Part shown: positions 1 to 64,000 of the stretch, one piece after another
How the letters are laid out: each line of letters starts with the position of its first letter
How positions within the stretch are numbered: the first letter of the stretch is position 1
Assembly (NCBI GenBank): GCA_037189525.1
Contig: JBBCJC010000001.1
Location: 768,001-832,000 of the forward strand
From: Gemmatimonadales bacterium
Lineage (GTDB): Bacteria; Gemmatimonadota; Gemmatimonadetes; Gemmatimonadales; GWC2-71-9
Direction: 5' to 3'
DNA: 64,000 bases
Translations under genes and position numbers: made by a program
The notes under the pieces: generated by a model
Databases searched by the model: none
The model's input: the letters and a program-made list of their open reading frames with translations, nothing else
What the model was told of the DNA's origin: nothing

Positions 1-633
1 CCGGCCATCCGGACCAAGCTTGATCCAGTCCGTCGCAAAGCGCTGGGCAATCCGTCCCTCGCCATCGAGCGGAATCACGGTGCGACGGTGCCCCGAGAGG
101 TTGCCGGGCCCGTTCATCGCGGCCCAGGGCCCGCCCTTGAGCGGCGAGCGAATCTGGATCGGAGCCGTCCGGTCGACCACCACCGCCGGACCGTTCACCA
201 CCAGACCGGCCGGGCCGTCGACGGAGTCGGCATGCGTGGTGTGAATCCGGTGGTTCAGCGTTTCCGGAACCGCGCCAACCGGCACCGACACCATCAGATA
301 GAACAGCGCCTGGCGACCCGGACCGATGATCCGCCCATCGCCCCGCTCACCCATCCGGAGCGCAATCGACCGCAGCGCACTCCCATCCCAGGAGGCAAGG
401 GTTCGGTCGCCGCTGGTGACCTCGAGCCGCTGCACCGCGTAACCGCTGAGTCCGATATTGGTCGCGCGGAGCTCGTACACGAGGTGCGCCTGCCCGTCCG
501 ATGTCACCGGAATCGGCCGCTTCGGCACCCGAACGTCGAGCGTTACCATCCCGAGCTGCGCCGAGCTGGGCCCCGCCGCGCCCGCAACGAGCGCCACACC
601 GACCATGATCCGTTTGATCCAGGACCCCGCCAT
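1..633 (-). CDS. M23 family metallopeptidase-like secreted protein, N-terminal part (runs off window edge)
   Basis: Not in ORF track; read manually as MAGSWIKRIMVGVALVAGAAGPSSAQ...HLVYEL...SPLKGGPWAAMNGPGNLSGHRR...IAQRFATDWIKL. GGAGG RBS, signal peptide. The catalytic part lies outside the window. Confidence 0.7.
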   Translation of the reverse strand, partial: MAGSWIKRIMVGVALVAGAAGPSSAQLGMVTLDVRVPKRPIPVTSDGQAHLVYELRATNIGLSGYAVQRLEVTSGDRTLASWDGSALRSIALRMGERGDGRIIGPGRQALFYLMVSVPVGAVPETLNHRIHTTHADSVDGPAGLVVNGPAVVVDRTAPIQIRSPLKGGPWAAMNGPGNLSGHRRTVIPLDGEGRIAQRFATDWIKLGPDGR

Positions 634-1023
634 GCCGCCTCCAGATAAGTCGAGTAGTCGTTCCATCCCATTGGTGGCCGCCACCCTGGCAACCTTACGG
701 GGGAGCATAACCGGTCGGGCGCCGGCGCCAAGGCCGCGTCTGTGCACATCCAGGGAGACCAAGTCGTCCAAGGCGTGACACCGGTACGTCATATCCCCGC
801 GCTGTTTTCGAGGAGCCCGCTCCGGCAGAATGCCGTTCAGCCGGACCGGCCCGGGACCCGCCCACGCAAAAGGCTGCGCGTCGGCAGGGTATTCCGAGCG
901 CCAGACCGCCGCGGACGACCGGCTCGCGCAAGGTTCCGCGCGGTCGTGGCGCGGTGTGCGACAACCCGGCCCTGGCCCTCGGCTTGCAGATTCAGCGGGG
1001 CGACACCGTCACCGAAGTCGGAT

Positions 1024-2874
1024 ATGCGATTCTCCTGGTGGTACTCACTCGGCGTGGTAACTCTCGCGGTCGGCTGTTCCTCTCCACAGCCTCCGGCTCC
1101 GCCGCCGCCCCGACCGCTGCCACCGGACGTCGAACGCCCGACCCCGCCGCCGGCTCCCGCCAAAGCCGATCTGATCCTGACCAACGCCGCGGTCCGAACC
1201 CTGGACCCGGCCGCGCCGCTGGCAACGACCATCGCGATCCGGAACGGGACCATCGCGGCCATCGGCGGAGCCGAGATCGCCGGCGCCTGGCAGGGTACCG
1301 CGACGCGCATCGTCGATCTGGCAGGAGCAGCCGTGGCGCCCGCGCTGGCCGATCACCACGTCCATGTCTTCAATGTGGGCTACTCGCTGCTCAACGAGCA
1401 TGATCCCGACCGGATGTTCCTGGATCTGGCGCCGGCCACGGCCTACCGCGATGTCGGAAACGGCGTCAAGCTGCGCAGCTCGCCCGTGCCGCGCGGTCAA
1501 TGGGTCCTCGGCACCGGGTGGAGTGAGATCCAGTGGGGCGCGCGGACGCTGCCGACCCACGACCTGCTGACGCTGTCCGCTCCGAACCATCCCGTCTATC
1601 TGAGCCGAGTCGACGGGCAGACCGGCTGGGCCAATCGCCGGGCGCTCGAAGCAGCCGGGCTCTGGGCTCCGGGGCCTGATCCGGTCGGCGGCCGCGTGGT
1701 CCGCAATCGGGACGGACGTCCCACCGGCATCCTGCTGGGACGCGCCAACGAGCCGCTGGTCGCCCTGCTGCCGCCGCTGGCCGATAGCGACATCGTGCGC
1801 GCCTACCGGCTTGGCGCCGAAGAGCTCGCCGGCCGGGGCATTGCCCGCGCTTACGACGCCGGCGTGCTCGCCGCGCCCGGCATCGTCGCCCTCAATCTGG
1901 ATTTCGGCCGCTACGCCGGACTGCTGGCGCGCGCCGACCTGGCCGAACCGCTGCCGCTCGAGCTGTCGCTGATGATCCCCGCACCGAGTGCCTTTGCCGA
2001 TTCGGTGCTGGGCTGGGACCCCGGCCGGCATCAGCTCTCGCCCCGGGTCCGGATTACTCATCTCAAGCTCTTCGTCGATGGCGCGTTAGGCAGCCGCAGC
2101 GCCGCCCTGACCCATCCATACGCCGACGACCCGTCGACCACCGGGTTGCTGCGGATGACGACGCCGGAAATCGTAGCCCTGGGCGGCCGGGCGCTCGACC
2201 GGAACCTGGGGGTCGCCACCCATGCCATCGGCGACGGCGCCGTGACGCGCGTGCTCGATGCCTACGAGGAGTTGCTGCGCACCCGTCCCGGCCTCGACAG
2301 CCGACGGCTGCGCATCGAGCACTTCTCCTACGCCTCCGAGAACGACATGCAGCGCGCCGTCCGGCTCGGCATCGTGCTGTCGGTCCACTCGAACTTCAAT
2401 GCCCATCCGGGCGACAACAGCGGGTTCGAACTGGCCCGGGTCGGCGCGGCCAATGCCGACCGGGTCTACGCCTGGGACCGCCTGGCCCGGATGGGAGCGC
2501 GACTGGCGGAAGGGTCGGACTACTTTACCCGCCCGACGACCGACGCACTCCATCAGGTCGCGGCAACCATGACGCGCACCCACACCGTCGGCGCCGCCTA
2601 CCCCGACTCGGCCGCGCGCGTGGTGGCCTGGAAGATGAACGCGACCTGGTACCCGGCGGCCGGTCCGGCCATCGAGCCCACCTTGCGCGCCGGCAGTGTT
2701 GCGGACCTGGTCGTGCTGCAGCGCGATCCGTTTACGGTGCCGCGCGATCGCTTCGAGACGACCCGGGTGGTCGCCACGCTGCGCGCCGGCGCCTTCACCT
2801 GGCAGTCCTTCGGCTTCCGCTCCCGCCACGGAGAGGACGCCCGAAGCAAAGAGCGTCACACCCAAGCGTTCTAA
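1024..2874 (+). CDS. Amidohydrolase 3 family (YtcJ-like) lipoprotein
   Basis: Lipobox LAVGC, Pro-rich linker, DHHVH, KLFVDG, HAIGD, RIEH and GSD motifs. Confidence 0.85.
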   Translation: MRFSWWYSLGVVTLAVGCSSPQPPAPPPPRPLPPDVERPTPPPAPAKADLILTNAAVRTLDPAAPLATTIAIRNGTIAAIGGAEIAGAWQGTATRIVDLAGAAVAPALADHHVHVFNVGYSLLNEHDPDRMFLDLAPATAYRDVGNGVKLRSSPVPRGQWVLGTGWSEIQWGARTLPTHDLLTLSAPNHPVYLSRVDGQTGWANRRALEAAGLWAPGPDPVGGRVVRNRDGRPTGILLGRANEPLVALLPPLADSDIVRAYRLGAEELAGRGIARAYDAGVLAAPGIVALNLDFGRYAGLLARADLAEPLPLELSLMIPAPSAFADSVLGWDPGRHQLSPRVRITHLKLFVDGALGSRSAALTHPYADDPSTTGLLRMTTPEIVALGGRALDRNLGVATHAIGDGAVTRVLDAYEELLRTRPGLDSRRLRIEHFSYASENDMQRAVRLGIVLSVHSNFNAHPGDNSGFELARVGAANADRVYAWDRLARMGARLAEGSDYFTRPTTDALHQVAATMTRTHTVGAAYPDSAARVVAWKMNATWYPAAGPAIEPTLRAGSVADLVVLQRDPFTVPRDRFETTRVVATLRAGAFTWQSFGFRSRHGEDARSKERHTQAF

Positions 2875-2889
2875 CCGCTCTGAACGCAA

Positions 2890-2922
2890 CACGGCCCCAT
2901 GCTCACCGAGCATGGGGCCGTG
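2890..2922. terminator. Hairpin between convergent genes
   Basis: CACGGCCCCATGCTC-ACC-GAGCATGGGGCCGTG, perfect 15-bp stem. Confidence 0.65.
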
Positions 2923-2953
2923 CGCATTTTGGGGCGCCCCGCGGGGCGAACGC

Positions 2954-4729
2954 CTAACGACTCGCCAGCGCCCGCACCGATGCCGCCAACGCCTTGACCC
3001 GAACCGGGTCGACCGCGCCGTCCACATCCCGCTCGACCTGCTCCGCCAGCCGAGTCAGCCGCTGCTGCTGGTCGGACCCGCGGGCCTGCTCGGCGCTGCG
3101 AAGCTCCCGGGTGATCCGGTTGAGACGATCGCGCACCAGGCCGCGATTGCGCGCCAGCTGATCCAGGTATGCACGCGTCACCGAGAAATCGGCCGGCCAG
3201 GTCAGCTTGGGCTGCAGCTGCGGGTTGAACTCGTCGAACCGCACCAGCCGGGCCGCCGCAATCTCATTGGCCGTCAGGAACTCGCTCGGCCGCAACTCCA
3301 GCACGTCGAGCCCTCGGGCAATCTCCGAACCATAGATGTACCCGTTGTACCAGTACGCCGACCAGTACCCGCCGAGCGTGATCCGTTCGGCGTCGACCGG
3401 GCCGCGATCGAAGAAGGCGATCTCGAACGGCTTGGCCGGATCGGTAAAGTCGATCACGGAAATACCGCCCTGATACCAGGCCTGCACGAAGATGTCCCGC
3501 CCCGGTACCGGAATCAGCGACCCGTTGTGGGCCACGCAGTTCTCTACTTCGGTCTGCGCAGCCGGCAGCTTGAAGAAACTGGCCGGCGTGAGCTGGCGAT
3601 TCTCGAGGCGGTAGATCGCGTTGGCGCCCCACTCCGGACGGTCCGTCGCGCGGCAGCGCGGCGCCGTACCGCCGCCCCATTCGTCGGTAAAGAGAATCGA
3701 CGTCGCGTCGTTGTTGAATGTGGCCGAATGCCAGTACGCAAAATTCGGATCGCTGACCTCGGCGATCCGGCGCGGATTGGCGGGGTCGCTGATATCGAGG
3801 AGCAGCCCGTTACCTGAGCAGGCGCCCGCCGCGAGCCCGTACTCCGGATACACCGTGATGTCGTGGCACTGATCGGTGACTGCCGTCTGCTGCGTACTGT
3901 CGCCGTGGTTCCCGCCGCGCCAGAGACCCGCGATGTTGCCGGACGCATCGGTAAAGAGCCGCGGCGCGCTGACGACCCGAGCGTTCTGCGGCGTGGCGAG
4001 CGGTACCTGAATGATCTCGATCCGGAAGAGCGAGGTGTTGGGATCCTCTTCCGGCGCCCGTCCCGAGCATCCTTCGAGTTCGCTCCCCGAGCGGACCACG
4101 CTGGTCCCGGAGACATACACATAGATGTTGCCGGGATCTTTCGGACTGGTCACCAGCGTATGGGTGTGCGACCCTCGGCAGGTCTGCACCGCCGCGACCT
4201 GCTTGGGCGCGTCGACATTACTGATGTCGAAGATCCGGACGCCCCGGAACCGCTCGGTGCTCACGGTATCGGCCACGCCCTGGGGGCCGCAATCGAGCCG
4301 GCCGCTGGTTTCCTCGACCGAGATAAACAGCAGATTGCCGTAGATCGACGGATCGCCCTGGCCGCCGGGGCAGGAAAACGCCTTCCGAATTGCCGGCGCC
4401 GCCGGATTCGAGATGTCCCAGACCTGGAAACCGTGGTAGCCGCCCTGGAACACATGATTGCCCCGGAACGCCAGATCGGAATTGGCAAAGGAAAAGTTCC
4501 CGGGCGAGGCGGGATCGAAGAACCCGGCCGGGCGTGGCCGATTGGCGACGAGACGCAGATTGCGGATCGCGCTCTCCGCATCCTGCCAGCCTGCCCGCAA
4601 GCCGACGCGCGGGTCTTCCTGGCGCGTCGTGCGAATCGTCTGCGCTTCGAGGAGGGCCGGAAGCGCCGCCAACATGAGGAACATCGTGCCGCGTGCCACA
4701 TAGCGGCGAATCGACTGTCGAGTGGTCAT
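2954..4729 (-). CDS. Secreted LVIVD-repeat beta-propeller protein
   Basis: Signal peptide; repeated FQVWDISNP / RIFDISN / LLLDISDP / SVIDFTDP units; CHD, YWHSA and CVAHNG motifs. Confidence 0.85.
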   Translation of the reverse strand: MTTRQSIRRYVARGTMFLMLAALPALLEAQTIRTTRQEDPRVGLRAGWQDAESAIRNLRLVANRPRPAGFFDPASPGNFSFANSDLAFRGNHVFQGGYHGFQVWDISNPAAPAIRKAFSCPGGQGDPSIYGNLLFISVEETSGRLDCGPQGVADTVSTERFRGVRIFDISNVDAPKQVAAVQTCRGSHTHTLVTSPKDPGNIYVYVSGTSVVRSGSELEGCSGRAPEEDPNTSLFRIEIIQVPLATPQNARVVSAPRLFTDASGNIAGLWRGGNHGDSTQQTAVTDQCHDITVYPEYGLAAGACSGNGLLLDISDPANPRRIAEVSDPNFAYWHSATFNNDATSILFTDEWGGGTAPRCRATDRPEWGANAIYRLENRQLTPASFFKLPAAQTEVENCVAHNGSLIPVPGRDIFVQAWYQGGISVIDFTDPAKPFEIAFFDRGPVDAERITLGGYWSAYWYNGYIYGSEIARGLDVLELRPSEFLTANEIAAARLVRFDEFNPQLQPKLTWPADFSVTRAYLDQLARNRGLVRDRLNRITRELRSAEQARGSDQQQRLTRLAEQVERDVDGAVDPVRVKALAASVRALASR

Positions 4730-4940
4730 GAGAAGTACCCGAGATGGGAAACGATGCCGTCCGTGCCGGCGGCAGGAACCAGATCCGAAAAATAGGCCAG
4801 GCACGGCGCGCCCGGCACCACCTGGGTTCCTGGTCAACGAATGGCCCCGGCAGCGCGTATCGAGAGCACACAGGCACCAATCGGCACCGGACCCCGTCGC
4901 TGACACCTCCGCGGCTCCGGATTCGTAAGGTCTGCTCGAC

Positions 4941-4960
4941 TGAACACAGTTTTGTGTACA
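4941..4960. promoter_or_regulatory. Imperfect palindrome overlapping a TACAAT -10 element; putative operator
   Basis: TGAACACA-GTTT-TGTGTACA between divergent genes. Confidence 0.35.
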
Positions 4961-5007
4961 ATTCCGCCACGTGGACCGGGCGGGCCCAATTCCAGAAGGA
5001 GTCTGCG

Positions 5008-6540
5008 ATGCGTTGGAATACCCGCGTCACCGCGGCCTGGGCAGTCTTGCTGCTCGTGTCGACGGCCGACGCCCAGAAGGCGGCAGCCCCCCGCCTCGAC
5101 AAGAACTTTGACGCCGCCATCGAATCGGTACTTAAGGCCTGGAAGGTTCCGGGCGTCGGGATTGCCGTGGTCAAGGGCAACGAGATCGTGCTGCTCAAGG
5201 GCTACGGATTCAAAGATCTGGAACAGCGGCAGCCCGCTACCGGCAACACCAAATTCGCCATCGGCTCCGTCACCAAGTCGTTCACGGTGACCGCGATGGC
5301 CGCTCAGGCCGGCGAGGGCAAGCTCGACTGGGATGCCCCCGTTCGCCGTTATCTGCCCGAGTTCACCCTGTACGACCCGGTGGCCAGTGAGCGGATGACG
5401 CCGCGCGACCTGGTAACCCACCGGTCCGGTTTGCCGCGCCACGACGCGCTCTGGGGCGTGGTGGGCTTCGGGCGCCAGGAAATGCTCGACCGGCTGCGGT
5501 ATCTCGAGCCGTCGCACGACTTCCGCAGCGTCTGGCAGTATCAGAACCTGATGTACCTGACCGCCGGCATGCTCTCGGCCAAGATCGAGAATCGCGCCTG
5601 GGAAGACGTGGTGCGCGCCAGGGTGTTCCAGCCGGTCGCCATGAACACGGCCGACTTCTCGGTCACCGATATGGCCAAGTCTCCCGACTTCTCCTATGGA
5701 TATGCGCGGCTGCCGAATGATTCGGTGGTGCGGATTCCCTTCAAGAACATCGATGCCATCGGGCCGGCCGGTAACATCAACGCCAGCGCCGCCGACATGG
5801 CGCGCTATCTGATTCTGCACATGAATCAGGGCAAGCTCGACGGCAAGCAGCTGATTCCCGCTGCGCAGATCCGCGGCATGCACATCCCCCAGATGGTGAT
5901 GCCGACCTCGCCGAACCCAGGTGCCGGCGGCGCGGAAGTCGGGTTCCAGCAGTACGGGATGGGCTTCATGGTGGGCACCTACCGGGGCCGCAAGCTGGTC
6001 CAGCACGGCGGCAACATCGACGGCTTCTCGGCGCAGATGTCGTTCCTGCCGGATGATTCCGTCGGCGTGATCGTGCTGACCAACATGAATGGCACCCAGA
6101 CCCGCGACTTCATCCCGTTCATGGTCTACGACCGGATGCTCGGTCTCTCGCAGATCGACTGGAGCGGTCGCTACCTCGACCAGGCCGCACGCGCCCGCGC
6201 CCGGGCCGACTCGGCGCGGGGTCGCCAGGTGGCATCGAAGGTGGCCGGCACCAAGCCGTCACACAGCGTCGCCGACTACGCCGGCACCTACAGCCATCCC
6301 GGCTACGGCGACATCCGGGTCAGCCTCAACGGCGACAAGCTGCAGTTCACCTATGGCATCTATCAAGGCGTCGGACTCAACCACTGGCACTATGACGTGT
6401 TCGAGACCGAGCCCGCCAGCCCGGCAATTCCGCGGCGCATGCGGGTCCAGTTCCACATGGATCCCGACGGGAAGATCGCAAGCCTGACCGTACCGATCGA
6501 GCCGGCCATCAAGCCGGTGAGCTACACCAAGGCGAAGTAA
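5008..6540 (+). CDS. Serine hydrolase, beta-lactamase family, with C-terminal DUF3471-like domain
   Basis: SVTK (SxxK), YQN (YxN), HGG; signal peptide; AAGGAG RBS. Confidence 0.9.
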   Translation: MRWNTRVTAAWAVLLLVSTADAQKAAAPRLDKNFDAAIESVLKAWKVPGVGIAVVKGNEIVLLKGYGFKDLEQRQPATGNTKFAIGSVTKSFTVTAMAAQAGEGKLDWDAPVRRYLPEFTLYDPVASERMTPRDLVTHRSGLPRHDALWGVVGFGRQEMLDRLRYLEPSHDFRSVWQYQNLMYLTAGMLSAKIENRAWEDVVRARVFQPVAMNTADFSVTDMAKSPDFSYGYARLPNDSVVRIPFKNIDAIGPAGNINASAADMARYLILHMNQGKLDGKQLIPAAQIRGMHIPQMVMPTSPNPGAGGAEVGFQQYGMGFMVGTYRGRKLVQHGGNIDGFSAQMSFLPDDSVGVIVLTNMNGTQTRDFIPFMVYDRMLGLSQIDWSGRYLDQAARARARADSARGRQVASKVAGTKPSHSVADYAGTYSHPGYGDIRVSLNGDKLQFTYGIYQGVGLNHWHYDVFETEPASPAIPRRMRVQFHMDPDGKIASLTVPIEPAIKPVSYTKAK

Positions 6541-6676
6541 CCTTTCGATGCGCCGGAGGGGCGCCCTGCCCCTCCGGTCTCGCCCGCTTCGGCAAACCCT
6601 TCGCCGAGGCGGGCAACCCGGCTAAGATGCGTGGGCTGGGCCCGACCCCGTATTCATCCACGACCCGACGTTATCT

Positions 6677-7843
6677 ATGCCTTCACCGATCGACATCCTC
6701 CTCCCCGCCGACCAGGCCGAGGGAACGACCAACACCGTCGGCAAGTGGTTCAAAGCCGCCGGCGATACCGTCCAGGCGGACGAACCGCTGCTCGAGATCA
6801 CCACCGATAAGGTCACGGTCGAGATCGCGGCGCCGGCCGATGGGGTCCTGATCGAAATCCTCAAAGCCGAGGGTGATACCGTCGAGCCGGGTGAGCCGCT
6901 TGGCCGGATCGGAGCGGCCGGGTCGACCGCTCCTGCAGCGAGCGATGCGCCGGCCGCAGCAACCGGCGCGCCCGAGGCGGCGCCCAGAGCGAAGACGCCA
7001 GCCGCGGATGCCGGGCAGAACACCGAGTTGAGTCCGGCCGTCCGTCGGCTCATCAAAGAGTACGGGCTGGATGCAGCCGCGATTACGGGCACCGGGCGTG
7101 GCGGACGGGTTACGGTCGAAGACGTCGAGCGCGCGCGCAATGCGGGCGGGGCCCAGTCCGGCGGACGCCGGATTCCGCACACCCCGATGCGCAAGAGCAT
7201 CGCGCACCACATGGCGCAGAGCATGGCCACGGCGCCGCACGTCACCTCGGTCTTCGAGGCCGACCTCTCGGCCGTCATTGCGCACCGGAATGCCAACAAG
7301 GCGGACTTCGAATCGCGCGGCGCCAAGCTCACGTTCACGGCCTATTTCGTTCGCGCCACGGTTGCTGCGCTCCAGGCGGTTCCCGAGGTCAACAGCCGCT
7401 GGCACGATGACGCGCTCGAACTCTTCGACGACTGCAATGTCGGCGTCGGCACCGCGCTCGAAACCGGCGGGTTGATCGTCCCGGTCATCATGCAGGCGCA
7501 GACTCTCGATCTGGAACAGACGGCCGAGCGGCTGCAGGATCTGACTGCGCGGGCGCGGGGCGGTACGCTGACGCCGAAGGACGTTCAGGGCGGCACCTTC
7601 ACGATTTCGAATCACGGCGTGAGCGGCAGCCTGGTTGCGGCACCAATCGTCATCAACCAGCCCCAGTCGGCCATCTTGGGCATCGGCAAGCTCGAGAACC
7701 GGGTCGTGGCCGATCCGAACGGCGTGCCGGTGGTGCGGCCGCGGATGTACGTCACGCTGACCATCGACCACCGCGTGCTCGACGGGTTCCAGGCCAATGC
7801 GTTCCTCACCAAGTGGGTGGAGACTATAGAAACCTGGTCGTAG
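6677..7843 (+). CDS. 2-oxoacid dehydrogenase E2 (dihydrolipoamide acyltransferase)
   Basis: Lipoyl domain EITTDKVTVEI, E3-binding SPAVRRL...GTGRGGRV, catalytic DHRVLDG. Confidence 0.92.
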   Translation: MPSPIDILLPADQAEGTTNTVGKWFKAAGDTVQADEPLLEITTDKVTVEIAAPADGVLIEILKAEGDTVEPGEPLGRIGAAGSTAPAASDAPAAATGAPEAAPRAKTPAADAGQNTELSPAVRRLIKEYGLDAAAITGTGRGGRVTVEDVERARNAGGAQSGGRRIPHTPMRKSIAHHMAQSMATAPHVTSVFEADLSAVIAHRNANKADFESRGAKLTFTAYFVRATVAALQAVPEVNSRWHDDALELFDDCNVGVGTALETGGLIVPVIMQAQTLDLEQTAERLQDLTARARGGTLTPKDVQGGTFTISNHGVSGSLVAAPIVINQPQSAILGIGKLENRVVADPNGVPVVRPRMYVTLTIDHRVLDGFQANAFLTKWVETIETWS

Positions 7844-7884
7844 CCCCGGACCGCTCACCCGCAACGGTGCAGGTGGAGGTAGCT

Positions 7885-9009
7885 ATGCAGTTACTTGGAT
7901 ACCTCGGACCGTACGTTCTGAAAAGGATCTCGAGAGGCACCGGACTTGTCATCTTCTCCGGTGTCCTCGCCTGTAAGGCAGCCCTTCCCGACGGGGCCGT
8001 CCACCCCAACGCCCGGTTCCTGGATCGCACGATCGAGCCCACGGCGCATATCCGCCTGGCAACCCTGCCCGACGGTCACTGGGAAAATCCGCTTGCCACG
8101 CAAGAGGCGATCGTTTCTCTTGGCCAGCCCGCGGGGCCGGAGGCACTACTCTTCGGAACCATCACGGCGGCGGCGGTCGACGCGAAGGGTTACCTCGTCA
8201 TCCTCGACCGGAAGATGAATGAGGCCAAGGTCTTTTCGGGTGACAGCCTGGTCCAAACGGTTGGTCGCGCGGGAGATGGACCCGGTGAGTTTCGATCGCC
8301 GATCGGCCTCGCCGTCGATCAAAGCGGCACCCTCTTTGTGGCCGACAGGCGCCAGGTGAATCTCTTCCAACCTGGCGATGACGGCTACCGGTTCACTCGC
8401 GCCCTGCCGGTGACAAGTTTTCACCCGCTGTCGCTGTGTGTGCGGGACGGGACAGCCTATCTGAGCGGGATATCCGCACCCGATGGCTTTGCGATTGCTC
8501 GCATCAGCCCGACGAACCAGCAGGCATCGCCGTTCGGTGTCGTGTATTCGAGCCCGAATCTGCTCATCAAGATGCAGATGGTCGCCGGCATCGTCGGTTG
8601 TGATTCTTCAAGGGGGCAGATCATCCATGCCGCCTCTGCGCTTGGCGAGATCCGCGCCTACGACACGACGGGCACCCTCAAGTGGCTGACAGTCATCGAC
8701 GACTATCGCCCGCTCCGCGTGCTCGAAGGCAACGGTTCGACGAACTATGTGGACCCGGACGGGGCATACGATGTGGTGCAATCGGTCGTCGCGTTCGATC
8801 GAGGTATCGCCGTGTATGTCGCTCGACTGAAACCCGACACGCCCGTTCAAAGCGTGGACCGGATCTACTCATTGATACTTGATCCAAATACCGGCGCCCT
8901 GATGAGCGGAGGAGTGGTCGAAGATGTCGCAATCTTTGCCCACTCGACGAATTTCATTACGACCACGGACACGCCCGCCCCGTCGGTGACGCTCTGGAAG
9001 ATCCCGTAG
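7885..9009 (+). CDS. 6-bladed beta-propeller (NHL-like) putative lipoprotein
   Basis: GGAGGT RBS; VLAC lipobox-like; GRAGDGPGEFRSP motif. Confidence 0.7.
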   Translation: MQLLGYLGPYVLKRISRGTGLVIFSGVLACKAALPDGAVHPNARFLDRTIEPTAHIRLATLPDGHWENPLATQEAIVSLGQPAGPEALLFGTITAAAVDAKGYLVILDRKMNEAKVFSGDSLVQTVGRAGDGPGEFRSPIGLAVDQSGTLFVADRRQVNLFQPGDDGYRFTRALPVTSFHPLSLCVRDGTAYLSGISAPDGFAIARISPTNQQASPFGVVYSSPNLLIKMQMVAGIVGCDSSRGQIIHAASALGEIRAYDTTGTLKWLTVIDDYRPLRVLEGNGSTNYVDPDGAYDVVQSVVAFDRGIAVYVARLKPDTPVQSVDRIYSLILDPNTGALMSGGVVEDVAIFAHSTNFITTTDTPAPSVTLWKIP

Positions 9010-9024
9010 CACCTCGGCAGCGGT

Positions 9025-9072
9025 AAAAAAGCGACGATGCCCGCCCCTTCCGACTGGAGAGGGCGGGCATCG
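9025..9072 (-). terminator. Rho-independent terminator
   Basis: CGATGCCCGCCC...GGGCGGGCATCG stem with a 6-U tract on the minus strand. Confidence 0.75.
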
Positions 9073-9089
9073 CCTATCCGTACCTGCCG

Positions 9090-11228
9090 CTACTGGACCT
9101 TGTATCGCACCTTGACGCTGGCGTACTCCGTCCGATAGACGTTTTTTCGTCCTTCGATACCAGCCGGCGTCGTTGCGAAACCGCCGGCCAGATTGAGCTT
9201 CCACGAACCGCCGCCATCGAAGACCTGGCCGACCGAGCGCGTGTTGGTGGTTTCGGCCCCGCTGAACGTCTTCGTCAGAATGTTCTCACCCTTGTTGATC
9301 ACTTCCACGAGAAAGGTCGGATTACCTGCTCGCTTCGGAATCGAGATCTGCGCAGCCACAAAGGCGCCACCCGTCGTCGGCTCCTCGGCCACCGCAAAGC
9401 CCCCGCTCAGCCAGTCATCGATACTGATCGTGGCGGTGCCGGTCGCCACGACTTCCAGGACGACACCGGCAACGACGGAGACGACCTCGACCTTGACCTG
9501 ATCGCTGCCCGTCCCGGAGCCGTCGGCTTTGGCGGTGTATCGAACGGTCTTGTCCTCGAGCGGCGTGTTCTGGGCCAGGTCGATGCTGCCGCGATTACCT
9601 GTGTGGCTGTAGCGGTACATGAAGCCCGGGCCGTTGTACACGGGTTCTACGGACACGTCGAGATTAACGGCCCCGCCGATCGGAAGCGTATCGTTTGCAG
9701 GCGTCAGCTTGGCCTGGTAGTTGACCTTGACCTCGACGAACGACTTCGACTTGGCCCGCTCGATCTCGAAGGTGCGGGTCGTATCGCTGGAACCTTCGAA
9801 ACCGAATATGCCACCTTTATGGGTCCGCACCCACCGGTCGATCTTCTCGATCAGAGTGACTTCGATATCGTCCACCCGCGGCGGGGGATGATCGAAGACG
9901 GATCGTGCCGTATAGGTTGCCTGAGTTGCGCTATTGGCAATCAGCGTCCCAACATTGGCCGAGGACTGCCACTGGCCGATATAGTGAGTAGGAACGGTCT
10001 GCTCTTGCCCCTGCTTGTTGGTCGCCCGCACGCGGAAATTGGCAACCTGCCCCGCACCGATTTCGGCGCTGGTCGGCGTGAGATCGTAGGTCAGCTGCAA
10101 GTCGGCATCGATGTCGGCCTTGACGGTGACGATACGCTGCGCCTCGGTCGAGCCCGGTGTCAGCGACTCCGGATTGAGCAGCACGTCGACCGAGACGTCA
10201 TCGATTTTGCCGCTCATCTGATCGAGTACCGCGACGGTCGCGGTGTATTGAGCGTTGTCCGTCGTCGTCCACTGACCGGCGTTGACGCTGAGCGCGCCAT
10301 TCTGGCCCGACGTGCTCCACCGATAGCGCACCGGGAACGACTGCGTCGGTGGCACATTCATCCCCTCGCCCCGGGGAGTCAGCGCAACGTTGAACACCAC
10401 CGACCGGTGGGTACTGTTCACGCTGGCCGAGCCCGGCGCCATCGTCACTTCGGGATCCTCGACCCCGGCCCCGATGTCGCTGAAACTGGTCGTCTTTCCC
10501 GACATGACTTTCGCGGCCGTGTCGATCGCGAACGCCGTCAGCGTATCCCACTGCCCCGCGGAGAGATGGAGCAGCGCCAAATCGCCACTCATCACCCATT
10601 TGGGAAGCCTGGCAGGATCGTACTTGATTCTGACGGTCACCGGCTGGCTGAACGTGGTCCCGCTTGGTCCGAACGCATACATCGGTCCGATCGATCCGAA
10701 ATCCGTCGGCAGCGCCTGACGCGGCTGGGCCAGCGGGGTCGCTGTAATGGTGGTTTGGCCTGATAGCGCCCCGGCCGGAATGACGATTTCGACATTCCCG
10801 TCCGGAGTCCGAACCGTCCCACCGCCAGCCCCGACTACGGCGCCGGCGGCCACCGTGACCTGCGCCGTCCCGGACTGCCCTTCGCTGGTCGCCGTAATCG
10901 TGGCGGTCCCGACAGCAACGGCCGTGACCACACCACTGCTGGTGACGGTCGCGATCGGCTGCGCGCTGGTGGTCCAGGTCACGGTCCGGCCGGACAGGGT
11001 GTTTCCCGCGGCGTCTTTGACGGTGGCCGTCAGGGTCTGGGTCTGCTCCGGGACCAGGGTGATCGGACCCGGCGCAACCGCGACGCTGGCCACCGCAGCC
11101 GGAGGCGGCGGCGGGGGAGGGACGGGGGGAGGCGACGGCGGGTTGGGGGAGGTTCCACCCCCGCACGCCGAAAGGAAGACGCTTGCGGTGAGGGCCAGGG
11201 TAGTAACCAGAGCATCAGGGCGACGCAT
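9090..11228 (-). CDS. Ig-like (Big_2) domain surface lipoprotein with ZU5-like domain
   Basis: LSAC lipobox, poly-Pro linker, Big_2 pattern (VTWTTS...ATVTSSGVVTAVAVGTATITATSEG), IVIPAGAL...FGPSGTTFSQPV. Confidence 0.8.
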   Translation of the reverse strand: MRRPDALVTTLALTASVFLSACGGGTSPNPPSPPPVPPPPPPPAAVASVAVAPGPITLVPEQTQTLTATVKDAAGNTLSGRTVTWTTSAQPIATVTSSGVVTAVAVGTATITATSEGQSGTAQVTVAAGAVVGAGGGTVRTPDGNVEIVIPAGALSGQTTITATPLAQPRQALPTDFGSIGPMYAFGPSGTTFSQPVTVRIKYDPARLPKWVMSGDLALLHLSAGQWDTLTAFAIDTAAKVMSGKTTSFSDIGAGVEDPEVTMAPGSASVNSTHRSVVFNVALTPRGEGMNVPPTQSFPVRYRWSTSGQNGALSVNAGQWTTTDNAQYTATVAVLDQMSGKIDDVSVDVLLNPESLTPGSTEAQRIVTVKADIDADLQLTYDLTPTSAEIGAGQVANFRVRATNKQGQEQTVPTHYIGQWQSSANVGTLIANSATQATYTARSVFDHPPPRVDDIEVTLIEKIDRWVRTHKGGIFGFEGSSDTTRTFEIERAKSKSFVEVKVNYQAKLTPANDTLPIGGAVNLDVSVEPVYNGPGFMYRYSHTGNRGSIDLAQNTPLEDKTVRYTAKADGSGTGSDQVKVEVVSVVAGVVLEVVATGTATISIDDWLSGGFAVAEEPTTGGAFVAAQISIPKRAGNPTFLVEVINKGENILTKTFSGAETTNTRSVGQVFDGGGSWKLNLAGGFATTPAGIEGRKNVYRTEYASVKVRYKVQ

Positions 11229-11435
11229 GTTGTCCTCGCAGAAGAGACGGACGCCCCGAATCCAGCCGGGGCCTACTCGTCACGCGCAGAACATTCCGGA
11301 ACTGGCTCAAGGCTCCGAGGGCCTCGCCCCTCCCCGCACACACCCGGCTCGGGGTAGAGCCGAACCCGGATCCCAGACGCAACGGTCGCATCGCCGCGCG
11401 GTGTCCAACAGGCACTTGGACGCTCGAGACGACGC

Positions 11436-12443
11436 ATGCGAAATTCGACCCCCTGGATCTGGTGTCTGCTGCTGGGAACCGTTGCCGCGGTCCGCCAGCC
11501 GGCAGTCCGCCTGGTCACGGATCAAGCCGATGCCGCCCTCGCCATTCTCGACGCGAAGCGATCCGGTCGCGCGCCCGACGAGGCTCAGTGGCAGGCCCTG
11601 TTTGCTTCGGAGGGTTACCGCCGTCTCAGTTCCCGTGAAGCGGCCATGGGCCGCTCTTTTTCCGACAGTGTGTTTGCGGCCTTTCTCGGGAGAGATTCGC
11701 TGGCCGAGCGCGCCGGACTGCTGCGCCAGACCGTCGACACCTGGAAACGTGCCGATCTCACTCAGGCTCACGAGCGCGCCGCGCGCTACCTGCCTCGGGG
11801 TACGACCATTCGCGGCACCGTCTATCTGCTGATCAAGCCGCAACCCAACAGCTTCGTCTTCGAGCCCCGCACCAATCCCACCATCATGCTGTACGTGGAC
11901 CCGGCCATATCACGGGACAAGCTCGAGAACACCATTGCCCACGAACTCCACCACCTGGGATATGCCCAGGCCTGTCCGTCGGCATCGGCCGATCCCTCGA
12001 CTCCGGCAGGCCGTCTGGCACCATGGCTCGGCGCGTTCGGCGAAGGGGTGGCAATGCTGGCCGCCGCCGGGGGCCCGAACATCCATCCGCATCACGTGAG
12101 CGATTCGAGCGAACGCGCGGTCTGGGATGCCGATCTGCAAAACATCGGCACCGCATTCGCGGACCTGGAGCGGTTTTTCCTCGACGTGCTGGAGGAGCGG
12201 ATCGTCGATCCGGATTCGATCCGGACCGCTGCGATGGGGTTCTTTGGTGTGCAGGGACCGTGGTATACGGTGGGATGGCTAATGGCGAGGACCATTGAGG
12301 TCGCTTACGGTCGCGAGGCTCTCGTATCGACGCTGTGCCAACCCGCCGACCTGCTCCGCGCGTACGAGCGCGCAACCGCCACGAACTCCACGCTACCTCG
12401 CTGGTCCCGCGCCGTCATAGCGCGGTTGCCACGCAGCAGCTGA
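11436..12443 (+). CDS. Putative Zn-dependent protease (DUF5700-like)
   Basis: HELHH plus downstream EGVA; signal peptide. Confidence 0.75.
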   Translation: MRNSTPWIWCLLLGTVAAVRQPAVRLVTDQADAALAILDAKRSGRAPDEAQWQALFASEGYRRLSSREAAMGRSFSDSVFAAFLGRDSLAERAGLLRQTVDTWKRADLTQAHERAARYLPRGTTIRGTVYLLIKPQPNSFVFEPRTNPTIMLYVDPAISRDKLENTIAHELHHLGYAQACPSASADPSTPAGRLAPWLGAFGEGVAMLAAAGGPNIHPHHVSDSSERAVWDADLQNIGTAFADLERFFLDVLEERIVDPDSIRTAAMGFFGVQGPWYTVGWLMARTIEVAYGREALVSTLCQPADLLRAYERATATNSTLPRWSRAVIARLPRSS

Positions 12444-12478
12444 CGCCGTTGCGGCCCGCTCAGCCCAACAACTCCGGG

Positions 12479-12988
12479 TCAGATCGGTTTGAAGTGCTCG
12501 AACGGCTGGTGGCAGGCGTGACAGACGTGGATTGCTTTGCACGCGGTCGAACCGAACTCGCTCTCGCGGCGGGTATCCTTCGAGCCACAGAACGGGCAAG
12601 CCACGGTACGCGTCGGTCCGCCCAACGGCACCAGCTCGAGACCACCAGGCCCGACCGGCCCCGGGGGCGCAATGCCGTAGCTGCGCAGCTTTTCCCGCGC
12701 GTCGGCGGTAATCCAATCGGTGGTCCAGGGCGGCGTGAAGACGGTCTTGACGGTCACGGTCTCGAAGCCGTGCCGCTCGAGCGTCTCCGCGATGTCCCGC
12801 TCGATCACCTTGGTAGCCGGGCAGCCCGAATAAGTCGGCGTCACCAGCACCGTCACCCGATTGCCCTCGACCTCGGCGGAACGGACGATGCCGAGCTCGA
12901 CCACATCGATGACGGGTACCTCGGGATCCTTGACCTCGTGCAGGATCTCGAAGACCCGTTCGGCCTCGGCAGACCGGATCGCTACCAC
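12479..12988 (-). CDS. paaD: Phenylacetyl-CoA epoxidase subunit PaaD (PaaJ)
   Basis: DPEVP, TPTYSGCPA, WTTDW, CPFC...FGSTACKA...EPF-like C-terminus; GTG start overlaps paaC stop. Confidence 0.93.
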   Translation of the reverse strand: MVAIRSAEAERVFEILHEVKDPEVPVIDVVELGIVRSAEVEGNRVTVLVTPTYSGCPATKVIERDIAETLERHGFETVTVKTVFTPPWTTDWITADAREKLRSYGIAPPGPVGPGGLELVPLGGPTRTVACPFCGSKDTRRESEFGSTACKAIHVCHACHQPFEHFKPI

Positions 12989-13734
12989 GTGGCTCCCGGA
13001 TGCGAACGGGGCACGATCTGCATCTCGGCCAGGAGCCGGCCGAGCGATTCGGTATGCCGCCCCTTCCGGCCGCCGGTCATCCGCATTGGCGTTTCGGGAA
13101 TCGTAAGCCGCGCACGTTCGAGCACGTCGGCCACGACCGCACGCCACTCCGCCTTGAGATCGGGCCGGACCGGGAGACCAAGTTCGGCCTGCGCAGCCTG
13201 ATCGACGGCGTCGGTCGCGAACATCTCGTCGGTCCAGGGCCAGAGCGCGTCGACCGCTTCCTGGGCACGGCGGTGACTTTCCTCGGTCCCGTCGCCCAGG
13301 CGAACCACCCACTCACCCGCGTGACGGAGATGGTAGCGGTTTTCTTTCTGGGCCTTGGCGGCGATTCCGGCGAGTTCCTCGTGGGCCGCCTGCTTGAGCC
13401 ACTCGAACAGGAAGTGGGTCCACGCCGAGAAAAAGAGCTGGCGCACCATGGTAAAGGCGAAATCGCCGCGGGGCAGCTCCACCATCTGCAGGTTGCGGAA
13501 CTGGGTCTCGTCGCGCCAGTAGGCCAGCGCATCGGCGTCCCGGCCCTGACCTTCGACTCGGCCAGCCAGGTCGAGCAGCAGCTGGGCAGCACCGGTCAGG
13601 TCGAGGGCGATATTGGTGATCGCAATATCCTCTTCCAGGATCGGCCCGTGTCCGCACCACTCCGCATTGCGATGGCCCAGGATCAGGCGATCGTCGCCCA
13701 GGCGGAGGAGAAACTCGAAGAGAGGCGCCGACAC
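12982..13734 (-). CDS. paaC: Phenylacetyl-CoA epoxidase subunit PaaC
   Basis: LRLGDDRLILGHR, EEDIA, KENRYH, RLGDGTEES, HPGATW. Confidence 0.95.
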   Translation of the reverse strand: MSAPLFEFLLRLGDDRLILGHRNAEWCGHGPILEEDIAITNIALDLTGAAQLLLDLAGRVEGQGRDADALAYWRDETQFRNLQMVELPRGDFAFTMVRQLFFSAWTHFLFEWLKQAAHEELAGIAAKAQKENRYHLRHAGEWVVRLGDGTEESHRRAQEAVDALWPWTDEMFATDAVDQAAQAELGLPVRPDLKAEWRAVVADVLERARLTIPETPMRMTGGRKGRHTESLGRLLAEMQIVPRSHPGATW

Positions 13735-13735
13735 G

Positions 13736-14038
13736 TCAGACGCCTCGCACGCCGCGCGGGATCTTATAGAACTGCGGGTGCCGGTAGGCCTTGTCGTTAC
13801 CCGGATCGAAGAACGGCCCCGCATCGCTCGGCGCGGAGGCGATGATCGCCTGGCTGGGCACCACCCAGAGACTGACCGCTTCACCCCGCCGGGTGTAGAC
13901 GTCGCGCGCGTTCTGCAGCGCGATTTCCGCGTCGGGGGCATGCAGGCTGCCGGCGTGCTCGTGCGGCTTCCCGTTCGGCGGCTGGGTAAAGACCTCCCAG
14001 AGCGGCCACTCGTTGCGATCGGTCGTTTCGGTCGCCAT
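13736..14038 (-). CDS. paaB: Phenylacetyl-CoA epoxidase subunit PaaB
   Basis: WPLWEVF...HAGSLHAPD...ARDVYTRRGE...YRHP. Confidence 0.95.
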   Translation of the reverse strand: MATETTDRNEWPLWEVFTQPPNGKPHEHAGSLHAPDAEIALQNARDVYTRRGEAVSLWVVPSQAIIASAPSDAGPFFDPGNDKAYRHPQFYKIPRGVRGV

Positions 14039-14052
14039 GCTGTCCTCGTTCG

Positions 14053-15015
14053 TTAGGCGGCCTGGGTCGCGCTCTGCCGCTTGGCCGCATAGGCCAGCGC
14101 CGCATCGCGTACCCACTGCCCGTCTTCGTGCGCCTTCCGGCGCGCCGCGATCCGTTCCTGGTTGCAGGGCCCGTTCCCGGCCAGCACCTGCTTGAACTCC
14201 TCCCAGTCGATCGGACCGGTCAACCAGTCGCCCGAGGCTTCGTCGAAGCGCAACTCGGGATCGGGAATCGTGAGGTCGATGGCCTTGGCCTGGGGAATGG
14301 TCAGGTTGATGAACCGCTGGCGCAGTTCGTCGTTCCCCTTCTGCTTCACCTTCCAACGCAGCAGGTCGCCGCTGTTGGGCGAATCCTTGTCGTGCGGCCC
14401 GAACATCATCAGCGATGGCCACCACCAGCGATTGACCGAATCCTGCACCATCGCCTTCTGGGCCGGGGTGCCCCGGGCCAGGGTGGCGCAGATCTCGTAA
14501 CCCTGCCGCTTGTGGAAGTTCTCTTCTTTACAGATCCGGACCATGGCCCGGGCATAAGGCCCGTAGGACGCGTGGGCCAGCATGGTCTGGTTGACGATGG
14601 CCGCGCCGTCGACGAACCAGCCGATCACACCCATATCGGCCCAGCTCAGGGTCGGATAGTTGAAGATGCTGGAATATTTGGCGGTGCCGTAGAGGTACTG
14701 GTCGATCAGCTCGTCGCGGGAGGTGCCGAGGGTCTCGGTGCCGCAATAGATATAGAGGCCGTGGCCGGCTTCGTCCTGGACCTTGGCCAGGAGCGACATC
14801 TTCCGCCGGAGGCTGGGCGCCCGGGTAATCCAGTTGCCCTCCGGGAGCATCCCGACCACCTCGGAGTGGGCGTGCTGAGACATCATCCGGGTCAGCTGCC
14901 GGCGGTACTTCTCCGGCATCCAGTCCTTCGGTTCGATGGTTTCGCCCGCATCGATCCGGGCATCGAACTCGGCCTGCTTGACCGGATCCTCGGTGATCGT
15001 CTTATCGGTGGCCAT
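14053..15015 (-). CDS. paaA: Phenylacetyl-CoA epoxidase subunit PaaA
   Basis: [30 protein letters not shown] di-iron motifs. Confidence 0.97.
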
Positions 15016-15039
15016 CTGATCCTCCCGCGTCCACGGACC

Positions 15040-15085
15040 CTAACAAGCGTTTGTGTAAATCTAGCCCCGGATCGCCAACCTGTCC
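15040..15085 (-). promoter_or_regulatory. paa promoter with TetR/PaaR-like operator
   Basis: Minus strand TGGACA-N17-TAGATT; immediately downstream CTAACAAGCGTTTG (15040-15053) fits CNAACNNNCGTTNG. Confidence 0.6.
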
Positions 15086-15147
15086 AAGGATCGCCTCCGC
15101 GGAGGGACTCCGGCCCTCGGGGGCGATCGCCGGCTCCAAAGTAGACC

Positions 15148-15320
15148 ACCAGGGTGACCCGCCGAAACACGGCCTTGTATGGCGCGCACTGTCGAAGCAG
15201 ATAGGTTATCGAGTCCCTCGTCACCCGACCTGCGGATAGCGGGCGCTGGCTGCACCGTACAGGAGAACCGCCATGAACCGCGCCATCCGCAATCTGTTGG
15301 CAACCACCGCCGTTGCAGCA
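15148..15320. repeat. Copy 1 of divergent-promoter repeat
   Basis: ATGGCGCGCACT...ATAGGTTATCGAGT...CCCG...GATAGCGGGCG; alignable with 18368-18480 and 18536-18586. Confidence 0.85.
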
Positions 15321-15872
15321 ACACCAGCCGGGCCGAATCGTCACCTGCAGTTCGACTGCGGCGCCGGACTCGTTGGCCAGCTTCCCGTCTTCTGGCCAAC
15401 GCTGCGCTGGGCCGCGGTTGCCAATACAGTCGTCTATACGGCAGATGATGCGGACCGATTCGTCATTTGGAACGCCGACACGCGAGATTCCAGCATCATT
15501 TCGGGGACAGCATTGCCTCGGCGGCCGAACCGGGACGCCGCTCTCGCGGTTACCGAAAGCATGGTTATCCATTCGCCGTCGCAACGATGCACTATGACGA
15601 AAGAAGACGTCCTGCGACAACGCGGCACAGCTGAGCGCATGCCTGTCATACGATCTATCAGGCTGGCACCGGATGGCGCGGTATGGGTTGCTCTCACAAC
15701 ACTTCCGGACGAACCGTCGTTCATCCGGGTCCATCGCCAGGGTACGACAGACACCATTATCGGAGGCACATTTCCAGACGTATTCCTGACCCCGAGCCGA
15801 TTTCTCGCCGAAACGATCGACTCGATCGGGCAAACCAGCCTGACCCTATGGGACTTGAGACGAACTCAATAA
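15273..15872 (+). pseudogene. Internally deleted paralog of the 18536-19657 beta-propeller lipoprotein
   Basis: N-terminal 17 aa and C-terminal ~180 aa align with the paralog; ~174 aa including the lipobox Cys are absent. Confidence 0.75.
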
Positions 15873-15998
15873 ACAAGCAATCAGGCTTACATCTTCAGCG
15901 CAGGCACCGGCGAGCAGATCAAAGGCACGGCTGGCTTCCCAAGCAGGAGTTGATCCTCCCGGGGATCGGCACGATGGCAGCTACGCTGGCAAGAAGCC

Positions 15999-16070
15999 AT
16001 GGCGCGCCGCTTCGAATGGCATAGGTTATAGAGTAGCACATCGCCGCCCGGTCCGCGGGTAGCGGGCGAC
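15999..16070. repeat. Copy 2 of divergent-promoter repeat
   Basis: ATGGCGCGC...CATAGGTTATAGAGT...CGCCCG...GTAGCGGGCG. Confidence 0.8.
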
Positions 16071-16104
16071 GGCCGTGCCCCCTTCGACGAAGGGATGGTA
16101 GGTA

Positions 16105-17040
16105 ATGCTCAGAATCTGGGGTTCTGCCGCTCGCATGGCCGTGTTCGTCGGGGTAGCCGGTTGCTGGGGTGATCAGCCAGCGGGTCCGGACGGCATCGAC
16201 CTCGCCTCGATCGTCACGCCCGAGGTCGCGCGGCAAATCGCGGACGGCCGGTTCACCCTCGGCGAACCAGTGGACGTCCTTCCCGTGCTGTCGGAGGCAA
16301 GCGCCAGACAACTCGCTCAGGTCTTGGGGCGACAGTTTGGTGCGCTCATACGATACGACCTCGAAGCTCAACACGAGGGGCCGATCGACTTCGCCAGGCT
16401 ACGGGCGTGCGGCCGCAGCTACTTCGCACGGAGCCCGTTCGATTCGATCCCCACCGACCGATCCGATCTCCGTTTCTACTTCGGTGCGTTCTGGATCGTC
16501 GGTCTCTGCGACGACGATCGGACAACCATAAGCGTTGCGGTCGCCGCGAATGCGACCGACCTTCGGATCGAGAACGGATGGGTTCATCCCGAACCGAACT
16601 CCCTCAAAATCGTCGGGGTCCCACCCGCCTGGAACGGAGCACTCCCCGTCGATCCCGAGCACGCGGCAAAATTCGTTACCGACCTGACATCGAGACGCGT
16701 AGCCGCCGTACCGGTGCTCTACGCACCCAATCCGCTGGATGCGTTCCCGCAGGGTGCGATCTGGGCGATCGAGCTGGATGATGATGTCGTCGTGCGGGGT
16801 ATCACGTCGTCGCAGACCGTCACGACGCCGCATGTGCTGGTATCCTCGATCAACGTGTCGGCGAATGCGATGCTCCGCGGCGGGGTCGCACTGTTCCTCG
16901 AACACCCCGACGCCCGGCGCAGCTTGGAGATCCCCGACGGCTGGGCCGATTCACCGGGATTCGTGCTTCAGGTACGGCGACAGGCCGTGCTGGACATCGA
17001 ACCGGCTACGATCGTGCGGAGCGGATCCAGCCAGCCGTGA
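16105..17040 (+). CDS. Hypothetical lipoprotein
   Basis: VAGC lipobox; 311-aa ORF with plausible composition; no family recognised. Confidence 0.7.
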   Translation: MLRIWGSAARMAVFVGVAGCWGDQPAGPDGIDLASIVTPEVARQIADGRFTLGEPVDVLPVLSEASARQLAQVLGRQFGALIRYDLEAQHEGPIDFARLRACGRSYFARSPFDSIPTDRSDLRFYFGAFWIVGLCDDDRTTISVAVAANATDLRIENGWVHPEPNSLKIVGVPPAWNGALPVDPEHAAKFVTDLTSRRVAAVPVLYAPNPLDAFPQGAIWAIELDDDVVVRGITSSQTVTTPHVLVSSINVSANAMLRGGVALFLEHPDARRSLEIPDGWADSPGFVLQVRRQAVLDIEPATIVRSGSSQP

Positions 17041-17161
17041 GGCGAATCGGGATCGCGGTCGTTCGCGCCGCCCTGGCCGGGTACAGATCGGATGCGCTTC
17101 GTGCATCGGAATCCCAATCCGTGTTCGAGATGAACGAGCGCGGCAACCCCAAGGGATGAGG

Positions 17162-18421
17162 TCAATCCGGTCCGATCAATCGATGGACTCGGACGTGCTC
17201 GGCCGCCGAGGTATCGATGTAGACACCGTATAGCCGATCACGCTGAACACGCTGCAGAGTGAATCCCGGCGGCATCGTGATGGTGCCGTACCAGGTATCG
17301 TCGGGCCCGAAGAGCCACCAGCGCTCCGACTCCGATGTGGGCTCGTCGAGCGCGACATGCGGCAGACCACCCGCCGCGAATGGATACTGAAGCACCCAGA
17401 GCCGGCCGAGTTCGTCGACCAGCGCGCGAACGAAGAACGGCTTGTGCCGAGGAACGGGATAGTCGGCCAGGGGTCGATAGACGATCGCTTCCTCAGGATG
17501 ACGTTCGAGGTACCTGCGGCGGCGATCCTCGTATGCAGACCGATCGGCGCCAGTCACCGGAGCGAACTCGGCATGCCATCGGATGACCCGTTCGAGGCCG
17601 CCGGTTGGTCCGAATACCTGGATTTCGGGACGATCACCGGCTCCGAAGTAGACCCGATCATCGAAAGCCGCCCACACTGGTCGACGGCCGAATGGGAGTC
17701 CTGCTCCTACTGCTCGGCCGAGCACCGTGATCCGGGACAGCTCGGGACCGAGAAACCGATGCACCGTGTCCCAAAGAGCCTCATGGCGTTTCCACCACCA
17801 GAGCACCGCACTCTCGGTGAACACGCCGGCTTGCGGCTCGCGCGCCTCCCGATCCTCGAGCAGAACGGACGCGCAATCGTGGGAAATGCCCTCGATCCCG
17901 CGCGCAGTCGATCCCGAAGGGCCAGCAATGGGATATCGCCCGACGAATACGCCTTCCGGGGCGAAGACCCCGATGGCGCGCCCCTGATCGACGACCAGCG
18001 TATCACCTCGGCATCGGTAGGTTCCCCACATCCCCTCGAACTCGCCCGGCCCTCGTCCCCGCCGTCCGATCGTGCCCAGCCGGCCCCCGGTCGAGTCAAA
18101 GATGACCAGACGGAAGGTCCCGTTGTCCTGTACGACGATCCGCCCATTACTGAGCGGCTGTACCGCTCCGACCACGCCCAACAGATGTGTCGTATCCTCC
18201 TGGTCTCGGCCGATATCGACGACCGGGGTCGACCCGACCGTCCATGCTTCGCCAGGTCCCCAGGATGGACGCTGCGCATATGTGATCCGTACGCCGGCAC
18301 TGTCCGAACGCGTGACCGCCAGCGACTCTACCGCCGAGCCACTGCAGCCGAGCACCATACCGGCCAACAGGGCGACCCCGCCGAAATACCGGCCCGTATG
18401 GCGCGCACTATCGAAACGCAT
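17162..18421 (-). CDS. 6-bladed beta-propeller lipoprotein
   Basis: VLGC lipobox, DSAGVRI, GRRGRGPGEF, VDELGRLWV. Confidence 0.8.
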   Translation of the reverse strand: MRFDSARHTGRYFGGVALLAGMVLGCSGSAVESLAVTRSDSAGVRITYAQRPSWGPGEAWTVGSTPVVDIGRDQEDTTHLLGVVGAVQPLSNGRIVVQDNGTFRLVIFDSTGGRLGTIGRRGRGPGEFEGMWGTYRCRGDTLVVDQGRAIGVFAPEGVFVGRYPIAGPSGSTARGIEGISHDCASVLLEDREAREPQAGVFTESAVLWWWKRHEALWDTVHRFLGPELSRITVLGRAVGAGLPFGRRPVWAAFDDRVYFGAGDRPEIQVFGPTGGLERVIRWHAEFAPVTGADRSAYEDRRRRYLERHPEEAIVYRPLADYPVPRHKPFFVRALVDELGRLWVLQYPFAAGGLPHVALDEPTSESERWWLFGPDDTWYGTITMPPGFTLQRVQRDRLYGVYIDTSAAEHVRVHRLIGPD

Positions 18422-18480
18422 AGGTTATAGAGTACCTCGTCGCCCGATTCTCGGATAGCGGGCGCTGACTGCGCCGTACA
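18368..18480. repeat. Copy 3 (intact) of divergent-promoter repeat
   Basis: Contains the start codon of 17162-18421 and lies upstream of 18536. Confidence 0.85.
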
Positions 18481-18535
18481 ACCGACGGATGGCAGTCAAA
18501 CGCGAGATTCCTTGCCAGCCATCTGGAGATCTGTC

Positions 18536-19657
18536 ATGAGCCGCGTCATCCACAGCCTGTTGGCAACCAGCGCCATTGCTGCAACGGGATGTGGACCCGA
18601 ACCCCTGCCGACGCTTGACCACACCGACCTAACGACCGTACGAGTTGGCACCGTCACCTCGACCGCAGCGGCCGGTTTCGAACTCAAAGGGACGCTCGAG
18701 CGAGGTAGCGGCGTTGCACTCGACGACCATCACATCGCCCTGCTCGATCGAGAGGCCCGACAGGTCGTGATCGTCGACACGAACGGCCAAACCCGGTTTC
18801 GGCTTGGCAAACAAGGATGGGACGAGGGTCAGTTCATGAGCCCCGCGTTCGCCATACGAACCGATTCGGGAGTGGCCGTCTTCGATGCGCTCCGAACCGT
18901 CATGGTCCGATTCGACAACCGGGGTCGCCAGAAGAAAGACACCCCCCAGTTCGATGCGCTCGGCATTCCGACGTGGGGTGGGTTTACCGGGATGGCGCAG
19001 CTATCGGACGGCAGTTGGGTCTATTCTGTGACCGGGACTACGGACGCGGGACATCTGGAGGCACTGTTCCGCAGAACCGAAGGATCCACTCACCTCATCG
19101 CCACCACTCCGCCTGGTCCGGTGCCGCCACTCCGCTTCGAATGCGGCGCCCGATTGATCGCAGGCAGTCGCGTGTTCTGGCCGACCCTGCGCTGGGCGAC
19201 CAACGGCCATCAGGTCGTCTACGCCGCCACCGCCGACGATCGCGTCGCAACCTGGGATGTCAGTACCGGCGACTCTACCGTCATACTCGGCCAGGGCCCC
19301 TCACGACGATCGAGCGAAGAATCCGCGCTTGCCGTTACCGAACCCCTCACGATCCAGACACTCTCTCAACGCTGTGAGATGACCAAAGAAGACGTGGTCA
19401 AACAGCGCGGGATGACCGAGAGAATGCCCGCCATCCGGTCTGTTGCCATCGCCCCCGACGGCACGGTGTGGGTTGCGATGACGACGCTCCCGCCAGAGCC
19501 TTCGTTCATTCGGGTACACGGAACGATCGCAACCGATACGATCGTCGGCGGCACCTTTCCCGATGCATTCCTGACGCCGACGAGATTTCTGGCTGAGCAG
19601 ACGGACACCACCGGACAGACTGCCATCACGATCTGGGAACTACGGCACCGTCCATAG
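18536..19657 (+). CDS. 6-bladed beta-propeller lipoprotein
   Basis: GGAG RBS, ATGC lipobox-like, GKQGWDEGQF, IAPDGTVWV. Confidence 0.75.
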   Translation: MSRVIHSLLATSAIAATGCGPEPLPTLDHTDLTTVRVGTVTSTAAAGFELKGTLERGSGVALDDHHIALLDREARQVVIVDTNGQTRFRLGKQGWDEGQFMSPAFAIRTDSGVAVFDALRTVMVRFDNRGRQKKDTPQFDALGIPTWGGFTGMAQLSDGSWVYSVTGTTDAGHLEALFRRTEGSTHLIATTPPGPVPPLRFECGARLIAGSRVFWPTLRWATNGHQVVYAATADDRVATWDVSTGDSTVILGQGPSRRSSEESALAVTEPLTIQTLSQRCEMTKEDVVKQRGMTERMPAIRSVAIAPDGTVWVAMTTLPPEPSFIRVHGTIATDTIVGGTFPDAFLTPTRFLAEQTDTTGQTAITIWELRHRP

Positions 19658-19680
19658 CTCTCAACCGCGACTCGATCGAT

Positions 19681-20013
19681 TCACGGTTTTGGGACGACGC
19701 GAGGATCGGGGACCACGGGAAGGGATACGAACGACGCATGGACGCCGCCCCGATGGACCGCCTGCTGCGCTACGACCGGTACCGTTCGCTCGAGCACGAC
19801 CGGCACAGGATGAGCGACGGCAGGCCGATACACATCCGCGAACAGCGTCATCCCGTCACGCATTGGGATCGGGACGGCAAACTGGCGAACGATCGAGTCG
19901 GCTGAACCCGCAACCGGCCAACGATTCGGCATCACGGTATCGAGCGCGACGGCACGAGAGCCGGGCAACACAGCAACGAGCATCGAGAGGACAGCTACGA
20001 GGGGTCTGGTCAT
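19681..20013 (-). pseudogene. CocE/NonD family hydrolase remnant (N- and C-termini fused)
   Basis: IPMRDGMTLFADVYRP...PVVLERT joined directly to VAQQAVHRGGVHASFVSLPVVP. Confidence 0.7.
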
Positions 20014-20074
20014 GGAGCTATCCCGCTAAGTAGGCATGAAATCCGGCATGCGAGGCGAGCCCGAAACAGTGCAT

Positions 20075-20635
20075 TCACTGATCCCAGGAATCGTGAAATA
20101 GCTGCGCCGACGCACTGCCCCCTGCCCGCTCCAGGTCCGGTGCCTCGGCCCCTCGTGCCGGATCGACCTGGCAGTAACGTCGATCGAAAAAGAGCAGCGG
20201 ATCGCGGGGCGGAAGTCCCAGATTCCGATCAATCACCTCGACAGTCACGACCAGATGGTCACCGCCCTCGAACGTCGCATCGATCTTGCCACCGAGAACG
20301 AATGCAGCCCCTTCCAGGCGATGCACCTCACCCCACTCGACGAATCGATGCGGAGGTGGCGACGCTGCTTTCCACGAACCGGCAAAGTAGGTAGACAACG
20401 CCTGCTGGTCCGCTCGCAACACGTTGACGGAACAAGGCCGCCCCGGCGTGAGCAACGAGGCCATCCGTGCCTGTTTCCCGACACACAACAGCACCAGGGG
20501 TGGCGACAACGACAGCGACGTGAACGACCCGATCGTCATACCCTGTACCCCGCTGCCATCAGAGATCGCGAGCACCACGACACCCGTCGGGTATTGGCTC
20601 AATGCCTCTCGGAACGCAGCGGGTTCGATCGTCAC
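20075..20635 (-). CDS. hpaC: Flavin reductase (HpaC-like)
   Basis: FREALSQYPTGV, GMTIGSFTSLSLSPP, GGDH; GTGA overlap with NIPSNAP gene. Confidence 0.85.
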   Translation of the reverse strand: MTIEPAAFREALSQYPTGVVVLAISDGSGVQGMTIGSFTSLSLSPPLVLLCVGKQARMASLLTPGRPCSVNVLRADQQALSTYFAGSWKAASPPPHRFVEWGEVHRLEGAAFVLGGKIDATFEGGDHLVVTVEVIDRNLGLPPRDPLLFFDRRYCQVDPARGAEAPDLERAGGSASAQLFHDSWDQ

Positions 20636-20973
20636 AGGGGCTGTCCTCCTTCGAGCAAGGCTTCCATCCGAAAGAACGGCGCGGGATTCATCAATCGTGT
20701 TTCCTGAGTTTCCAGCAATGGATGAATTTTGGCGAGATAGCCGGGCCACCGCGGATCCGCCCGCATCCGTTCGCGGCATTCAGTCCGATGCTCGTAGCTC
20801 CGATAGGCCCAGAGATGAACGACCTGGTTGAGCGGGCCGATCTCCGTCACATAGTATCCGACGCAATGCGGCAGATACTCCCGCTGGATCAGCATACCCT
20901 CCGCCTGATACACCGCGAGATACTCGGCCAACTTGCCCATCTGAAACGTGTATGTGCGCTGCTCGACGATCAT
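20632..20973 (-). CDS. NIPSNAP family protein
   Basis: MIVEQRTY...EIGPLNQVVHLWAY...R...DPRW. Confidence 0.9.
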   Translation of the reverse strand: MIVEQRTYTFQMGKLAEYLAVYQAEGMLIQREYLPHCVGYYVTEIGPLNQVVHLWAYRSYEHRTECRERMRADPRWPGYLAKIHPLLETQETRLMNPAPFFRMEALLEGGQPL

Positions 20974-20976
20974 GCC

Positions 20977-21528
20977 TCACCCTTCCAGAAATGGAGTCTC
21001 GCCTTCGCCCCGAAGGCGGATATCGAATCGAAACATCTCCGCCGCGCCATCCGGTACGAGCATCAGCCGGCTCCGAACGGCCGGATCGATTGCCGCAAGC
21101 TGCGGATCAGCGGCGACGGCCGCCTCATCCGGAAAGAATGCTTCCGTTTCGAGCGGCCGCATCAACCCGGACCCCAGCAAGCGGAAGCACAGGTGCGGCG
21201 CCCGGATCGAACCGCCGGATGTCGCGACGGGTCTTCCCGGCCTCAAGGTCCGAAAATGATAGCATCCGTCCTCGTCCGTCCAGACTCGGCCCCAGCCCCT
21301 GAAACGGTCGGCGGCACCAACGCGCTGGCCGGCCGGATCGACCTGCCACAGTTCGACGATGACGTTGACCACCGGATGCCCTTCGCCGTCGATGATCCGG
21401 CCACGGACTTCGACCACATCACCCTCGACTCGCGTTCCATCCCGCCCGACGGTCAGATCTCCGTCGGTCGGGCCAATGAAGGCCGGCGGAAAGAACGGAC
21501 CCGTCGTATGCCACGCCATGCCCGTCAC
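20977..21528 (-). CDS. pcaG: Protocatechuate 3,4-dioxygenase alpha subunit-like
   Basis: TTGPFF, ELWQ, GWGR, RAPH, FDIRLRGEGETPF. Confidence 0.85.
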   Translation of the reverse strand: MTGMAWHTTGPFFPPAFIGPTDGDLTVGRDGTRVEGDVVEVRGRIIDGEGHPVVNVIVELWQVDPAGQRVGAADRFRGWGRVWTDEDGCYHFRTLRPGRPVATSGGSIRAPHLCFRLLGSGLMRPLETEAFFPDEAAVAADPQLAAIDPAVRSRLMLVPDGAAEMFRFDIRLRGEGETPFLEG

Positions 21529-22241
21529 GGGTGATCGTCCTCCAGCGGAGTCTCACGACTGCCGCCGAGCACGAAGTCATGGGAATAACCGAGCGCGCCG
21601 TCCGCTGTCGAAAGGTCCGGATCGAAGGCGGAGACCAATCGAGATCGCGCGCGCTCGTCGCGGATGCTGTTGAGCAGGAGATCGTACGCGTTGAGCGGCT
21701 CGCCCGGGAAATACATCTGAGTCACCAGACGTTTGCCGAACCCGTCGCCGAAGATCGAGAAATGAATGTGCGGGGGCCGCCACCACCCGGCCAGCTGCCC
21801 ATCACCGTCATAGGGCACTGCGTACCCGCCAGGCTTGATGGTACGCAGCTGATACCGCCCTTCGGCGTCGGTCACGATCCGGCCGACCCCTTCGAAATTG
21901 GGATCCACCGGCACCGGCGACGGATCGGCCGGGTGAATGTATTTGCCCGCCGAGTTGGCCTGCCAACACTCGAGCAACGCGTGACGGATCGGCCGGCCGG
22001 CTTCGTCCACGATACGCCCGGTCACCACGATCAGCTGACCAAGCGCGCGCGGCCTGCCAGGCGAGATAACCGACAGATCGCAGGTGGGCGGAAACGTCAC
22101 CAGCTCCGCTCCAAACGAGGCCGGCACCTCTACTGGCGCCACGCGCGGCCACGAGGGCGCCAACGGAGATCGTAACAGACTCTTCCGATAGCCGGGCACA
22201 TGGCGCGGCGGCTGGGTGGCGTCGCTCTGGTCGACCGTCAT
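21525..22241 (-). CDS. pcaH: Protocatechuate 3,4-dioxygenase beta subunit-like
   Basis: YRKSLLRSP, WQANSAGKY, DPNFEG, IKPGGY, WRPPHIHFS, RLVTQMYF; 2 Tyr + 2 His iron ligands present. Confidence 0.9.
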   Translation of the reverse strand: MTVDQSDATQPPRHVPGYRKSLLRSPLAPSWPRVAPVEVPASFGAELVTFPPTCDLSVISPGRPRALGQLIVVTGRIVDEAGRPIRHALLECWQANSAGKYIHPADPSPVPVDPNFEGVGRIVTDAEGRYQLRTIKPGGYAVPYDGDGQLAGWWRPPHIHFSIFGDGFGKRLVTQMYFPGEPLNAYDLLLNSIRDERARSRLVSAFDPDLSTADGALGYSHDFVLGGSRETPLEDDHP

Positions 22242-23407
22242 ACCACTTCCTTCTCCTGAAGCGCCAGACCGGCGACTCGGGTTCGATCGAGCTCGACGCC
22301 GAGCCCTGGGCCCGAGGGTACGGCCATGGCACCATCCCGAATAGCCAAGGCTCCGGTCACGACATCCTCACCAAGCACGTGGTGTCCGCAATCATTGGCG
22401 CGCTGGATCCCGGGAAACGCCGCCGTGAGGTGGAGATTCGCGGCTGTTCCAATACCGGTTTCGAAGAGACTGTGAATCGCGACCTCGAACCCAAGTGGCT
22501 CCGCAGCATGGACCAGCGCGCGGAACCGGCTCACTCCTCCCCAGAGATACAGGTCGGCCAGAATCACGTCGACCGGCCTGCTGTGTACCGCGGCTGCCAG
22601 ATGATCTGGCTGAATGATGCACATATTGGTGGCCACCGGCGTTCGCACCTGGCTGCGCAGGCGGGCGAGTCCGGCCTGATCGTCGGTCGGATCCTCGAAG
22701 AACTCGAGACCCAAATCATCCATGGACCGACAGAGCGCAATCGCCTCTGCAGGGGGATAGCCGGCATTGGGATCGAACCTGAGCGCGGCCTCGGGCAGAC
22801 GCTCGCGAAGCGCCGACATGACGGCCCGATCGAAGGCGGGACTGACGGCCGCACTCTTGTACTTGAAGCAACGAAACCCATACTGATCGGACTGGCGAAC
22901 GGCATACTCGACAACGGCATCGATCCGACCGAGATCGCCGAACAGCCGAGTCACCTCGGCCCTGGACAACGGATGGTCGAGCATCAGCGCAGGAAGCGGA
23001 CAAACCAGATCGACCGGCCCCCGTCGACCGGCACCGAGCATCCCACCCAGCGATACGCCGGCCATCCGGGCGCTCAGATCCCACAATGCGAGATCGAGTC
23101 CGCCTGAAACCGACCACCCGGTCCGGCCGAATCGATTGTCGAACACCGAACGAGCGTAGCGGCGTTCGACGACTCGGCGCTCGATCGGGTCTACGCCGAT
23201 CAGTCCTACCGCCAGCTGAGCGGCCAGATGAAAAGCTTCGGCTGTGCCGTGGGCCTCTCCATAGCCGCAGAACTCGCCATCGCTGGTTTCGACTTCGATG
23301 ACCGTCCGCAGGGTATCCTGCATCACGTACATCGAGCTCAGATAAACCATCCGGAGCGGAATCCGCACCTGCCACAGGCGGACACGACCGATCCGTCGGG
23401 AACTCAT
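22238..23407 (-). CDS. Enolase superfamily, glucarate dehydratase-like subgroup
   Basis: KYK, DPN, EDP, ATNM (Asn as third metal ligand), IHS, PSGPGLGVELD. Confidence 0.85.
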   Translation of the reverse strand: MSSRRIGRVRLWQVRIPLRMVYLSSMYVMQDTLRTVIEVETSDGEFCGYGEAHGTAEAFHLAAQLAVGLIGVDPIERRVVERRYARSVFDNRFGRTGWSVSGGLDLALWDLSARMAGVSLGGMLGAGRRGPVDLVCPLPALMLDHPLSRAEVTRLFGDLGRIDAVVEYAVRQSDQYGFRCFKYKSAAVSPAFDRAVMSALRERLPEAALRFDPNAGYPPAEAIALCRSMDDLGLEFFEDPTDDQAGLARLRSQVRTPVATNMCIIQPDHLAAAVHSRPVDVILADLYLWGGVSRFRALVHAAEPLGFEVAIHSLFETGIGTAANLHLTAAFPGIQRANDCGHHVLGEDVVTGALAIRDGAMAVPSGPGLGVELDRTRVAGLALQEKEVV

Positions 23408-24069
23408 GCCGGCATCCGCCCAACCGAGAATACCGGCTTCTGCCGGTCGGGCGACACGAACTGCGCATCCGACGGCCGGCCGAGCGTGGCCATCGGGAGC
23501 GCCTCCCGCAACGCCACCGCAACCGGCTCGGCCCGGCTGCCGTCCGGGACCTCGATGGCTAGTCCAACCTGCAGGACCCGGCAGAGCGCATCGAGCCGAA
23601 GGAGCGCAGCAACCGACCAGACCCGCGGGTCGAGGCGAAGCCATGCGACATGCGCGCCTTGCAGCCACGCCGCGATCTCATCGAAGCTCGCGTCCTCCAC
23701 GGTATGGCCATCAGCGCCCAGAGTGTCAGGATCGATTATCTGACCGGTACCTCGGACCGAGCCGCCCAACCACTGGCTGAGCGAAACCCCGGCAGCGGCA
23801 GCGGTCAGGGCAGCAAGCCCGTTCTCGACGCCCGAGAAGGCAACCCAATCGAGCCCGCCGGAGACTGGACGGTCAGCCCAACGCCGGCTTTCGGCAACGA
23901 TGGGGCGACCCAGCTGCAGCGTTAGGCGATCGGCGAGGCGGCTAGCCAGCCCGGCATCGTTCCTCGCAACGGATCGACTCTGGTTGCCACGGTCGTCCAC
24001 GAGAAAGACGACGAGTTCGTCACCGACCTCATCCGCCGAGGCATAGACCAGAACGCGATCATCGAGCAC
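23404..24069 (-). CDS. Degenerate enolase-superfamily-like protein
   Basis: AFSGVENGLAALTAAAAGVSLSQWLGGSVR resembles the capping-domain helix; no KxK or metal ligands; overlaps both neighbours. Confidence 0.55.
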   Translation of the reverse strand: MLDDRVLVYASADEVGDELVVFLVDDRGNQSRSVARNDAGLASRLADRLTLQLGRPIVAESRRWADRPVSGGLDWVAFSGVENGLAALTAAAAGVSLSQWLGGSVRGTGQIIDPDTLGADGHTVEDASFDEIAAWLQGAHVAWLRLDPRVWSVAALLRLDALCRVLQVGLAIEVPDGSRAEPVAVALREALPMATLGRPSDAQFVSPDRQKPVFSVGRMPA

Positions 24070-24808
24070 GAGGCACCTTGGCCAGATCGAGCACCGATTC
24101 GCCGGCATCGATCCGGGCTATCCGCTTCGCTTCCGCCTGTTCGAGGGACGAAACGAGCTCCGCCACCTGCGCTGCGAGCGCCCGCGGAACGAAGACCACC
24201 CCCGCATCGTCGGCGACGACGAGGTCACCGGGGTGGACCGTGATACCCGAGATCACGACAGCCTGATTGACGGCCATCGTCTCGAGCCGGTACTTCCCCG
24301 TCATCGGACTCGAGCCCCGAGACCAGACCGGATAGCCCAGCTGGCGCAACGAAGCAACATCTCGTACCGCGCCGTCCACAACGGCGCCAAGTTCTCCCTG
24401 GCGGAACCCGATGGCGGCCGAGATGCGTCCCATGCTGGAGATTCCCGGGGCGCCGGCCACGACGAGCACGTCACCCCGGTCGGCTTGATTGTGCGCTTCG
24501 ATATCGGCGAGCCGCACATCACCTTCCTGCACGCGGCGCCGCATGACCTCGGCAGACGGCAGCTCCGCATCACGCACGACATGCCGGACCGTGAGCGCGC
24601 GCCCGACGACGCGACGGCCCGGCATGGTCGGATTCAGTTCGGACGCAGGAACCGCCCCAACGACCCCCAACCCATCGAGCACATCGGACACCGCGCTGGA
24701 GGCGTCATCGATACTGCGGAAGAACGCGAGCACCTCGTCCGGAACCTGCGGCATCGGGCGTGCTCCGATACGATCAGCCGCCAGACGTCCGGTCAGCGAG
24801 CGCGTCAT
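24059..24808 (-). CDS. RraA family protein (HMG/CHA aldolase-like)
   Basis: VSDVLD, GRALTV, GAVVDGAVRD, VHPGDLVVADDAGVVFVP. Confidence 0.88.
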   Translation of the reverse strand: MTRSLTGRLAADRIGARPMPQVPDEVLAFFRSIDDASSAVSDVLDGLGVVGAVPASELNPTMPGRRVVGRALTVRHVVRDAELPSAEVMRRRVQEGDVRLADIEAHNQADRGDVLVVAGAPGISSMGRISAAIGFRQGELGAVVDGAVRDVASLRQLGYPVWSRGSSPMTGKYRLETMAVNQAVVISGITVHPGDLVVADDAGVVFVPRALAAQVAELVSSLEQAEAKRIARIDAGESVLDLAKVPRAR

Positions 24809-24809
24809 C

Positions 24810-25712
24810 TCAACGCCCCACCCCTGGCGCCAGCGGACCGAATCGCTGCTCGGGAAGTCCCACGACTCCGGGCTTCACGGCAAACAGGCCACCGGCCAAC
24901 GGTTGCTCCGCACGTTCCTCCGGCGTCAGCCGCTGCCAGGCCGTCGTGATATAGAGCGTATCGAGCGCCGGACCACCGAAGGCACAGCAGGTTGCGTTGC
25001 GCACCGGCAGCGAGACGATGCGATCGACCGTCCCATCCGGGCGATAGCGCACCACGCGCCCTCCGTTGTACTCGGCGTTCCAGAGGCATCCTTCTGCGTC
25101 GACCGTCGAGCCGTCGGGGCGGCCCGGCCGGCCGGTCAGGTCCACCAGCACCCGATCCGGACCCAGCCTGCCTGCTTCGAGATCGAAATCGAAGACCTGA
25201 ATCTGATAGCGGTAGGTATCGGCGAAATACATCCGGCGCCCGTCCGGACTCCACGCCGTGCTGTTCGGCACCACGATCCCATTGAAGAATCGTTCTACCC
25301 GCCCGTCGGGATCGAGACGATAGAGTGAGCCGGTGGGCGACCGATCGCCCGTATTCATCGTGCCACACCAGAAGCGGCCTGCCCGGTCGACTCGGCCGTC
25401 GTTGAACCGGTGACCGGCCGGGACATCGCCCGGCGACGCCAACCATTTCAGCGTTTCGGTCTCCAGATCCACCAGCCAGAAGGCTGTCTCCAGCGCAGCA
25501 AGCAGCCTATCCTCGCCGGCGACGAACCCGATCGATCCGACCATTTCCGGCATCGGAACCGTCCCGCTCGCTCCGGAAGCCGGCTCGAACCACCAGATCA
25601 GCGGGGCACGGGTATCAACCCAGTAGAGCCGCTGGCGGCGGTCGCACCAGATCGGGCTTTCCCCGAGATGGTTTTCGGCCGGCAACACGCACGTCGCAAT
25701 GAGATCGGTCAT
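24810..25712 (-). CDS. SMP-30/gluconolactonase family lactonase
   Basis: LGESPIW, RFNDG, PNS, PDG, CAFGGPALDTLYIT. Confidence 0.92.
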   Translation of the reverse strand: MTDLIATCVLPAENHLGESPIWCDRRQRLYWVDTRAPLIWWFEPASGASGTVPMPEMVGSIGFVAGEDRLLAALETAFWLVDLETETLKWLASPGDVPAGHRFNDGRVDRAGRFWCGTMNTGDRSPTGSLYRLDPDGRVERFFNGIVVPNSTAWSPDGRRMYFADTYRYQIQVFDFDLEAGRLGPDRVLVDLTGRPGRPDGSTVDAEGCLWNAEYNGGRVVRYRPDGTVDRIVSLPVRNATCCAFGGPALDTLYITTAWQRLTPEERAEQPLAGGLFAVKPGVVGLPEQRFGPLAPGVGR

Positions 25713-26686
25713 CCCTGATACACCACGTTGAGGAGCGGTTCGCCTCGCGCGAGCCGATCGAGATTCGACGCAATAGTCGCCCAGCGGCGATTCACCATCC
25801 CGATCGTCCAGGCGGAGGAATGTGGCGTCATATAGACATTGGACAGCTCGTGAAATGGATGGCGCGACGGGCGAACATCCGCAACGTCGGGGGTCGGATA
25901 CTGATACCATGCGTCGAGCACCGCGCCCCCGATCCGCCTGGACGAGAGGGCATCGAACAGAGCATCCTCATCGACGATCTGACCTCGGGCCACGTTGATC
26001 ACCACGGCGGTCGGCCGCAGCAGGGCAAGTTCCCGCGCTCCGATCATCCCGATCGTTTCGGGGGTCAGTGCCGCCGTCACGACCAGAAAGTCGACCTGCC
26101 CCAGGAATTCGTCCAAACGTCCGACACCGCCGAACCAGTCGACTCCAGGTGGCAACGGCCGCTCCGTGCGGCTGCACACCATCACAGTCGTGTCCATCGC
26201 CTTCGCGCGCGGCACGATCGCCTCGGCGATGTGTCCAAACCCCAGGATTCCGACGGTCTTCCCGGCGAGTTCGTCCTGATAGGGCCCGGCGGTCCGGCCG
26301 CCGAGTCGCCAGGATCCTTCGATCCGGAAAGAGCGCTCGGCCTCCATGAAGCGCGAACACCATTGCAGCATTGCCAGCACGACGTACTCAGCAATCGGCA
26401 CTTCGTGGCCGAAGGCGTTGCACACCTTGCACCCGGGCGGCAGATACTCCAGATCGACCGCATCGTAGCCGGCCCCGCCCACCTGGAGCAGCTCGAGATC
26501 CGGTGCCGGCGGCATCGAGCGATCATAGCGCATCGTAATCGCGGCCCGCACCCCGACCAGCTCGGCTTCGACCGCGCGATACGGCGTATCGTCCGGCAGC
26601 GGCACGAACTCGATTGGCGCCGTTACCAGACCCTCGAGTCGCTCCTGCTGCGCCGTGGCCAACGAACCGAGCAGGGCAACCTTCAC
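25709..26686 (-). CDS. D-2-hydroxyacid dehydrogenase
   Basis: GILGFGHI, INVARG, VDE, TPHSS. Confidence 0.92.
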   Translation of the reverse strand: MKVALLGSLATAQQERLEGLVTAPIEFVPLPDDTPYRAVEAELVGVRAAITMRYDRSMPPAPDLELLQVGGAGYDAVDLEYLPPGCKVCNAFGHEVPIAEYVVLAMLQWCSRFMEAERSFRIEGSWRLGGRTAGPYQDELAGKTVGILGFGHIAEAIVPRAKAMDTTVMVCSRTERPLPPGVDWFGGVGRLDEFLGQVDFLVVTAALTPETIGMIGARELALLRPTAVVINVARGQIVDEDALFDALSSRRIGGAVLDAWYQYPTPDVADVRPSRHPFHELSNVYMTPHSSAWTIGMVNRRWATIASNLDRLARGEPLLNVVYQG

Positions 26687-28167
26687 TCCAGATCGCCGTC
26701 CGTCGCGGCGCGGGCCAGGAACTGGCGAACCTTATCCATATACATGGTCCGATCGTGGCTGTTGACCAGCGCCCCCGCCATCCGAACCGGGTCGCCGAAG
26801 AAGTACCGTTCGTAGAGCACCTGCCGCGTCCCGAAGGCCGAGATGGCCGTATCCCACGCCAGACGGAACAAGGGGATGCGGTCCAGCGCATCGAGGCGTG
26901 CTGCCTGAAAGTAACGCTTTACATCCTCGATCAGCGGCCCGTTGACGTCGGCTTCCGTCGGCATGGCAACCAGCCCCGCGGCGCCCAACTGCTGAATGAT
27001 TTCGATCATGCGCGGGTAGAGCCGCGGATAGAGATTCCGAGCCGCATCGAGCGGATCCCACGCAGGACGCATCACGCCGTACTCGTCGAGCGCAGCCCCC
27101 GCCTCCGCCGCAACCCGAAAGGCCCGCATCGTTTCCAGATTGACCCAAATCTCGGCCAGCTTTTCCTGGACGTGCTGAAACTGCTCGATGGCAATGGCAT
27201 CGATCATCATCGACGCGAGCCCGAGGAGATACTCGGTCTTGGCGATGTTCTTGATCAGCACCTGATGAGCCATGTTGGCCAGCGCGCCCGTTTTCTGGTA
27301 GGCGGCATTGCAACGCGCCACATCGCGGTAGAGAAAGACCCGTTCCCACGGCACGAACACGTCGTCGAAGATCACGACGGCATCCATCTCCTCGAAGCGC
27401 GAGGCGAGGGGATGATCGAAATGCGACCGGCCATGATCGACGGTTTCGCGGCAGAGGAACCGCAACCCCGGGGTATCCGTGGGGATCGAGAGGGCGTAGG
27501 CGTAGCGCTGGTCTTCTTCGGTGTTTCTGAGAAAGGTCGACGGAAACACCATGATCTCGTCGGCCACCGGCAGCGTGGCGAGCATCCGGCAGCCGCGCAC
27601 GACGATGCCGGCGTCGTTCTCGTCCTTCACCTTGGCGGCCAGGAACGGGTCGGCCTGCATCGCGGCGTGTACCGAGCGATTGGCCTGCGGGCTGCTGAGG
27701 GTGTGCGTCAGGCAGAGATCGTGGTCACGGATGTAGGCGTGATAGGCCCGGATATTCTCGCCGAAGCGCGGCTCGGCCTCACCCAGAAACGCGGCGCCTG
27801 CTGCGTATCCGGAAATCGACCGATTGATGTAGTCGGGCAGCCGTCCCATCATGCCCAGCGTCGCCCCGGTCCAGTGCGCCATCGACCGCCCGACCGCCCT
27901 CAGGTCCTCCGCGGTGGTCGGGTTCTGAAAGGAGCGCCCGACCCGAAACGGTCCGCCGGGCGAATCGAACAGCGTCAGCGCAGGCTCCTGCCACTGGAGA
28001 TCGTAGAGACGGGCCAGGGTTTTGATCCCTCCGGCAAAGCCGGGGGAAGTTGTAGGATCATTTATCCGCTCCCCGCGATGCCAGAGAGCAGGAGTCCTAT
28101 CCTTAAGTCGTTCAATGACTTGAGACCCTCGTCGCGCTCCGGAAGGAGACTGGGAGCTCATTTTCAT
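26683..28167 (-). CDS. hpaB: 4-hydroxyphenylacetate 3-monooxygenase-like oxygenase component (FADH2-dependent)
   Basis: MMGRLPDY, PQANRS, FDHPLASRFEEMDA, VPWERVF, RQVLYERYFFGDP; start may be 28161. Confidence 0.92.
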   Translation of the reverse strand: MKMSSQSPSGARRGSQVIERLKDRTPALWHRGERINDPTTSPGFAGGIKTLARLYDLQWQEPALTLFDSPGGPFRVGRSFQNPTTAEDLRAVGRSMAHWTGATLGMMGRLPDYINRSISGYAAGAAFLGEAEPRFGENIRAYHAYIRDHDLCLTHTLSSPQANRSVHAAMQADPFLAAKVKDENDAGIVVRGCRMLATLPVADEIMVFPSTFLRNTEEDQRYAYALSIPTDTPGLRFLCRETVDHGRSHFDHPLASRFEEMDAVVIFDDVFVPWERVFLYRDVARCNAAYQKTGALANMAHQVLIKNIAKTEYLLGLASMMIDAIAIEQFQHVQEKLAEIWVNLETMRAFRVAAEAGAALDEYGVMRPAWDPLDAARNLYPRLYPRMIEIIQQLGAAGLVAMPTEADVNGPLIEDVKRYFQAARLDALDRIPLFRLAWDTAISAFGTRQVLYERYFFGDPVRMAGALVNSHDRTMYMDKVRQFLARAATDGDLE

Positions 28168-28170
28168 GCC

Positions 28171-28189
28171 TTGATTGTTGAACAATTAA
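28171..28189. promoter_or_regulatory. Palindromic GntR-type operator
   Basis: TTGATTGTTGAACAATTAA (core ATTGTT-G-AACAAT) in an AT-rich gap between hpaB and gntR; half-site ATTGTTCA near 28248. Confidence 0.65.
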
Positions 28190-28259
28190 GATATATTCAT
28201 GAATCCTTCTCGCAAGCCATTGCGTCGACGTTGTTTACTTGGAGAGGATTGTTCATCAG

Positions 28260-29021
28260 ATGAACCCGACCCTGCCCCGGCTCAGTCGAGAGCGGCCGAC
28301 CGCCCGAGGATCGATGACCTCTCCCGCCACCCCGCGTACCCACGACCCACTGTCGGATGCGAACCGCGCGGACGTCGCCGCCCATACGCTTGCATCCCGG
28401 ATTCTCCGTGGCGAGCTTGCTCCCGGCACGCGCCTCCCGGAAATCGAGCTCGCGACCGCACTGGACGTCTCCCGCAACACGCTGCGCGAAGCGATCAAGA
28501 TTCTGGCGGCGCGCGGGTTGGTGCAGCTGCAGCGGCACCGGAGCGCTACAGTGGCCACGCTGTCGGCGGATGGCGTCCGGGATCTCTATCGGATGCGCCG
28601 GCTGCTCGAACTGTCCGCCGTCGAGGCCAGCGCCGGCCAACCGGCCGAGAGCTTTCATGAGATCGGCGCAGCGATCGGCCAACTGACCCGGGCGGCAACG
28701 CTCGACGACCCGGTTGCGATCATCGAGGCCGACCTCGCCTTTCATCGGGCCGTGGTCCGCCTCCATGGCAGCGAACGCATCGAATCGGCGTTTACGGCGG
28801 GCCTCGACGAGTTGCGGCTGGGATTGGCCCTGCTCGATGCGCGGACCGAGCCGACGCTGGGCGGGCTGGTTGACGACCATCGGGCCATGTACGGACTGCT
28901 GCTGCGTGGCGAGCAGGATGGGTGTCGGCAGTTACTCCGCGCGCATCTTGGCGCATCGGAGGAGCAGGTACTGACGGCGCTCGAACGAGCCGGCAACGGA
29001 GGTTCGAGCAACGGACCCTGA
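28260..29021 (+). CDS. GntR family regulator (FCD domain)
   Basis: ILRGELAPGTRL.E.ELA..LDVSRNTLREA; DLAFH, DDH; start may be 28314. Confidence 0.92.
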   Translation: MNPTLPRLSRERPTARGSMTSPATPRTHDPLSDANRADVAAHTLASRILRGELAPGTRLPEIELATALDVSRNTLREAIKILAARGLVQLQRHRSATVATLSADGVRDLYRMRRLLELSAVEASAGQPAESFHEIGAAIGQLTRAATLDDPVAIIEADLAFHRAVVRLHGSERIESAFTAGLDELRLGLALLDARTEPTLGGLVDDHRAMYGLLLRGEQDGCRQLLRAHLGASEEQVLTALERAGNGGSSNGP

Positions 29022-29039
29022 ATACAACCGAGTGGAGGT

Positions 29040-29813
29040 TTGGTGTCATCCGATCCGATTCACGACGGCAACGTCTCCAGTACCCTGGCCGACGGCATCG
29101 CCACGATCAGCTTTGGTCACCCCAAGAGCAATTCCCTCCCGGGCGCGCTGCTCGGCAAACTCGCCGACACCATTCGAGAAGCTGGTAACGACCCCGCCGC
29201 GCGCGTCATCGTGCTGCGCAGCGAAGGAACCGGCCCGTTCTGCGCCGGCGCATCGTTCGACGAGCTCCGCGCCGTCAGCGACGCCGCCGCCGGCCAGCGG
29301 TTCTTCTCGGGGTTTGCCAAGGTGATCCTGGCCATGATCCGGGCGCCCAAGTTCGTGCTGGCGCGGGTCCACGGCAAAGCGACCGGCGGTGGGATCGGCG
29401 TGATTGCAGCCGCCGACTGGTCGATTGCCACGACCGGCGCCGCAATCAAACTGAGCGAGCTCGCCGTCGGGATCGGCCCGTTCGTGGTGGGACCGGTAAT
29501 CGAGAAGAAGATCGGCTTGGGCGCCTATGCCGCGATGAGCGTCGACGCCGACTGGCGCTCCGCCGAATGGGGTGCGCAGCATTCGCTCTACGCCGAAGTC
29601 CACCCCTCCGTAGCGGAGATGGACGCCGCCCTGGATAAGCGAGCCGCGTGGCTGGCCTCGTGCAACCCGCTGGCCATGGCGCAGATCAAGGCCGTCTTCT
29701 GGGAAGGCACCGAGGGATGGGACGAACTGCTCGCCAAGCGCGCGGCCATGAGCGGCGGGCTCGTGCTGACGGAGCCCGCCCGCGCCGCCATCGCGGCGGC
29801 GTTCAGGCGCTAG
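29040..29813 (+). CDS. Enoyl-CoA hydratase/isomerase family
   Basis: FCAGAS, GKATGGG, LSELAVGIGP. Confidence 0.9.
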   Translation: MVSSDPIHDGNVSSTLADGIATISFGHPKSNSLPGALLGKLADTIREAGNDPAARVIVLRSEGTGPFCAGASFDELRAVSDAAAGQRFFSGFAKVILAMIRAPKFVLARVHGKATGGGIGVIAAADWSIATTGAAIKLSELAVGIGPFVVGPVIEKKIGLGAYAAMSVDADWRSAEWGAQHSLYAEVHPSVAEMDAALDKRAAWLASCNPLAMAQIKAVFWEGTEGWDELLAKRAAMSGGLVLTEPARAAIAAAFRR

Positions 29814-29814
29814 C

Positions 29815-30840
29815 TCAGAAGACGACTTTGACGATGCGCCCAGCCGGCCCGGTCAGCCAGCCGATGCCGGTCGACGAAAAGCCGATGCCCCAGTAGTTCC
29901 CTCCATCGAGGAGGGCCCAGGTCTCACCGTGGTCCTCGGTCCAGGCCGCCCCTTTCGGGCCGACCGCGACCACGGTTTTCGGCTGGAGCGGAACATAGGC
30001 CAAACCATAGACCGGACCGGGAAACGCCGGCCGCCCTGCCAGCGCCCAGCTGCGGCCGCCGTCGATACTCACGATCACATTGTCGAGGTAGGCGTCCGGT
30101 GCACCGAGATCGCCGCCGGCCGCCATGCCGAGTCGATCGCCGGCAAAGGCAAGGCTGGCGATTCCCGACGCAGGAGCGGCGTTGAAGATCGGCGTACCGA
30201 TCGCCGAGGATTTGTCGACCCCGAACCGCAATACCCGCCCACCCACCGCGGTCCCTACCCAGGCGCTCAAGTCCGATCGCATCACCACACAGGTGCCGCT
30301 TGCCGCGAAGGCACCTTCCCCAGCCAGCGGACGGATCGTCCCACCTGGCGGCGCATAAGCAGCCCAGGTCCGACCACCATCCGCGCTGCGAATCAGCGGA
30401 AACGCGTCGCCGACCGCATCACTGAACGCAATTCCGACCTCGCCGTGGAAATCGAAACAGTCGAAGAAGGCCTTCGGCTCACGATTGGTAAACGTCAGCA
30501 ACCAGCTCGCGCCGCCGTTCTCCGTCCGGTACACCCGGGAACGATCGCCAGGCCCCGCCGCGAGGACCACGGCACGATCGGCATCGAAGGCATGGATATC
30601 GCGAAACTCGAGCGAGTCCGCACCTGGCACGACTTGGGCAACCCAGGTAGTACCACCGTCAGTGGTGCGCACGACGGTCCCCCGAACACCGCTCGCCCAC
30701 ACTACGAGATCGTTCACGACCGACACTGCCTGCAAACGAGCCGTCGTACCCGACGACTGCACCTCGAGCTTCGGCTCGTCCTGCGCGACCACGACCGCCG
30801 GCGCAGCAAGACCCAGCACCAGCGTGATCAGATTCCGCAT
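29815..30840 (-). CDS. Secreted BNR-repeat (YCF48-like) beta-propeller
   Basis: Asp-boxes TTDGGTTW, TENGGASW, SADGGRTW, SIDGGRSW; FAASGT. Confidence 0.85.
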   Translation of the reverse strand: MRNLITLVLGLAAPAVVVAQDEPKLEVQSSGTTARLQAVSVVNDLVVWASGVRGTVVRTTDGGTTWVAQVVPGADSLEFRDIHAFDADRAVVLAAGPGDRSRVYRTENGGASWLLTFTNREPKAFFDCFDFHGEVGIAFSDAVGDAFPLIRSADGGRTWAAYAPPGGTIRPLAGEGAFAASGTCVVMRSDLSAWVGTAVGGRVLRFGVDKSSAIGTPIFNAAPASGIASLAFAGDRLGMAAGGDLGAPDAYLDNVIVSIDGGRSWALAGRPAFPGPVYGLAYVPLQPKTVVAVGPKGAAWTEDHGETWALLDGGNYWGIGFSSTGIGWLTGPAGRIVKVVF

Positions 30841-30842
30841 CC

Positions 30843-31691
30843 TCACCTCACGGTTCGCGACAACCAGTCGTTCAACACAGCAAGCGTAGCGTCCGGACGC
30901 GCCTGCGGGAAGAGGTGACCCGCATCCTCCACCACGACAGACTCCGACCAGGGCACCGCCGCCTCGCATTCGGCGCGAGCGTCGGACATGAACGTGTCGG
31001 ACGTCGCCCCGGCCACGACCAGGATCGGTAGCGTCGGATCGAGCTTCGCCATCTCGCGCCAGGTGTCCGTTTTGAAGGCGTGATAGTAGTAAGCTTCCCA
31101 GGCCGCCGGCCAAGCCAGCACATAGCCGCCGGAACCGTCGGGGCGGAGTCCGCCATTCACGTACCGCATCAACGCGGCGTCGGACCAGTCGGCAAAAAGC
31201 CGGCGCCGGCGCCAGACATCAAACGCCTCCTCACGAGAGGAGAAATGACTGCGACGCCTGATGGCCTGCCGAGCCAGCGGATGACCGTTCGGCTGCCAAT
31301 TCGCTTGCTTGGCACGGGCATAGCGATCCATCCCTTCGGCCGGAAGGATGACCGGGTCGAGCAGCACCAGCGCCCGGAAGAGCGAACGCCGCATGGTGGC
31401 GGCCACCAGGGAGGCCACCGCACCGAACGAATGGCCCACCGCGACGACATCATGCAAACCGTGCTGCTCGATGCCGGCCACGAGATCCGCCGCCAAATCG
31501 CTCCAGTCTCCATTGCCGGCCGGAGGACTACCGATGCCGGGCCATAGCGCGCGCGGCGGTAGTGTCACGCAGCGGAACTGCGCCGCCAACCCATCGAAGA
31601 TCGGCCGATAGCTTTCGAGCGGAAACCCGTTCGCCGGCGCCCAGTGCAGCACCGGTCCGGCGCCGCCGTGTTCGATCAGAGGATACGTCAT
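30843..31691 (-). CDS. Alpha/beta hydrolase
   Basis: ANGF, GHSFG, LLDP, GHLFP. Confidence 0.88.
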   Translation of the reverse strand: MTYPLIEHGGAGPVLHWAPANGFPLESYRPIFDGLAAQFRCVTLPPRALWPGIGSPPAGNGDWSDLAADLVAGIEQHGLHDVVAVGHSFGAVASLVAATMRRSLFRALVLLDPVILPAEGMDRYARAKQANWQPNGHPLARQAIRRRSHFSSREEAFDVWRRRRLFADWSDAALMRYVNGGLRPDGSGGYVLAWPAAWEAYYYHAFKTDTWREMAKLDPTLPILVVAGATSDTFMSDARAECEAAVPWSESVVVEDAGHLFPQARPDATLAVLNDWLSRTVR

Positions 31692-31800
31692 GTGTCAGGA
31701 AGCATTACGGTATCGACGATGCGGAGCAAGATCCGAACGGGTATCTTGGAGGGATCCGTCGCCCCGTCCCGGGGTCTGATTCCCTGCTTCCGCCGACTCG

Positions 31801-33171
31801 ATGACCATGCTGTCTCTCCCTCAACCCTTCCGTCGTCCGGCTGCAGGGCTTTCCCGCCGGGCCACCCCATGGCTCGTCGCGCTCGGCGTCATGTCCGCTC
31901 TTCCGCTCGCGGCCCAGAGCGGCCTGGCGCCCGAGGAGCGGCGGATCAGACAGGCCGTCGACACCCACTTCGACGGCGCGGTCGCCCTGCTCGAAGAAAC
32001 CATCAACATCCCGAGCGGCACGCTCAACGTAGCCGGAGTCCGCGAGGTGGGTCGCGTCTATCGCCGTGAACTCGATGCGATCGGATTCAAAACCAGTTGG
32101 GTCGAGCTGCCGCCGGCCTTGCGACGGGCCGGTCATCTCGTGGCCGAATGGCAGGGGCCGCGCTTCCGGCCCGGCGGCAAACGGCTCCTTCTGATCGGCC
32201 ATCTCGACACGGTATTCGAGGGCGACTCCGAGAGGTTCGTGCGCAGCGACAGCGTGGTGCGCGGCGCCGGCGCGGTCGACATGAAGGGCGGCAACGTCGC
32301 CGTGATCCTTGCACTCAAAGCGCTCAAGGCGTCGGGCGCGCTCGACGCGACCTCGATCATCGTGATCTTCACGGGCGACGAAGAATCGGCCGGCCGGCCG
32401 CTGGAGGTGTCCCGCAAGGCGCTGATCGACGCGGCCCGCCGGAGCGACCTGGCTCTGGCGTTCGAAGGTGGCGACGCACGCACCGCGACGATTGCCCGCC
32501 GCGGCGCCTCGAGCTGGGTGCTGACCACCACCGGTAAGCAGGCCCACTCTTCGGGCATCTTCCGGGAAGGCACCGGTTTCGGCGCGATCTACGAAAGCGC
32601 CCGGATCCTGAACGAGTTCCGGGAACGCCTCTGGAAGCAGCCCTATCTCACCTTCAGCCCCGGCACCATCGTCGGCGGCACCGAGGTGGAATACGACACC
32701 GCCACGGTGAGCGGCAAGACGTCGGGCAAGACCAACATCGTGCCACAGCGCGTCGTGGTCCACGGCGATCTGCGCACCCTGACCAAGGGTCAGGAAGATT
32801 CGGTCCGCGCCGTGATGCGCGAAATCGTTTCGAACCACCTTCCCGGTACCAGCGCGCGGATCGAGTTCGAAGACGGCTATCCCGGCATGCCACCCACCGA
32901 CGGCGGGCGTCAGGCGCTTCGCGTCTTCGATCAGGTGAGCCAGGACCTGGGCTACCCGCCGATCGAAGCGCTGCCGCCTGAGCGACGCGGCGCCGGCGAC
33001 ATCGGGTTCATCGCCGAGATCATTCCCGGCCTGGACGGATTGGGGGTGGACGGCTTCGGCTCACACGCGCCGAGCGAGGGGATGTATCTGCCGTCCCTTC
33101 GGATGGCGGCGCTGCGCGGCGCGGTGTTGATCAACCGTCTCTCGCGCCCGGCGCAGCCCGCCACCGACTGA
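31801..33171 (+). CDS. M20 family metallopeptidase (carboxypeptidase G2-like), secreted
   Basis: GHLDTV, DMKGG, GDEE, FE, GSH; signal peptide. Confidence 0.9.
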   Translation: MTMLSLPQPFRRPAAGLSRRATPWLVALGVMSALPLAAQSGLAPEERRIRQAVDTHFDGAVALLEETINIPSGTLNVAGVREVGRVYRRELDAIGFKTSWVELPPALRRAGHLVAEWQGPRFRPGGKRLLLIGHLDTVFEGDSERFVRSDSVVRGAGAVDMKGGNVAVILALKALKASGALDATSIIVIFTGDEESAGRPLEVSRKALIDAARRSDLALAFEGGDARTATIARRGASSWVLTTTGKQAHSSGIFREGTGFGAIYESARILNEFRERLWKQPYLTFSPGTIVGGTEVEYDTATVSGKTSGKTNIVPQRVVVHGDLRTLTKGQEDSVRAVMREIVSNHLPGTSARIEFEDGYPGMPPTDGGRQALRVFDQVSQDLGYPPIEALPPERRGAGDIGFIAEIIPGLDGLGVDGFGSHAPSEGMYLPSLRMAALRGAVLINRLSRPAQPATD

Positions 33172-33175
33172 AGGG

Positions 33176-34330
33176 TCAGTACCGATTGAGGGAGGGATCC
33201 ACGTCGGTCCGCCAGGCGAGGATCCCGCCCGACAGGTTGGTAACCTGGGCAAACCCGGCATCGACCAGCTGTTCTGCTGCCTGCAAGCTCCGCACACCAC
33301 CCTTGCAGTAGACCACGATCTCTCGATCACGCGGGAGCTGCTCCAGCGACCGACCGACCTCGCCCAACGGAATCAGCTCGGCCCCTTCGATCCGCGCGAT
33401 GGCCCATTCATGCGGCTCGCGCACGTCGAGCAGGAAGAAGTCGTCGCCCCGCTTCCGCTTGGCATCGAGCTCGGTGGCCGAGATGTCGCGCACGCCGGAC
33501 TTGGCGGGCGGCACTTCGCAGGCCACGTCGAGATCGACCAGTTCCTTGATCTCGCGCGTCCCGCACGCCGGGCAGTTCGGATCCTTGCGCACCTTGAGCC
33601 GGCGGAACTGCATGTCGAGCGCGTCGACCAGCAGCAGCTCGCCGATCAGCGGCCGGCCGATGCCCAGCACCAGCTTGATGGCCTCGGTGGCCTGAATGGT
33701 TCCGACCAGACCCGGCAGGACACCCAGCACGCCACCTTCGGCGCAATTGGGCACCGCGCCGGCCGGCGGCGGAACCCGGAAGAGGCAGCGATAGCAGGGA
33801 CCATCCTTGGTCGCAAAGACCGACGCCTGGCCTTCGAACCGGAAGATGCTGCCGTACGCGTTAGGCACCCCGGTCAGCACGCAGGCATCGTTGACCAGGT
33901 AACGGGTCCCGAAGTTGTCGGTCCCGTCCACCACGACATCATATCCTTCGATGATCTCGAGCGCATTCTCGGCCGAGAGCCGCGTATCGTAGCGCTCGAT
34001 TTTGGTGTACGGGTTCAGATTGAGCAGCCGCGCTTCGGCGGAGTCGAGCTTCGACTGGCCGACCGTGCTGGTGCTGTGCAGGATCTGGCGCTGCAGGTTC
34101 GAAGCATCGACCGTGTCGAAATCGACGATTCCCAAATGACCGACACCCGCAGCGGCCAGATAGAGCGCCACCGGCGAGCCGAGCCCGCCGGCGCCGACGA
34201 CGAGGATACGCGCCTTCTTGAGCTGTTCCTGCCCGGCAAGCCCGACTTCCGGCAGAATGATATGGCGGCTGTAGCGAACCAGTTCGTCCTGGTTCAGCGT
34301 CCCAGCGGCCCGAGGAGCAACTGATGCCAT
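33176..34330 (-). CDS. moeB: MoeB/MoeZ-like adenylyltransferase with C-terminal rhodanese
   Basis: RYSRH, GAGGLG, SNLQRQ, CYRC, CPAC, YCKGGVRS. Confidence 0.93.
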   Translation of the reverse strand: MASVAPRAAGTLNQDELVRYSRHIILPEVGLAGQEQLKKARILVVGAGGLGSPVALYLAAAGVGHLGIVDFDTVDASNLQRQILHSTSTVGQSKLDSAEARLLNLNPYTKIERYDTRLSAENALEIIEGYDVVVDGTDNFGTRYLVNDACVLTGVPNAYGSIFRFEGQASVFATKDGPCYRCLFRVPPPAGAVPNCAEGGVLGVLPGLVGTIQATEAIKLVLGIGRPLIGELLLVDALDMQFRRLKVRKDPNCPACGTREIKELVDLDVACEVPPAKSGVRDISATELDAKRKRGDDFFLLDVREPHEWAIARIEGAELIPLGEVGRSLEQLPRDREIVVYCKGGVRSLQAAEQLVDAGFAQVTNLSGGILAWRTDVDPSLNRY

Positions 34331-34334
34331 CGTG

Positions 34335-34610
34335 TTACCCTCCTGCGATGGCGGACACGACACTGATGTCGTCGCCATCCTTGACCGGGGTGTCGAGGCC
34401 GCTCAGGAACCGGGCATCCTCGTCGTTGACGTAAATCGTGACGAACGCGTTGGCCGGATCGGTGGCCTGTTCGAGCCGGCGACCGAGTTCCGGGTAGTCG
34501 CGGGTGACGTGACCGAGCGCCTCGCCCAGCGTGGCACCGGCAACCGTGTGAGCTTTGAGACCGCCGGCGTGACGCGCGAGAACGGTGGGAAGCGTGATGG
34601 TGACAGCCAT
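34335..34610 (-). CDS. MoaD/ThiS family sulfur carrier (CysO-like)
   Basis: IYVNDED.RFL.GLDTP; C-terminal IAGG. Confidence 0.92.
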   Translation of the reverse strand: MAVTITLPTVLARHAGGLKAHTVAGATLGEALGHVTRDYPELGRRLEQATDPANAFVTIYVNDEDARFLSGLDTPVKDGDDISVVSAIAGG

Positions 34611-34626
34611 GATAATACTCCGTTCT

Positions 34627-35880
34627 CTAGTGTTGGTACGCGTCCACGACCTTCGCCACTTCGCCGAGCTTGCTCGAGACGACGGGAATGTCGAAGAAGT
34701 CGGGTGATACGGCATCGGGCGTCTTGAGCCCGTGCGCCGTGACACAGATGACAACCTCGTCATCCGCCTTGAAATGCCCCTTCGCAGCGAGCGCCTGCGC
34801 CGCAGCAGCGGTGACACCGCCAGCCGTTTCCGTGAAGACGCCGGTCGTCTCGGCCAGGATCCGGATGGCCTTGATCAGGTCCTCATCCGAGACCGCCGCA
34901 GCCCAGCCGCCGCTGTCGCGGATGCATTGGGCCGCGCGGGCGCCGTCCGCCGGCGCGCCGATCGCCAGCGACTTGGCGATGGTGTTCGGAATCACCGGCG
35001 TGATCGTCGTGGCCCCGCTCTCGACCGCATTGACGATGGGCGAGCAGCCGGACGCCTGCGCTCCGTAGAGCCGCGGCGCCGGGCCGTCGACCAGACCGGC
35101 GGCGCGGAACTCGCCGAAGCCCTTGTACAGCTTCGACAGGAGCGACCCGCCGGCCAGCGGTGCCACCACCGCCGTCGGCAGCCGCCATCCGAGCTGCTCG
35201 GCGATCTCGAACGCCACCGTCTTGGAGCCTTCGCCGTAGTAGGGGCGCAGGTTGACGTTGACGATGCCCCAGGCGTAGCGATCCGCCAGCTGGGCACAGA
35301 GCCGGTTCACGTCGTCGTAGTTGCCCTTGATCTTGAGCACCCGCGCGCCGGCCACGGCCGAGGCGAGGATCTTGGCGGGCTCGAGCGTCTCGGGCACCAG
35401 GACCCAGGCCGGAATCCCGGCCCGCGCCGCATGCGCAGCCACCGCGATGGCGAGGTTCCCGGTGGAGGCGCAACCGATCGTGCCGAGGCCAAGGCCGGCC
35501 GCTGCGTTGATGGCACTGGCTACGACGCGATCTTTGAACGAAAGGGTCGGGTGGGCTACCGTGTCGTTCTTGACCCAGGCCCGGGCCACCCCGAGCAGGG
35601 CCGCCAACCGCGGGGCTTCGACCAGCGGAGTAAAGCCGGTGTCGAGGGAGTGGATCGGCTCGCCCAGGAACGGGAGCCATTCACGGTAACGCCAGAGCGA
35701 GGGGGCCCGATCCGCGATCTCTTCGCGGCTCGGCAGGCGCCGGCTCGGATCGTAATAGGGCTCGAGGGGTCCGAGACATTCCGGACAGATGGCCTGCGCA
35801 ATCGGCTCGTGCGAGATCCCGCAGTGGCCGCAGACGAGGGGAACCGGCTGGGTAGCAGCTTCGAGCGAAACGACGGTCAA
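34627..35880 (-). CDS. thrC: Threonine synthase family PLP enzyme (possibly O-phosphohomoserine sulfhydrylase)
   Basis: N-terminal CxxC..CxxC, PTLSFKDR, ASTGN, EGSKT; TTG start. Confidence 0.8.
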   Translation of the reverse strand: MTVVSLEAATQPVPLVCGHCGISHEPIAQAICPECLGPLEPYYDPSRRLPSREEIADRAPSLWRYREWLPFLGEPIHSLDTGFTPLVEAPRLAALLGVARAWVKNDTVAHPTLSFKDRVVASAINAAAGLGLGTIGCASTGNLAIAVAAHAARAGIPAWVLVPETLEPAKILASAVAGARVLKIKGNYDDVNRLCAQLADRYAWGIVNVNLRPYYGEGSKTVAFEIAEQLGWRLPTAVVAPLAGGSLLSKLYKGFGEFRAAGLVDGPAPRLYGAQASGCSPIVNAVESGATTITPVIPNTIAKSLAIGAPADGARAAQCIRDSGGWAAAVSDEDLIKAIRILAETTGVFTETAGGVTAAAAQALAAKGHFKADDEVVICVTAHGLKTPDAVSPDFFDIPVVSSKLGEVAKVVDAYQH

Positions 35881-35967
35881 GGGACTCTCTCTCCATCCCC
35901 ACGCGTCTCTGGTCTCGAGGCACCGGCAAAGAAAATCGCCCGGGTGCCAAAAGACACGCGAGCGCGT

Positions 35968-36019
35968 GGCTTTTTAGCGTTTGTTTAGCGTGGCCGCAAT
36001 ATGCCGCAAATTGCCACGA
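35968..36019 (-). ncRNA. SAM-II (SAM_alpha-like) riboswitch
   Basis: Minus strand CGTGGC-AATTTG-CGGCATA-TTGC-GGCCACG-CTAAACAAAC-GCTAAAAAGCC: P1 CGTGGC/GCCACG, pseudoknot TTTGCGGC / GCTAAAAAGCC. Confidence 0.8.
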
Positions 36020-36078
36020 GCCAACAATTGTCCCCAAACGCTAACACTCGGCCCCGAATCGCGCAAGGGGGTGGGCTC

Positions 36079-36107
36079 TTGCGGCCGGAAGGGCCGCTCA
36101 CTAGCTT
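36079..36107 (+). promoter_or_regulatory. Sigma70-type promoter, likely leaderless
   Basis: TTGCGG-N17-TAGCTT, 7 nt before the leader-peptide ATG; no SD. Confidence 0.5.
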
Positions 36108-36114
36108 GTCGGCC

Positions 36115-36213
36115 ATGTTCGCAACGAAGCGCACCGGCACGACGTCCACGACCTTCATGACGAAGGGCGGCATGACCATGTGCAGCCGGCGCGGCGCGAA
36201 CGACACAGACTGA
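36115..36213 (+). CDS. Thr/Met/Lys-rich attenuator leader peptide (32 aa)
   Basis: MFATKRTGTTSTTFMTKGGMTMCSRRGANDTD: 9 Thr, 4 Met, 2 Lys; followed by a terminator and asd. Confidence 0.75.
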   Translation: MFATKRTGTTSTTFMTKGGMTMCSRRGANDTD

Positions 36214-36242
36214 CGCAAGTAACCAGACTGGATTGTCCAACG

Positions 36243-36272
36243 CCCCGCGCCTCGAACGAGCGCGGGGTTTTT
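36243..36272 (+). terminator. Attenuator terminator
   Basis: CCCCGCGC-ctcgaacga-GCGCGGGG-TTTTT; antiterminator strand GGCGCGGCGCG at 36188-36198. Confidence 0.8.
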
Positions 36273-36292
36273 CATTTTCGAGGAGCGTTCTC

Positions 36293-37348
36293 GTGACGTC
36301 CCGCATCCCTGTTGCCATTCTCGGTGCCACCGGCACCGTCGGCCAGAAGCTGATTCGCCTGTTGGACAACCATCCCTGGTTCGAAGTCGCCGTGCTCACG
36401 GCCTCCGATGCCAGCGCCGGGCGCCCCTACGCCGAGGTGGTGCGCTGGCGCGAGTCTACGGAGCTGCCGGAACGGGTCGGCAAGCTGGTGATCCAGTCGA
36501 GCACCACCGCCGCCGATGTCCCGCTCGCATTCTCCGCGCTCGACACCCAGGCCGCGGTCACCATCGAACCGATCTGGGCCAACGCGGGTGTGGTGATCGT
36601 CACCAACGCCAGCCCGACCCGGATGGACCCCGATGTCCCGCTCGTGGTGGCCGAGATCAACCCGGAGCACATCGGCCTGCTGCCGCATCAGCGCACCAAG
36701 CGTGGGTGGCCCGGCGCGATCGTCGCCAACCCGAACTGCACCACGACGGGATTGGTCCTTGCCTTGGCTCCGCTACATGCGCAGTTCGGGATCGACCGCC
36801 TGGTGGTGTCGACCATGCAAGCCATCTCGGGCGCCGGCTGGCCGGGAGTGGCGTCGCTCGACATTACCGGCAACGTGGTGCCCTACATCGGCGGCGAGGA
36901 GGAAAAGGTCGAGAGCGAAACCCGGAAAATTCTGGGTCGGTTCGACGGCACTGCGATTGCCGAGGCGCCCGTGATCGTGAGCGCGCACACCAACCGCGTA
37001 CCGGTCATCGATGGGCACACCGAAACGGTGTCGATCGGATTCACCAGGCGGGTGTCGCCCGAAGAAGTTCGTGAGGCGCTGGCCTCCTGGCGTCCGGATC
37101 CGCGGATCCAGGCGCTGCCGTCGACGCCAGATTATCCCGTCGTGGTCGACGACCGCCCCGATCGGCCGCAGCCGCGGCTCGATATCGAACGGGGACGCGG
37201 CATGACGGCGACGGTCGGACGCATCCGCCCCTGCCCGGTCTTCGACATCCGCTTCGTCGTGCTGAGCCACAACACGGTTCGCGGCGCGGCGGGCGCCACC
37301 ATTCAGAACGCTGAACTGCTGGTCAGCGAAGGGATCGTGGCGCGATGA
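36293..37348 (+). CDS. asd: Aspartate-semialdehyde dehydrogenase
   Basis: GATGTVGQ, NPNCTT, QAISGAG, HNTVRGAAG; GAGGAG RBS. Confidence 0.96.
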   Translation: MTSRIPVAILGATGTVGQKLIRLLDNHPWFEVAVLTASDASAGRPYAEVVRWRESTELPERVGKLVIQSSTTAADVPLAFSALDTQAAVTIEPIWANAGVVIVTNASPTRMDPDVPLVVAEINPEHIGLLPHQRTKRGWPGAIVANPNCTTTGLVLALAPLHAQFGIDRLVVSTMQAISGAGWPGVASLDITGNVVPYIGGEEEKVESETRKILGRFDGTAIAEAPVIVSAHTNRVPVIDGHTETVSIGFTRRVSPEEVREALASWRPDPRIQALPSTPDYPVVVDDRPDRPQPRLDIERGRGMTATVGRIRPCPVFDIRFVVLSHNTVRGAAGATIQNAELLVSEGIVAR

Positions 37349-38682
37349 TCATCGCCAAGTTCGGCGGCACCTCGGTTGCCGATGCCGCCGCCATCAAGCG
37401 CCTGGTGAGCATCATCGCCTCGCGCCGCGAAGAACGGCCGGTCGTCGTGGTCTCGGCGCTGGCCGGCATGACCGACGCGCTGCTCGATCTCGAACATGCC
37501 GGGGCCACGATCGAGCCTCGTCTTGCCGCCATCCTGGAGCGTCACCGGACCGTGGCCGCCGAACTGGCGCTCCCCGCCGCGGTGATCGGTCGGATCGAGG
37601 ACGACATTCTGGCGCTCCGGCAGTGGCTCCTGGTCCGCACCGGTAGTCCCTGGCGACCGTTCGAATCGGATCACGTCGTGAGTCACGGCGAACTCTGGAG
37701 TTCGCGACTGGTGGCCGCCGCGCTCGAAACGGCATGGGTCGCCAGTACCTGGATCGATGCGCGTCACGTCGTCGTCACCGACGCCCGGTTCACCAAAGCG
37801 GCACCCCAGATCGACGAGATCCGGCGCCGCGCCCGACAGATCATTCTCCCGCCGACCGACACCGGCATCGTGCCCGTGACCCAAGGGTTCATCGGCGCCA
37901 CCGCCGACGGCCAGACCACCACGCTGGGACGCGGCGGGTCCGATTACACCGCCTCTCTGCTGGGCGCCGCACTCGACGCCGCGCGGGTCGAAATCTGGAC
38001 CGATGTCGATGGCATCCTCTCGGCCGACCCGCGGATCGTGCCCGATGCGCACCTGCTGGCAGAAGCCAGCTATCACGAAGCCGCGGAGCTGGCGGCGTTC
38101 GGTGCCAAGGTGCTGCACCCCGCGACGCAGTCGCCGCTGGTCGACGCCGGGATTCCCTGCTGGGTTCTCAACTCGTTCGCACCCGAACGGCCGGGCACCC
38201 GCATCGTGGCCGGCGCGCGACCGACCTTCGTGGGGAACTCGCCGGTGCGCTCGATTGCCTGGAAGCGCGGCATCACAATCATCAACGTGCGGGCGCCCCG
38301 CCGGCTCGGCGCGGTCGAGTTCCTGCAGCAGCTGTTCGGCGTCTTTGCCGCTCATAGCGTGGCGGTCGACGTGCTGGCATCGAGCGAAGTCAACGTCTCC
38401 GTCACCATCGATGGCAGCAGCGAGCGGACCGGCCTGCTCCGGGATCTGCAGAATCTGGGCACCGTGACGGTCCTCGACGGCCGAGCCATCGTGGCAGTCA
38501 TCGGGGTCGACCTGCGAGGCAGCCGAGGACTCTCGGCCCGCTTGTTCCACGCGGTGCGTGACGTCAACATTGAGGTGATCTCGCAGGGAGCCTCGGAGAT
38601 CAACGTCACCTTCGTGGTCCGCGAAGAGGACGGGCCAGCGGCGGTCAAGGCACTCCACCGGGAGTTCTTCTCCGCCGCCTGA
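37345..38682 (+). CDS. lysC: Aspartate kinase with ACT domains
   Basis: KFGGTSV, VVSA, TLGRGGSDY, WTDVDG, GAKVLHP. Confidence 0.95.
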   Translation: MIIAKFGGTSVADAAAIKRLVSIIASRREERPVVVVSALAGMTDALLDLEHAGATIEPRLAAILERHRTVAAELALPAAVIGRIEDDILALRQWLLVRTGSPWRPFESDHVVSHGELWSSRLVAAALETAWVASTWIDARHVVVTDARFTKAAPQIDEIRRRARQIILPPTDTGIVPVTQGFIGATADGQTTTLGRGGSDYTASLLGAALDAARVEIWTDVDGILSADPRIVPDAHLLAEASYHEAAELAAFGAKVLHPATQSPLVDAGIPCWVLNSFAPERPGTRIVAGARPTFVGNSPVRSIAWKRGITIINVRAPRRLGAVEFLQQLFGVFAAHSVAVDVLASSEVNVSVTIDGSSERTGLLRDLQNLGTVTVLDGRAIVAVIGVDLRGSRGLSARLFHAVRDVNIEVISQGASEINVTFVVREEDGPAAVKALHREFFSAA

Positions 38683-38705
38683 TCGGCTCTGCCCAGGGGG
38701 CGCGC

Positions 38706-39587
38706 GTGCCGGAACTACCGGATATCGCCACGTATGTCGAAGCGCTGGGGGAACGGATTCAGGGCCACGTGCTCCAGGACGTCAGGCTGCGCACGCCGTT
38801 CCTGCTCCGCTCCGTCGATCCGCCGCTCAGCGCCGTGCACGGCAAGCGGGTCGACGCGATCAGGCGGCTCGGCAAGCGGATCGTCCTGGTGTTCGAGGAC
38901 GATCTCTTCCTCGTAATTCACCTGATGATTGCGGGACGGCTCCACTGGAAACCAGCCGGCGCCAAGATCGGCAGCAAGATTTCCCTCGCGGCATTCGACT
39001 TCGACACCGGCACGCTGACACTGACCGAAGCGGGCAGCAAGCGGCGCGCTTCGCTGCACGTGGCACGCGGTGACAACCTGGCGGAGTTCGATCGGGGCGG
39101 GCTCGACCTCTTTACCGCAACGGTTGACGATTTCCGGAACCGCATCCTGGCCGGCAACCACACCTTGAAGCGCGCCCTGACCGACCCCAGGGCATTCGAC
39201 GGCATCGGCAACGCGTTTTCTGACGAGATCCTTCACGCTGCGCGGCTATCACCCCTCAAGCTGACTCGCCGGCTTTCGGACGAGGAGATCACTCGGCTCT
39301 TCGAGGCCTGCCGTTCGGTGCTCCAGACCTGGATCGTCCGCTTCAGGAACGACCGGGCCGGCGACTTTCCCGAGAAGGTCACCGCTTTCCGACCCGAGAT
39401 GGCTGTGCATGGTAGGTTCGGCCAGCCTTGCCCCGACTGCGGCACTCCGGTCCAGCGAATCCGCTACGCCGACAACGAAACCAACTACTGCGCCCGCTGC
39501 CAGACCGACGGCCGCCTCCTCGCGGATCGGGCCATGTCGCGCTTGCTCAAACAGGACTGGCCGCGCTCGATCGACGAGCTCGATTGA
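38706..39587 (+). CDS. Fpg/Nei family DNA glycosylase
   Basis: PELPD N-terminus, GIGNA H2TH, C-terminal CPDC..CARC zinc finger. Confidence 0.9.
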   Translation: MPELPDIATYVEALGERIQGHVLQDVRLRTPFLLRSVDPPLSAVHGKRVDAIRRLGKRIVLVFEDDLFLVIHLMIAGRLHWKPAGAKIGSKISLAAFDFDTGTLTLTEAGSKRRASLHVARGDNLAEFDRGGLDLFTATVDDFRNRILAGNHTLKRALTDPRAFDGIGNAFSDEILHAARLSPLKLTRRLSDEEITRLFEACRSVLQTWIVRFRNDRAGDFPEKVTAFRPEMAVHGRFGQPCPDCGTPVQRIRYADNETNYCARCQTDGRLLADRAMSRLLKQDWPRSIDELD

Positions 39588-39794
39588 TCGACCCCGCGCC
39601 GAGACTCAACCGTTCGGTGCGTTCAATCGCAGTCATCCGGGTCCTCCTCGCTCCTCAGGCTCTGATTTCTAGGGCGAGCGGACCTTTTCAGACCGACACG
39701 AAACTCGTTCCAGTTAGAAACCTTTCCGAATCGCCAGACGTAGGTGGACAAATCCCGGTCCCTTCACGCCCGCACCACCCGAGCTCAAGTGCCC

Positions 39795-42233
39795 ATGTCG
39801 ACCCTGCTTCGCGACCTCAGGCATGCCGTCCGGATGTTGGCCCGACGGCCGGTTTTTACTCTGGTGATCATCGGCACCCTCGCCCTCGGTATCGGACTCA
39901 ATACCGCGGTCTTTTCGGCCGTCGACGCGCTGATCCTCCGCCCGTTGCCCGGCGTCGATCGGCCTAACGACCTGCTCCAGCTCTATCGGAAGTGGCCCGG
40001 ATCGGAGCACGGATCGAACTCCCCGGCGCACTACATCGACGTGCGCGATCGCACCAAGGATGTCTTCTCGAACGTTGCCGCCTGGTCGATCGAAGTGCTC
40101 AACCTCTCGGCCGATGGTCAGCCGAGACGGATTTTCGGAATGATCGCATCGGCCAATTACTTCACGATGCTCGGCGTGGTACCACGTCAGGGCCGACTCT
40201 TCGTGCCGGAAGAAGACGTCGGAGAAGGCGCGCATCGCATCGTCGTCCTGAGCCACAAGGGCTGGGTCGACTCCTTCGGGCGCGATCCGAACGTGTTGGG
40301 GCGCTCCATCCTGCTCAACGGGATCGGCTACACCGTCGTGGGCATTGCCCCCGAAGAGTTCCGGGGCACCATGCCGATCATCACGCCCACCCTGTGGATG
40401 CCCTTCACCCAGATCGCCGAAGCGCGGCCCGGGAGCAACAATTCGTTTCAGACGCGGGGCAACAACTTCCTCAACGTGATCGCGCGACCCGCAGCGGGTG
40501 TTTCGGCCGGGGCAATCCAGGGCAGGCTCGAGGCGGTCAGCCAGCAGCTGCGCGAGGAATATCCGGACAGCTATCGGGATGCGAGCATCAGTATCGTCCC
40601 GCAGTCGGAGGCGGGGTTTCATCCCGAGGTGCGCGACGCCCAGTACGGTTTGACCTCGATCGTCATGGCCGTCGTCGTGCTGCTGCTCCTGATCGCCTGC
40701 GTCAACGTGGCCAACCTCCTGCTGGCGCAAGCGCGGGAGCGGACCCGCGAAATGGCGATCCGCCTGGGACTCGGCGCCAAGCGATCGGTCATCATTCGCC
40801 AGCTCCTGACCGAAAGCGTGTTGCTTTCGATCGTGTCCGGCGCCATCGGTGTCGTGCTCGCCTGGTGGGCCATCGGGCTGGCCAATCAGATTCGCCTTCC
40901 CGTGGTCGTGGACATGACCCCGGGCCTCGAGGTCAACACCACCGTCCTGCTCTTCACGCTCGGCGTGTCGGTGCTGACCGGGCTGGTGTTCGGCCTGGCG
41001 CCCGCGCTGCAGGCAACCCGCCCCGATCTGATACCGGCCTTAAAGGGCGAATCGCCCTCCGGAGGCAGCCGCTCGCGGTTGACCCGCGGTCTCGTGGTTA
41101 CCCAGGTAGCGCTGTCGATCATCCTGCTGGTGTCGGCCGGGCTCTTCCTGCGCAACCTCGAACACGCCACGCAGGTCGACAAGGGTTTTGACAGCAGCAA
41201 CCTCCTGATCGCCGACTTCGACCCCGGCCTGCAGGGCTACTCACGCGCCCGCAGCGAACAATTTTATCAGCAGCTCACCGAGCGGATCAGGGCCAATCCC
41301 GCGGTGGCGGGCGTAGCGCTGATCAACGACGTGCCGCTGGGCATCGGTAACAGCGACTGGGGCGTACAGATCCCGGGCTATATGCCGCAGCCCACCGAGC
41401 GAATGTCGATCGACGTAGCCATCGTGTCTCCCGACTACTTCAGCGTGATGGGCACCCGCCTCACGGCCGGTCGTGAGTTCAGGGCGACAGACGACAGCTC
41501 CGCAGCCCGCGTCATGGTCATCAATCAGCGCTTCGTCGATCGGTTCTGGCCCGGCCAGGATGCGATTGGCCGGACCGTTCGTACCAGCGGGCGCGACTAC
41601 ACCGTGATCGGCGTAGTCCCGACCGGGAAGTATCGCCGACTGGGTGAGCCGCCGACCGCCTTCATGTGGCTTCCCCAGTCGCAGGCCTGGCAATCGGGCA
41701 TGTCGCTGCATATCCGGACCAGCGGCGATCCGCTCGCGCTCTCGTCGCTGGTGCGGAGTGAAGTGGCATCGCTCGATGCCAACCTGCCGGTCAGTAATAT
41801 CCGATCGATGGAGCAGCATCTCGGCATCGCGCTGCTACCCGCGCGGATCGCGGGGAGCGTACTGGGGCTCTTCGGCGTGCTGGGCCTGTTCCTCGCCTCG
41901 ATCGGGATCTATGGCGTGATGTCGGGCGCTGTCGTACAGCGAACCCGGGAAATCGGCATCCGGATCGCGATCGGGGCGGCGGGGAGCGCCATCGTCAGGC
42001 TGCTGGTCCGGGAAGGGCTCGTGCTGGTGGGAATCGGAACCGGAATCGGCCTGGTCGGTGCGCTGGCGGCGTCCCGGCTGATCCGCGGCATGCTCTACGG
42101 AGGTAGCGGAATCGATCCGGCCACGTTCACCGCCGTTCCGCTGATCCTGGGCGCGGTGGCGCTCCTGGCCATCTGGATTCCGTCGCGCCGGGCCTCGACC
42201 GTCGATCCGATCGAGGCGCTGCGCAGGGAGTGA
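39795..42233 (+). CDS. ADOP-type duplicated ABC permease (MacB/FtsX domains)
   Basis: LALGIGLNTAVFS, LLIACVNVANL, RTREIGIRIAIGA, DPIEALRRE. Confidence 0.92.
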   Translation: MSTLLRDLRHAVRMLARRPVFTLVIIGTLALGIGLNTAVFSAVDALILRPLPGVDRPNDLLQLYRKWPGSEHGSNSPAHYIDVRDRTKDVFSNVAAWSIEVLNLSADGQPRRIFGMIASANYFTMLGVVPRQGRLFVPEEDVGEGAHRIVVLSHKGWVDSFGRDPNVLGRSILLNGIGYTVVGIAPEEFRGTMPIITPTLWMPFTQIAEARPGSNNSFQTRGNNFLNVIARPAAGVSAGAIQGRLEAVSQQLREEYPDSYRDASISIVPQSEAGFHPEVRDAQYGLTSIVMAVVVLLLLIACVNVANLLLAQARERTREMAIRLGLGAKRSVIIRQLLTESVLLSIVSGAIGVVLAWWAIGLANQIRLPVVVDMTPGLEVNTTVLLFTLGVSVLTGLVFGLAPALQATRPDLIPALKGESPSGGSRSRLTRGLVVTQVALSIILLVSAGLFLRNLEHATQVDKGFDSSNLLIADFDPGLQGYSRARSEQFYQQLTERIRANPAVAGVALINDVPLGIGNSDWGVQIPGYMPQPTERMSIDVAIVSPDYFSVMGTRLTAGREFRATDDSSAARVMVINQRFVDRFWPGQDAIGRTVRTSGRDYTVIGVVPTGKYRRLGEPPTAFMWLPQSQAWQSGMSLHIRTSGDPLALSSLVRSEVASLDANLPVSNIRSMEQHLGIALLPARIAGSVLGLFGVLGLFLASIGIYGVMSGAVVQRTREIGIRIAIGAAGSAIVRLLVREGLVLVGIGTGIGLVGALAASRLIRGMLYGGSGIDPATFTAVPLILGAVALLAIWIPSRRASTVDPIEALRRE

Positions 42234-42236
42234 TGA

Positions 42237-42479
42237 TTACGCCGGCTGTTTCTTGAGCCAGCGGTAGGCGACGAGGATGACGACGGCGCCGATCACCGAA
42301 CCGATGAAGCCGACGTTGGGGTTCATGCCAAGCACGCCGAAGAGCCAGCCCCCCACGACCGACCCGCCGATGCCGAGCAGGGTCGTGATGATGAATCCGC
42401 CCGGTTCCTTCCCGGATACCAAAAGCTTGGCCACAGTACCGACGATGAAGCCGATCAGGATGGTCCAGAGCAGTCCCAT
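42237..42479 (-). CDS. GlsB/YeaQ/YmgE family membrane protein
   Basis: ILIGFIVGTVAK...LLGIGGSVVGG...SVIGAVVIL. Confidence 0.9.
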   Translation of the reverse strand: MGLLWTILIGFIVGTVAKLLVSGKEPGGFIITTLLGIGGSVVGGWLFGVLGMNPNVGFIGSVIGAVVILVAYRWLKKQPA

Positions 42480-42691
42480 GGTGCCTCCGACAAAATGAGC
42501 GTTCTCGAAAATCGGGGGCCCGATCCGCGACCCCGAAGCCCTTCATACGCGAGAAGGACCGGGATTGTGTCAGGTCAGTCGGCCTGACCGCGATTCGCCG
42601 AGGACTGCAGTAAGTCGCTGAGGGCCATTGGCCCCCACCCTCGCCGATCCGGGCAGTCCCGGTCCGGACTCCAACGCACTATCTCCAATAC

Positions 42692-42767
42692 AATCAATGA
42701 CTTGCCCTCAGTGCCCCAGGTATCCTGGCCGACCGGAACCGGACTCGAAACCGGCACGAGATCTGCT
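42692..42767 (+). promoter_or_regulatory. IHF site plus sigma54 promoter
   Basis: AATCAATGACTTG fits WATCAANNNNTTR; CGGCACG-AGAT-CTGCT fits -24/-12. Confidence 0.6.
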
Positions 42768-42806
42768 CGGATCTACCGGTGCAATTCTCCTCAGAGGGAG
42801 TCCTTC

Positions 42807-43253
42807 ATGAAGCCCAACATCGTGGTGGCGCGGTTCCTGGACGGCCGGATTCTCAAGGGATCGAGTCTCAACGTAGATCCGAGTCGGCCGACCTTCCATC
42901 TTCGCACCGAGGACGGCGAGGCCGTCGTTGTCCGGCTTCAGGACCTGAAGGCGCTCTTCTTCGTCAAAGACCCGGGTGGCAACGCGGAGTTCCAGGAATC
43001 ATTCGAAGCCACCCCGGGCGATGCCCGCCTGGTCGGCGCCAGACGCATCTCCGCCAGGTTCGAAGACGGCGAGACCATCGTCGGGATGACCAACCGATGG
43101 CCGGTGACGGGCGACTCGTTCTTCATGGTACCGATCGATCCGAAGAGCAACAACCTCCGGATTCTGGTCAACCGCACGGCGGTAACGCAGATCGAACGAG
43201 TCGACGCCGGAGCCGCAGTGTCCGCCGCGGCTCCAGTCGTCGGGCAACGCTGA
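42807..43253 (+). CDS. Conserved hypothetical protein (DUF6982-like)
   Basis: VVARFLDGRILKG...LKALFFVKD...F.DGE...P.DPKSNNLRI; GGAG RBS. Confidence 0.75.
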   Translation: MKPNIVVARFLDGRILKGSSLNVDPSRPTFHLRTEDGEAVVVRLQDLKALFFVKDPGGNAEFQESFEATPGDARLVGARRISARFEDGETIVGMTNRWPVTGDSFFMVPIDPKSNNLRILVNRTAVTQIERVDAGAAVSAAAPVVGQR

Positions 43254-43257
43254 CGAC

Positions 43258-44946
43258 TCAGCGAGGCGGCCGCTGAGCGTCGCGCGCCGCCTTGAACTCG
43301 TTGCCGGGCCGCCACTCGGGGAATCGATCGCCCTGAGCCAGCCAGTAGCCGACCATCAGCACCAACTGCAGGTCCTCCACCGCACCGTCCATCCGCCAGA
43401 ACGGTTTGACCTCGTCCGTCGGCTTGTGATAGTCCTCAGCGATGTAATGCTCACGGGCCTTGGTACCGTAGTCCGGCGACTCTCCCACGAAATCGACGCC
43501 GCCATCGGTGTAGAGCGCCGGGACGCCCACCTTGGCAAAGTTGAAGTGATCCGAGCGATAGTAGTAGCCCTTTTCCGGTTCGGCATCCGGACGCACCACC
43601 CGTTTCTGGATCGCGGCCGCCGCCTGCACCTCGTCGTCGAGCTCCGAGGCGCCGAGCCCGATCACCGTCACATCGCTGGTGCGGCCGGCGACGTTGACGC
43701 CATCGACATTGATGTTGGCCACCGTCTTCGCCAACGGATAGAGCGGTCGCTCCGCATAGAACTGTGAGCCCAGCAGGCCCTGCTCCTCGGCGGTCACCGC
43801 CAGCATCAGCACCGAGCGGCGCGGGGGCTGGGGAAGCGCCTTGAAGGCCCTGGCAAAGGCCAGCAGCGCCGCGGTACCGGTCGCGTTGTCCAGGGCGCCG
43901 TTGTAAATCGAGTCGTTGCCGACCTTGGCGCCGATGCCGAAGTGGTCCCAATGTGCCGTGTAGATGACGTACTCGTCCCGACCCGCCGGATCGCTTCCCG
44001 CCAGCTTCGCAACGACGTTCCGGGATTCGACCGTTCGGCGTGCCGACTTGAGGTTCATCGACGCCGTCATGCCGAGCGGGACCGGAGCAAACTCCCGGGT
44101 GGCCGCCCGCGCCTTCAGCTGATCGAAATCCTGCCCGGCAAGCGCAAGGAGCGACTTGGCCTGATCGAGCGTGATCCACGCCTCGATCTTGGACCGGCTG
44201 GCATTGTTGTCCGGCGCAATGATGTTGAACCGCTCGCCGCCCATGCCCTGCACCACGGCAAAGGGATAGCCGGCCGGCTCCGTCTCATGCACCAGGATCA
44301 CGGCATCGGCGCCATGCCGCATTCCCTGCTCGTACTTATAGGTCCAGCGGCCATAATAGGTCATGGCCTTGCCGCCGAACACCGTGGAGTCGAGCCCGCT
44401 CGGGTTCTTGGGATCGGGAACGGGCGGATCGTTGACCAGCATGACCAGCGTCTTGCCCTTGGCGTCGAGCCCCTTGAAATCGTCCCACTCGTACTCGGGC
44501 GCCTGGACCCCGTAGCCGACGAACACCATCTCGGAATTGCGGATGGACACATCCGTCACGTGACGGGTCCAGCCGACCACGTCGTCCCGGAACCGAAGCG
44601 TCCGCGACTGGGCGCCCCGCCGGACCACCAGGGTCGAATTCGGATCAGGGGTGATGCCAACCAGGGGGACTTTCTGGATGAAGCTGCCATCCGGGTTGCC
44701 CGGCTCGAAGCCGATGGCGCGGAACTCCCGTTCGAGAAACTCGACCGTCCGATCCTCGCCGAGCGTGCCGGGACCGCGGCCCAGGAAGGCGTCGGACGCC
44801 AGAATCTTGATGTCGGCGAGCAGTTGGTCTCCCGAAATGGCGTTCAGGGCCGCCTCGGGAACCGTCGGCCGCGCTGGGCCTGAGCCGTCAGCCTTGGGGC
44901 CGCACCCCACCAGCGCCAGAACTACCGCCGCACTCAGTATTCGCAT
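43258..44946 (-). CDS. M28 family peptidase lipoprotein with PA domain
   Basis: LVGC lipobox, AHWDH, GALDNATG, AEEQGLLGS, RSDH, YHKPTD. Confidence 0.92.
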   Translation of the reverse strand: MRILSAAVVLALVGCGPKADGSGPARPTVPEAALNAISGDQLLADIKILASDAFLGRGPGTLGEDRTVEFLEREFRAIGFEPGNPDGSFIQKVPLVGITPDPNSTLVVRRGAQSRTLRFRDDVVGWTRHVTDVSIRNSEMVFVGYGVQAPEYEWDDFKGLDAKGKTLVMLVNDPPVPDPKNPSGLDSTVFGGKAMTYYGRWTYKYEQGMRHGADAVILVHETEPAGYPFAVVQGMGGERFNIIAPDNNASRSKIEAWITLDQAKSLLALAGQDFDQLKARAATREFAPVPLGMTASMNLKSARRTVESRNVVAKLAGSDPAGRDEYVIYTAHWDHFGIGAKVGNDSIYNGALDNATGTAALLAFARAFKALPQPPRRSVLMLAVTAEEQGLLGSQFYAERPLYPLAKTVANINVDGVNVAGRTSDVTVIGLGASELDDEVQAAAAIQKRVVRPDAEPEKGYYYRSDHFNFAKVGVPALYTDGGVDFVGESPDYGTKAREHYIAEDYHKPTDEVKPFWRMDGAVEDLQLVLMVGYWLAQGDRFPEWRPGNEFKAARDAQRPPR

Positions 44947-45138
44947 TCCCGATTCCTCATGAATTTTCGCCCGCAACCGGCGCTTACGCCGACTGCTCTC
45001 GGACAACGTGGGTTTCGTATGAAAGCCGGTGACAACCGCCCGGTCGTCTTTCAATAGTACTGCTCAACCGGGAGGGGCCCAAGACGCGTTCTGAACCGCC
45101 GAACTGTCCTGTCGCTGCGAATGAGGTATGCTTGAGAG

Positions 45139-45543
45139 ATGACCGCCCGTCGCCAGAAGGACAAACCGCCGGCCTCGACCCGGCAGGCGAAGCCCGGCTC
45201 GTCCAGCTACGCCACGATCTACGCCGCCGTGCGCCGAATCCCGCGCGGGAAGGTGATGAACTATGGCGCTGTGGCGACGCTCGCCGGACTGCCTGGTCAC
45301 GCCCGCCAGGTGGGCTACGCGATGCACGCCCTGCCGGCGGGCACCACGGTACCCTGGCATCGCGTGGTCAATGCGCAGGGAGCGATCAGTCGCCGCGCGC
45401 ATCCCGGCAGCGAATTGACCCAGCGCGTCCTGCTCGAACGGGAGGGTGTGCGATTCAACAGCGCCGGTCGGATCGACCTCGAAACCTACGCCTATCGTCC
45501 CGGGCGACGGACATCACGGAAGCGACCCGGCAAAACCGGCTAA
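45139..45543 (+). CDS. Alkyltransferase-like protein (MGMT family, Atl/YbaZ type)
   Basis: IPRGKV..YG, ARQVG, PWHRVV (Trp replaces the catalytic Cys). Confidence 0.9.
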   Translation: MTARRQKDKPPASTRQAKPGSSSYATIYAAVRRIPRGKVMNYGAVATLAGLPGHARQVGYAMHALPAGTTVPWHRVVNAQGAISRRAHPGSELTQRVLLEREGVRFNSAGRIDLETYAYRPGRRTSRKRPGKTG

Positions 45544-46038
45544 CCAGCTCCAGACACCCTGAAACACGGTCACGGCCGCCCAGACCACGCCGACCACCGT
45601 CCCCAGCACGCCCGCGGTCACCGCACCAAGCAGCAGGGCGCTCCGCCGCCGAGTCCGGCGTGGAGCCAGACGCCATGACTCGAGCAGGTCGAGGTTCCGC
45701 CGGTTGGCCTTCCAGCCGATGTCGAACAGGTCGCCGAGCAGGGGAACCAGCCCGACCAGGGCGTCGACCCCGATATTGAAAAGCATCCGGCCGGCAATCG
45801 GGACCCCAACGCCCAGCCGGATCGAGGCAAGCACCAGATACGCGCTGACGACGGCCCCGGCAGCATCTCCGATACCCGGGATCAGACCGATCAGGCCGTC
45901 GAGCCCGATCCGGATACCCGTCCCCGGGATGGCAACGGCCTCGTCCATGAACCGCACCAGGGTCCGAAGCCGCTCTACCTCGCGCTCCTCGGCCTCGCCC
46001 GGCTCCGCCAACCCCTGCCCCGTGTCATCGATCGCCAT
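45514..46038 (-). CDS. DUF4112 family membrane protein
   Basis: MDEA..IPGT..RIGLDGLIGLIPGIGD...GDLFD..WKAN. Confidence 0.88.
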   Translation of the reverse strand: MAIDDTGQGLAEPGEAEEREVERLRTLVRFMDEAVAIPGTGIRIGLDGLIGLIPGIGDAAGAVVSAYLVLASIRLGVGVPIAGRMLFNIGVDALVGLVPLLGDLFDIGWKANRRNLDLLESWRLAPRRTRRRSALLLGAVTAGVLGTVVGVVWAAVTVFQGVWSWLAGFAGSLP

Positions 46039-46147
46039 AGCTGTCTCCCCCGTGCCCGCTGAATTGTAGCGGTCACGCCGGAACATGCGGACCTCCGGCG
46101 TCTGACAACCAGTCCCGAAACCGTCACCCCTGGTCGAAGGGGGCAAA

Positions 46148-46185
46148 TTGACAGGTCTGACTAGACTAGTCATGTTGATAACATG
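46148..46185 (+). promoter_or_regulatory. Toxin-antitoxin promoter with palindromic operators
   Basis: TTGACA at 46148; TGACTAG-A-CTAGTCA and CATGTT-GAT-AACATG, the latter ending in the ATG. Confidence 0.65.
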
Positions 46186-46455
46186 ACACGACGCTACTCC
46201 CTTTACGAGGCTAAGGCCCGGCTCTCGTCTCTCGTCCGGATGGTGCGCGAAGGCCAGCACGTCGTCATCACGGTCCATGGCGAGCCCGCCGTCGAGCTTC
46301 GGCCCGTGAAACCGCCGCCGCCGGACCTCGCGACCCGGCTGGCGCGACTCGAGGAGCGCGGTGTCCTCGTGCGGCGACCCGTCACTGCGGTAGCGCTCGA
46401 GCCTGCCGCCCGTCGACCCGGCGTGGTGGCTCGCTTCCTTGCCGACCGCGACTAA
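46183..46455 (+). CDS. Phd/YefM family antitoxin
   Basis: YEAKARLSSLV..V..G..VVIT.HGEP. Confidence 0.9.
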   Translation: MTRRYSLYEAKARLSSLVRMVREGQHVVITVHGEPAVELRPVKPPPPDLATRLARLEERGVLVRRPVTAVALEPAARRPGVVARFLADRD

Positions 46456-46835
46456 TGGCCTTCGGATACGTCGACACGTCGTATATCGCGGCCATCGCGT
46501 TGGGCGAACGCGGCAGCAACGCACTACGGCGACGGGCGGCGCAATTCGACAGCCTCCTCTCCTCGAATCTTCTCGAGGCTGAGCTGCGCGCCACCTTTCA
46601 ACGAGAAGGTGTCCAGGGTGAGCCGGCGGTGCTCGCGGTCATTTCCTGGATCGTTCCCGACCGGCCGCTGAGCCAAGAAATCGCGCGCGTACTGGAAACC
46701 GACTATCTCCGCGGCGCCGATTGCTGGCACTTGGCCACAGCCCTCTATCTCGCCGACGATCCCGCCAGTCTGACCTTTCTCACCCTGGACGAGCGCCAGC
46801 GCGCCGTCGCCAAAAGCCTCGGCTTCCCGGTCTGA
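46455..46835 (+). CDS. vapC: PIN domain toxin
   Basis: YVDTS, E, LRGADCWHLATA, TLD; TAATG coupling with antitoxin. Confidence 0.88.
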   Translation: MAFGYVDTSYIAAIALGERGSNALRRRAAQFDSLLSSNLLEAELRATFQREGVQGEPAVLAVISWIVPDRPLSQEIARVLETDYLRGADCWHLATALYLADDPASLTFLTLDERQRAVAKSLGFPV

Positions 46836-46999
46836 TCCGGGCTGGTGCCGCAACCGCGGTACCGGCTCCGTCGTAGGGTCGGACTTCCGGCCCGCGGAAC
46901 CGGCGGGCGAGCCCTGACCCAACCAAAGCCGGATCCGGCACCCGATTGAACCAAATTACGGGCCCGGGTGTCCTATCTGTTACCGAGTTCGGAGCGTTC

Positions 47000-47563
47000 A
47001 TGGACCACAATCCGGAGGCGGGCCTGATAACCCGGGTCCTCGGCGGTGATCGTCTTGCCGCGAGGGAGCTCTATGACACCCATGCCCGGCGAGTCTATCG
47101 GGTGATCTATCGACTGGTGGGAGACGACGTGCTGGCAGAAGAGTTTACCCAGGACACCTTCGTGAAGGTCTTTCGCGGGCTGGCAGGCTTCCGCGGACAC
47201 TCCCAGCTGGGCACCTGGATCCATAGCGTCGCCGTGACGACCACCATGAACGGGCTCCGGACCCTACGCCGCCGCTCCACTCGGGAGTTCGCGCTGGAGA
47301 CGGCGGCCGACATGCCGGCGCCAAGCCGGACGGTCGAACCCGATTTGAAGGACCGGCTGACGGCGGCCATCGATGCCCTGCCCGAAAAGTTCCGGGTGCC
47401 GGTCGTGCTGCACGATATCGAAGGCTTCACCCACGCCGAGATCTCCAGCATGCTCGGCGTACCGGAAGGAACCTGCAAGACGCGGCTGATGCACGGACGA
47501 GCCAAGCTCCGGCAGGTGCTGGCCCCATTTCAAGGTGTAGGTGGGACGGAGGTACCCTCATGA
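47000..47563 (+). CDS. ECF RNA polymerase sigma factor
   Basis: EFTQDTF, TWIH, LHDIEGFTHAEIS.MLGVPEGTCKTRL; candidate promoter TGAACC...GTGTCCTA at 46947-46975. Confidence 0.92.
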   Translation: MDHNPEAGLITRVLGGDRLAARELYDTHARRVYRVIYRLVGDDVLAEEFTQDTFVKVFRGLAGFRGHSQLGTWIHSVAVTTTMNGLRTLRRRSTREFALETAADMPAPSRTVEPDLKDRLTAAIDALPEKFRVPVVLHDIEGFTHAEISSMLGVPEGTCKTRLMHGRAKLRQVLAPFQGVGGTEVPS

Positions 47564-48168
47564 ACGAACAGGAACTCGAACGCTTGCTGCGCGAAAGCGG
47601 AGATCGCTACCGGATTCCGCCCGAGCCGCGACTCGATGCCATCTGGCGCCGGGTCGAGCACGCCACTTTCGACGCGCCGGCGCCGGTCGTTCGGCGGCCC
47701 TGGCTCGGTCCGTTGGCGCTGGCGGCCACGCTCGTGATCGGCGTCGGCTTGGGCTTTGGCGCCTCGCGACTCGGCTTCGGGTCACGCAGTGTCGAACCGG
47801 CCGAGCCCGTCGTCGCCAGCGCGCCGGCGCCCAACCCGTTCGTCGGTGTGGCGGGTGACTACCTGCAGCAGACCAGCGCGCTGCTGGCGGCCGTGAGCCA
47901 TGACCCGTCCGGCGATGCCTTCATTCCCGGCGCCATCGATCGCGCCCGCGAACTGCTCTCGACGACGCGCCTCGTCCTCGATGCCGGAATCACCGACCCG
48001 GCGCTCCGCGATCTGCTCGAAGATCTGGAACTGGTGCTGGTTCAGATCGTTCGTCTGCCACAGAATCGCCCCGCTGCGGACGCGCAGCTGATCAACGAAA
48101 CCCTGGACCAGCGCGACGTGATGCCCCGGCTCTCGCTGTTCCTGACCAATGCCAGCCTTGCTCCATGA
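47560..48168 (+). CDS. Putative single-pass anti-sigma factor
   Basis: ATGA overlap with the sigma gene; one TM segment; LLEDLELVLVQI helix. Confidence 0.7.
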   Translation: MNEQELERLLRESGDRYRIPPEPRLDAIWRRVEHATFDAPAPVVRRPWLGPLALAATLVIGVGLGFGASRLGFGSRSVEPAEPVVASAPAPNPFVGVAGDYLQQTSALLAAVSHDPSGDAFIPGAIDRARELLSTTRLVLDAGITDPALRDLLEDLELVLVQIVRLPQNRPAADAQLINETLDQRDVMPRLSLFLTNASLAP

Positions 48169-49877
48169 AGGAACCTGTCATGTCTTCGATTTACACCACC
48201 GCGCTCCTGGTCGGCCTGCTGCCGTTTGGCCTTGCTGCGCAACGGCCGGCGCCGCGGCCTGCACCATCGCGAGCGCCCGCTGCCGCTCCAGCTCCGCGAC
48301 CGTTCCCGGCGCCGGCGGCTCCGGAATGGTCCCACTGGGAGATCGTTCCCCATGCTCCCTGGAACATCGATCACGATGTCGTGGTCGACCTCGACCTGAA
48401 CATCAGAGCGATGGCGTTCGACTTCAGTCTCGACGGGGTTCCGGTCGCCCCCATGGCGCCGCTTGCTCCGCTCCCACCGAGCCCGGCCTTCTCGAAGGAC
48501 GCCTGGGCCAGCTGGGCTCCCCACGGGCTGAATGCCCTTCCGGGACTCAACAAACAGAGCGGACCCGACGACTCGCTCTATCGGCGCGCTCGCGAGACCC
48601 TCAACCGGGGTGAGTACCGCCAGGCCGCGGAACAGCTGCGCTCGCTGGCCCAGCGCTATCCCAACTCTCGGCACGTTTCGTCGGCGCTCTACTGGCAAGC
48701 GTTTGCCCTCTATCGCGCAGGGTCGGATGCCGAACTGCGTCAGGCCATCGAAGTGCTCGACGAGCAACAGAAGCGGTTCACCAATCGGCGGGAAGACGAC
48801 GACGTCAACGCCCTGATGACCCGGGTCGTCGCCACCCTCGCGACTCGAGGTGATTCCCGCGCCGCCACTCGCGTGCGTGAACGGGCAGCACAGGGCGGAC
48901 CGTCGTGCGACCAGGAAGATCTGTCGGTCCGCGCCGAGGCGCTTGGCGCGCTGGTACAGTCGGACCCGAGCGCCGCGACGACATTGCTGCAGCGCGTCCT
49001 GGCACGGCGCGACGAATGCTCGGCGCCGCTCCGCCGCCGCGCGGTCTATCTGATCGGCCGTGACGGCATCGGCGGCGGTGTTCCCGAACTGACCGAGATC
49101 GCCAAGAACGATCCCGACCTCTCGGTTCGGCGGGATGCCATTGCCCGGCTGGCGCAGCTGCCCGGAGGCAATCCGCTGCCGCTCCTGGAGCAGTTGCTGA
49201 TGAGCACGGACGAGTCAGGCCAGCGCGCCATCGTTCAGTCGCTGCGCAACATCGAAGGAACCGAGACCAACCGCGCCCTCCGCCGCGTCATCGAACGCGA
49301 GGACCTCGCTACCTCGGTCCGGGTCGAGGCCATCCGCAGCCTGGGACGCTGCTGCGGTCAGGTGCAGGTTCAGCCCGCCCGGCAGAGCGGTGTCACGGTC
49401 GCAGGCCGCACCGTCGTCACGGTGGGGCACGGTCGCTCGGGATCGACGCTGACCGATGCCGATGTCTCCTTCCTGCGCACCGTCTACGATCGCAGCGGTG
49501 ACCGCGAGATCAAGACGGCCGCCCTCGAAGCGGTGGCCGGATCGAACAGCGGTTCGGCCGATCAGTGGGTCATGAGCATCGTCCGCAACAGTAAAGAGGA
49601 CATCCGGTATCGCCGCTCGGCCCTGCTCCGGCTGCGGCGCTCCGATGTCCCGGTCGAGGAATTGGGCAAGCTGTACGACACACTCGACGAGCGCGAGCTC
49701 CGCTCCACCATGGTCAGCATCCTCGGCGCGCGGGAGGAGCCTGCCGCGACCGATAAACTGATCGAGATTGCCAAGAGCGGGACCGATCCGAGCATCCGCC
49801 GGATGGCCATCAACGTCCTGGCCAAGAAAAACGACCCCCGCACCACCCGACTTCTGCTCGAATTGGTGGAACGATGA
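48165..49877 (+). CDS. Secreted TPR + HEAT repeat protein
   Basis: Signal peptide, Pro-rich region, LYRRARETLNRGEY..ALYWQAFAL (TPR), repeated VRxxAI HEAT units. Confidence 0.8.
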   Translation: MKEPVMSSIYTTALLVGLLPFGLAAQRPAPRPAPSRAPAAAPAPRPFPAPAAPEWSHWEIVPHAPWNIDHDVVVDLDLNIRAMAFDFSLDGVPVAPMAPLAPLPPSPAFSKDAWASWAPHGLNALPGLNKQSGPDDSLYRRARETLNRGEYRQAAEQLRSLAQRYPNSRHVSSALYWQAFALYRAGSDAELRQAIEVLDEQQKRFTNRREDDDVNALMTRVVATLATRGDSRAATRVRERAAQGGPSCDQEDLSVRAEALGALVQSDPSAATTLLQRVLARRDECSAPLRRRAVYLIGRDGIGGGVPELTEIAKNDPDLSVRRDAIARLAQLPGGNPLPLLEQLLMSTDESGQRAIVQSLRNIEGTETNRALRRVIEREDLATSVRVEAIRSLGRCCGQVQVQPARQSGVTVAGRTVVTVGHGRSGSTLTDADVSFLRTVYDRSGDREIKTAALEAVAGSNSGSADQWVMSIVRNSKEDIRYRRSALLRLRRSDVPVEELGKLYDTLDERELRSTMVSILGAREEPAATDKLIEIAKSGTDPSIRRMAINVLAKKNDPRTTRLLLELVER

Positions 49878-51154
49878 ACGCCTATCTCGTCACCGCATCC
49901 GCGCTGCTGGTTCTGACTGCGCCAGGCGCCGCCGATGCCCAGGATCTGCGCCGCCGGATCGAGTCCGGACCGGACGGCATCGTCACGCTGAGCTACCCCG
50001 CACGCCCCGACGCCTGCGGTTACGGATTGTCCGTGCTGCGCATCGGCAGCCCCGGCGGCGGGTGGGTCTACTCGAACATCGAAGGCGCCGACGGCAACCG
50101 GTGCGATACGGGGCCGGCCATCGCGGTGATCAATCGCGCCGGCGGTTCGGTCTTCTCGATCCGGGTCGGGATCGGCCCGGTACCCGCGCAGGTTCGGGGG
50201 ACCGATCTGGGGACCGTACCAGCTGCGCAGGCCGCCGAGTACTTCCTTGGGCTGGCGGAACGAAGCGACGGCCGGTTGGGGCGGGACGCGCTGCTCGCCG
50301 GCGTGCTGGCGGACCACCGGGACAACGCGACCGGCCTGCTGCGGATTGCGCGCACCTCGACGCTCTCCCGCGGGCTCCGTGAAAGCGCACTGTCGTGGCT
50401 CGGCCGCGAACTGGCACTGGACGGCGCCGGCGCCAACCGCGCCCTGATCAGCGCGCTGGTGGCCATGGCCCGCAACGAGAACGAGGCCTCCTCGGTGCGC
50501 GCCCGCGCCGTCAACGCGCTCAGCCGAGCCGAAGGGGCCGCCACGTCCGAACTCACCGCGCTGGCTCGTGACGAATCGCGTGAGGTGGCCCGGGCGGCGC
50601 TGTCTGCCCTGAGCCGGAGCCCTGACCCCAAAGCGCGCGAAACGCTCCGGCAGACCGCGCGCGACCGTTCCCTGCCCGAAGCGGTACGGATCGAAGCGAT
50701 TCGGGGATTGGGCGGCCGGGACGGCACCCCCGCCGAGCTGGCTTTCGTTCGCGGGCTCTGGACCGAGGAATCGCTTGGTGCGGAGACTCGGCAGCGGATT
50801 TTGCAGCTGGCGGGAGAGGCCGGTGGCACCGACAACACCCGCTGGCTGATGGGCGTCGTCCGGGACGAACGCCAGAACGCCAACGTTCGTGGCCGAGCGA
50901 TTCGGGCAGCGGAGCAGGCGGGCGTCGGTTCGGATGAGCTGGTCAAGCTCTACGACCAGAGTGCCGACCGGACCCTCCGCCGGGCGGTACTCGACGCCTT
51001 GGGACGGATCGGCGACAAGCGTTCCGTTGAGCGGATCAAGACGATTGCGACCAACGATACCGATCCGCAACTCCGCCGGGCGGCCATCAACTGGATTGCC
51101 CGAAGCGGCGACTCCGATGCACGGGCAGCGTTGGCGGATCTGGTCGAGCGGTAA
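49874..51154 (+). CDS. Secreted HEAT repeat protein
   Basis: Signal peptide; LRESAL.WL, VRARAV, LRRAAINW repeats. Confidence 0.8.
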   Translation: MNAYLVTASALLVLTAPGAADAQDLRRRIESGPDGIVTLSYPARPDACGYGLSVLRIGSPGGGWVYSNIEGADGNRCDTGPAIAVINRAGGSVFSIRVGIGPVPAQVRGTDLGTVPAAQAAEYFLGLAERSDGRLGRDALLAGVLADHRDNATGLLRIARTSTLSRGLRESALSWLGRELALDGAGANRALISALVAMARNENEASSVRARAVNALSRAEGAATSELTALARDESREVARAALSALSRSPDPKARETLRQTARDRSLPEAVRIEAIRGLGGRDGTPAELAFVRGLWTEESLGAETRQRILQLAGEAGGTDNTRWLMGVVRDERQNANVRGRAIRAAEQAGVGSDELVKLYDQSADRTLRRAVLDALGRIGDKRSVERIKTIATNDTDPQLRRAAINWIARSGDSDARAALADLVER

Positions 51155-51173
51155 GCAGCAGTACTCGGTGAGC

Positions 51174-51211
51174 AGGGCGGCGAGGTCAGTAGACCTCGCC
51201 GCCCTTTTTTT
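51174..51211 (+). terminator. Rho-independent terminator
   Basis: AGGGCGGCGAGGTC-AGTA-GACCTCGCCGCCC-T7. Confidence 0.9.
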
Positions 51212-51214
51212 CGA

Positions 51215-52822
51215 CTACCGCCGCGTCATCGAAAGGACCTGGCCGAACTTGCCGTCGGTCCAGCGACCCCCATCCAGCGCCAGCTTACCCGCCACCAGAA
51301 TCGTCTCCATCCCCTCGGCCAGCTGGTGCGGATCGAGGTAGGTGGCGCGATCACGGACCCGATCGAAGTCGAAAACGACGACATCGGCAATCGCGCCGGG
51401 CCGAATCACGCCGCGATCGGTCAGATGCATCACGGTCGCCGGCAACGAGGTCATACTGCGGATGGCCCAGGCAAGATCGATGACGCGCCGCTCCTTGACG
51501 TAGCGGTGGATCTTGCGCGGGAAGGCACCGTTGTAACGCGGGTGCGGCCGACCCTCACCCGGCGCGGCCAAACCGCCGTCCGACGATGTCATGACCCACG
51601 GCTGCCGCATGAAGTTGGCGATGTCGGCCTCGTCCATCACGAAGTAGACCAGCTGTGCATTCCCACGCTCCAGCATATCGGTCACCACGACCTCCGCCGG
51701 CTTGCCGTACTTGGCCGCAGCCTCCGCGAGGGTGAGACCTTCGAGCGACTCGTCGAACGACACCCGGCTGAACTGCATCTTGTCGGCGCCGCCCAGGCGC
51801 GCGATGCCAGCCACCGCCGCCGCGCGAATCCGGACCAGCGTGTCGGGGTTGCGAAGCCGCTCGAGCATCCGGGTCCGTCCGCCCTCGACCACCCAGCGGG
51901 GCAACACATTCGCGGCCAGGCTGGTGCTGGTCGCTTCGTAGGGATACTGATCGGCAAAGATCTGGACTCCACGTGTCCGCGCCCGCTCGATTCGCCGGAT
52001 GGCACCTTCCGACAACCCGTACGCCGCCTCCACCGCCGACTTGATGTGGGTCACCACCCCGATCAGCTTGGCCTCCTCGGCCACCTGAATCAGTTCGTCG
52101 ATTGCCTCGAACAGCTTCTCGCTCTCGTCGCGGATGTGGCTGGTGTAGACCCCGCCGTATTCGGCCACGATCTTGGAGAGTTCGACGAACTCCTCCGTCT
52201 TGGAGAAACTAGAGGGCGCATAGTACGGACCGCTCGACATGCCGAACGCGCCCGCCTCCATGCCCGCGCGGACGATCGCCTTCATCCGCTCCATTTCCTG
52301 CGGCGTCGGATCACGCGCATCCTGACCCACCACCTCGCCGCGTAACGAGTTGTGCGGCACCAGGAGCGCCACGTTCACGCCAAGCCCGTTCCGAGACAGC
52401 TCGGCACGCTGCGCCACGAGGTCGGTCGGCCCACCACCATCGGGATTGACCATGACGGTCGTCACGCCCTGGGCCAACAGCTGACGAGCGCCACTCAATT
52501 CCGGCCGCGCCAAGCCGCCGGCCGAGTGCGAGTGCACGTCGATGAACCCGGGCGAGACGTACCGGCCCGTCGCATCGATGACGCGTGCTGCCGTCGCGTT
52601 CCGCAACGACCCCACCGCGACGATGCGTCCGTCACGTATCCCCACATCGGCGAAATACCACGGGTTACCCGTTCCATCGAGCAACCGCCCGTTGCGAATC
52701 AGGACATCGAACCGCTCCGGCGACTGGGCGCTCACCGGCAGGGCGAGACATCCCAGCATTCCAATCCAGACGACACACCGGAGTACCGGTGAATAACGAC
52801 GAAACTCGGTCGACCCGAACAT
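51215..52822 (-). CDS. N-acyl-D-amino acid deacylase family amidohydrolase
   Basis: PGFIDVHSH, HIRDE, HIK, SSDG, HPR..GAFPR; start uncertain. Confidence 0.9.
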   Translation of the reverse strand: MFGSTEFRRYSPVLRCVVWIGMLGCLALPVSAQSPERFDVLIRNGRLLDGTGNPWYFADVGIRDGRIVAVGSLRNATAARVIDATGRYVSPGFIDVHSHSAGGLARPELSGARQLLAQGVTTVMVNPDGGGPTDLVAQRAELSRNGLGVNVALLVPHNSLRGEVVGQDARDPTPQEMERMKAIVRAGMEAGAFGMSSGPYYAPSSFSKTEEFVELSKIVAEYGGVYTSHIRDESEKLFEAIDELIQVAEEAKLIGVVTHIKSAVEAAYGLSEGAIRRIERARTRGVQIFADQYPYEATSTSLAANVLPRWVVEGGRTRMLERLRNPDTLVRIRAAAVAGIARLGGADKMQFSRVSFDESLEGLTLAEAAAKYGKPAEVVVTDMLERGNAQLVYFVMDEADIANFMRQPWVMTSSDGGLAAPGEGRPHPRYNGAFPRKIHRYVKERRVIDLAWAIRSMTSLPATVMHLTDRGVIRPGAIADVVVFDFDRVRDRATYLDPHQLAEGMETILVAGKLALDGGRWTDGKFGQVLSMTRR

Positions 52823-53042
52823 CGAAAACCTCGAGTGATAAGGACATGATGCGCCGACGTGGCGTCGACACGAGGTCACGGCAGATGAAGACAGGAATGT
52901 TCGGCACGATGCCCGTCAGACGCAATACCAGACATGACCGGAAGCGCGGCCCCCGCCCCCTGCGCGACATCCGCGCTCAGCGCTACATTGAGACCATGAG
53001 TCCCACCATGCTTGCCGGCCGCAACGCCGATCCCGGCGCTCG

Positions 53043-54224
53043 GTGATACCGCAGCTGGCGCGCCAAACCCGCCTCTCGATCTGGGCGATTGCCCTGGCCG
53101 GCTGCCTGCCGGGCCGGGCGTCGGTCATCCCGCAGGCTAACGCAAGCTGGGCAGGGGCCGAAAGCGTACGGAGTGATACGCTCGGAGCCGGACTCGTCCT
53201 CCACACCCTCCAGATCAGCCGAGGACCCTGGGCGATCCATCTGCTCGAGGCAGACCGTGCTTCGTGCTGGTCTCCGGTTGCCGTGAAAGCGGGGGGCCAG
53301 GCGGTCGGCCGAGCGTCTACTTCGAGCCTGCTGCGCACACTTGCGGATACGCTGCCGGACCCGGTGGGAGGCGCGGTCAACGCCGACTTCTTCAGCTTCG
53401 AGCCGCCTGGGATCCCGCGGGGGGCCCATATCAACGACGGCCGGTTGATTTCCGGACCGGACCTCAACCGGCCAGTCGTCGCATTCGATCGGGATGGCCG
53501 GACCTGGATGGGCGTCCTGGGCACTGCGGGATTTCTCCGGTCGGCGGGCGATTCGATTCCGATTGCCGGCTGGAATCAGCGACGCGCTCCCGGCATCCGC
53601 TTCTTCGACGGCCGGTGGGGCGGCGTGACCGACTCGGCGGCTCACGTGCTGGAGCTTGCCGTCGACTCGTCAGGCCGAATCGTCACCATCGATACCACCA
53701 GCGCCGGCACCCGAATCCCGGCGGGCGGCAGCGTCGTCGTCATCGATCAGACCGACAGCTCGACCCATGCGCAGCGAGCTAGAGCCCTTCGCATCGGCGA
53801 TACCGTCACCTGGCGGATTGCCCTGGCGCCGTTCACGCCAGTCGTTGCCGTGGGTGGACTACCAGTCCTGCTGGCCGATAGCGTTACGACGCCGGGACTC
53901 GACAGCGTGGGCGGCGCCAATTTCGGTCCGGTCCGCCACCCGCGCACGGCGGTGGCCGTTCGGGGCGATCGCCGGCGGCTTCTCCTCGTGACTGTGGATG
54001 GACGTCAGCCCGGATACAGCGAAGGGATGACGCTGGTGGAACTGGCCGGCTTTCTGAGAGCGATCGGTGCGACCGATGCAATTAATCTGGACGGCGGCGG
54101 ATCGACGACGATGGCCGTTCGCCGCTCCGACGGTTCGGTTGCCGTCGTCAATCGTCCCTCCGACCGCACCGGCGAACGCGCGGTCGCCAACGCGCTGGCG
54201 CTGGTCAGGCGCTGCCGTCCGTAG
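53043..54224 (+). CDS. Phosphodiester glycosidase (NAGPA) family lipoprotein
   Basis: LAGC, AVNADFF, HPRTA, VDGRQ, NLDGGGS, ERAVAN. Confidence 0.9.
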   Translation: MIPQLARQTRLSIWAIALAGCLPGRASVIPQANASWAGAESVRSDTLGAGLVLHTLQISRGPWAIHLLEADRASCWSPVAVKAGGQAVGRASTSSLLRTLADTLPDPVGGAVNADFFSFEPPGIPRGAHINDGRLISGPDLNRPVVAFDRDGRTWMGVLGTAGFLRSAGDSIPIAGWNQRRAPGIRFFDGRWGGVTDSAAHVLELAVDSSGRIVTIDTTSAGTRIPAGGSVVVIDQTDSSTHAQRARALRIGDTVTWRIALAPFTPVVAVGGLPVLLADSVTTPGLDSVGGANFGPVRHPRTAVAVRGDRRRLLLVTVDGRQPGYSEGMTLVELAGFLRAIGATDAINLDGGGSTTMAVRRSDGSVAVVNRPSDRTGERAVANALALVRRCRP

Positions 54225-54816
54225 CAACCGTCTCCCGATCGACCCCCAGTTGGTCCGCAGCCTGGTCGAGGCGCTCGAGCCGGCCGCGGGCCCGCCGATC
54301 GACCCAGATGGCCCAGATCACGGCGCCGACGACGACCACAGCGGAAGGCACCCACCAGAGGGCAAACGGGGGAGGCCGGCGGATGGCCGGGTCGCGCACC
54401 AGCACCCAGACCGTGAAGAGGATGCCTTCCACCGCCAGAAGCCAGAGCGTGAAACGAGCCGCGCGACGTTCGCGCCGGCACCGCTCGCGCGCCAGGACCA
54501 GATAGTCCCGCATCGTTGCCCCAAGCGGCGACCAGACTCCGGCGCGATTCCTGAGACTAAAGCCCCAGATCACGACCGAATGGAGGATGGTGACACCGAG
54601 GATCGTCCCGGCGGCCAATGGGGGGAAGTTCCGCACCGTCCATGCGGTGGCGACGAGCACCACCACCGTTATGACGACCTCGAACCCCAGGAGCCAGCGC
54701 ATCAAGCGGCTCTGCCGTTCGACCATGCGGCGAACCCATCGGGCGGGAGCATCCTCGCCCACAGTACCCCAGGTTCGGGACCACTGCTGCCACTCCAGAT
54801 CACCGAGCGACGTCAT
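54205..54816 (-). CDS. Membrane protein, putative anti-sigma factor
   Basis: Coupled to the ECF gene; LEWQQW N-terminus; about 4 TM segments. Confidence 0.65.
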   Translation of the reverse strand: MTSLGDLEWQQWSRTWGTVGEDAPARWVRRMVERQSRLMRWLLGFEVVITVVVLVATAWTVRNFPPLAAGTILGVTILHSVVIWGFSLRNRAGVWSPLGATMRDYLVLARERCRRERRAARFTLWLLAVEGILFTVWVLVRDPAIRRPPPFALWWVPSAVVVVGAVIWAIWVDRRARGRLERLDQAADQLGVDRETVATDGSA

Positions 54817-55310
54817 TCTTCACCTCCCGAGGCGCCAAGCAGCAGTCGCAGTTCCTTGCGAGCGCGAGACAGTCGAACGGCCACGTTGTTCTCCGATATT
54901 CCCAACACCTCGCCGATCTCGGCGTGGCTCAACCCTTCGAGGCTGAGCAGCACGACCTGTCGGTGTCCATCACCGAGTTGGCGAATGGCGTCGAGCAACC
55001 GATCGCGCTCGGACGCCGCCACCGCCATCGCGTCGGGACCGGGCCGTTCGTCGCGGGCCGCACCGTCGAGTTCGACCGGATCGGGACGTCGCCTGCTCCG
55101 GTAGGTCAGCCCGCGATTGTGGCCGATCCGAAAGGCATAGGTCCGTTCACTGCAGTCGCCCCGAAAGGTCGGGAGCGAACGCCAGATGGCAAAGCAGATA
55201 TCCTGAAACAGGTCGTCGCCATCAGCCGCCGTACGGCCATAGGCAAGCGCCAAGCGGCGCAACGCCGGACCGTGCAGCCGGATGATGCGTTCGAATTGCG
55301 GCTCGCCCAT
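54813..55310 (-). CDS. ECF RNA polymerase sigma factor
   Basis: DLFQDI, LEGLSHAEIGEVLGISENNVAVRLSRA; no SD, TGACAG...GACTAC just upstream. Confidence 0.92.
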   Translation of the reverse strand: MGEPQFERIIRLHGPALRRLALAYGRTAADGDDLFQDICFAIWRSLPTFRGDCSERTYAFRIGHNRGLTYRSRRRPDPVELDGAARDERPGPDAMAVAASERDRLLDAIRQLGDGHRQVVLLSLEGLSHAEIGEVLGISENNVAVRLSRARKELRLLLGASGGEE

Positions 55311-55468
55311 TAGAGAGGTAGTCCCCGCCGACCGGAAAAGCTGTCAGGTCGGGCCGTGTGGCCGCCCGTTGCACCAGCGCCAAACGCCCGAGATCTTTGA
55401 CGGGCAGACCCAGGAATGATGCGAACGGTACCCGGTTCTCCACCCCAGTCAAACCGGAGCGATTGTCG

Positions 55469-55855
55469 ATGTCGAACGTCGATCTGCAGGAAGCCACGTT
55501 GGGACAGGTAGCCATTCGGGTCCACGATGTCGGCCGCGCAACCGCCTTTTACCGGGACCAGCTGGGCCTGCCGCTCCTGTTCGAGTTCACCGGACTGGCC
55601 TTCTTCCGCTGCGGCGATGTCCGGCTGATGCTCTCGACCGCCGAGAAACCGGAATTCGACCATCCCGCGTCGATCCTGTACTATCGCGTCCCTGATGTGG
55701 AGGCCAGCTACGCGGAACTCTCCGGACGCGGCGTCGAATTCATCGATACGCCCCATGTGATCCACCGGACCCCTGCATCCGAGCTGTGGATGGCGTTCTT
55801 CCGCGATTCCGAGGGCAACCACGCCGCGCTGATGGCGGAGAAGGCGGTCAGCTGA
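55469..55855 (+). CDS. VOC/glyoxalase family protein
   Basis: GQVAI.V.D..RA.AFYRD.LGL...MAFFRDSEGN. Confidence 0.9.
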   Translation: MSNVDLQEATLGQVAIRVHDVGRATAFYRDQLGLPLLFEFTGLAFFRCGDVRLMLSTAEKPEFDHPASILYYRVPDVEASYAELSGRGVEFIDTPHVIHRTPASELWMAFFRDSEGNHAALMAEKAVS

Positions 55856-56005
55856 CCGGACGGGCGGAACCGGCCGAGTCGCGTCGCTATGTCCCGCCGA
55901 CGCTGGTGGCACGGATGGAGCGGGCGGGGGCGAACGAACCGATCGATCAGCGTCACGACAAGGGCCCGCCTACTTTTTGACTGCGCCCATCAACGGTGAG
56001 TCCCA

Positions 56006-56380
56006 ATGAGCGACACGAGGCGTCACCACCGCACACCCGCAGTCCGAGCCCTGGCAATCGCAGTCGCGCTGCTCGCGGGCACCGCCGTCCTGCTGCAACT
56101 CGGCCTGTCGATCAGACTGGCCCAATCCAACGGACGCTCGATCGGCTGGGGTGTGGTGACCTATCTCGGGTACTTCACCATTCTGACCAACCTGCTGGTG
56201 ACCGCTGCGGCGGCGCTGCCGATCGCAGTGCCCGAGACACGGCCGGGGCGCTTCTTCGCCAGGCCGAGCGTTGCCACGGCGGTCGCGGCGGCCATCCTGC
56301 TGGTGGGAATCGCATCCTTGCTCGTGCTGCTCGGCCGGCTGCGCGACCGACACCTGAACGGACCCAGGTCCTTGGCTTAG
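56006..56380 (+). pseudogene. Pr6Pr-like membrane protein, shortened
   Basis: YFTILTNLLV signature; only 124 aa, central His/Pro-containing helices apparently absent. Confidence 0.5.
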
Positions 56381-59091
56381 TCTGAGCGCAGCGCCACGAC
56401 CGGATCGATGGCCGCCGCGCGCATGGCGGGGCGCAGACTGGCAACCACCGCCACCGCCGCCAGAACGGCAACTACGGCAATCAGCGTAACCGGATCGTTC
56501 GGCGCGACCCCGACGAGGAAGCTGGCCAGCAGACGACCCATCACCAGCGTACCAAGCAGACCGATGCCGATCCCGGCGGCAACCACCATCAGCGATTGCC
56601 GGACCACGGTCCGTCGGACCGACCCGGCGGGAGCTCCGATCGCGATCCGCACTCCGATTTCTCTGGTGCGGCGCGCTACGGTATAGGCAATCACCCCGTA
56701 GAGTCCGATCACACTGAGAAAGAGCGCAGCTGCCGCTGAAATGCCGAGCAGCAGCATCAGGACGCTGACACGGCGCATCGATGCGGTCACGATGTCGTCC
56801 ATGGTGCGAGGATTTTCCACCGCGGCGCCGGGGTCGATTTCGCGCACCAGTCGCCGTATTTCGGGCATGACGGCCAGCGGACTCCCGCCGCTGACTTTGA
56901 CGATCAGACGCATCCGCGCAGGCGGAGACCACAGCCAGGTACCCGGGATGGCCTCGATGGGGAAGTACCCCACTTCCACGGGCAGCCGATCGAGTCCCTC
57001 CCAGCGAAGATCCTGCGTCATGCCGACGACGCGATACATCGCGCCAGTGCGTGGCGACGGACCATTGACGGCCCGGTCGAGCACCCGACCATCGGGAAAG
57101 ATCCGGCGCGCCAGGGCATCCGAGATCAGCATGCCGCCGGTTTTTCCGTCGATGTCCGCCCAGGTCAAGTCCCGTCCGTCGAGCTTGATCCCGAGCGCCG
57201 TGAAATATCCCGGTCCCACGATGGCGTTGAGGATGCAGGCTACGTTGGTACTCGGATCGCGGTCGGGGTAGTCGAAGACCGAGCAACCGTCTTCGGCCTC
57301 GAGCGGCACTACGCTGCCGACACTCGCCACCTGGATCGAAGGCAACTCCTCGAGCCGCTGAGTCAGCAGGCGATAAAACTCGGTGGTCCGGTCGTAGGTG
57401 CGATACTCGTTGAAGGGTAGCGCCAGGTCCGCAACCATCACGCCGGAGGGATCGAATCCGGGATTCACGTTGCGAAGCGATTGCAGACTTCGGATCAGGA
57501 GGCCCGCCGCCGCCAGCAGCACCATGGCAACGGCCACCTGCGTCACGACGAGCAGGTGACGGGTCGCGTTCTCGCGTCGCGAGGGCGTGGTACCCTGCGC
57601 CGCCCGCACGGCCTCGCCGCCTTTGGGGTCGATGGTGAACTGAATCACGACGAACGCGAGACCGGCCAACAACGCGACCGCCGCGGCAAACCCGACCCCA
57701 TGCCCGTCGAGTACCACCTCGGTCAGCCGAGGCAGCGTCACACCGCCCGGGCCCGCCCCGTTCGGCAGGCCAGCGACCAGCATCCTGAGGCCACCCCAGG
57801 CGAGACCCAGGCCGACCAGAAGGCCGGCTCCGGCAACCAGAATCGCTTCCGCAAAGTGATGCCAGGCGAGTTGCCGGCGATTGGCCCCCAAGAGCGCCCG
57901 AACCGCCACCTCACGCCGCAGCGTCTGACTCCGGACCAGGAACAGGTTGGCCACGTTGGCCGCCGCGATCAGCAGGACCAGGATCGATGCGGCGAAGAGC
58001 ACCCAGAGCGTCCGCGGCGCCTCGCCGACCACGGTGTCCTTCCAGGGCACGGCGCGGGTCGTGAAACCGGTGTTCTCCATGAAGCGCTGCGAGTACACCG
58101 TGGGAAAGCGGTCGATATAGCCGGCCGCCAGCGCGGCGAGTTCTCGCGAGACCGTCTCCGGTGTGGCGCCTTCGGTAAGCCGCGCAATGGCGCGATAGAC
58201 GTGGCTGTTATGCGGTGGTCCGCCCGGCTGATACCGCTGGGGTACCCAGAGGTCGACCGGCCAGTCCGGAAGCGCGACGTTACCGGCAACCACGCCGACG
58301 ATCTCCGCCGTCGCTCCTTCGATCCGGATCGAGGCCCCCACCACGTCGGGCGCACCTCCGAATCGACTGCGCCAGTACGGCTCGCTGAGCACGACGACGG
58401 TCGGTGACGCCACGTCATTGTCGCTCTCGACCAGCAAGCGGCCCAGAAGGGGCGACGCGCCGAGCAGCGGGAGGGCGCCGGCCGATACCATGCCGGCGTT
58501 GATGCGGTTGGCCTGATCATCGATCGAGACGGTCAGCCGTTGGTTGCCGTAGAGCGCCACGACGGCGAGGCTCCTGGCTTCCCGCTGGAACAGCTCGAAC
58601 TCCGCAATCGAAATATTCCACTCGTGTCCCGGGCCGATCTTGGGCACCGGGTGCATGATGCGAACCAGGCGATCGGCGGCCGGATACGGCAGCGGGCGGA
58701 GCACGATGGCGTCGAGCACCGTGAAGACCGCCACGCTGGCGGCAATCCCGACCGCGAGCGTCATCACAGCCACGAGACTGAAGCTCGGAGTGCGGCGCAA
58801 CGATCGCCAGGCGCGGCGTATCTCCTGCCGAGCAACCGTAAACGACTCCCGCCGCTGATCGCTGCGGCGATGGGAACGATCTTCGCGATGGGCCTCCCGC
58901 CGGTAGCGCGTCACGTCGCCGAAACGCTGCCGAGCCTGGGCTTCCGCTTGCTCCGGTGTCATCCCGGCGGCCAGATTGGCCTCGATCTGCGCTTCGAGAT
59001 GGTGGGTCATCTCATCCTGAAGGTCGGCGTCGACATCGCCCCGACGCACGAGGTCCCGCAACGGCTGGTACTTGTCCGGAAGCCATCCCAT
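56377..59091 (-). CDS. ADOP-type duplicated ABC permease with N-terminal prefix domain
   Basis: DEMTHHLE...GMTPEQA..QARQRFGD, AANVANL, RTREIGVRIAIGA. Confidence 0.92.
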   Translation of the reverse strand: MGWLPDKYQPLRDLVRRGDVDADLQDEMTHHLEAQIEANLAAGMTPEQAEAQARQRFGDVTRYRREAHREDRSHRRSDQRRESFTVARQEIRRAWRSLRRTPSFSLVAVMTLAVGIAASVAVFTVLDAIVLRPLPYPAADRLVRIMHPVPKIGPGHEWNISIAEFELFQREARSLAVVALYGNQRLTVSIDDQANRINAGMVSAGALPLLGASPLLGRLLVESDNDVASPTVVVLSEPYWRSRFGGAPDVVGASIRIEGATAEIVGVVAGNVALPDWPVDLWVPQRYQPGGPPHNSHVYRAIARLTEGATPETVSRELAALAAGYIDRFPTVYSQRFMENTGFTTRAVPWKDTVVGEAPRTLWVLFAASILVLLIAAANVANLFLVRSQTLRREVAVRALLGANRRQLAWHHFAEAILVAGAGLLVGLGLAWGGLRMLVAGLPNGAGPGGVTLPRLTEVVLDGHGVGFAAAVALLAGLAFVVIQFTIDPKGGEAVRAAQGTTPSRRENATRHLLVVTQVAVAMVLLAAAGLLIRSLQSLRNVNPGFDPSGVMVADLALPFNEYRTYDRTTEFYRLLTQRLEELPSIQVASVGSVVPLEAEDGCSVFDYPDRDPSTNVACILNAIVGPGYFTALGIKLDGRDLTWADIDGKTGGMLISDALARRIFPDGRVLDRAVNGPSPRTGAMYRVVGMTQDLRWEGLDRLPVEVGYFPIEAIPGTWLWSPPARMRLIVKVSGGSPLAVMPEIRRLVREIDPGAAVENPRTMDDIVTASMRRVSVLMLLLGISAAAALFLSVIGLYGVIAYTVARRTREIGVRIAIGAPAGSVRRTVVRQSLMVVAAGIGIGLLGTLVMGRLLASFLVGVAPNDPVTLIAVVAVLAAVAVVASLRPAMRAAAIDPVVALRSD

Positions 59092-59106
59092 GGTCTCGCT
59101 CCTGGT

Positions 59107-59445
59107 TTACGCCGATCGACCCGGTTCACTCGCCATGACCAGCCCGACCACCTGAGTAAATCGGTTCCAGTTCCGGCTCTCGGTGGACAGCTGCTCCCGC
59201 CCCGCCGGCGTCAGTTCGTAGTACCGGGCCCGGCGCTTGTTGGCCGTGATGCCCCATTGCGCCCGGAGCCACCCCTTTCGGGTCATCCGGTGGAGCGCCG
59301 GATAGAGCGACCCCTCCTCGATGACCAGGGCGTCCCCGGTCCGCGCCTCGATCCAGCGCGCCACCCCGAAACCATGATTCGGGCCCCAGGACAGGGCCTT
59401 CAGAATCAGCATGTCGAGCGTACCCTGCAGTAGATCCAGGCTCAT
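59107..59445 (-). CDS. PadR family regulator
   Basis: LQGTLDMLILKAL..GP.HG..EEGSLYPALHR...RRARYY.LT. Confidence 0.95.
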   Translation of the reverse strand: MSLDLLQGTLDMLILKALSWGPNHGFGVARWIEARTGDALVIEEGSLYPALHRMTRKGWLRAQWGITANKRRARYYELTPAGREQLSTESRNWNRFTQVVGLVMASEPGRSA

Positions 59446-59460
59446 TGGCGACCTCCATTA

Positions 59461-59477
59461 CCATAGACACTCTATGG
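59461..59477. promoter_or_regulatory. Putative PadR operator
   Basis: CCATAGA-CAC-TCTATGG palindrome 15 bp upstream of padR. Confidence 0.65.
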
Positions 59478-59571
59478 AAACGGAACGTTGCAATCCCAGG
59501 TTTCAACCCTGCCCCCTGCCCCGTCGCCCCGGCACTATCTTCTCCGAATCCCACGACTCGGGGGGCGCGCG

Positions 59572-60675
59572 GTGCGATGGATCGTCGGAGTCCTGATCGG
59601 GCTGCACGGCCTGATCCACCTGCTCGGCTTTGCCAAAGCCCTCGATCCGGGCGCGATCCCGACCCTGCCGCTGACCATCTCGCGGGGTATGGGATGGTGG
59701 TGGTTGCTCGCCGGCATCCTGTTGATCGGGACGGCGGTGATGTCGATGCTGAGGCTCCCCGGCTGGTGGCTGCTGGGCGGCGTTGCCCTGGTGCTGTCGC
59801 AGATCCTGATCGTGACAGTCTGGTCCGAGGCGTGGGCGGGCACCATCGGCAACGTGGTTCTGTTGGTTGCCGTACTGCTAGGCTGGTTTCTCTACGGCCC
59901 GGCGAGTTTCCGCCGAGTGATGGATCGCGACATCGCACCCCGCTTCAGCGCGGCAGCGACGGACGCGATCAGCCCAGCGGACCTGGCGGGATTGCCAGAG
60001 CCGGCCCGTCGGTTTCTCGCGGCCTCGGGCGTGATCGGCCAGCCCAGAGTGCGCAACTACCGGATTCGGTTCCGCGGCCGGATCAGGGGCACGCCCGACG
60101 CGCGGTGGATGCCGTTCACCGCCGACCAGCAGAGCTTTGCCTACCAACCGGCCAGATTCTTCCTGATGCACGCCCGGATGTTCGGGCTTCCGGTCGAGGC
60201 CTTCCATCGTTTCGCCGACGGCGAGGCCTCCATGCAGGTCAAGCTGCTGGGCGCCATCCCGCTCGTGCACGCCGCCGGCCGGGAGATGAACCGGATCGAA
60301 TCGGTGACGCTGCTCAACGACATGGTGTTGATGGCGCCAGCCACCCTGCTCGATCCGAGGGTGACCTGGGAAGCAATCGACGACGACCGCGTCCTGCTCC
60401 GGTTCGTCCACGGTCCCGATACCGTTTCGGCTACCCTCGTGATCGACGCCGGCGGCCAGCTGGTCGACTTCGTATCGGACGACCGCGCCCGGCTATCCGA
60501 GGACGGTAAGCGCTTCGAAGCGGCGCGGTTCTCCACGCCGATCCTGACCTATGGAACGTTCGGTCCCATGCAGCTGCCGAGTCTTGGGGAAGGCCGCTGG
60601 TCGCTTCCAGACGGCGGCAGCTTTGCCTACGGCGAGTTCGAAATCCTCTCGGTGGAGTACAACGTTCGGCCCTGA
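59572..60675 (+). CDS. Membrane-anchored protein (DUF6544/DUF6920-like)
   Basis: HGLIHLLGF, LAGLPEP..RFL, WMPFTADQ, TLLNDM, FVSDDR. Confidence 0.8.
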   Translation: MRWIVGVLIGLHGLIHLLGFAKALDPGAIPTLPLTISRGMGWWWLLAGILLIGTAVMSMLRLPGWWLLGGVALVLSQILIVTVWSEAWAGTIGNVVLLVAVLLGWFLYGPASFRRVMDRDIAPRFSAAATDAISPADLAGLPEPARRFLAASGVIGQPRVRNYRIRFRGRIRGTPDARWMPFTADQQSFAYQPARFFLMHARMFGLPVEAFHRFADGEASMQVKLLGAIPLVHAAGREMNRIESVTLLNDMVLMAPATLLDPRVTWEAIDDDRVLLRFVHGPDTVSATLVIDAGGQLVDFVSDDRARLSEDGKRFEAARFSTPILTYGTFGPMQLPSLGEGRWSLPDGGSFAYGEFEILSVEYNVRP

Positions 60676-60738
60676 TTGCATCCACTGGATTGGGTGGATC
60701 AAGCGCCGGTAGACCATGTGCTCATGAGGACTGTCCTG

Positions 60739-60781
60739 AAAAGAAAATCACGCCAGGAGGTACCTCTCACTGGCGTGAAAA
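60739..60781 (-). terminator. Rho-independent terminator
   Basis: TCACGCCAG...CTGGCGTGA with a TTTTCTTTT tract on the minus strand. Confidence 0.65.
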
Positions 60782-60853
60782 CTTCCAAGGCTCCGCAGGA
60801 TGAATAAAGGAGTCGGCCTCGTCAGCACATGACCTTTTGCAGGCCCCCTACGT

Positions 60854-61306
60854 TTAGATGCTATCCCGCCGAGCAGGCTCGATACCCGACGCCGCCTGGA
60901 CTTTACTCAGCCGAAATCGAAGCTTGGCCACAATCCCCGGCGCGGTGTTCTTCTCGTGGACTTTGAACACGAGCCCTTCAGCATCCGTCTCGGTCTGCGT
61001 CGAAATAACGATAAAGTCTTCCCGCTTCGACCCGGCAAAGATTCCGAAGGCCGCCTTCTTCACCAACCCAGCGTCTTTCCGCTCAGTCGAATTGCTCACC
61101 TCAGTGATGGTCTGCACAGGAATCGAGAGCAACGCCTTTCCCTTTTTGTCGACCAGTTTGATATCCGATTCTCCGATGAGGAGGGTTCCTTTCTTCTGGT
61201 CCTCCATCCCGGCTTTCCCACCGATGTACTCGACGTTCGGGAACATGTCCTGGGCCGACGCCGGTGCCGAGATACCCAGAACCAGGATCAACAATGGGAG
61301 ACGCAT
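60854..61306 (-). CDS. Hypothetical secreted Lys-rich protein
   Basis: AAGGAAG RBS, signal peptide ending ASA-Q; beta-rich, PH-like pattern. Confidence 0.7.
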   Translation of the reverse strand: MRLPLLILVLGISAPASAQDMFPNVEYIGGKAGMEDQKKGTLLIGESDIKLVDKKGKALLSIPVQTITEVSNSTERKDAGLVKKAAFGIFAGSKREDFIVISTQTETDAEGLVFKVHEKNTAPGIVAKLRFRLSKVQAASGIEPARRDSI

Positions 61307-61365
61307 GCAATGCTTCCTTCCTACGGGGTGATACCCAGTCAAACGGTTGAAAATGGCCTCGTCGA

Positions 61366-61405
61366 TACCATTGGAATGGCTACCATTAGAATGGCTACCA
61401 TTGGA
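61366..61405. repeat. 15-bp tandem repeat of palindromic units
   Basis: TACCATTGGAATGGC TACCATTAGAATGGC TACCATTGGA. Confidence 0.9.
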
Positions 61406-61445
61406 CTGTTGCAAGGGTCGGGCCTAACCGCGCCCTTTGTAGGCC

Positions 61446-61667
61446 ATGTCCAGCCCTCGAATCAAATTCGGCAGCGCAGTTCGGCGACTCAGGATCGCCC
61501 AAGGCTTTTCGCAGGAAGGATTTGCGGAGGCATGTCGATTTCACCGAACCTATATCGGAGCCATCGAACGCGGGGAGAAGAATGTCACGCTAGACAGCAT
61601 GGTTCGTATCGCTGACACTCTCCAGCTATCTGTTTTTGCCCTGTTTCGGGAGGCCGAGAAAGGCTAG
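61446..61667 (+). CDS. XRE family HTH regulator (C-protein-like)
   Basis: FGSAVRRLR...SQEGFA....HRTYIGAIERGEKNVTL. Confidence 0.9.
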   Translation: MSSPRIKFGSAVRRLRIAQGFSQEGFAEACRFHRTYIGAIERGEKNVTLDSMVRIADTLQLSVFALFREAEKG

Positions 61668-61690
61668 AGGGGACTCCAGCCGCAGGGTAC

Positions 61691-61727
61691 TTGACATTCC
61701 CGAACAAAAACCGAAGATTGGGCGAAG
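61691..61727 (+). promoter_or_regulatory. Promoter with SOS-box-like direct repeats
   Basis: TTGACA-N17-AAGATT overlapped by GAAC-N7-GAAG-N7-GAAG. Confidence 0.55.
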
Positions 61728-61750
61728 TTCCTGGCAATGGAAGCCCGATC

Positions 61751-61873
61751 ATGTCCGTCGAATTGTCGCCCAAGCCGACCGCGGTCCGCGTCTGCCCCGA
61801 ATGCGCCGGTCCGATCATGCACGGATCGGCCTGTGTCTCCTGTCTCCAGTGCGGCTGGGCCCGATGCGGTTAG
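61751..61873 (+). CDS. 40-aa zinc-ribbon microprotein
   Basis: MSVELSPKPTAVRVCPECAGPIMHGSACVSCLQCGWARCG; overlaps the next start codon. Confidence 0.7.
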   Translation: MSVELSPKPTAVRVCPECAGPIMHGSACVSCLQCGWARCG

Positions 61874-62898
61874 CCTCCGACCAGATCGGGCTCGAGCTGT
61901 CCACGGGCCGAGTACCGCTCCCGACCCTCGATCGGCGCCAGCGGGGTACCGACTTCATCGGGATGCAGATCACCCGGCTCGCCAACGCGCCGGAGTCGAC
62001 CGGGATGCCGTTCTGGTCGATCAACCCGTATATCGGCTGCGAGTTCGGCTGCAGCTACTGCTACGCGCGAGACACCCACCGATGGACCTCGGAACGCAAC
62101 GAGCTGACGCGCGAGCGGCTGCCATCTGAGGAGTTCGAGCGTCGCATCTTCGTCAAGCAGAACGCCGCGCTGATGCTGCAGCAGACCCTGGACCCGGCCA
62201 AGGTCGGGCACAGCCCGATCGCCATCGGGACGGCCACCGACCCCTACCAGCCCGCCGAGCGCCGGTTCGGCGTCACCCGGTCGATCCTGGAGGCCTTCCG
62301 CGGCTACCGTGGCCTGTCGATCCATATCACGACCAAGTCTCCGCTGGTGGCGCGCGATATCGACCTGCTGCTCGAGCTCGGCCGGCGCCATCGGATCTCG
62401 GTCAACATCTCGCTGATTTCCCTCGACGCCGAGCTGATCCGCCGTCTCGAACCGAAAACGCCGTTACCGCACGCCCGCTTGCGCGCCTTGCGAGCGCTGA
62501 CCGACGCCGGGATCAACGCGGGGCTGATGATCGCGCCGATCATCCCGGGGCTGACGGATGGCTGGGGAGCGCTTGGTGGACTGATGGCGGCGGCGAAGGA
62601 GGCCGGAGCGTGTTTTGCCGACGGGTCTGCGCTCAGACTCGGCCCGGTGGCGCGTTCCGGTTTTCTTCCCGCCCTGGAACGCGAGTTTCCCAAACTGCTC
62701 GATCGGTATCGTCGCCGGTACGCGCGCCGGCACGATGCCGGTCGAGACTATCTCGAAGCGCTAGCCAAGCGGCTCCGCACCCTGCAGCGGATTCACGGCT
62801 TCCCGGAGAACTTCAGTCACCGGTCGACCCAACCGCGACCGCTCTTCGAACAACGCCGCGCTCTGACCGCGCAGCCGAATCTCACCCTGGTACCGTGA
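61864..62898 (+). CDS. Radical SAM protein (Rv2578c/PA0069, spore photoproduct lyase-like family)
   Basis: SINPYIGCEFGCSYCYAR, GTATDPYQPAE, TKS, PIIPGLTD. Confidence 0.9.
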   Translation: MRLASDQIGLELSTGRVPLPTLDRRQRGTDFIGMQITRLANAPESTGMPFWSINPYIGCEFGCSYCYARDTHRWTSERNELTRERLPSEEFERRIFVKQNAALMLQQTLDPAKVGHSPIAIGTATDPYQPAERRFGVTRSILEAFRGYRGLSIHITTKSPLVARDIDLLLELGRRHRISVNISLISLDAELIRRLEPKTPLPHARLRALRALTDAGINAGLMIAPIIPGLTDGWGALGGLMAAAKEAGACFADGSALRLGPVARSGFLPALEREFPKLLDRYRRRYARRHDAGRDYLEALAKRLRTLQRIHGFPENFSHRSTQPRPLFEQRRALTAQPNLTLVP

Positions 62899-62965
62899 CT
62901 GCGGAGCAACAGCCACAGCGATCGGGGTGAAGTAGTTCGAGCAATCCCCCGTCGCGGCCGAGTTG

Positions 62966-63958
62966 CTACCAGACCAGCACGATCTTGCCGAATACTTCGT
63001 TCGCTTCCATAGCCGCGTGCGCCTCGGCAATAGCGGTCATCGGATAGACAGCACCGACGATCGGCCGGAGCCGCCCCGCCGCGATCTCCGGCACTACTCG
63101 CGCAACGAATTCGCTGACCAACGCCACCCGTTCGTCACGGGCCCGGGATCGCATCACCGTGCCGATCACCTCGAGCCGGCCACGGAGAACCCGGCCCAGG
63201 TCCACCCGCTCCGCCAGGGCGCCCTGCATGGTGCCAAGCAACACCAGCCGCCCGCGAAGCGCGAGGGCGGCCAGGTTATCGGCCAGGGCGCCGCCGCCGA
63301 AGAAATCGAGAATCAGATCGACCGGCGCATCCAGCTGCTCTCGAAAGCTGCGGACCGACGTGTCGATGCCAAAATCGAGGCCGAGTGCTCGGGCGCGGAC
63401 CAGCTTGTCGGCGGTCCGCGAAGTGCCGAGAACGGTTGCGCCAAGCCATCGGGCCAGCTGCACCGCCGCGGTTCCCACGCCGCTTCCAACGGCGTGGATC
63501 AGGACGCGCTCCCCGGGTGCCACTCGCCCGCGCGTAACCAGCGCATCGAACGCCGTGAGGAATGCCTCCGGTACGGCCGCCGCCTCGACCTCACCGAGTG
63601 CGTCGGGAATCGGAATGGCCTCCCGCTCGTGGACGACGACGTACTCTGCCTGCGCTCCGCCTCCGACCAACCCCATGACGCGCGCACCGGGCTGCAGCCG
63701 GTCGGCGCCAGGTCCGCAGGACTCGACGACTCCGGCGTATTCCAGTCCGGGGATGTCCGGTGGCCAGCCCGGCGGCGCCGGGTAGTGCCCGAGGCGCTGG
63801 ACCACGTCGGCTCGATTGAGTCCCGCAGCGATGACCCTGATCAGGATCTCGCCCGGACCCGGCTCCGGTCGCGGCGCGTCGTCGATGGCGAGCACCTCGC
63901 GACCACCGGCGCCCCGGTACCGCACCACCCGCATCGTCTCAGGTGTCAAACCAGCCAT
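62966..63958 (-). CDS. NAD(P)H-quinone oxidoreductase (MDR, PIG3-like)
   Basis: GLNRAD..QR.G.YP, PGLE, HAVGSGVG, GKIVL. Confidence 0.92.
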   Translation of the reverse strand: MAGLTPETMRVVRYRGAGGREVLAIDDAPRPEPGPGEILIRVIAAGLNRADVVQRLGHYPAPPGWPPDIPGLEYAGVVESCGPGADRLQPGARVMGLVGGGAQAEYVVVHEREAIPIPDALGEVEAAAVPEAFLTAFDALVTRGRVAPGERVLIHAVGSGVGTAAVQLARWLGATVLGTSRTADKLVRARALGLDFGIDTSVRSFREQLDAPVDLILDFFGGGALADNLAALALRGRLVLLGTMQGALAERVDLGRVLRGRLEVIGTVMRSRARDERVALVSEFVARVVPEIAAGRLRPIVGAVYPMTAIAEAHAAMEANEVFGKIVLVW

Positions 63959-64000
63959 ACCACTCGTCTCCCTTCAGATACCCTTCAACGCCGGAACTGC

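Follow-up and report, generated by a model that had tools for sequence, protein, structure and literature searches.

How is an aromatic ring degraded by an operon that couples an HpaBC-type hydroxylase to a PcaGH-type intradiol dioxygenase and encodes the usual downstream partners of neither? In the window (the whole stretch of 64,000 nucleotides of Gemmatimonadales DNA that was analysed), ten coupled minus-strand ORFs and a divergent gntR lie at 20075..29021, with six of the nine junctions formed by 4-nt stop/start overlaps and the remaining three measuring 1, 3 and -11 nt (Table 1). Their products match the Pfam/NCBIfam families HpaB_N/HpaB, 2-Hacid_dh, SGL, RraA-like, MR_MLE, Dioxygenase_C (twice), NIPSNAP, Flavin_Reduct and GntR+FCD. 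The true starts of hpaB (28161), SMP-30 (25712), pseudo-enolase (24069), enolase (23407), flavin reductase (20635) and gntR (28260, against 28239 in the longest ORF) are likely later than those of the longest ORFs. The operator-like palindrome matches in 9/10 arm pairs, and the 4.65 Mb genome holds only 10 AT-rich 21-mers of its quality and 2 ATTGT-N3-ACAAT boxes. Its TTGT-N3-ACAA core is kept in 3/3 aligned homologous loci (identical copies in L021 and L029; core with altered spacer in L056), in each of which a gntR homologue is likewise divergent from hpaB. The ten-gene operon with its divergent GntR and conserved operator is thus confirmed at the place given in the preliminary description; the palindrome is probably bound by GntR. 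A promoter scan gave no sigma-70 match, and MarR neighbours, considered as HpaR, score at best 40 bits (cut-off 121), which is uninformative.

Table 1. Features of the operon and its divergent regulator (positions in the window)
Feature	Position	Strand	Basis
GntR/FCD (FadR-type) regulator, divergent	28260..29021	+	PF00392+PF07729; GGAGAGG 12 nt before ATG 28260
Palindromic operator-like site, TTGT-N3-ACAA core	28170..28190		directly upstream of hpaB
HpaB, Thermus/Deinococcus-type flavin-dependent ortho-hydroxylase	26683..28161	-	TIGR02309; best PDB match 2YYG
D-2-hydroxyacid dehydrogenase family protein	25709..26686	-	PF02826
SMP-30/gluconolactonase-family lactonase	24810..25712	-	PF08450, 280 bits
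RraA-fold protein, putative C-C lyase	24059..24808	-	PF03737; alignment to 3NOJ
Pseudo-enolase, degenerate paralog of adjoining enolase	23404..24069	-	hhalign, structure model, fusions
Enolase-superfamily enzyme, glucarate-dehydratase-related group	22238..23407	-	MR_MLE; catalytic residues intact
PcaH-like intradiol dioxygenase beta subunit, variant clade	21525..22241	-	Dioxygenase_C; alignment to 2PCD, 1EO2
PcaG-like alpha subunit, variant clade	20977..21528	-	Dioxygenase_C; alignment to 1EO2_A
NIPSNAP dimeric alpha+beta barrel protein	20632..20973	-	PF07978
HpaC-type flavin reductase	20075..20635	-	PF01613 (Flavin_Reduct)

PcaH keeps equivalents of the iron ligands Tyr408, Tyr447, His460 and His462 and of Arg457. 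Two other positions, alpha-Arg133 and beta-Trp449, which we take to be substrate-pocket residues of the canonical protocatechuate 3,4-dioxygenase, are Ser in the PcaG and Val in the PcaH of the window (motif WWRPPH); a literature search on these residues found no paper on them. Enolase-linked copies elsewhere have Ser at alpha-133 in 35/35 and Val at beta-449 in 33/35 cases (Ala in 2/35), as against Arg in 6/6 (one more being unreadable) and Trp in 7/7 pcaB-linked controls. Six loci omitted from this count by a pattern filter (L041, L060, L061, L063, L072 and L078) have alpha-Ser in five and beta-Val in all six, and the alpha motif of L041 also reads Ser. PcaH scores 219.5 bits against TIGR02422, under the cut-off of 296.4, and PcaG 127 bits against TIGR02423, barely above 126.25. 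In the phylogeny, which rests on quick trees, one branch (SH-aLRT 100) separates the variant clade from the canonical and sulfocatechol enzymes. All five proteobacterial carriers hold canonical pcaH and pcaB elsewhere in the genome, as expected if the variant is a paralog for another substrate. By its sequence, this PcaGH falls outside the canonical protocatechuate 3,4-dioxygenases and forms a distinct, apparently retuned subfamily; databases probably label the clade as protocatechuate degradation.

The same gene set recurs in four further Gemmatimonadota genomes (10/10, 10/10, 10/10 and 9/10 genes), so that its expected co-occurrence elsewhere was indeed found. Variant PcaGH without a nearby PcaB occurs in 29/251 genomes of a Roseomonas family sample and 10/301 of a betaproteobacterial order sample, with Roseomonas populi CN29, R. 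vinacea CCM 7468 and R. chloroacetimidivorans JCM 31050 as cultured carriers. Plasmid searches with PcaH, PcaG and enolase queries turned up nothing closely related (top listed matches 49%, 41% and 34%). In L030 and L031 paaA-like genes directly follow the flavin reductase.

The usual PcaB and PcaC partners were not found elsewhere in the source genome either. In the source genome (98.1% complete) the best PcaB candidate reaches 125 bits against a cut-off of 355.75, and tblastn detected no PcaC and, for PcaD, just alpha/beta hydrolases of 25-33% identity; no PcaB passes the cut-off in any of five Gemmatimonadota carriers, and pcaB, pcaC, pcaD and pobA are found in 0/51 enolase-clade loci. A canonical pcaBCD set elsewhere is rejected for the source genome and the five carriers, as is meta cleavage, no HpaD or LigB-type extradiol enzyme having been found in the source genome. 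We consider it improbable that the operon performs ordinary protocatechuate chemistry, with 3-carboxymuconate passing into a new lower pathway, or follows a sulfocatechol-type pathway. The narrow pass of PcaG, the Val that PcaH has at beta-449 in common with the Novosphingobium resinovorum SA1 sulfocatechol enzyme, and the fumarase-like and HMG-CoA-lyase-like partners in other loci, which would suit an aconitate-like triacid, are in its favour; however, PcaH falls under its cut-off, no pobA-like gene accompanies the enolase clade, the SA1 enzyme has a basic Lys at alpha-133 and groups with the canonical enzymes, and the PcaB-like enzyme, sulfomuconolactone hydrolase and maleylacetate reductase of SA1 were not found in the operon. 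A sulfocatechol type II identity of PcaGH is rejected on comparison with this one reference cluster, since Val at beta-449 alone is common to both, while alpha-133 and the branch differ.

The hydroxylase suggests what enters the pathway. HpaB scores 626 bits against TIGR02309 (cut-off 480) and retains equivalents of Arg100, Tyr104, His142, Ser197 and Thr198 in alignments that include its best PDB match; the flavin reductase has HpaC_Thermus as its best NCBIfam match, under the cut-off. The roles of these substrate residues are treated in sections of PMC10537072 and PMC6710988, the latter describing the 4-hydroxyphenylacetate carboxylate as bound by Ser197/Thr198, positions taken by His/Tyr in the hydroxylases of phenol, nitrophenol and alkylphenol. 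By these residues HpaB appears to be of the HpaB-1 type, with the 4-hydroxyphenylacetate-binding residues kept and a putative activity on that compound.

PcaB's place is likely taken by an enolase pair. K182-x-K184, D212-x-N214, E238, N261, D285 and H312 of the enolase are each kept by 90% or more of 41 homologues and agree with what we take to be the residue pattern of GlucD (K-x-K, D-x-N, E and N ligands with a His/Asp pair). It scores 94 bits against glucarate dehydratase TIGR03247 (cut-off 828.7), and its best PDB matches, 4DYE/2OQH and 3VC5, bear the deposition labels putative isomerase or MR/MLE protein. The genes pcaH and pcaG are present in 40/51 loci of its clade and in 0/16 more distant enolase loci; the enolase itself is found in just 12/39 PcaG-baited loci, some of them short, so that not all members of the dioxygenase clade need it. 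A role as an upstream mandelate-type racemase was judged unlikely, because no other gene is bound so closely to pcaHG and because nothing would then be left to handle the product of ring cleavage. The adjoining pseudo-enolase, without a Pfam or NCBIfam match, aligns to the enolase profile with 99.5% probability (hhalign, E 1.3e-22); its predicted fold (pLDDT 89) matches enolase-superfamily chains, and it has lost the first barrel half and the catalytic residues. The two proteins are fused in six loci, and their modelled complex scores 0.90, with 0.00 for the best control; hence, the pseudo-enolase is predicted to be a partner subunit binding the enolase.

Other loci contain further candidate enzymes for a beta-hydroxy acid: an HMG-CoA-lyase-like protein (21/51 enolase-clade loci), CoA-transferase III (16/51) and an Fe-S fumarase/tartrate-dehydratase-like pair (6/39 PcaG-baited loci). 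L199 had suggested that the Fe-S pair strictly replaces the enolase; this was rejected, as both co-occur in 2/6 such loci, and the pair serves as supporting context only.

The remaining catabolic genes form a second module, comprising the dehydrogenase, lactonase and RraA, which is also found alone. In metagenomes (80 loci at a 35% identity threshold, with many contigs short), this RraA subfamily lies beside a lactonase in 44, SMP-30 in 21 and LigI-like in 23 but never both, and 11 of the 21 SMP-30-type loci add a semialdehyde dehydrogenase; pcaHG, hpaB and the operon-type enolase are missing from all 80. The dehydrogenase, under every NCBIfam cut-off, bears a D-x-W-Y-x-Y-P motif in place of the usual D-V-F-x-x-E-P, common to RraA-module homologues. 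The best PDB matches of the lactonase are 7PLB and regucalcin; for both proteins PDB searches identified general families only. The preliminary description had recognised neither this joining of two modules that also occur apart nor the distinctness of the PcaGH subfamily.

HMG/CHA aldolases carry the metal motif D-X20-R-D or G-X20-R-D-X2-E/D. The RraA of the window reads R-X20-R-D-X2-S and matches neither; it scores 88 bits against the LigK profile (cut-off 304). At the first metal-Asp position, an Asp in the P. putida aldolase, six operon copies have Arg (4) or Ala (2), and the His found three residues past Arg-Asp in 55/60 relatives is missing, which together render aldolase activity uncertain. 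R149, D150 and E226, invariant in 10/10, align to the catalytic Arg123, metal Asp124 and Glu199, whose roles are given, along with the existence of two metal motifs, in the pertinent passages of PMC5065237.

Given that this module stands alone in all the metagenome loci, the operon might merely co-regulate two chemically separate parts, HpaBC, PcaGH, the enolase pair and NIPSNAP acting on the aromatic and SMP-30, dehydrogenase and RraA on a different lactone or sugar acid from the same food source; an RraA-family 2-keto-3-deoxyglucarate dehydratase/decarboxylase serving alginate use (reported in part of PMC8563752) offers a precedent. We nevertheless consider this quite unlikely, for the linkage persists through three gene orders (the window type, L056 and L033, where the modules are divergent), and the aromatic part alone would yield a dead-end product in genomes without a detected PcaB.

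Tentatively, and with slightly less than even confidence, we propose instead that the GntR-linked operon degrades a p-hydroxyphenyl acid by an intradiol route without PcaB, the likely candidate substrate being 4-hydroxyphenylacetate or else one of its C3 homologues, for instance 4-hydroxyphenyl-lactate. HpaBC would add the ortho hydroxyl (step 1), and the variant PcaGH, from whose pocket the basic residue at alpha-133 and beta-Trp449 are gone, would cleave the resulting catechol, which is not protocatechuate, to give a 3-substituted cis,cis-muconate (step 2). The enolase/pseudo-enolase heteromer would then oxygenate the substituted carbon by lactonisation or hydration, in PcaB's place (step 3). 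SMP-30 would open the lactone (step 4), the dehydrogenase oxidise a 2-hydroxy acid to the 2-oxo acid (step 5), and the RraA-fold protein release pyruvate and a 3-oxo acid by splitting a 4-substituted 4-hydroxy-2-oxoadipate (step 6). This reading is favoured by the lack of a PcaB match, the tie of the enolase clade to pcaHG, the altered and separately branching PcaGH, the canonical pcaH and pcaB present besides it in proteobacteria, the carboxylate-binding residues of HpaB, the beta-hydroxy-acid enzymes of other loci, the lactonase neighbours of the RraA subfamily and the paaA-like genes of L030 and L031; the uncertain aldolase activity of RraA and the presence of the enolase in just 12/39 PcaG-baited loci weigh against it. 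The architecture of steps 1-3 with the RraA module downstream is fairly probable; the whole order of the six steps is decidedly more tentative. With plain 4-hydroxyphenylacetate, steps 5-6 would lack a 2-hydroxy acid as their substrate, whereas a lactate side chain would give a role to every enzyme but NIPSNAP, whose fold search returned uncharacterised NIPSNAP proteins, then ABM-type barrels, with no lactone isomerase among the matches listed. The co-product would be maleylacetate, which lacks a known outlet, since an Fe-ADH-family maleylacetate reductase was not found in the source genome and none exceeds the cut-off in the five carriers.

The main rival, rather unlikely in our estimate, is the triol route first envisaged, which has no need of that reductase. 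Here HpaBC would hydroxylate twice to 3,4,5-trihydroxyphenylacetate, PcaGH would form a substituted 2-pyrone-6-carboxylate or 2-hydroxymuconate, the joint action of lactonase and enolase would lead to 4-carboxymethyl-4-hydroxy-2-oxoadipate, and RraA would release pyruvate and 3-oxoglutarate, the latter decarboxylating to acetoacetate. Precedents, each from part of the source named, are an Acinetobacter-type HpaB forming the same triol (PMC10537072) and canonical PcaHG turning gallate into PDC (PMC12481942) and yielding 2-pyrone-6-carboxylate from pyrogallol (PMC6628648); a ketone product would also explain the Arg gained by RraA and the lack of a semialdehyde dehydrogenase in 3/4 full homologous loci. 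However, the dioxygenase would need to leave the first-formed diol alone, the conserved 2-hydroxyacid dehydrogenase, to which this reading gave no role, stays unexplained, and pyrones need a lactonase, yet SMP-30 is present in just 4/51 enolase-clade loci and LigI-like lactonases in 3/39 PcaG-baited ones, most loci of this dioxygenase clade having no lactonase of the pyrone type. The three conditions under which the preliminary description would have been refuted were all checked, and none of them did so. Thus, of the undescribed route in the preliminary description, the PcaB-independent intradiol course is supported, with no match to a characterised pathway among literature titles and abstract openings, while its pyrone, lactonase, hydratase and HMG/CHA aldolase chemistry becomes one option.

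A CoA-acylating malonate-semialdehyde dehydrogenase in the L056 operon goes against our preferred p-hydroxyphenyl-acid reading, in that it points to an unsubstituted skeleton: phenol or catechol would pass through pyrogallol, 2-hydroxymuconate or 2-pyrone-6-carboxylate and 4-hydroxy-2-oxoadipate to pyruvate and malonate semialdehyde, the latter being oxidised to acetyl-CoA. The semialdehyde dehydrogenases of the metagenome loci, a 62%-identical homologue elsewhere in the source genome, and the loss of the basic alpha-133, which (from its presumed role) suits a substrate without a ring carboxylate, agree with this. We give it little chance, because HpaB retains the carboxylate-binding Ser/Thr, partners of the HMG-CoA-lyase type in other loci imply a tertiary alcohol and hence a substituted ring, and the malonate-semialdehyde dehydrogenase family serves other pathways too.

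More broadly, and with more doubt than confidence, this PcaGH clade may be a third subfamily, so far uncharacterised, among the alpha/beta intradiol dioxygenases, defining an ortho-cleavage route for side-chain catechols such as homoprotocatechuate or dihydroxyphenyl-lactate across Gemmatimonadota, Acidobacteriota, Alpha- and Betaproteobacteria, with the present operon as its Gemmatimonadota entry point. The enolase/pseudo-enolase would oxygenate the substituted carbon, letting the side chain be cut off as pyruvate by the non-canonical RraA lyase here or as acetyl-CoA by the HMG-CoA-lyase-like protein elsewhere. Standard teaching has bacterial ortho cleavage by PcaGH lead to PcaB and beta-ketoadipate, and assigns homoprotocatechuate to meta cleavage; a variant clade with no PcaB nearby would supply a branch that aromatic catabolism has lacked and, if the proposal is true, a new central aerobic route. 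The orphan glucarate-dehydratase-related enolase group, whose solved relatives were deposited as putative, would thereby gain a testable function, and its partner clearly exemplifies a pseudo-enzyme subunit in the course of degeneration. For the upgrading of lignin and phenolics, intradiol enzymes of new specificity are being sought, as part of PMC6628648 indicates.

Like the protocatechuate branch of the beta-ketoadipate pathway (pcaHGBDC, pobA), the operon has an alpha/beta intradiol enzyme with the iron ligands and Arg457 kept and a likely lactone-handling step after ring cleavage; unlike it, HpaBC acts upstream, alpha-Arg133 and beta-Trp449 are replaced on a separate branch, and pcaB/C/D and pobA are lacking from the 51 loci. 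The 4-sulfocatechol pathway (pcaH2G2/scaEF, pcaB2) likewise employs a PcaGH paralog, one adapted to a different 4-substituted catechol, with Val at beta-449 and a downstream lactone hydrolase, but its enzyme has Lys at alpha-133, is 40% identical to the operon PcaH and groups with canonical enzymes, and it relies, by the partial account of PMC5632844, on a PcaB-type cycloisomerase and a reductase where the operon has the enolase pair and RraA. Homoprotocatechuate meta-cleavage (hpaBC, hpaD, hpaE, hpaH, hpaI; Thermus, Deinococcus) shares the HpaB NCBIfam family, its substrate residues and, as proposed for the operon, a terminal pyruvate-releasing aldolase; compared with the Deinococcus cluster, the operon opens the ring intradiol, with no HpaD/LigB-type enzyme found. 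The lower pathway of gallate/protocatechuate 4,5-cleavage (LigI, LigU, LigJ, LigK; GalBCD) provides the parallel of lactonase, water addition and RraA-fold lyase, whereas in the operon SMP-30 stands in for an amidohydrolase as lactonase, an enolase is the likely hydro-lyase, RraA is without the first metal Asp and a 2-hydroxyacid dehydrogenase is added. Finally, the heteromer of GlucD with GlucD-related protein, which we take 4GYP to represent, resembles the operon pair in its catalytic-residue pattern and in joining an active enolase to an adjacent paralog; the operon partner differs in having lost half its barrel and in serving an aromatic ring-cleavage rather than a sugar-acid context.

All ten ORFs of the minus strand are present in the window, as is the GntR gene divergent from them, and the family names given to these genes in the preliminary description, made without database searches, are borne out by matches to domain and family profiles. 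The genes are tightly coupled, with 4-nt stop/start overlaps at six of the nine junctions, and their GC content (0.63-0.66) is similar to that of the remainder of the window; the names of homologues place the host in the Gemmatimonadota. The operator-like palindrome (see table) keeps its core in all three aligned homologous loci, with the spacer changed in one, and only two ATTGT-N3-ACAAT boxes occur across the host genome. We also observed a second, perfectly palindromic TTGT-N3-ACAA box in this genome.

The co-occurrence of the gene set in other genomes, whose absence would have told against the preliminary reading, is confirmed by full sets in three homologous loci, L021, L029 and L033. The first two carry all ten genes in an order identical to that of the window; in L033 the ten are rearranged, with the dehydrogenase, lactonase and RraA genes divergent and a TetR in place of GntR. 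L056, from the same genome as locus L022, has nine of the genes, lacking the pseudo-enolase, and a CoA-acylating malonate-semialdehyde dehydrogenase gene is inserted in its operon, while seven are visible in L030 and L031, both of which end at contig ends. Such clusters are uncommon: among 401 genomes sampled from the phylum, the RraA profile found three, the host being one of them. We consider the operon to be a real, conserved variant of aerobic aromatic catabolism, apparently undescribed so far, which combines familiar folds with a dioxygenase subfamily that is still uncharacterised. The literature searched, mainly abstracts with few subscription papers, describes neither this gene set nor an enolase-coupled PcaGH, and offers no characterised pathway that matches.

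It had been asked whether pcaBCD elsewhere in the genome might handle 3-carboxymuconate. Neither pcaB nor pcaC was found in the host genome (98.1% complete), where the best PcaB score was 125 against a cut-off of 355.75 bits and PcaC had no tblastn match. The same genome yielded no HpaD above cut-off, no LigB-family enzyme and no maleylacetate reductase of the Fe-ADH family; in five other carriers, for two of which completeness figures exist, neither PcaB nor Fe-ADH scored above cut-off. A third, partial Dioxygenase_C match lies elsewhere in the host genome.

Directly after the flavin reductase gene is a truncated CocE/NonD-like (Peptidase_S15) remnant, whose counterpart in L021 and L029 is ~544 aa long. 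The paaA gene and those following it lie on the same strand, 5 kb downstream of the operon, and in L030 and L031 homologues of the paaA region directly follow the flavin reductase gene, suggesting that the operon and the paa genes form an arylacetate supercluster. None of the four intervening ORFs has a Pfam match above cut-off; one has a weak match to a 6-bladed propeller and two resemble paralogs.

Coordinates of features in the window, in the host genome (G000) and in homologous loci
Feature	Location	Strand	Remark
Operator-like palindrome	28170-28190		9/10 arm positions paired
Peptidase_S15 remnant	19681-20013	-	truncated
paaA and subsequent genes	14053-15015 and leftward	-
ORF between paa genes and operon	15273-15872
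ORF between paa genes and operon	16105-17040
ORF between paa genes and operon	17162-18421
ORF between paa genes and operon	18512-19657
paaA-region homologues	L030:4543-7096
paaA-region homologues	L031:4924-7475
Second TTGT-N3-ACAA box	G000:C2:537276
Third Dioxygenase_C match	G000:C2:712397-712696		partial
MetE-like gene	L043:8472-9998		PRK06520
Second variant pcaHG and following genes	L199:1820-10730		Roseomonas populi, G404:C9

The enolase has a complete catalytic set of the glucarate-dehydratase pattern. Its profile retrieved 67 loci, comprising a clade of 51 (at least 37% identity, L079 left out) and 16 more distant ones. Both pcaH and pcaG are present in 40 of the 51, and pcaB, pcaC, pcaD and pobA in none, these loci being non-independent since many come from related genomes; the 11 others are mostly short or break off at the enolase, and pcaHG is absent from all 16 distant loci. 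The link is one-way, as this enolase lies within ~9 kb in only 12 of 39 PcaG-baited loci. The pseudo-enolase, encoded upstream, is a degenerate paralog whose length varies between 358 aa and ~190 aa; in L041, L055, L058, L059, L072 and L077 it is fused to the enolase. Its profile matches 40 of the 46 loci with sufficient upstream DNA, 20 of the 40 having built it. A model of the complex scored 0.90 (best control 0.00), with runs agreeing on at least 88% of contacts and partner pLDDT of at least 89; the mark for this score was met by 116 of 157 solved complexes and two of 215 mismatched pairs, rates that are only approximate for the alignments used here. The model supports a predicted binding of the pseudo-enolase to the enolase, and its pass may stem from resemblance to solved enolase oligomers.

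Among the best 80 of 271 metagenome matches to the RraA profile, 21 loci encode SMP-30 and 23 a LigI-like amidohydrolase, never together, and none has pcaH, hpaB or an operon-type enolase at 35% identity. Hence, the lactonase, dehydrogenase and RraA constitute a module of their own, joined here to aromatic genes; that the two modules of the operon are chemically separate is, in our view, rather improbable. Of the 21 SMP-30 loci, 10 carry the operon-type dehydrogenase and 11 the malonate-semialdehyde dehydrogenase, the latter of which suggests that a 4-hydroxy-2-oxoadipate skeleton would be split to pyruvate. R149, D150 and E226 of the window RraA correspond to Arg123, Asp124 and Glu199 of the Pseudomonas putida aldolase described in PMC5065237. 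The first metal-Asp site is occupied by Arg128 in the window protein, against Gly (37), Ala (21) or Ser (2) among 60 relatives, and a position that is His in 55 of the 60 is Ser here. These changes point to a remodelled or weakened site rather than a standard HMG/CHA aldolase, and other chemistry on such skeletons is possible for this fold, going by the account of FlDet (PMC8563752). Separately, L096, L097, L106 and L145 hold a stand-alone cluster of a muconate-cycloisomerase-like enolase, a 2-hydroxyacid dehydrogenase, SMP-30, an RraA with G-X20-R-D-X2-H or an A variant of it, and malonate-semialdehyde dehydrogenase; it seems to represent a pathway of lactone catabolism not yet described.

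HpaB scores above the HpaB-1 cut-off, with Thermus HpaB as its best PDB match and Deinococcus hpaB genes (47-49%) as its best plasmid matches, and it retains Ser197/Thr198. According to PMC6710988, the carboxylate of 4-HPA is bound by these two residues, whose counterparts in PheA, NphA and AphA are His/Tyr, although the specificity determinants are described there as not clear. Retention of Ser197/Thr198 favours a p-hydroxyphenyl acid over phenol as the probable entry substrate.

Proteobacterial loci of the enolase clade variously add an HMG-CoA-lyase-like enzyme (21/51), CoA-transferase III (16/51), a MetE-like protein (19/51), an acyl-CoA ligase (12/51), TPP enzymes (6/51) and a succinyl-CoA-ligase-like pair (4/51), and an Fe-S fumarase/tartrate-dehydratase-like pair occurs in 6 of the 39 PcaG-baited loci. 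By the chemistry of their families, these hydro-lyases and retro-Claisen lyases would suit a beta-hydroxy acid, such as might arise if a 3-substituted muconate were oxygenated at its substituted carbon. The MetE-like gene lies near the enolase in L043 and 18 other loci; in betaproteobacterial loci it separates the HMG-CoA-lyase-like gene from that of the pseudo-enolase.

We tentatively posit, as the most likely mechanism, that the substrate would be ortho-hydroxylated and cleaved intradiol to a 3-substituted muconate, to which the enolase heteromer would add oxygen, after which a lactone would be opened, a 2-hydroxy acid oxidised and pyruvate released. The triol/pyrone chemistry first proposed is self-contained, but it leaves the dehydrogenase idle and poorly fits the lactonase-poor proteobacterial loci, and we deem it unlikely; a route through pyrogallol seems very unlikely. 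Under the muconate route, a lactate side chain would provide a role for every enzyme except NIPSNAP, but the product would be maleylacetate, a compound for which the searches turned up no reductase.

The iron ligands and Arg457 are intact in the window PcaH, yet the protein scores under the PcaH cut-off. In canonical enzymes Arg133 of the alpha subunit binds the protocatechuate carboxylate and Trp449 of the beta subunit lines the pocket; the window proteins have Ser and Val, respectively, at these positions. Four residues beyond alpha-133 the variant has a new invariant Arg. In 35 enolase-linked copies, a count that leaves out six further loci dropped by a pattern filter, alpha-133 is always Ser and beta-449 is Val (33) or Ala (2), whereas seven pcaB-linked controls have Trp449 throughout and Arg133 in all six that are readable. 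The 39 PcaG-baited loci show Ser (29) or Ala (8) at alpha-133, with two unreadable, and pcaB, pcaC and pobA scored in none of them. In all five proteobacterial carriers a canonical pcaH and pcaB are also present elsewhere in the genome.

Other contexts were seen as well. The second variant pcaHG of Roseomonas populi (locus L199), with Ala at alpha-133, is followed by an Fe-S fumarase-like pair, a 2-hydroxyacid dehydrogenase, a GST, a CoA-transferase and an enoyl-CoA hydratase, and L265, L266, L267, L269 and L272 have resembling gene sets. L280 and L281 encode another PcaH variant (beta-449 Asn) adjoining a phthalate-dioxygenase-like Rieske protein and a LigI-like lactonase. Molybdenum-hydroxylase (CoxLMS-like) genes near variant pcaHG in L037, L041, L055, L275, L276 and L279 hint at other upstream funnels.

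Judged from its sequence, the variant PcaGH is a separate, uncharacterised dioxygenase subfamily, and its substrate is probably other than protocatechuate; that the operon conducts protocatechuate or sulfocatechol chemistry appears distinctly improbable. A quick maximum-likelihood tree, built from 32 concatenated pairs and rooted only at the midpoint, sets all 22 variant pairs apart (SH-aLRT 100) and places the sulfocatechol enzyme of Novosphingobium resinovorum SA1 with the nine canonical pairs. The SA1 enzyme has the Val in common with the variant but, unlike it, carries Lys at alpha-133.

What the first reader, a model, noticed from the sequence alone, without database searches (positions are those of the whole stretch)
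20977..22241. PcaGH with a remodelled substrate pocket (beta Trp to Val, alpha Arg to Ser)
Seen: the beta subunit reads IKPGGYAVPY where canonical PcaH has IKPGPYPW, so Val (21816-21818) replaces the Trp449 equivalent. The alpha subunit reads LLGSGL where canonical has LFARGI, so the Arg133 equivalent is lost. The iron ligands are intact. From my recollection of the family, these residues line the carboxylate pocket, and the Trp-to-Val change marks type II enzymes that oxidise 4-sulfocatechol. Inference: the real substrate is a bulkier or non-carboxylate 4-substituted catechol.
Basis: partly seen in the sequence, partly recalled or inferred. Interest (0 to 1): 0.7.

Follow-up and report, generated by a model that had tools for sequence, protein, structure and literature searches.

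The report
Variant ring-cleaving dioxygenase in hydroxyphenylacetate operon
Two adjacent genes encode an intact iron ring-opening dioxygenase from a large, unstudied sister group of protocatechuate dioxygenase with a consistently altered substrate pocket, and it likely opens the catechol made by a 4-hydroxyphenylacetate hydroxylase in the same operon, which would be an undescribed breakdown route.

Summary
The beta subunit (21525-22241, minus strand) keeps all four iron ligands but has Val142 (21816-21818) where canonical PcaH has Trp449. It also has a 5-residue insertion and a WWRPPH motif. The alpha subunit (20977-21528) has Ser120 (21169-21171) where canonical PcaG has Arg133.

These changes mark a whole clade:
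- Arg133 is present in 51 of 51 alpha partners of Trp-type betas.
- It is Ser in 19 of 19 partners of the long-insertion Val type.

It nests inside the canonical clade, so its change arose independently; ours is not type II.

The genes lie in a translationally coupled operon with an HpaB/HpaC hydroxylase, a sugar-type lactonase, an enolase-superfamily enzyme, an RraA-type aldolase, a 2-hydroxyacid dehydrogenase and a NIPSNAP protein. The genome has no pcaB/C/D, PobA or extradiol homoprotocatechuate dioxygenase.

The most likely substrate is homoprotocatechuate or a similar 4-substituted catechol (inferred, about 0.5). One caution: a shorter Val-type relative sits beside true pcaB/pcaD, so the two substitutions alone do not exclude protocatechuate.

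The scan noted the same kind of operon before in another genome (e1-8427897).

The parts
21525..22241 (-). Beta (catalytic) subunit of a PcaH-like intradiol dioxygenase, 238 aa. Val142 (21816-21818) stands at the Trp449 position and Ala141 at Pro448. It has a 5-residue insertion after Tyr447 and a WWRPPH motif.
   Evidence: Pfam Dioxygenase_C 142 bits. TIGR02422 219.5 bits, below the cut-off of 296.4. PDB 1eo2_B and 2pcd_M at E about 1e-40, with the ligands aligned. Clade-specific columns; codon check.
20977..21528 (-). Alpha subunit of the PcaG-like partner, 183 aa, GTG start overlapping the beta stop codon. Ser120 (21169-21171) stands at the Arg133 position.
   Evidence: TIGR02423 127 bits against a cut-off of 126.25. 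PDB alignment to 1eo2_A and 2bux_A. Column counts; codons.
20632..20973 (-). NIPSNAP-domain protein, 113 aa, directly downstream of the alpha subunit.
   Evidence: Pfam PF07978 93 bits. Best PDB match is 2ap6, a hypothetical protein. It stands beside the dioxygenase pair in G126, G301, L128, L136, L137 and L144.
20075..20635 (-). HpaC-like flavin reductase. The likely GTG start at 20635 overlaps the NIPSNAP stop codon.
   Evidence: Pfam Flavin_Reduct 101 bits; NCBIfam HpaC_Thermus 108 bits, below its cut-off. Start codon. The G301 homologue is 161 aa.
22238..23407 (-). Enolase-superfamily enzyme, 389 aa, of unknown specificity. Its stop codon overlaps the beta start codon.
   Evidence: Pfam MR_MLE_C 170 bits. 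All NCBIfam hits are far below their cut-offs. Best PDB matches are 4dye and 2oqh, labelled 'isomerase', at 185 bits. It lies directly upstream of the beta gene in L114, L118, L120, L129, L138 and L148.
23404..24108 (-). Lineage-specific ORF of unknown family (up to 234 aa; start uncertain, 24108 or 24069).
   Evidence: No Pfam or NCBIfam hit. The substitution pattern against G126 shows that this frame is coding: 57/213, 42/214 and 110/214 by codon position. It is absent from G301.
24059..24808 (-). RraA-like protein, a likely class II 4-hydroxy-2-oxoacid aldolase.
   Evidence: Pfam RraA-like 97.6 bits. LigK/PcmE 88 bits, below its cut-off. PDB 3noj, a CHA aldolase, 59.7 bits.
24810..25712 (-). 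SMP-30/gluconolactonase-type lactonase. The ATG at 25712 overlaps the upstream stop codon.
   Evidence: Pfam SGL 279 bits. PDB 7plb 167 bits and regucalcin 164 bits. Start codon.
25709..26686 (-). D-isomer-specific 2-hydroxyacid dehydrogenase family enzyme.
   Evidence: Pfam 2-Hacid_dh_C 150 bits. All NCBIfam hits are below their cut-offs.
26683..28185 (-). HpaB, the oxygenase component of 4-hydroxyphenylacetate 3-monooxygenase.
   Evidence: TIGR02309 626 bits against a cut-off of 480.2. PDB 2yyg, T. thermophilus HpaB, 511 bits, with Arg100, Tyr104, His142, Ser197 and Thr198 all kept.
28197..28880 (-). ORF of unknown family at the head of the gene row.
   Evidence: No Pfam or NCBIfam hit. 57% identical in G126 at the same place.

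Best explanation
The two genes encode a complete alpha-beta Fe(III) intradiol ring-cleavage dioxygenase of an uncharacterised clade that lies outside canonical protocatechuate 3,4-dioxygenase. It likely cleaves the catechol produced by the HpaB/HpaC hydroxylase of the same operon, most probably homoprotocatechuate (3,4-dihydroxyphenylacetate).

Shown:
- The catalytic machinery is intact.
- A set of pocket-region changes is fixed across the clade: beta Pro448Ala, Trp449Val, a 5-residue insertion, a new Trp before Trp456, Pro490Leu, and alpha Arg133Ser.
- The genes are translationally coupled to HpaB/HpaC and to a lactonase, an enolase-superfamily enzyme, an RraA-type aldolase, a 2-hydroxyacid dehydrogenase and a NIPSNAP protein.
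- This genome lacks the beta-ketoadipate enzymes and any extradiol homoprotocatechuate dioxygenase.

Inferred:
- The smaller, uncharged residues make room for a side chain longer than a carboxylate.
- The muconate product would be lactonised, hydrolysed and processed to a 4-hydroxy-2-oxo acid, which the aldolase would split to pyruvate plus a second fragment. The order of these lower steps is not resolved.
For: Intact enzyme:
- Iron ligands and second-sphere residues are kept.
- Alpha and beta are adjacent with overlapping stop and start codons.

Clade signature:
- Of the 120 best homologues, 105 have Val449 with WWRPPH and 13 are canonical Trp types.
- Alpha 133 is Arg in 51/51 partners of Trp types and Ser in 19/19 partners of the long-insertion type.
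- Eight further beta and three further alpha columns discriminate the two groups.
- Beta is below the PcaH equivalog cut-off, 219.5 against 296.4.

Operon:
- Six gene junctions are 4-nt ATGA/GTGA overlaps.
- HpaB passes its equivalog cut-off, 626 against 480. It keeps the five residues that, as I recall from Kim et al. 2007, bind the phenol and carboxylate of 4-hydroxyphenylacetate.
- paaA, paaC and paaD lie about 5 kb away.

Genome (98.1% complete):
- No second PcaH.
- No pcaB, pcaC or pcaD over cut-off.
- No HpaD (TIGR02295), no LigB-family protein and no PobA.

Conservation:
- The whole operon is present in G126. All of it but one ORF is present in G301, a different family with 61% beta identity.
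- Operon partners at 40% identity or more stand beside 14 of 27 long-insertion loci. Most of those are short metagenome contigs, and the gene orders differ among them.
- The same partners stand beside 0 of 70 canonical loci.
Against: - No assay exists; the substrate is inferred from neighbours only.
- A short-insertion relative with Val449 and alpha Ala133 lies next to true pcaB and pcaD.
- Type II enzymes with Val449 still use protocatechuate (PMC5535693 passage).
- Together these show that the substitutions do not by themselves exclude protocatechuate.
- Tyr324 and Arg330 are kept; I recall them as carboxylate-side residues of the canonical pocket.
- HpaB is linked to the clade only in the three Gemmatimonadota genomes and weakly in L136 (52 aligned residues).
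- Other members sit with a UbiD-like decarboxylase, a LigB-like protein and CoA-ligase/thiolase genes, or with an L-arabinonate dehydratase cluster. The common substrate of the clade may therefore be a different catechol.
- The enolase-superfamily partner carries, by motifs I recall and did not test, a dehydratase/racemase-type active site and not a muconate-cycloisomerase type, so the lower pathway is not explained step by step.
- No coordinates of a model could be inspected, so 'more room in the pocket' is inferred from sequence only.
Confidence: 0.5

Rival explanations
1. It is an ordinary protocatechuate 3,4-dioxygenase of a divergent lineage. The substitutions are lineage drift compensated elsewhere (for example by the new Trp153), and protocatechuate is the physiological substrate.
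For: - All catalytic residues are kept, together with Tyr324, Arg330, Arg457 and Gln477.
- Alpha just passes its equivalog cut-off, 127 against 126.25.
- The short-insertion relative L024 lies 3.4 kb from pcaB (408.8 > 355.75) and pcaD (317.8 > 255.85), and it is the only PcaH-like pair of its genome.
- Type II Val449 enzymes degrade protocatechuate efficiently (PMC5535693 passage).
Against: - The genome has no pcaB, pcaC or pcaD over cut-off and no PobA to make protocatechuate.
- The operon supplies a 4-hydroxyphenylacetate hydroxylase instead.
- Beta scores 77 bits below the equivalog cut-off.
- Arg133 and Trp449 are invariant in the 51 and 70 canonical sequences examined.
- None of 70 canonical loci carries the partner genes.
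Confidence: 0.22
2. It cleaves a different catechol common to the whole clade, for example a polyhydroxylated ring (gallate or pyrogallol type), catechol itself, or a catechol with a hydroxy-acid side chain. The sugar-acid-like partners (lactonase, dehydratase-type enolase member, 2-hydroxyacid dehydrogenase, aldolase) then handle a hydroxylated muconate or pyrone.
For: - The core set that recurs with the clade is the lactonase, enolase member, RraA, 2-hydroxyacid dehydrogenase and NIPSNAP, not HpaB.
- L144, L134 and L125 add a UbiD-like hydroxyarylic-acid decarboxylase and a LigB-like protein.
- L130 pairs the dioxygenase with a different lactonase and an L-arabinonate dehydratase.
- The RraA partner's nearest characterised structure is CHA aldolase 3noj.
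- The lactonase is closest to sugar lactonases.
Against: - In this genome the only hydroxylase in the operon passes the 4-hydroxyphenylacetate equivalog cut-off and keeps the carboxylate-binding Ser/Thr.
- No chemistry was tested.
- The L130 neighbourhood may be coincidental.
Confidence: 0.2
3. It is a type II protocatechuate 3,4-dioxygenase that serves 4-sulfocatechol degradation.
For: It shares Val at the Trp449 position with PcaH2/ScaE of N. resinovorum SA1, and both have lost alpha Arg133.
Against: - Type II nests among alphaproteobacterial canonical enzymes (SH-aLRT 95) inside the canonical clade (98). Ours lies outside; this is a quick tree, because the careful search did not finish.
- Type II scores 335 bits on TIGR02422 and has no insertion and no WWRPPH.
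- Its alpha residue is Lys, not Ser.
- Our operon has no PcaB-type cycloisomerase, sulfomuconolactone hydrolase or maleylacetate reductase.
Confidence: 0.03

Closest known systems
Protocatechuate 3,4-dioxygenase PcaHG (P. putida 2PCD/3PCA series; Acinetobacter ADP1 1EO2)
   Same: Two-subunit alpha-beta architecture, Dioxygenase_C fold, Tyr/Tyr/His/His iron site, and Arg457, Gln477, Tyr324 and Trp400 all kept. E about 1e-40 to the solved beta chains.
   Different: - Beta has Trp449Val, Pro448Ala, a 5-residue insertion, WWRPPH and Pro490Leu. Alpha has Arg133Ser and a shorter N-terminal region.
- Beta is below the equivalog cut-off.
- No pcaB/C/D in the genome.
Type II protocatechuate 3,4-dioxygenase (PcaH2G2/ScaEF) of the 4-sulfocatechol pathway (N. 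resinovorum SA1 pSA3; H. intermedia, A. radiobacter S2)
   Same: Val at beta 449 and loss of alpha Arg133.
   Different: - Type II is a recent offshoot inside the canonical clade.
- It has Lys133, no insertion and no WWRPPH.
- It lies with pcaB2, 4-sulfomuconolactone hydrolase and maleylacetate reductase.
- Only the SA1 sequence was examined.
4-Hydroxyphenylacetate meta-cleavage pathway (HpaBC, then extradiol HpaD and HpaE-I; E. coli W, T. thermophilus)
   Same: The same first step is predicted: HpaB passes the equivalog cut-off, is closest to T. thermophilus HpaB and is accompanied by an HpaC-like reductase.
   Different: No HpaD of either type and no LigB-family protein in the genome. An intradiol enzyme and a different lower gene set take their place.
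Catechol branch of the beta-ketoadipate pathway (CatA, CatB, CatC, CatD)
   Same: There is a formal parallel: an intradiol dioxygenase, an enolase-superfamily enzyme, a small alpha+beta-barrel protein and a lactone hydrolase. The fold assignment of NIPSNAP and CatC is recalled.
   Different: None of the partners is an orthologue of CatB, CatC or CatD. An RraA-type aldolase and a 2-hydroxyacid dehydrogenase are added, and no CoA-transferase or thiolase is in this operon.

Membership tests
Protocatechuate 3,4-dioxygenase (PcaHG; NCBIfam equivalogs TIGR02422/TIGR02423) | Adjacent beta and alpha genes, both with the intradiol dioxygenase fold | tested here: met
   Both ORFs hit Pfam Dioxygenase_C. 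The beta stop and alpha start codons overlap.
Protocatechuate 3,4-dioxygenase (PcaHG; NCBIfam equivalogs TIGR02422/TIGR02423) | Fe(III) ligands Tyr408, Tyr447, His460 and His462 in beta | tested here: met
   They correspond to Y101, Y140, H158 and H160, aligned to 2pcd_M and 1eo2_B and invariant in alignment A1.
Protocatechuate 3,4-dioxygenase (PcaHG; NCBIfam equivalogs TIGR02422/TIGR02423) | Score over the curated equivalog cut-offs | tested here: not met
   Beta scores 219.5 against 296.4. Alpha scores 127.0 against 126.25, which is marginal.
Protocatechuate 3,4-dioxygenase (PcaHG; NCBIfam equivalogs TIGR02422/TIGR02423) | Beta Trp449 and alpha Arg133, invariant in the canonical sequences examined | tested here: not met
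   Ours has Val142 and Ser120. The canonical sequences have Trp in 70/70 and Arg in 51/51.
Protocatechuate 3,4-dioxygenase (PcaHG; NCBIfam equivalogs TIGR02422/TIGR02423) | Works with pcaB, pcaC and pcaD (beta-ketoadipate pathway) | tested here: not met
   No match over cut-off in the 98.1%-complete genome.
Protocatechuate 3,4-dioxygenase (PcaHG; NCBIfam equivalogs TIGR02422/TIGR02423) | Preferred substrate is protocatechuate | not testable with these tools
   Needs an enzyme assay.
Type II (4-sulfocatechol-oxidising) protocatechuate 3,4-dioxygenase | Val at beta 449 | tested here: met
   YAV in ours and YPV in SA1 PcaH2.
Type II (4-sulfocatechol-oxidising) protocatechuate 3,4-dioxygenase | Close kinship with canonical PcaH (within that clade, over the equivalog cut-off) | tested here: not met
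   SA1 PcaH2 scores 335 bits and nests in the canonical clade. Ours scores 219.5 bits and lies outside it.
Type II (4-sulfocatechol-oxidising) protocatechuate 3,4-dioxygenase | Clustered with pcaB2, 4-sulfomuconolactone hydrolase and maleylacetate reductase | tested here: not met
   These are present in SA1 pSA3. None is in our operon. The rest of the genome was not searched for them.
Unnamed long-insertion 'YAVP...WWRPPH' clade of alpha-beta intradiol dioxygenases | Beta Y-A-V-P, then 10-12 residues, then WWRPPH; alpha Ser at position 133 | tested here: met
   The window sequence carries all of these. The clade has SH-aLRT support of 99 in the quick tree.
Unnamed long-insertion 'YAVP...WWRPPH' clade of alpha-beta intradiol dioxygenases | Neighbourhood with an SGL lactonase, enolase-superfamily enzyme, RraA, 2-hydroxyacid dehydrogenase or NIPSNAP protein | tested here: met
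   All five are in the window operon. 14 of 27 other clade loci carry at least one, against 0 of 70 canonical loci.

The most novel reading that the evidence does not exclude
This is the first bacterial intradiol homoprotocatechuate dioxygenase. It heads a new ortho-type route for 4-hydroxyphenylacetate that bypasses both the HpaD meta pathway and the beta-ketoadipate pathway, running through a lactonase, an enolase-superfamily enzyme, a NIPSNAP protein, a 2-hydroxyacid dehydrogenase and an RraA-type aldolase to pyruvate. The paired beta Trp449Val and alpha Arg133Ser changes act as the specificity switch of a large, unnamed enzyme clade of soil bacteria.
Probability: 0.33. Interest if true: 0.75.

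Novelty: new variant of a known kind. Interest (0 to 1): 0.55.

Why it matters
Databases label this whole clade 'protocatechuate 3,4-dioxygenase subunit beta', 'dioxygenase family protein' or 'hypothetical'. It made up 105 of the 120 closest homologues found among 5.8 billion proteins.

If the clade has a different substrate and feeds a non-beta-ketoadipate lower pathway, three things follow:
- Aromatic-carbon budgets inferred from soil metagenomes are mis-assigned.
- A new set of enzymes for turning phenolic acids into pyruvate becomes available for lignin and aromatic valorisation.
- The paired alpha/beta substitutions give a simple sequence marker and a testable specificity switch in one of the best-studied non-haem iron enzymes.

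Tried and rejected
It returned 70 canonical Trp-type loci out of 80, only 9 short-insertion loci and no long-insertion locus, so it served mainly as the control set.
- Searching 401 Burkholderiales genomes for close orthologues found none at E <= 1e-64. There was no positive control in that set, so this says little.
- In the phylum search, only 2 of 400 other Gemmatimonadota genomes have an orthologue above 52% identity.
- Contzen & Stolz 2000 and Contzen et al. 2001 are not held.
- Searches for 'Trp449', 'Arg133', other pocket residue names, NIPSNAP with ring cleavage, and carboxymethylmuconate gave nothing usable.
- PMC12746152 (riboflavin catabolism; passages seen) concerns another dioxygenase type and was set aside.
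- PMC8540567 and PMC3944718 mention 4-sulfocatechol only in their reference lists.
- TIGR02298 rang in no control genome, so I replaced that test with Pfam LigB, which rang in E. coli.
- I considered the 476-aa reading of the enolase ORF (22238-23668). I rejected it because substitutions against G126 follow the codon phase of the overlapping 23404-24108 ORF.
- I made no structure or complex prediction. The tools return no coordinates, so the pocket geometry could not have been inspected.
- The careful tree search did not finish in 300 s, so I used the quick tree.
Full report
**Observation.** On the minus strand, ORF 21525-22241 (238 aa) and ORF 20977-21528 (183 aa, GTG start) overlap by four bases (GTGA). 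Both match Pfam Dioxygenase_C. The first ORF aligns over its full length with the beta chains of solved protocatechuate 3,4-dioxygenases (1eo2_B at E 5e-41, 2pcd_M at 3e-40). The second aligns with the alpha chains (1eo2_A at 9e-22).

Counting along the printed 2pcd_M alignment reproduces the usual numbering, where beta residue number equals 300 plus chain index. The ligands Tyr408, Tyr447, His460 and His462 are our Y101, Y140, H158 and H160. Tyr324, Arg330, Trp400, Arg457 and Gln477 are also kept.

The beta subunit reads IKPGGYAVPYDGDGQLAGWWRPPHIH where P. putida reads [21 protein letters not shown]. That is five extra residues between the axial Tyr and the first His. Because of this insertion the pairwise alignments place gaps differently, and one of them pairs Trp449 with our Tyr144. 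The family alignment settles the question. Relatives with almost no insertion read YPVP...WWRPPH against YPW...AWRPAH, so the Trp449 column is Val. The codon at 21816-21818 is GTG.

In the alpha subunit, LLGSGL aligns with Acinetobacter IIFARGI. The Ser lies on the very residue that differs (His for Arg) between PDB chains 2bux_A and 1eo2_A. Ser120 is encoded at 21169-21171.

**The changes define a clade.** Among the 120 best homologues from the 5.8-billion-protein search:
- 83 have Val at 449 with a long insertion and WWRPPH.
- 22 have Val with a short insertion and WWRPPH.
- 2 have Thr or Tyr with WWRPPH.
- 13 are canonical Y-P/A-W types.

I then collected 118 beta and 84 alpha sequences from fetched loci and classed them by the beta motif. 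The canonical class ('W') has 70 members. The 'V-long' class has 28 including the window, defined as 12 or more residues between Tyr447 and WWRPP. The 'V-short' class has 15, there is one type II sequence, and six are unclassified.

The alpha 133 column is Arg in 51 of 51 partners of W-type betas and Ser in 19 of 19 V-long partners. In V-short partners it is Ala (4), Ser (3) or Ile (1), and in type II it is Lys.

Other columns fixed differently in W-type and V-long betas are Pro448Ala, residue 455 Ala-to-Trp, Pro490Leu, Arg407Lys and our positions 69, 70, 108 and 110. In alpha they are our positions 5, 17 and 123. These sequences are related, so the counts describe a clade signature and not independent events.

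**Relation to the 4-sulfocatechol enzymes.** The Contzen papers are not held. I therefore fetched the sca cluster of N. resinovorum SA1 plasmid pSA3. Its annotation lists an adenylosuccinate-lyase-family protein, 4-sulfomuconolactone hydrolase, maleylacetate reductase, an oxidoreductase, pcaH and pcaG. This matches the order given for scaA-F in PMC5632844 (passages seen).

Its beta subunit reads YPVVGLHNVWRPRHIH and its alpha subunit FGKGL. However, that enzyme scores 335 bits on TIGR02422 (cut-off 296.4), against 219.5 bits for ours.

In a quick maximum-likelihood tree of 112 betas, it sits among alphaproteobacterial canonical enzymes (SH-aLRT 95), inside a clade that holds all 68 W-type rows (98). 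The window sequence sits with the V-long rows (99) outside that clade. The careful search did not finish, and the root is a midpoint root only. The Val in type II is thus an independent change, and our enzyme is not type II.

**Operon.** Upstream and downstream genes on the same strand are as follows:
- An unknown ORF (28197-28880).
- HpaB (26683-28185), scoring 626 bits on TIGR02309 against a cut-off of 480.
- A D-2-hydroxyacid dehydrogenase family enzyme (25709-26686).
- An SMP-30/gluconolactonase-type lactonase (24810-25712).
- An RraA-like protein (24059-24808).
- An unknown ORF (23404-24108).
- An enolase-superfamily enzyme (22238-23407).
- The beta and alpha subunits.
- A NIPSNAP protein (20632-20973).
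- An HpaC-like flavin reductase (20075-20635).

Six junctions are ATGA or GTGA stop/start overlaps.

HpaB is closest to T. thermophilus HpaB (2yyg, 511 bits). It keeps Arg100, Tyr104, His142, Ser197 and Thr198. I recall from Kim et al. 2007, not checked here, that these are the residues holding the phenol and the carboxylate of 4-hydroxyphenylacetate. paaA, paaC and paaD, all over their equivalog cut-offs, lie at 12479-15015.

**Genome.** The assembly is 98.1% complete. It holds only this one PcaH-like pair. It has no pcaB, pcaC or pcaD over cut-off, no PobA, no HpaD of the TIGR02295 type and no LigB-family protein (where the control rang in E. coli). The TIGR02298 search rang in no control and is uninformative.

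Therefore the product of HpaBC has no known ring-cleavage enzyme in this genome other than the one in its own operon. The dioxygenase product also has no beta-ketoadipate enzymes to go to.

**Conservation of the neighbourhood.** Among 401 Gemmatimonadota genomes, 16 including this one have a PcaH-like match at E <= 1e-20. Only G126 (same genus, 86% identity) and G301 (another family, 61%) exceed 52% identity. G126 has the whole operon in the same order. G301 has HpaB, the dehydrogenase, an added CoA-acylating semialdehyde dehydrogenase (TIGR01722, 502 > 448), the lactonase, RraA, the enolase member, beta, alpha, NIPSNAP and the reductase, plus a divergent GntR regulator; it lacks the 23404-24108 ORF.

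A motif-directed scan of metagenome contigs gave 35 loci. With a threshold of 40% identity at E <= 1e-8, operon partners lie beside 14 of 27 V-long loci other than the window. Many of these loci are only 1-5 kb long. The partner counts are enolase member 7, lactonase 6, NIPSNAP 6, RraA 4, dehydrogenase 4 and HpaB 2.

The same partners lie beside 0 of 70 canonical loci, most of which carry 10-kb flanks. They lie beside 1 of 15 V-short loci and 0 of 1 type II locus. Gene order and orientation differ between these loci, which argues for functional coupling and not inherited synteny.

HpaB is linked only in the three Gemmatimonadota genomes and, over 52 residues, at the end of L136.

Other V-long loci carry different neighbours:
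- L144, L134 and L125 carry a UbiD-family decarboxylase, a LigB-like protein, a molybdenum hydroxylase, and CoA-ligase and thiolase genes.
- L130 carries an L-arabinonate dehydratase, a 7-bladed lactonase and a TRAP transporter.

Named members of the clade come from Gemmatimonadales, Alphaproteobacteria and Methylomirabilota MAGs.

**Mechanism.** It is shown that this is an intact Fe(III) intradiol dioxygenase whose pocket-region residues differ systematically from the protocatechuate enzyme, and that it is co-transcribed with a 4-hydroxyphenylacetate hydroxylase and a non-beta-ketoadipate set of enzymes.

The rest is inferred. The enzyme would take homoprotocatechuate, or a similar 4-substituted catechol, and give 3-(carboxymethyl)-cis,cis-muconate. 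The replacement of a bulky Trp and a cationic Arg by Val and Ser, together with the new loop, would fit the longer acetate side chain.

The partners suggest three downstream steps:
- lactone formation and hydrolysis, by a lactonase closest to sugar lactonases 7plb and regucalcin;
- an isomerisation or dehydration, by the enolase member, whose best structures 4dye and 2oqh have no assigned function;
- aldol cleavage to pyruvate, by the RraA-like protein, whose nearest characterised structure is CHA aldolase 3noj.

The 2-hydroxyacid dehydrogenase would set a 2-oxo group, and the NIPSNAP protein (best hit a hypothetical protein) might act as a small isomerase. I could not derive a step-by-step route that uses each enzyme without an unprecedented step, so the lower pathway stays open.

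**Evidence against the substrate inference.** L024, a V-short member with alpha Ala133, lies 3.4 kb from genes passing the pcaB and pcaD equivalog cut-offs, and it is the only PcaH-like pair of its genome. Type II enzymes keep high activity on protocatechuate (PMC5535693, passage seen). So Val449 and the loss of Arg133 do not by themselves exclude protocatechuate. The case for another substrate in this organism rests on the operon and the gene inventory.

**Comparison and novelty.** The enzyme works like PcaHG but fails the membership tests that could be run: the equivalog score, the two invariant pocket residues and the pathway partners. It also fails the type II tests.

I found no paper describing this clade or an intradiol route for homoprotocatechuate in bacteria. 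This rests on ten searches: which cover open-access papers and bioRxiv only, a look-up of the scan's own earlier findings and not a literature search.

That is not independent evidence.

I rate this a new variant of a known kind of enzyme. It has a one-in-three chance of marking an undescribed catabolic pathway.

Noticed in passing
window 23404-24108 (-): An ORF with no family match lies between the RraA-like and enolase-superfamily genes. Substitutions against G126 fall mainly on its third codon positions (57/213, 42/214, 110/214), so it is coding. It is absent from G301. Residues 82-127 weakly resemble the N-domain of the neighbouring enolase-superfamily protein (E 0.004 in a single comparison), so it may be a decayed duplicate.
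   Followed up: partly
window 12479-15015 (-): paaA (503 bits), paaC (283) and paaD (190), all over their equivalog cut-offs, lie about 5 kb from the operon. This is a second arylacetate catabolic module in the same neighbourhood.
   Followed up: partly
window 28197-28880 (-): A 227-aa ORF at the head of the gene row has no Pfam or NCBIfam hit. It is 57% identical at the same place in G126 and could be the operon's regulator or another unknown partner.
   Followed up: no
window 20632-28185: Six consecutive gene junctions are 4-nt ATGA or GTGA stop/start overlaps: HpaB/dehydrogenase, dehydrogenase/lactonase, unknown ORF/enolase member, enolase member/beta, beta/alpha and NIPSNAP/reductase.
   Followed up: yes
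L024:3204-10678: A short-insertion Val449 dioxygenase pair in an alphaproteobacterial MAG lies beside true pcaB and pcaD, another enolase-superfamily gene and a CurA-type curcumin/dihydrocurcumin reductase (527 bits against a cut-off of 440).
   Followed up: partly
L144:1278-6201, L134:4178-8114, L125:3-1484: Long-insertion dioxygenase pairs in these metagenome contigs are flanked by a UbiD-family decarboxylase. L144 and L134 also carry a molybdenum hydroxylase large subunit and a TctC receptor, and L144 a LigB-like protein and a MarR regulator. This suggests a different feeder route into the same ring-cleavage core.
   Followed up: no
L130:3815-9456: One subgroup of the clade (loop EHSFPGTQKN) lies beside an L-arabinonate dehydratase (1000 bits against a cut-off of 882), a 7-bladed lactonase and a TRAP transporter. 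It lacks the lactonase, enolase member and RraA partners seen elsewhere.
   Followed up: no
L113:13178-14656 (G301): The G301 version of the operon carries an extra CoA-acylating methylmalonate/malonate-semialdehyde dehydrogenase (TIGR01722, 502 against 448). This hints that the aldolase's second product may be a 3-oxo-acid semialdehyde.
   Followed up: no
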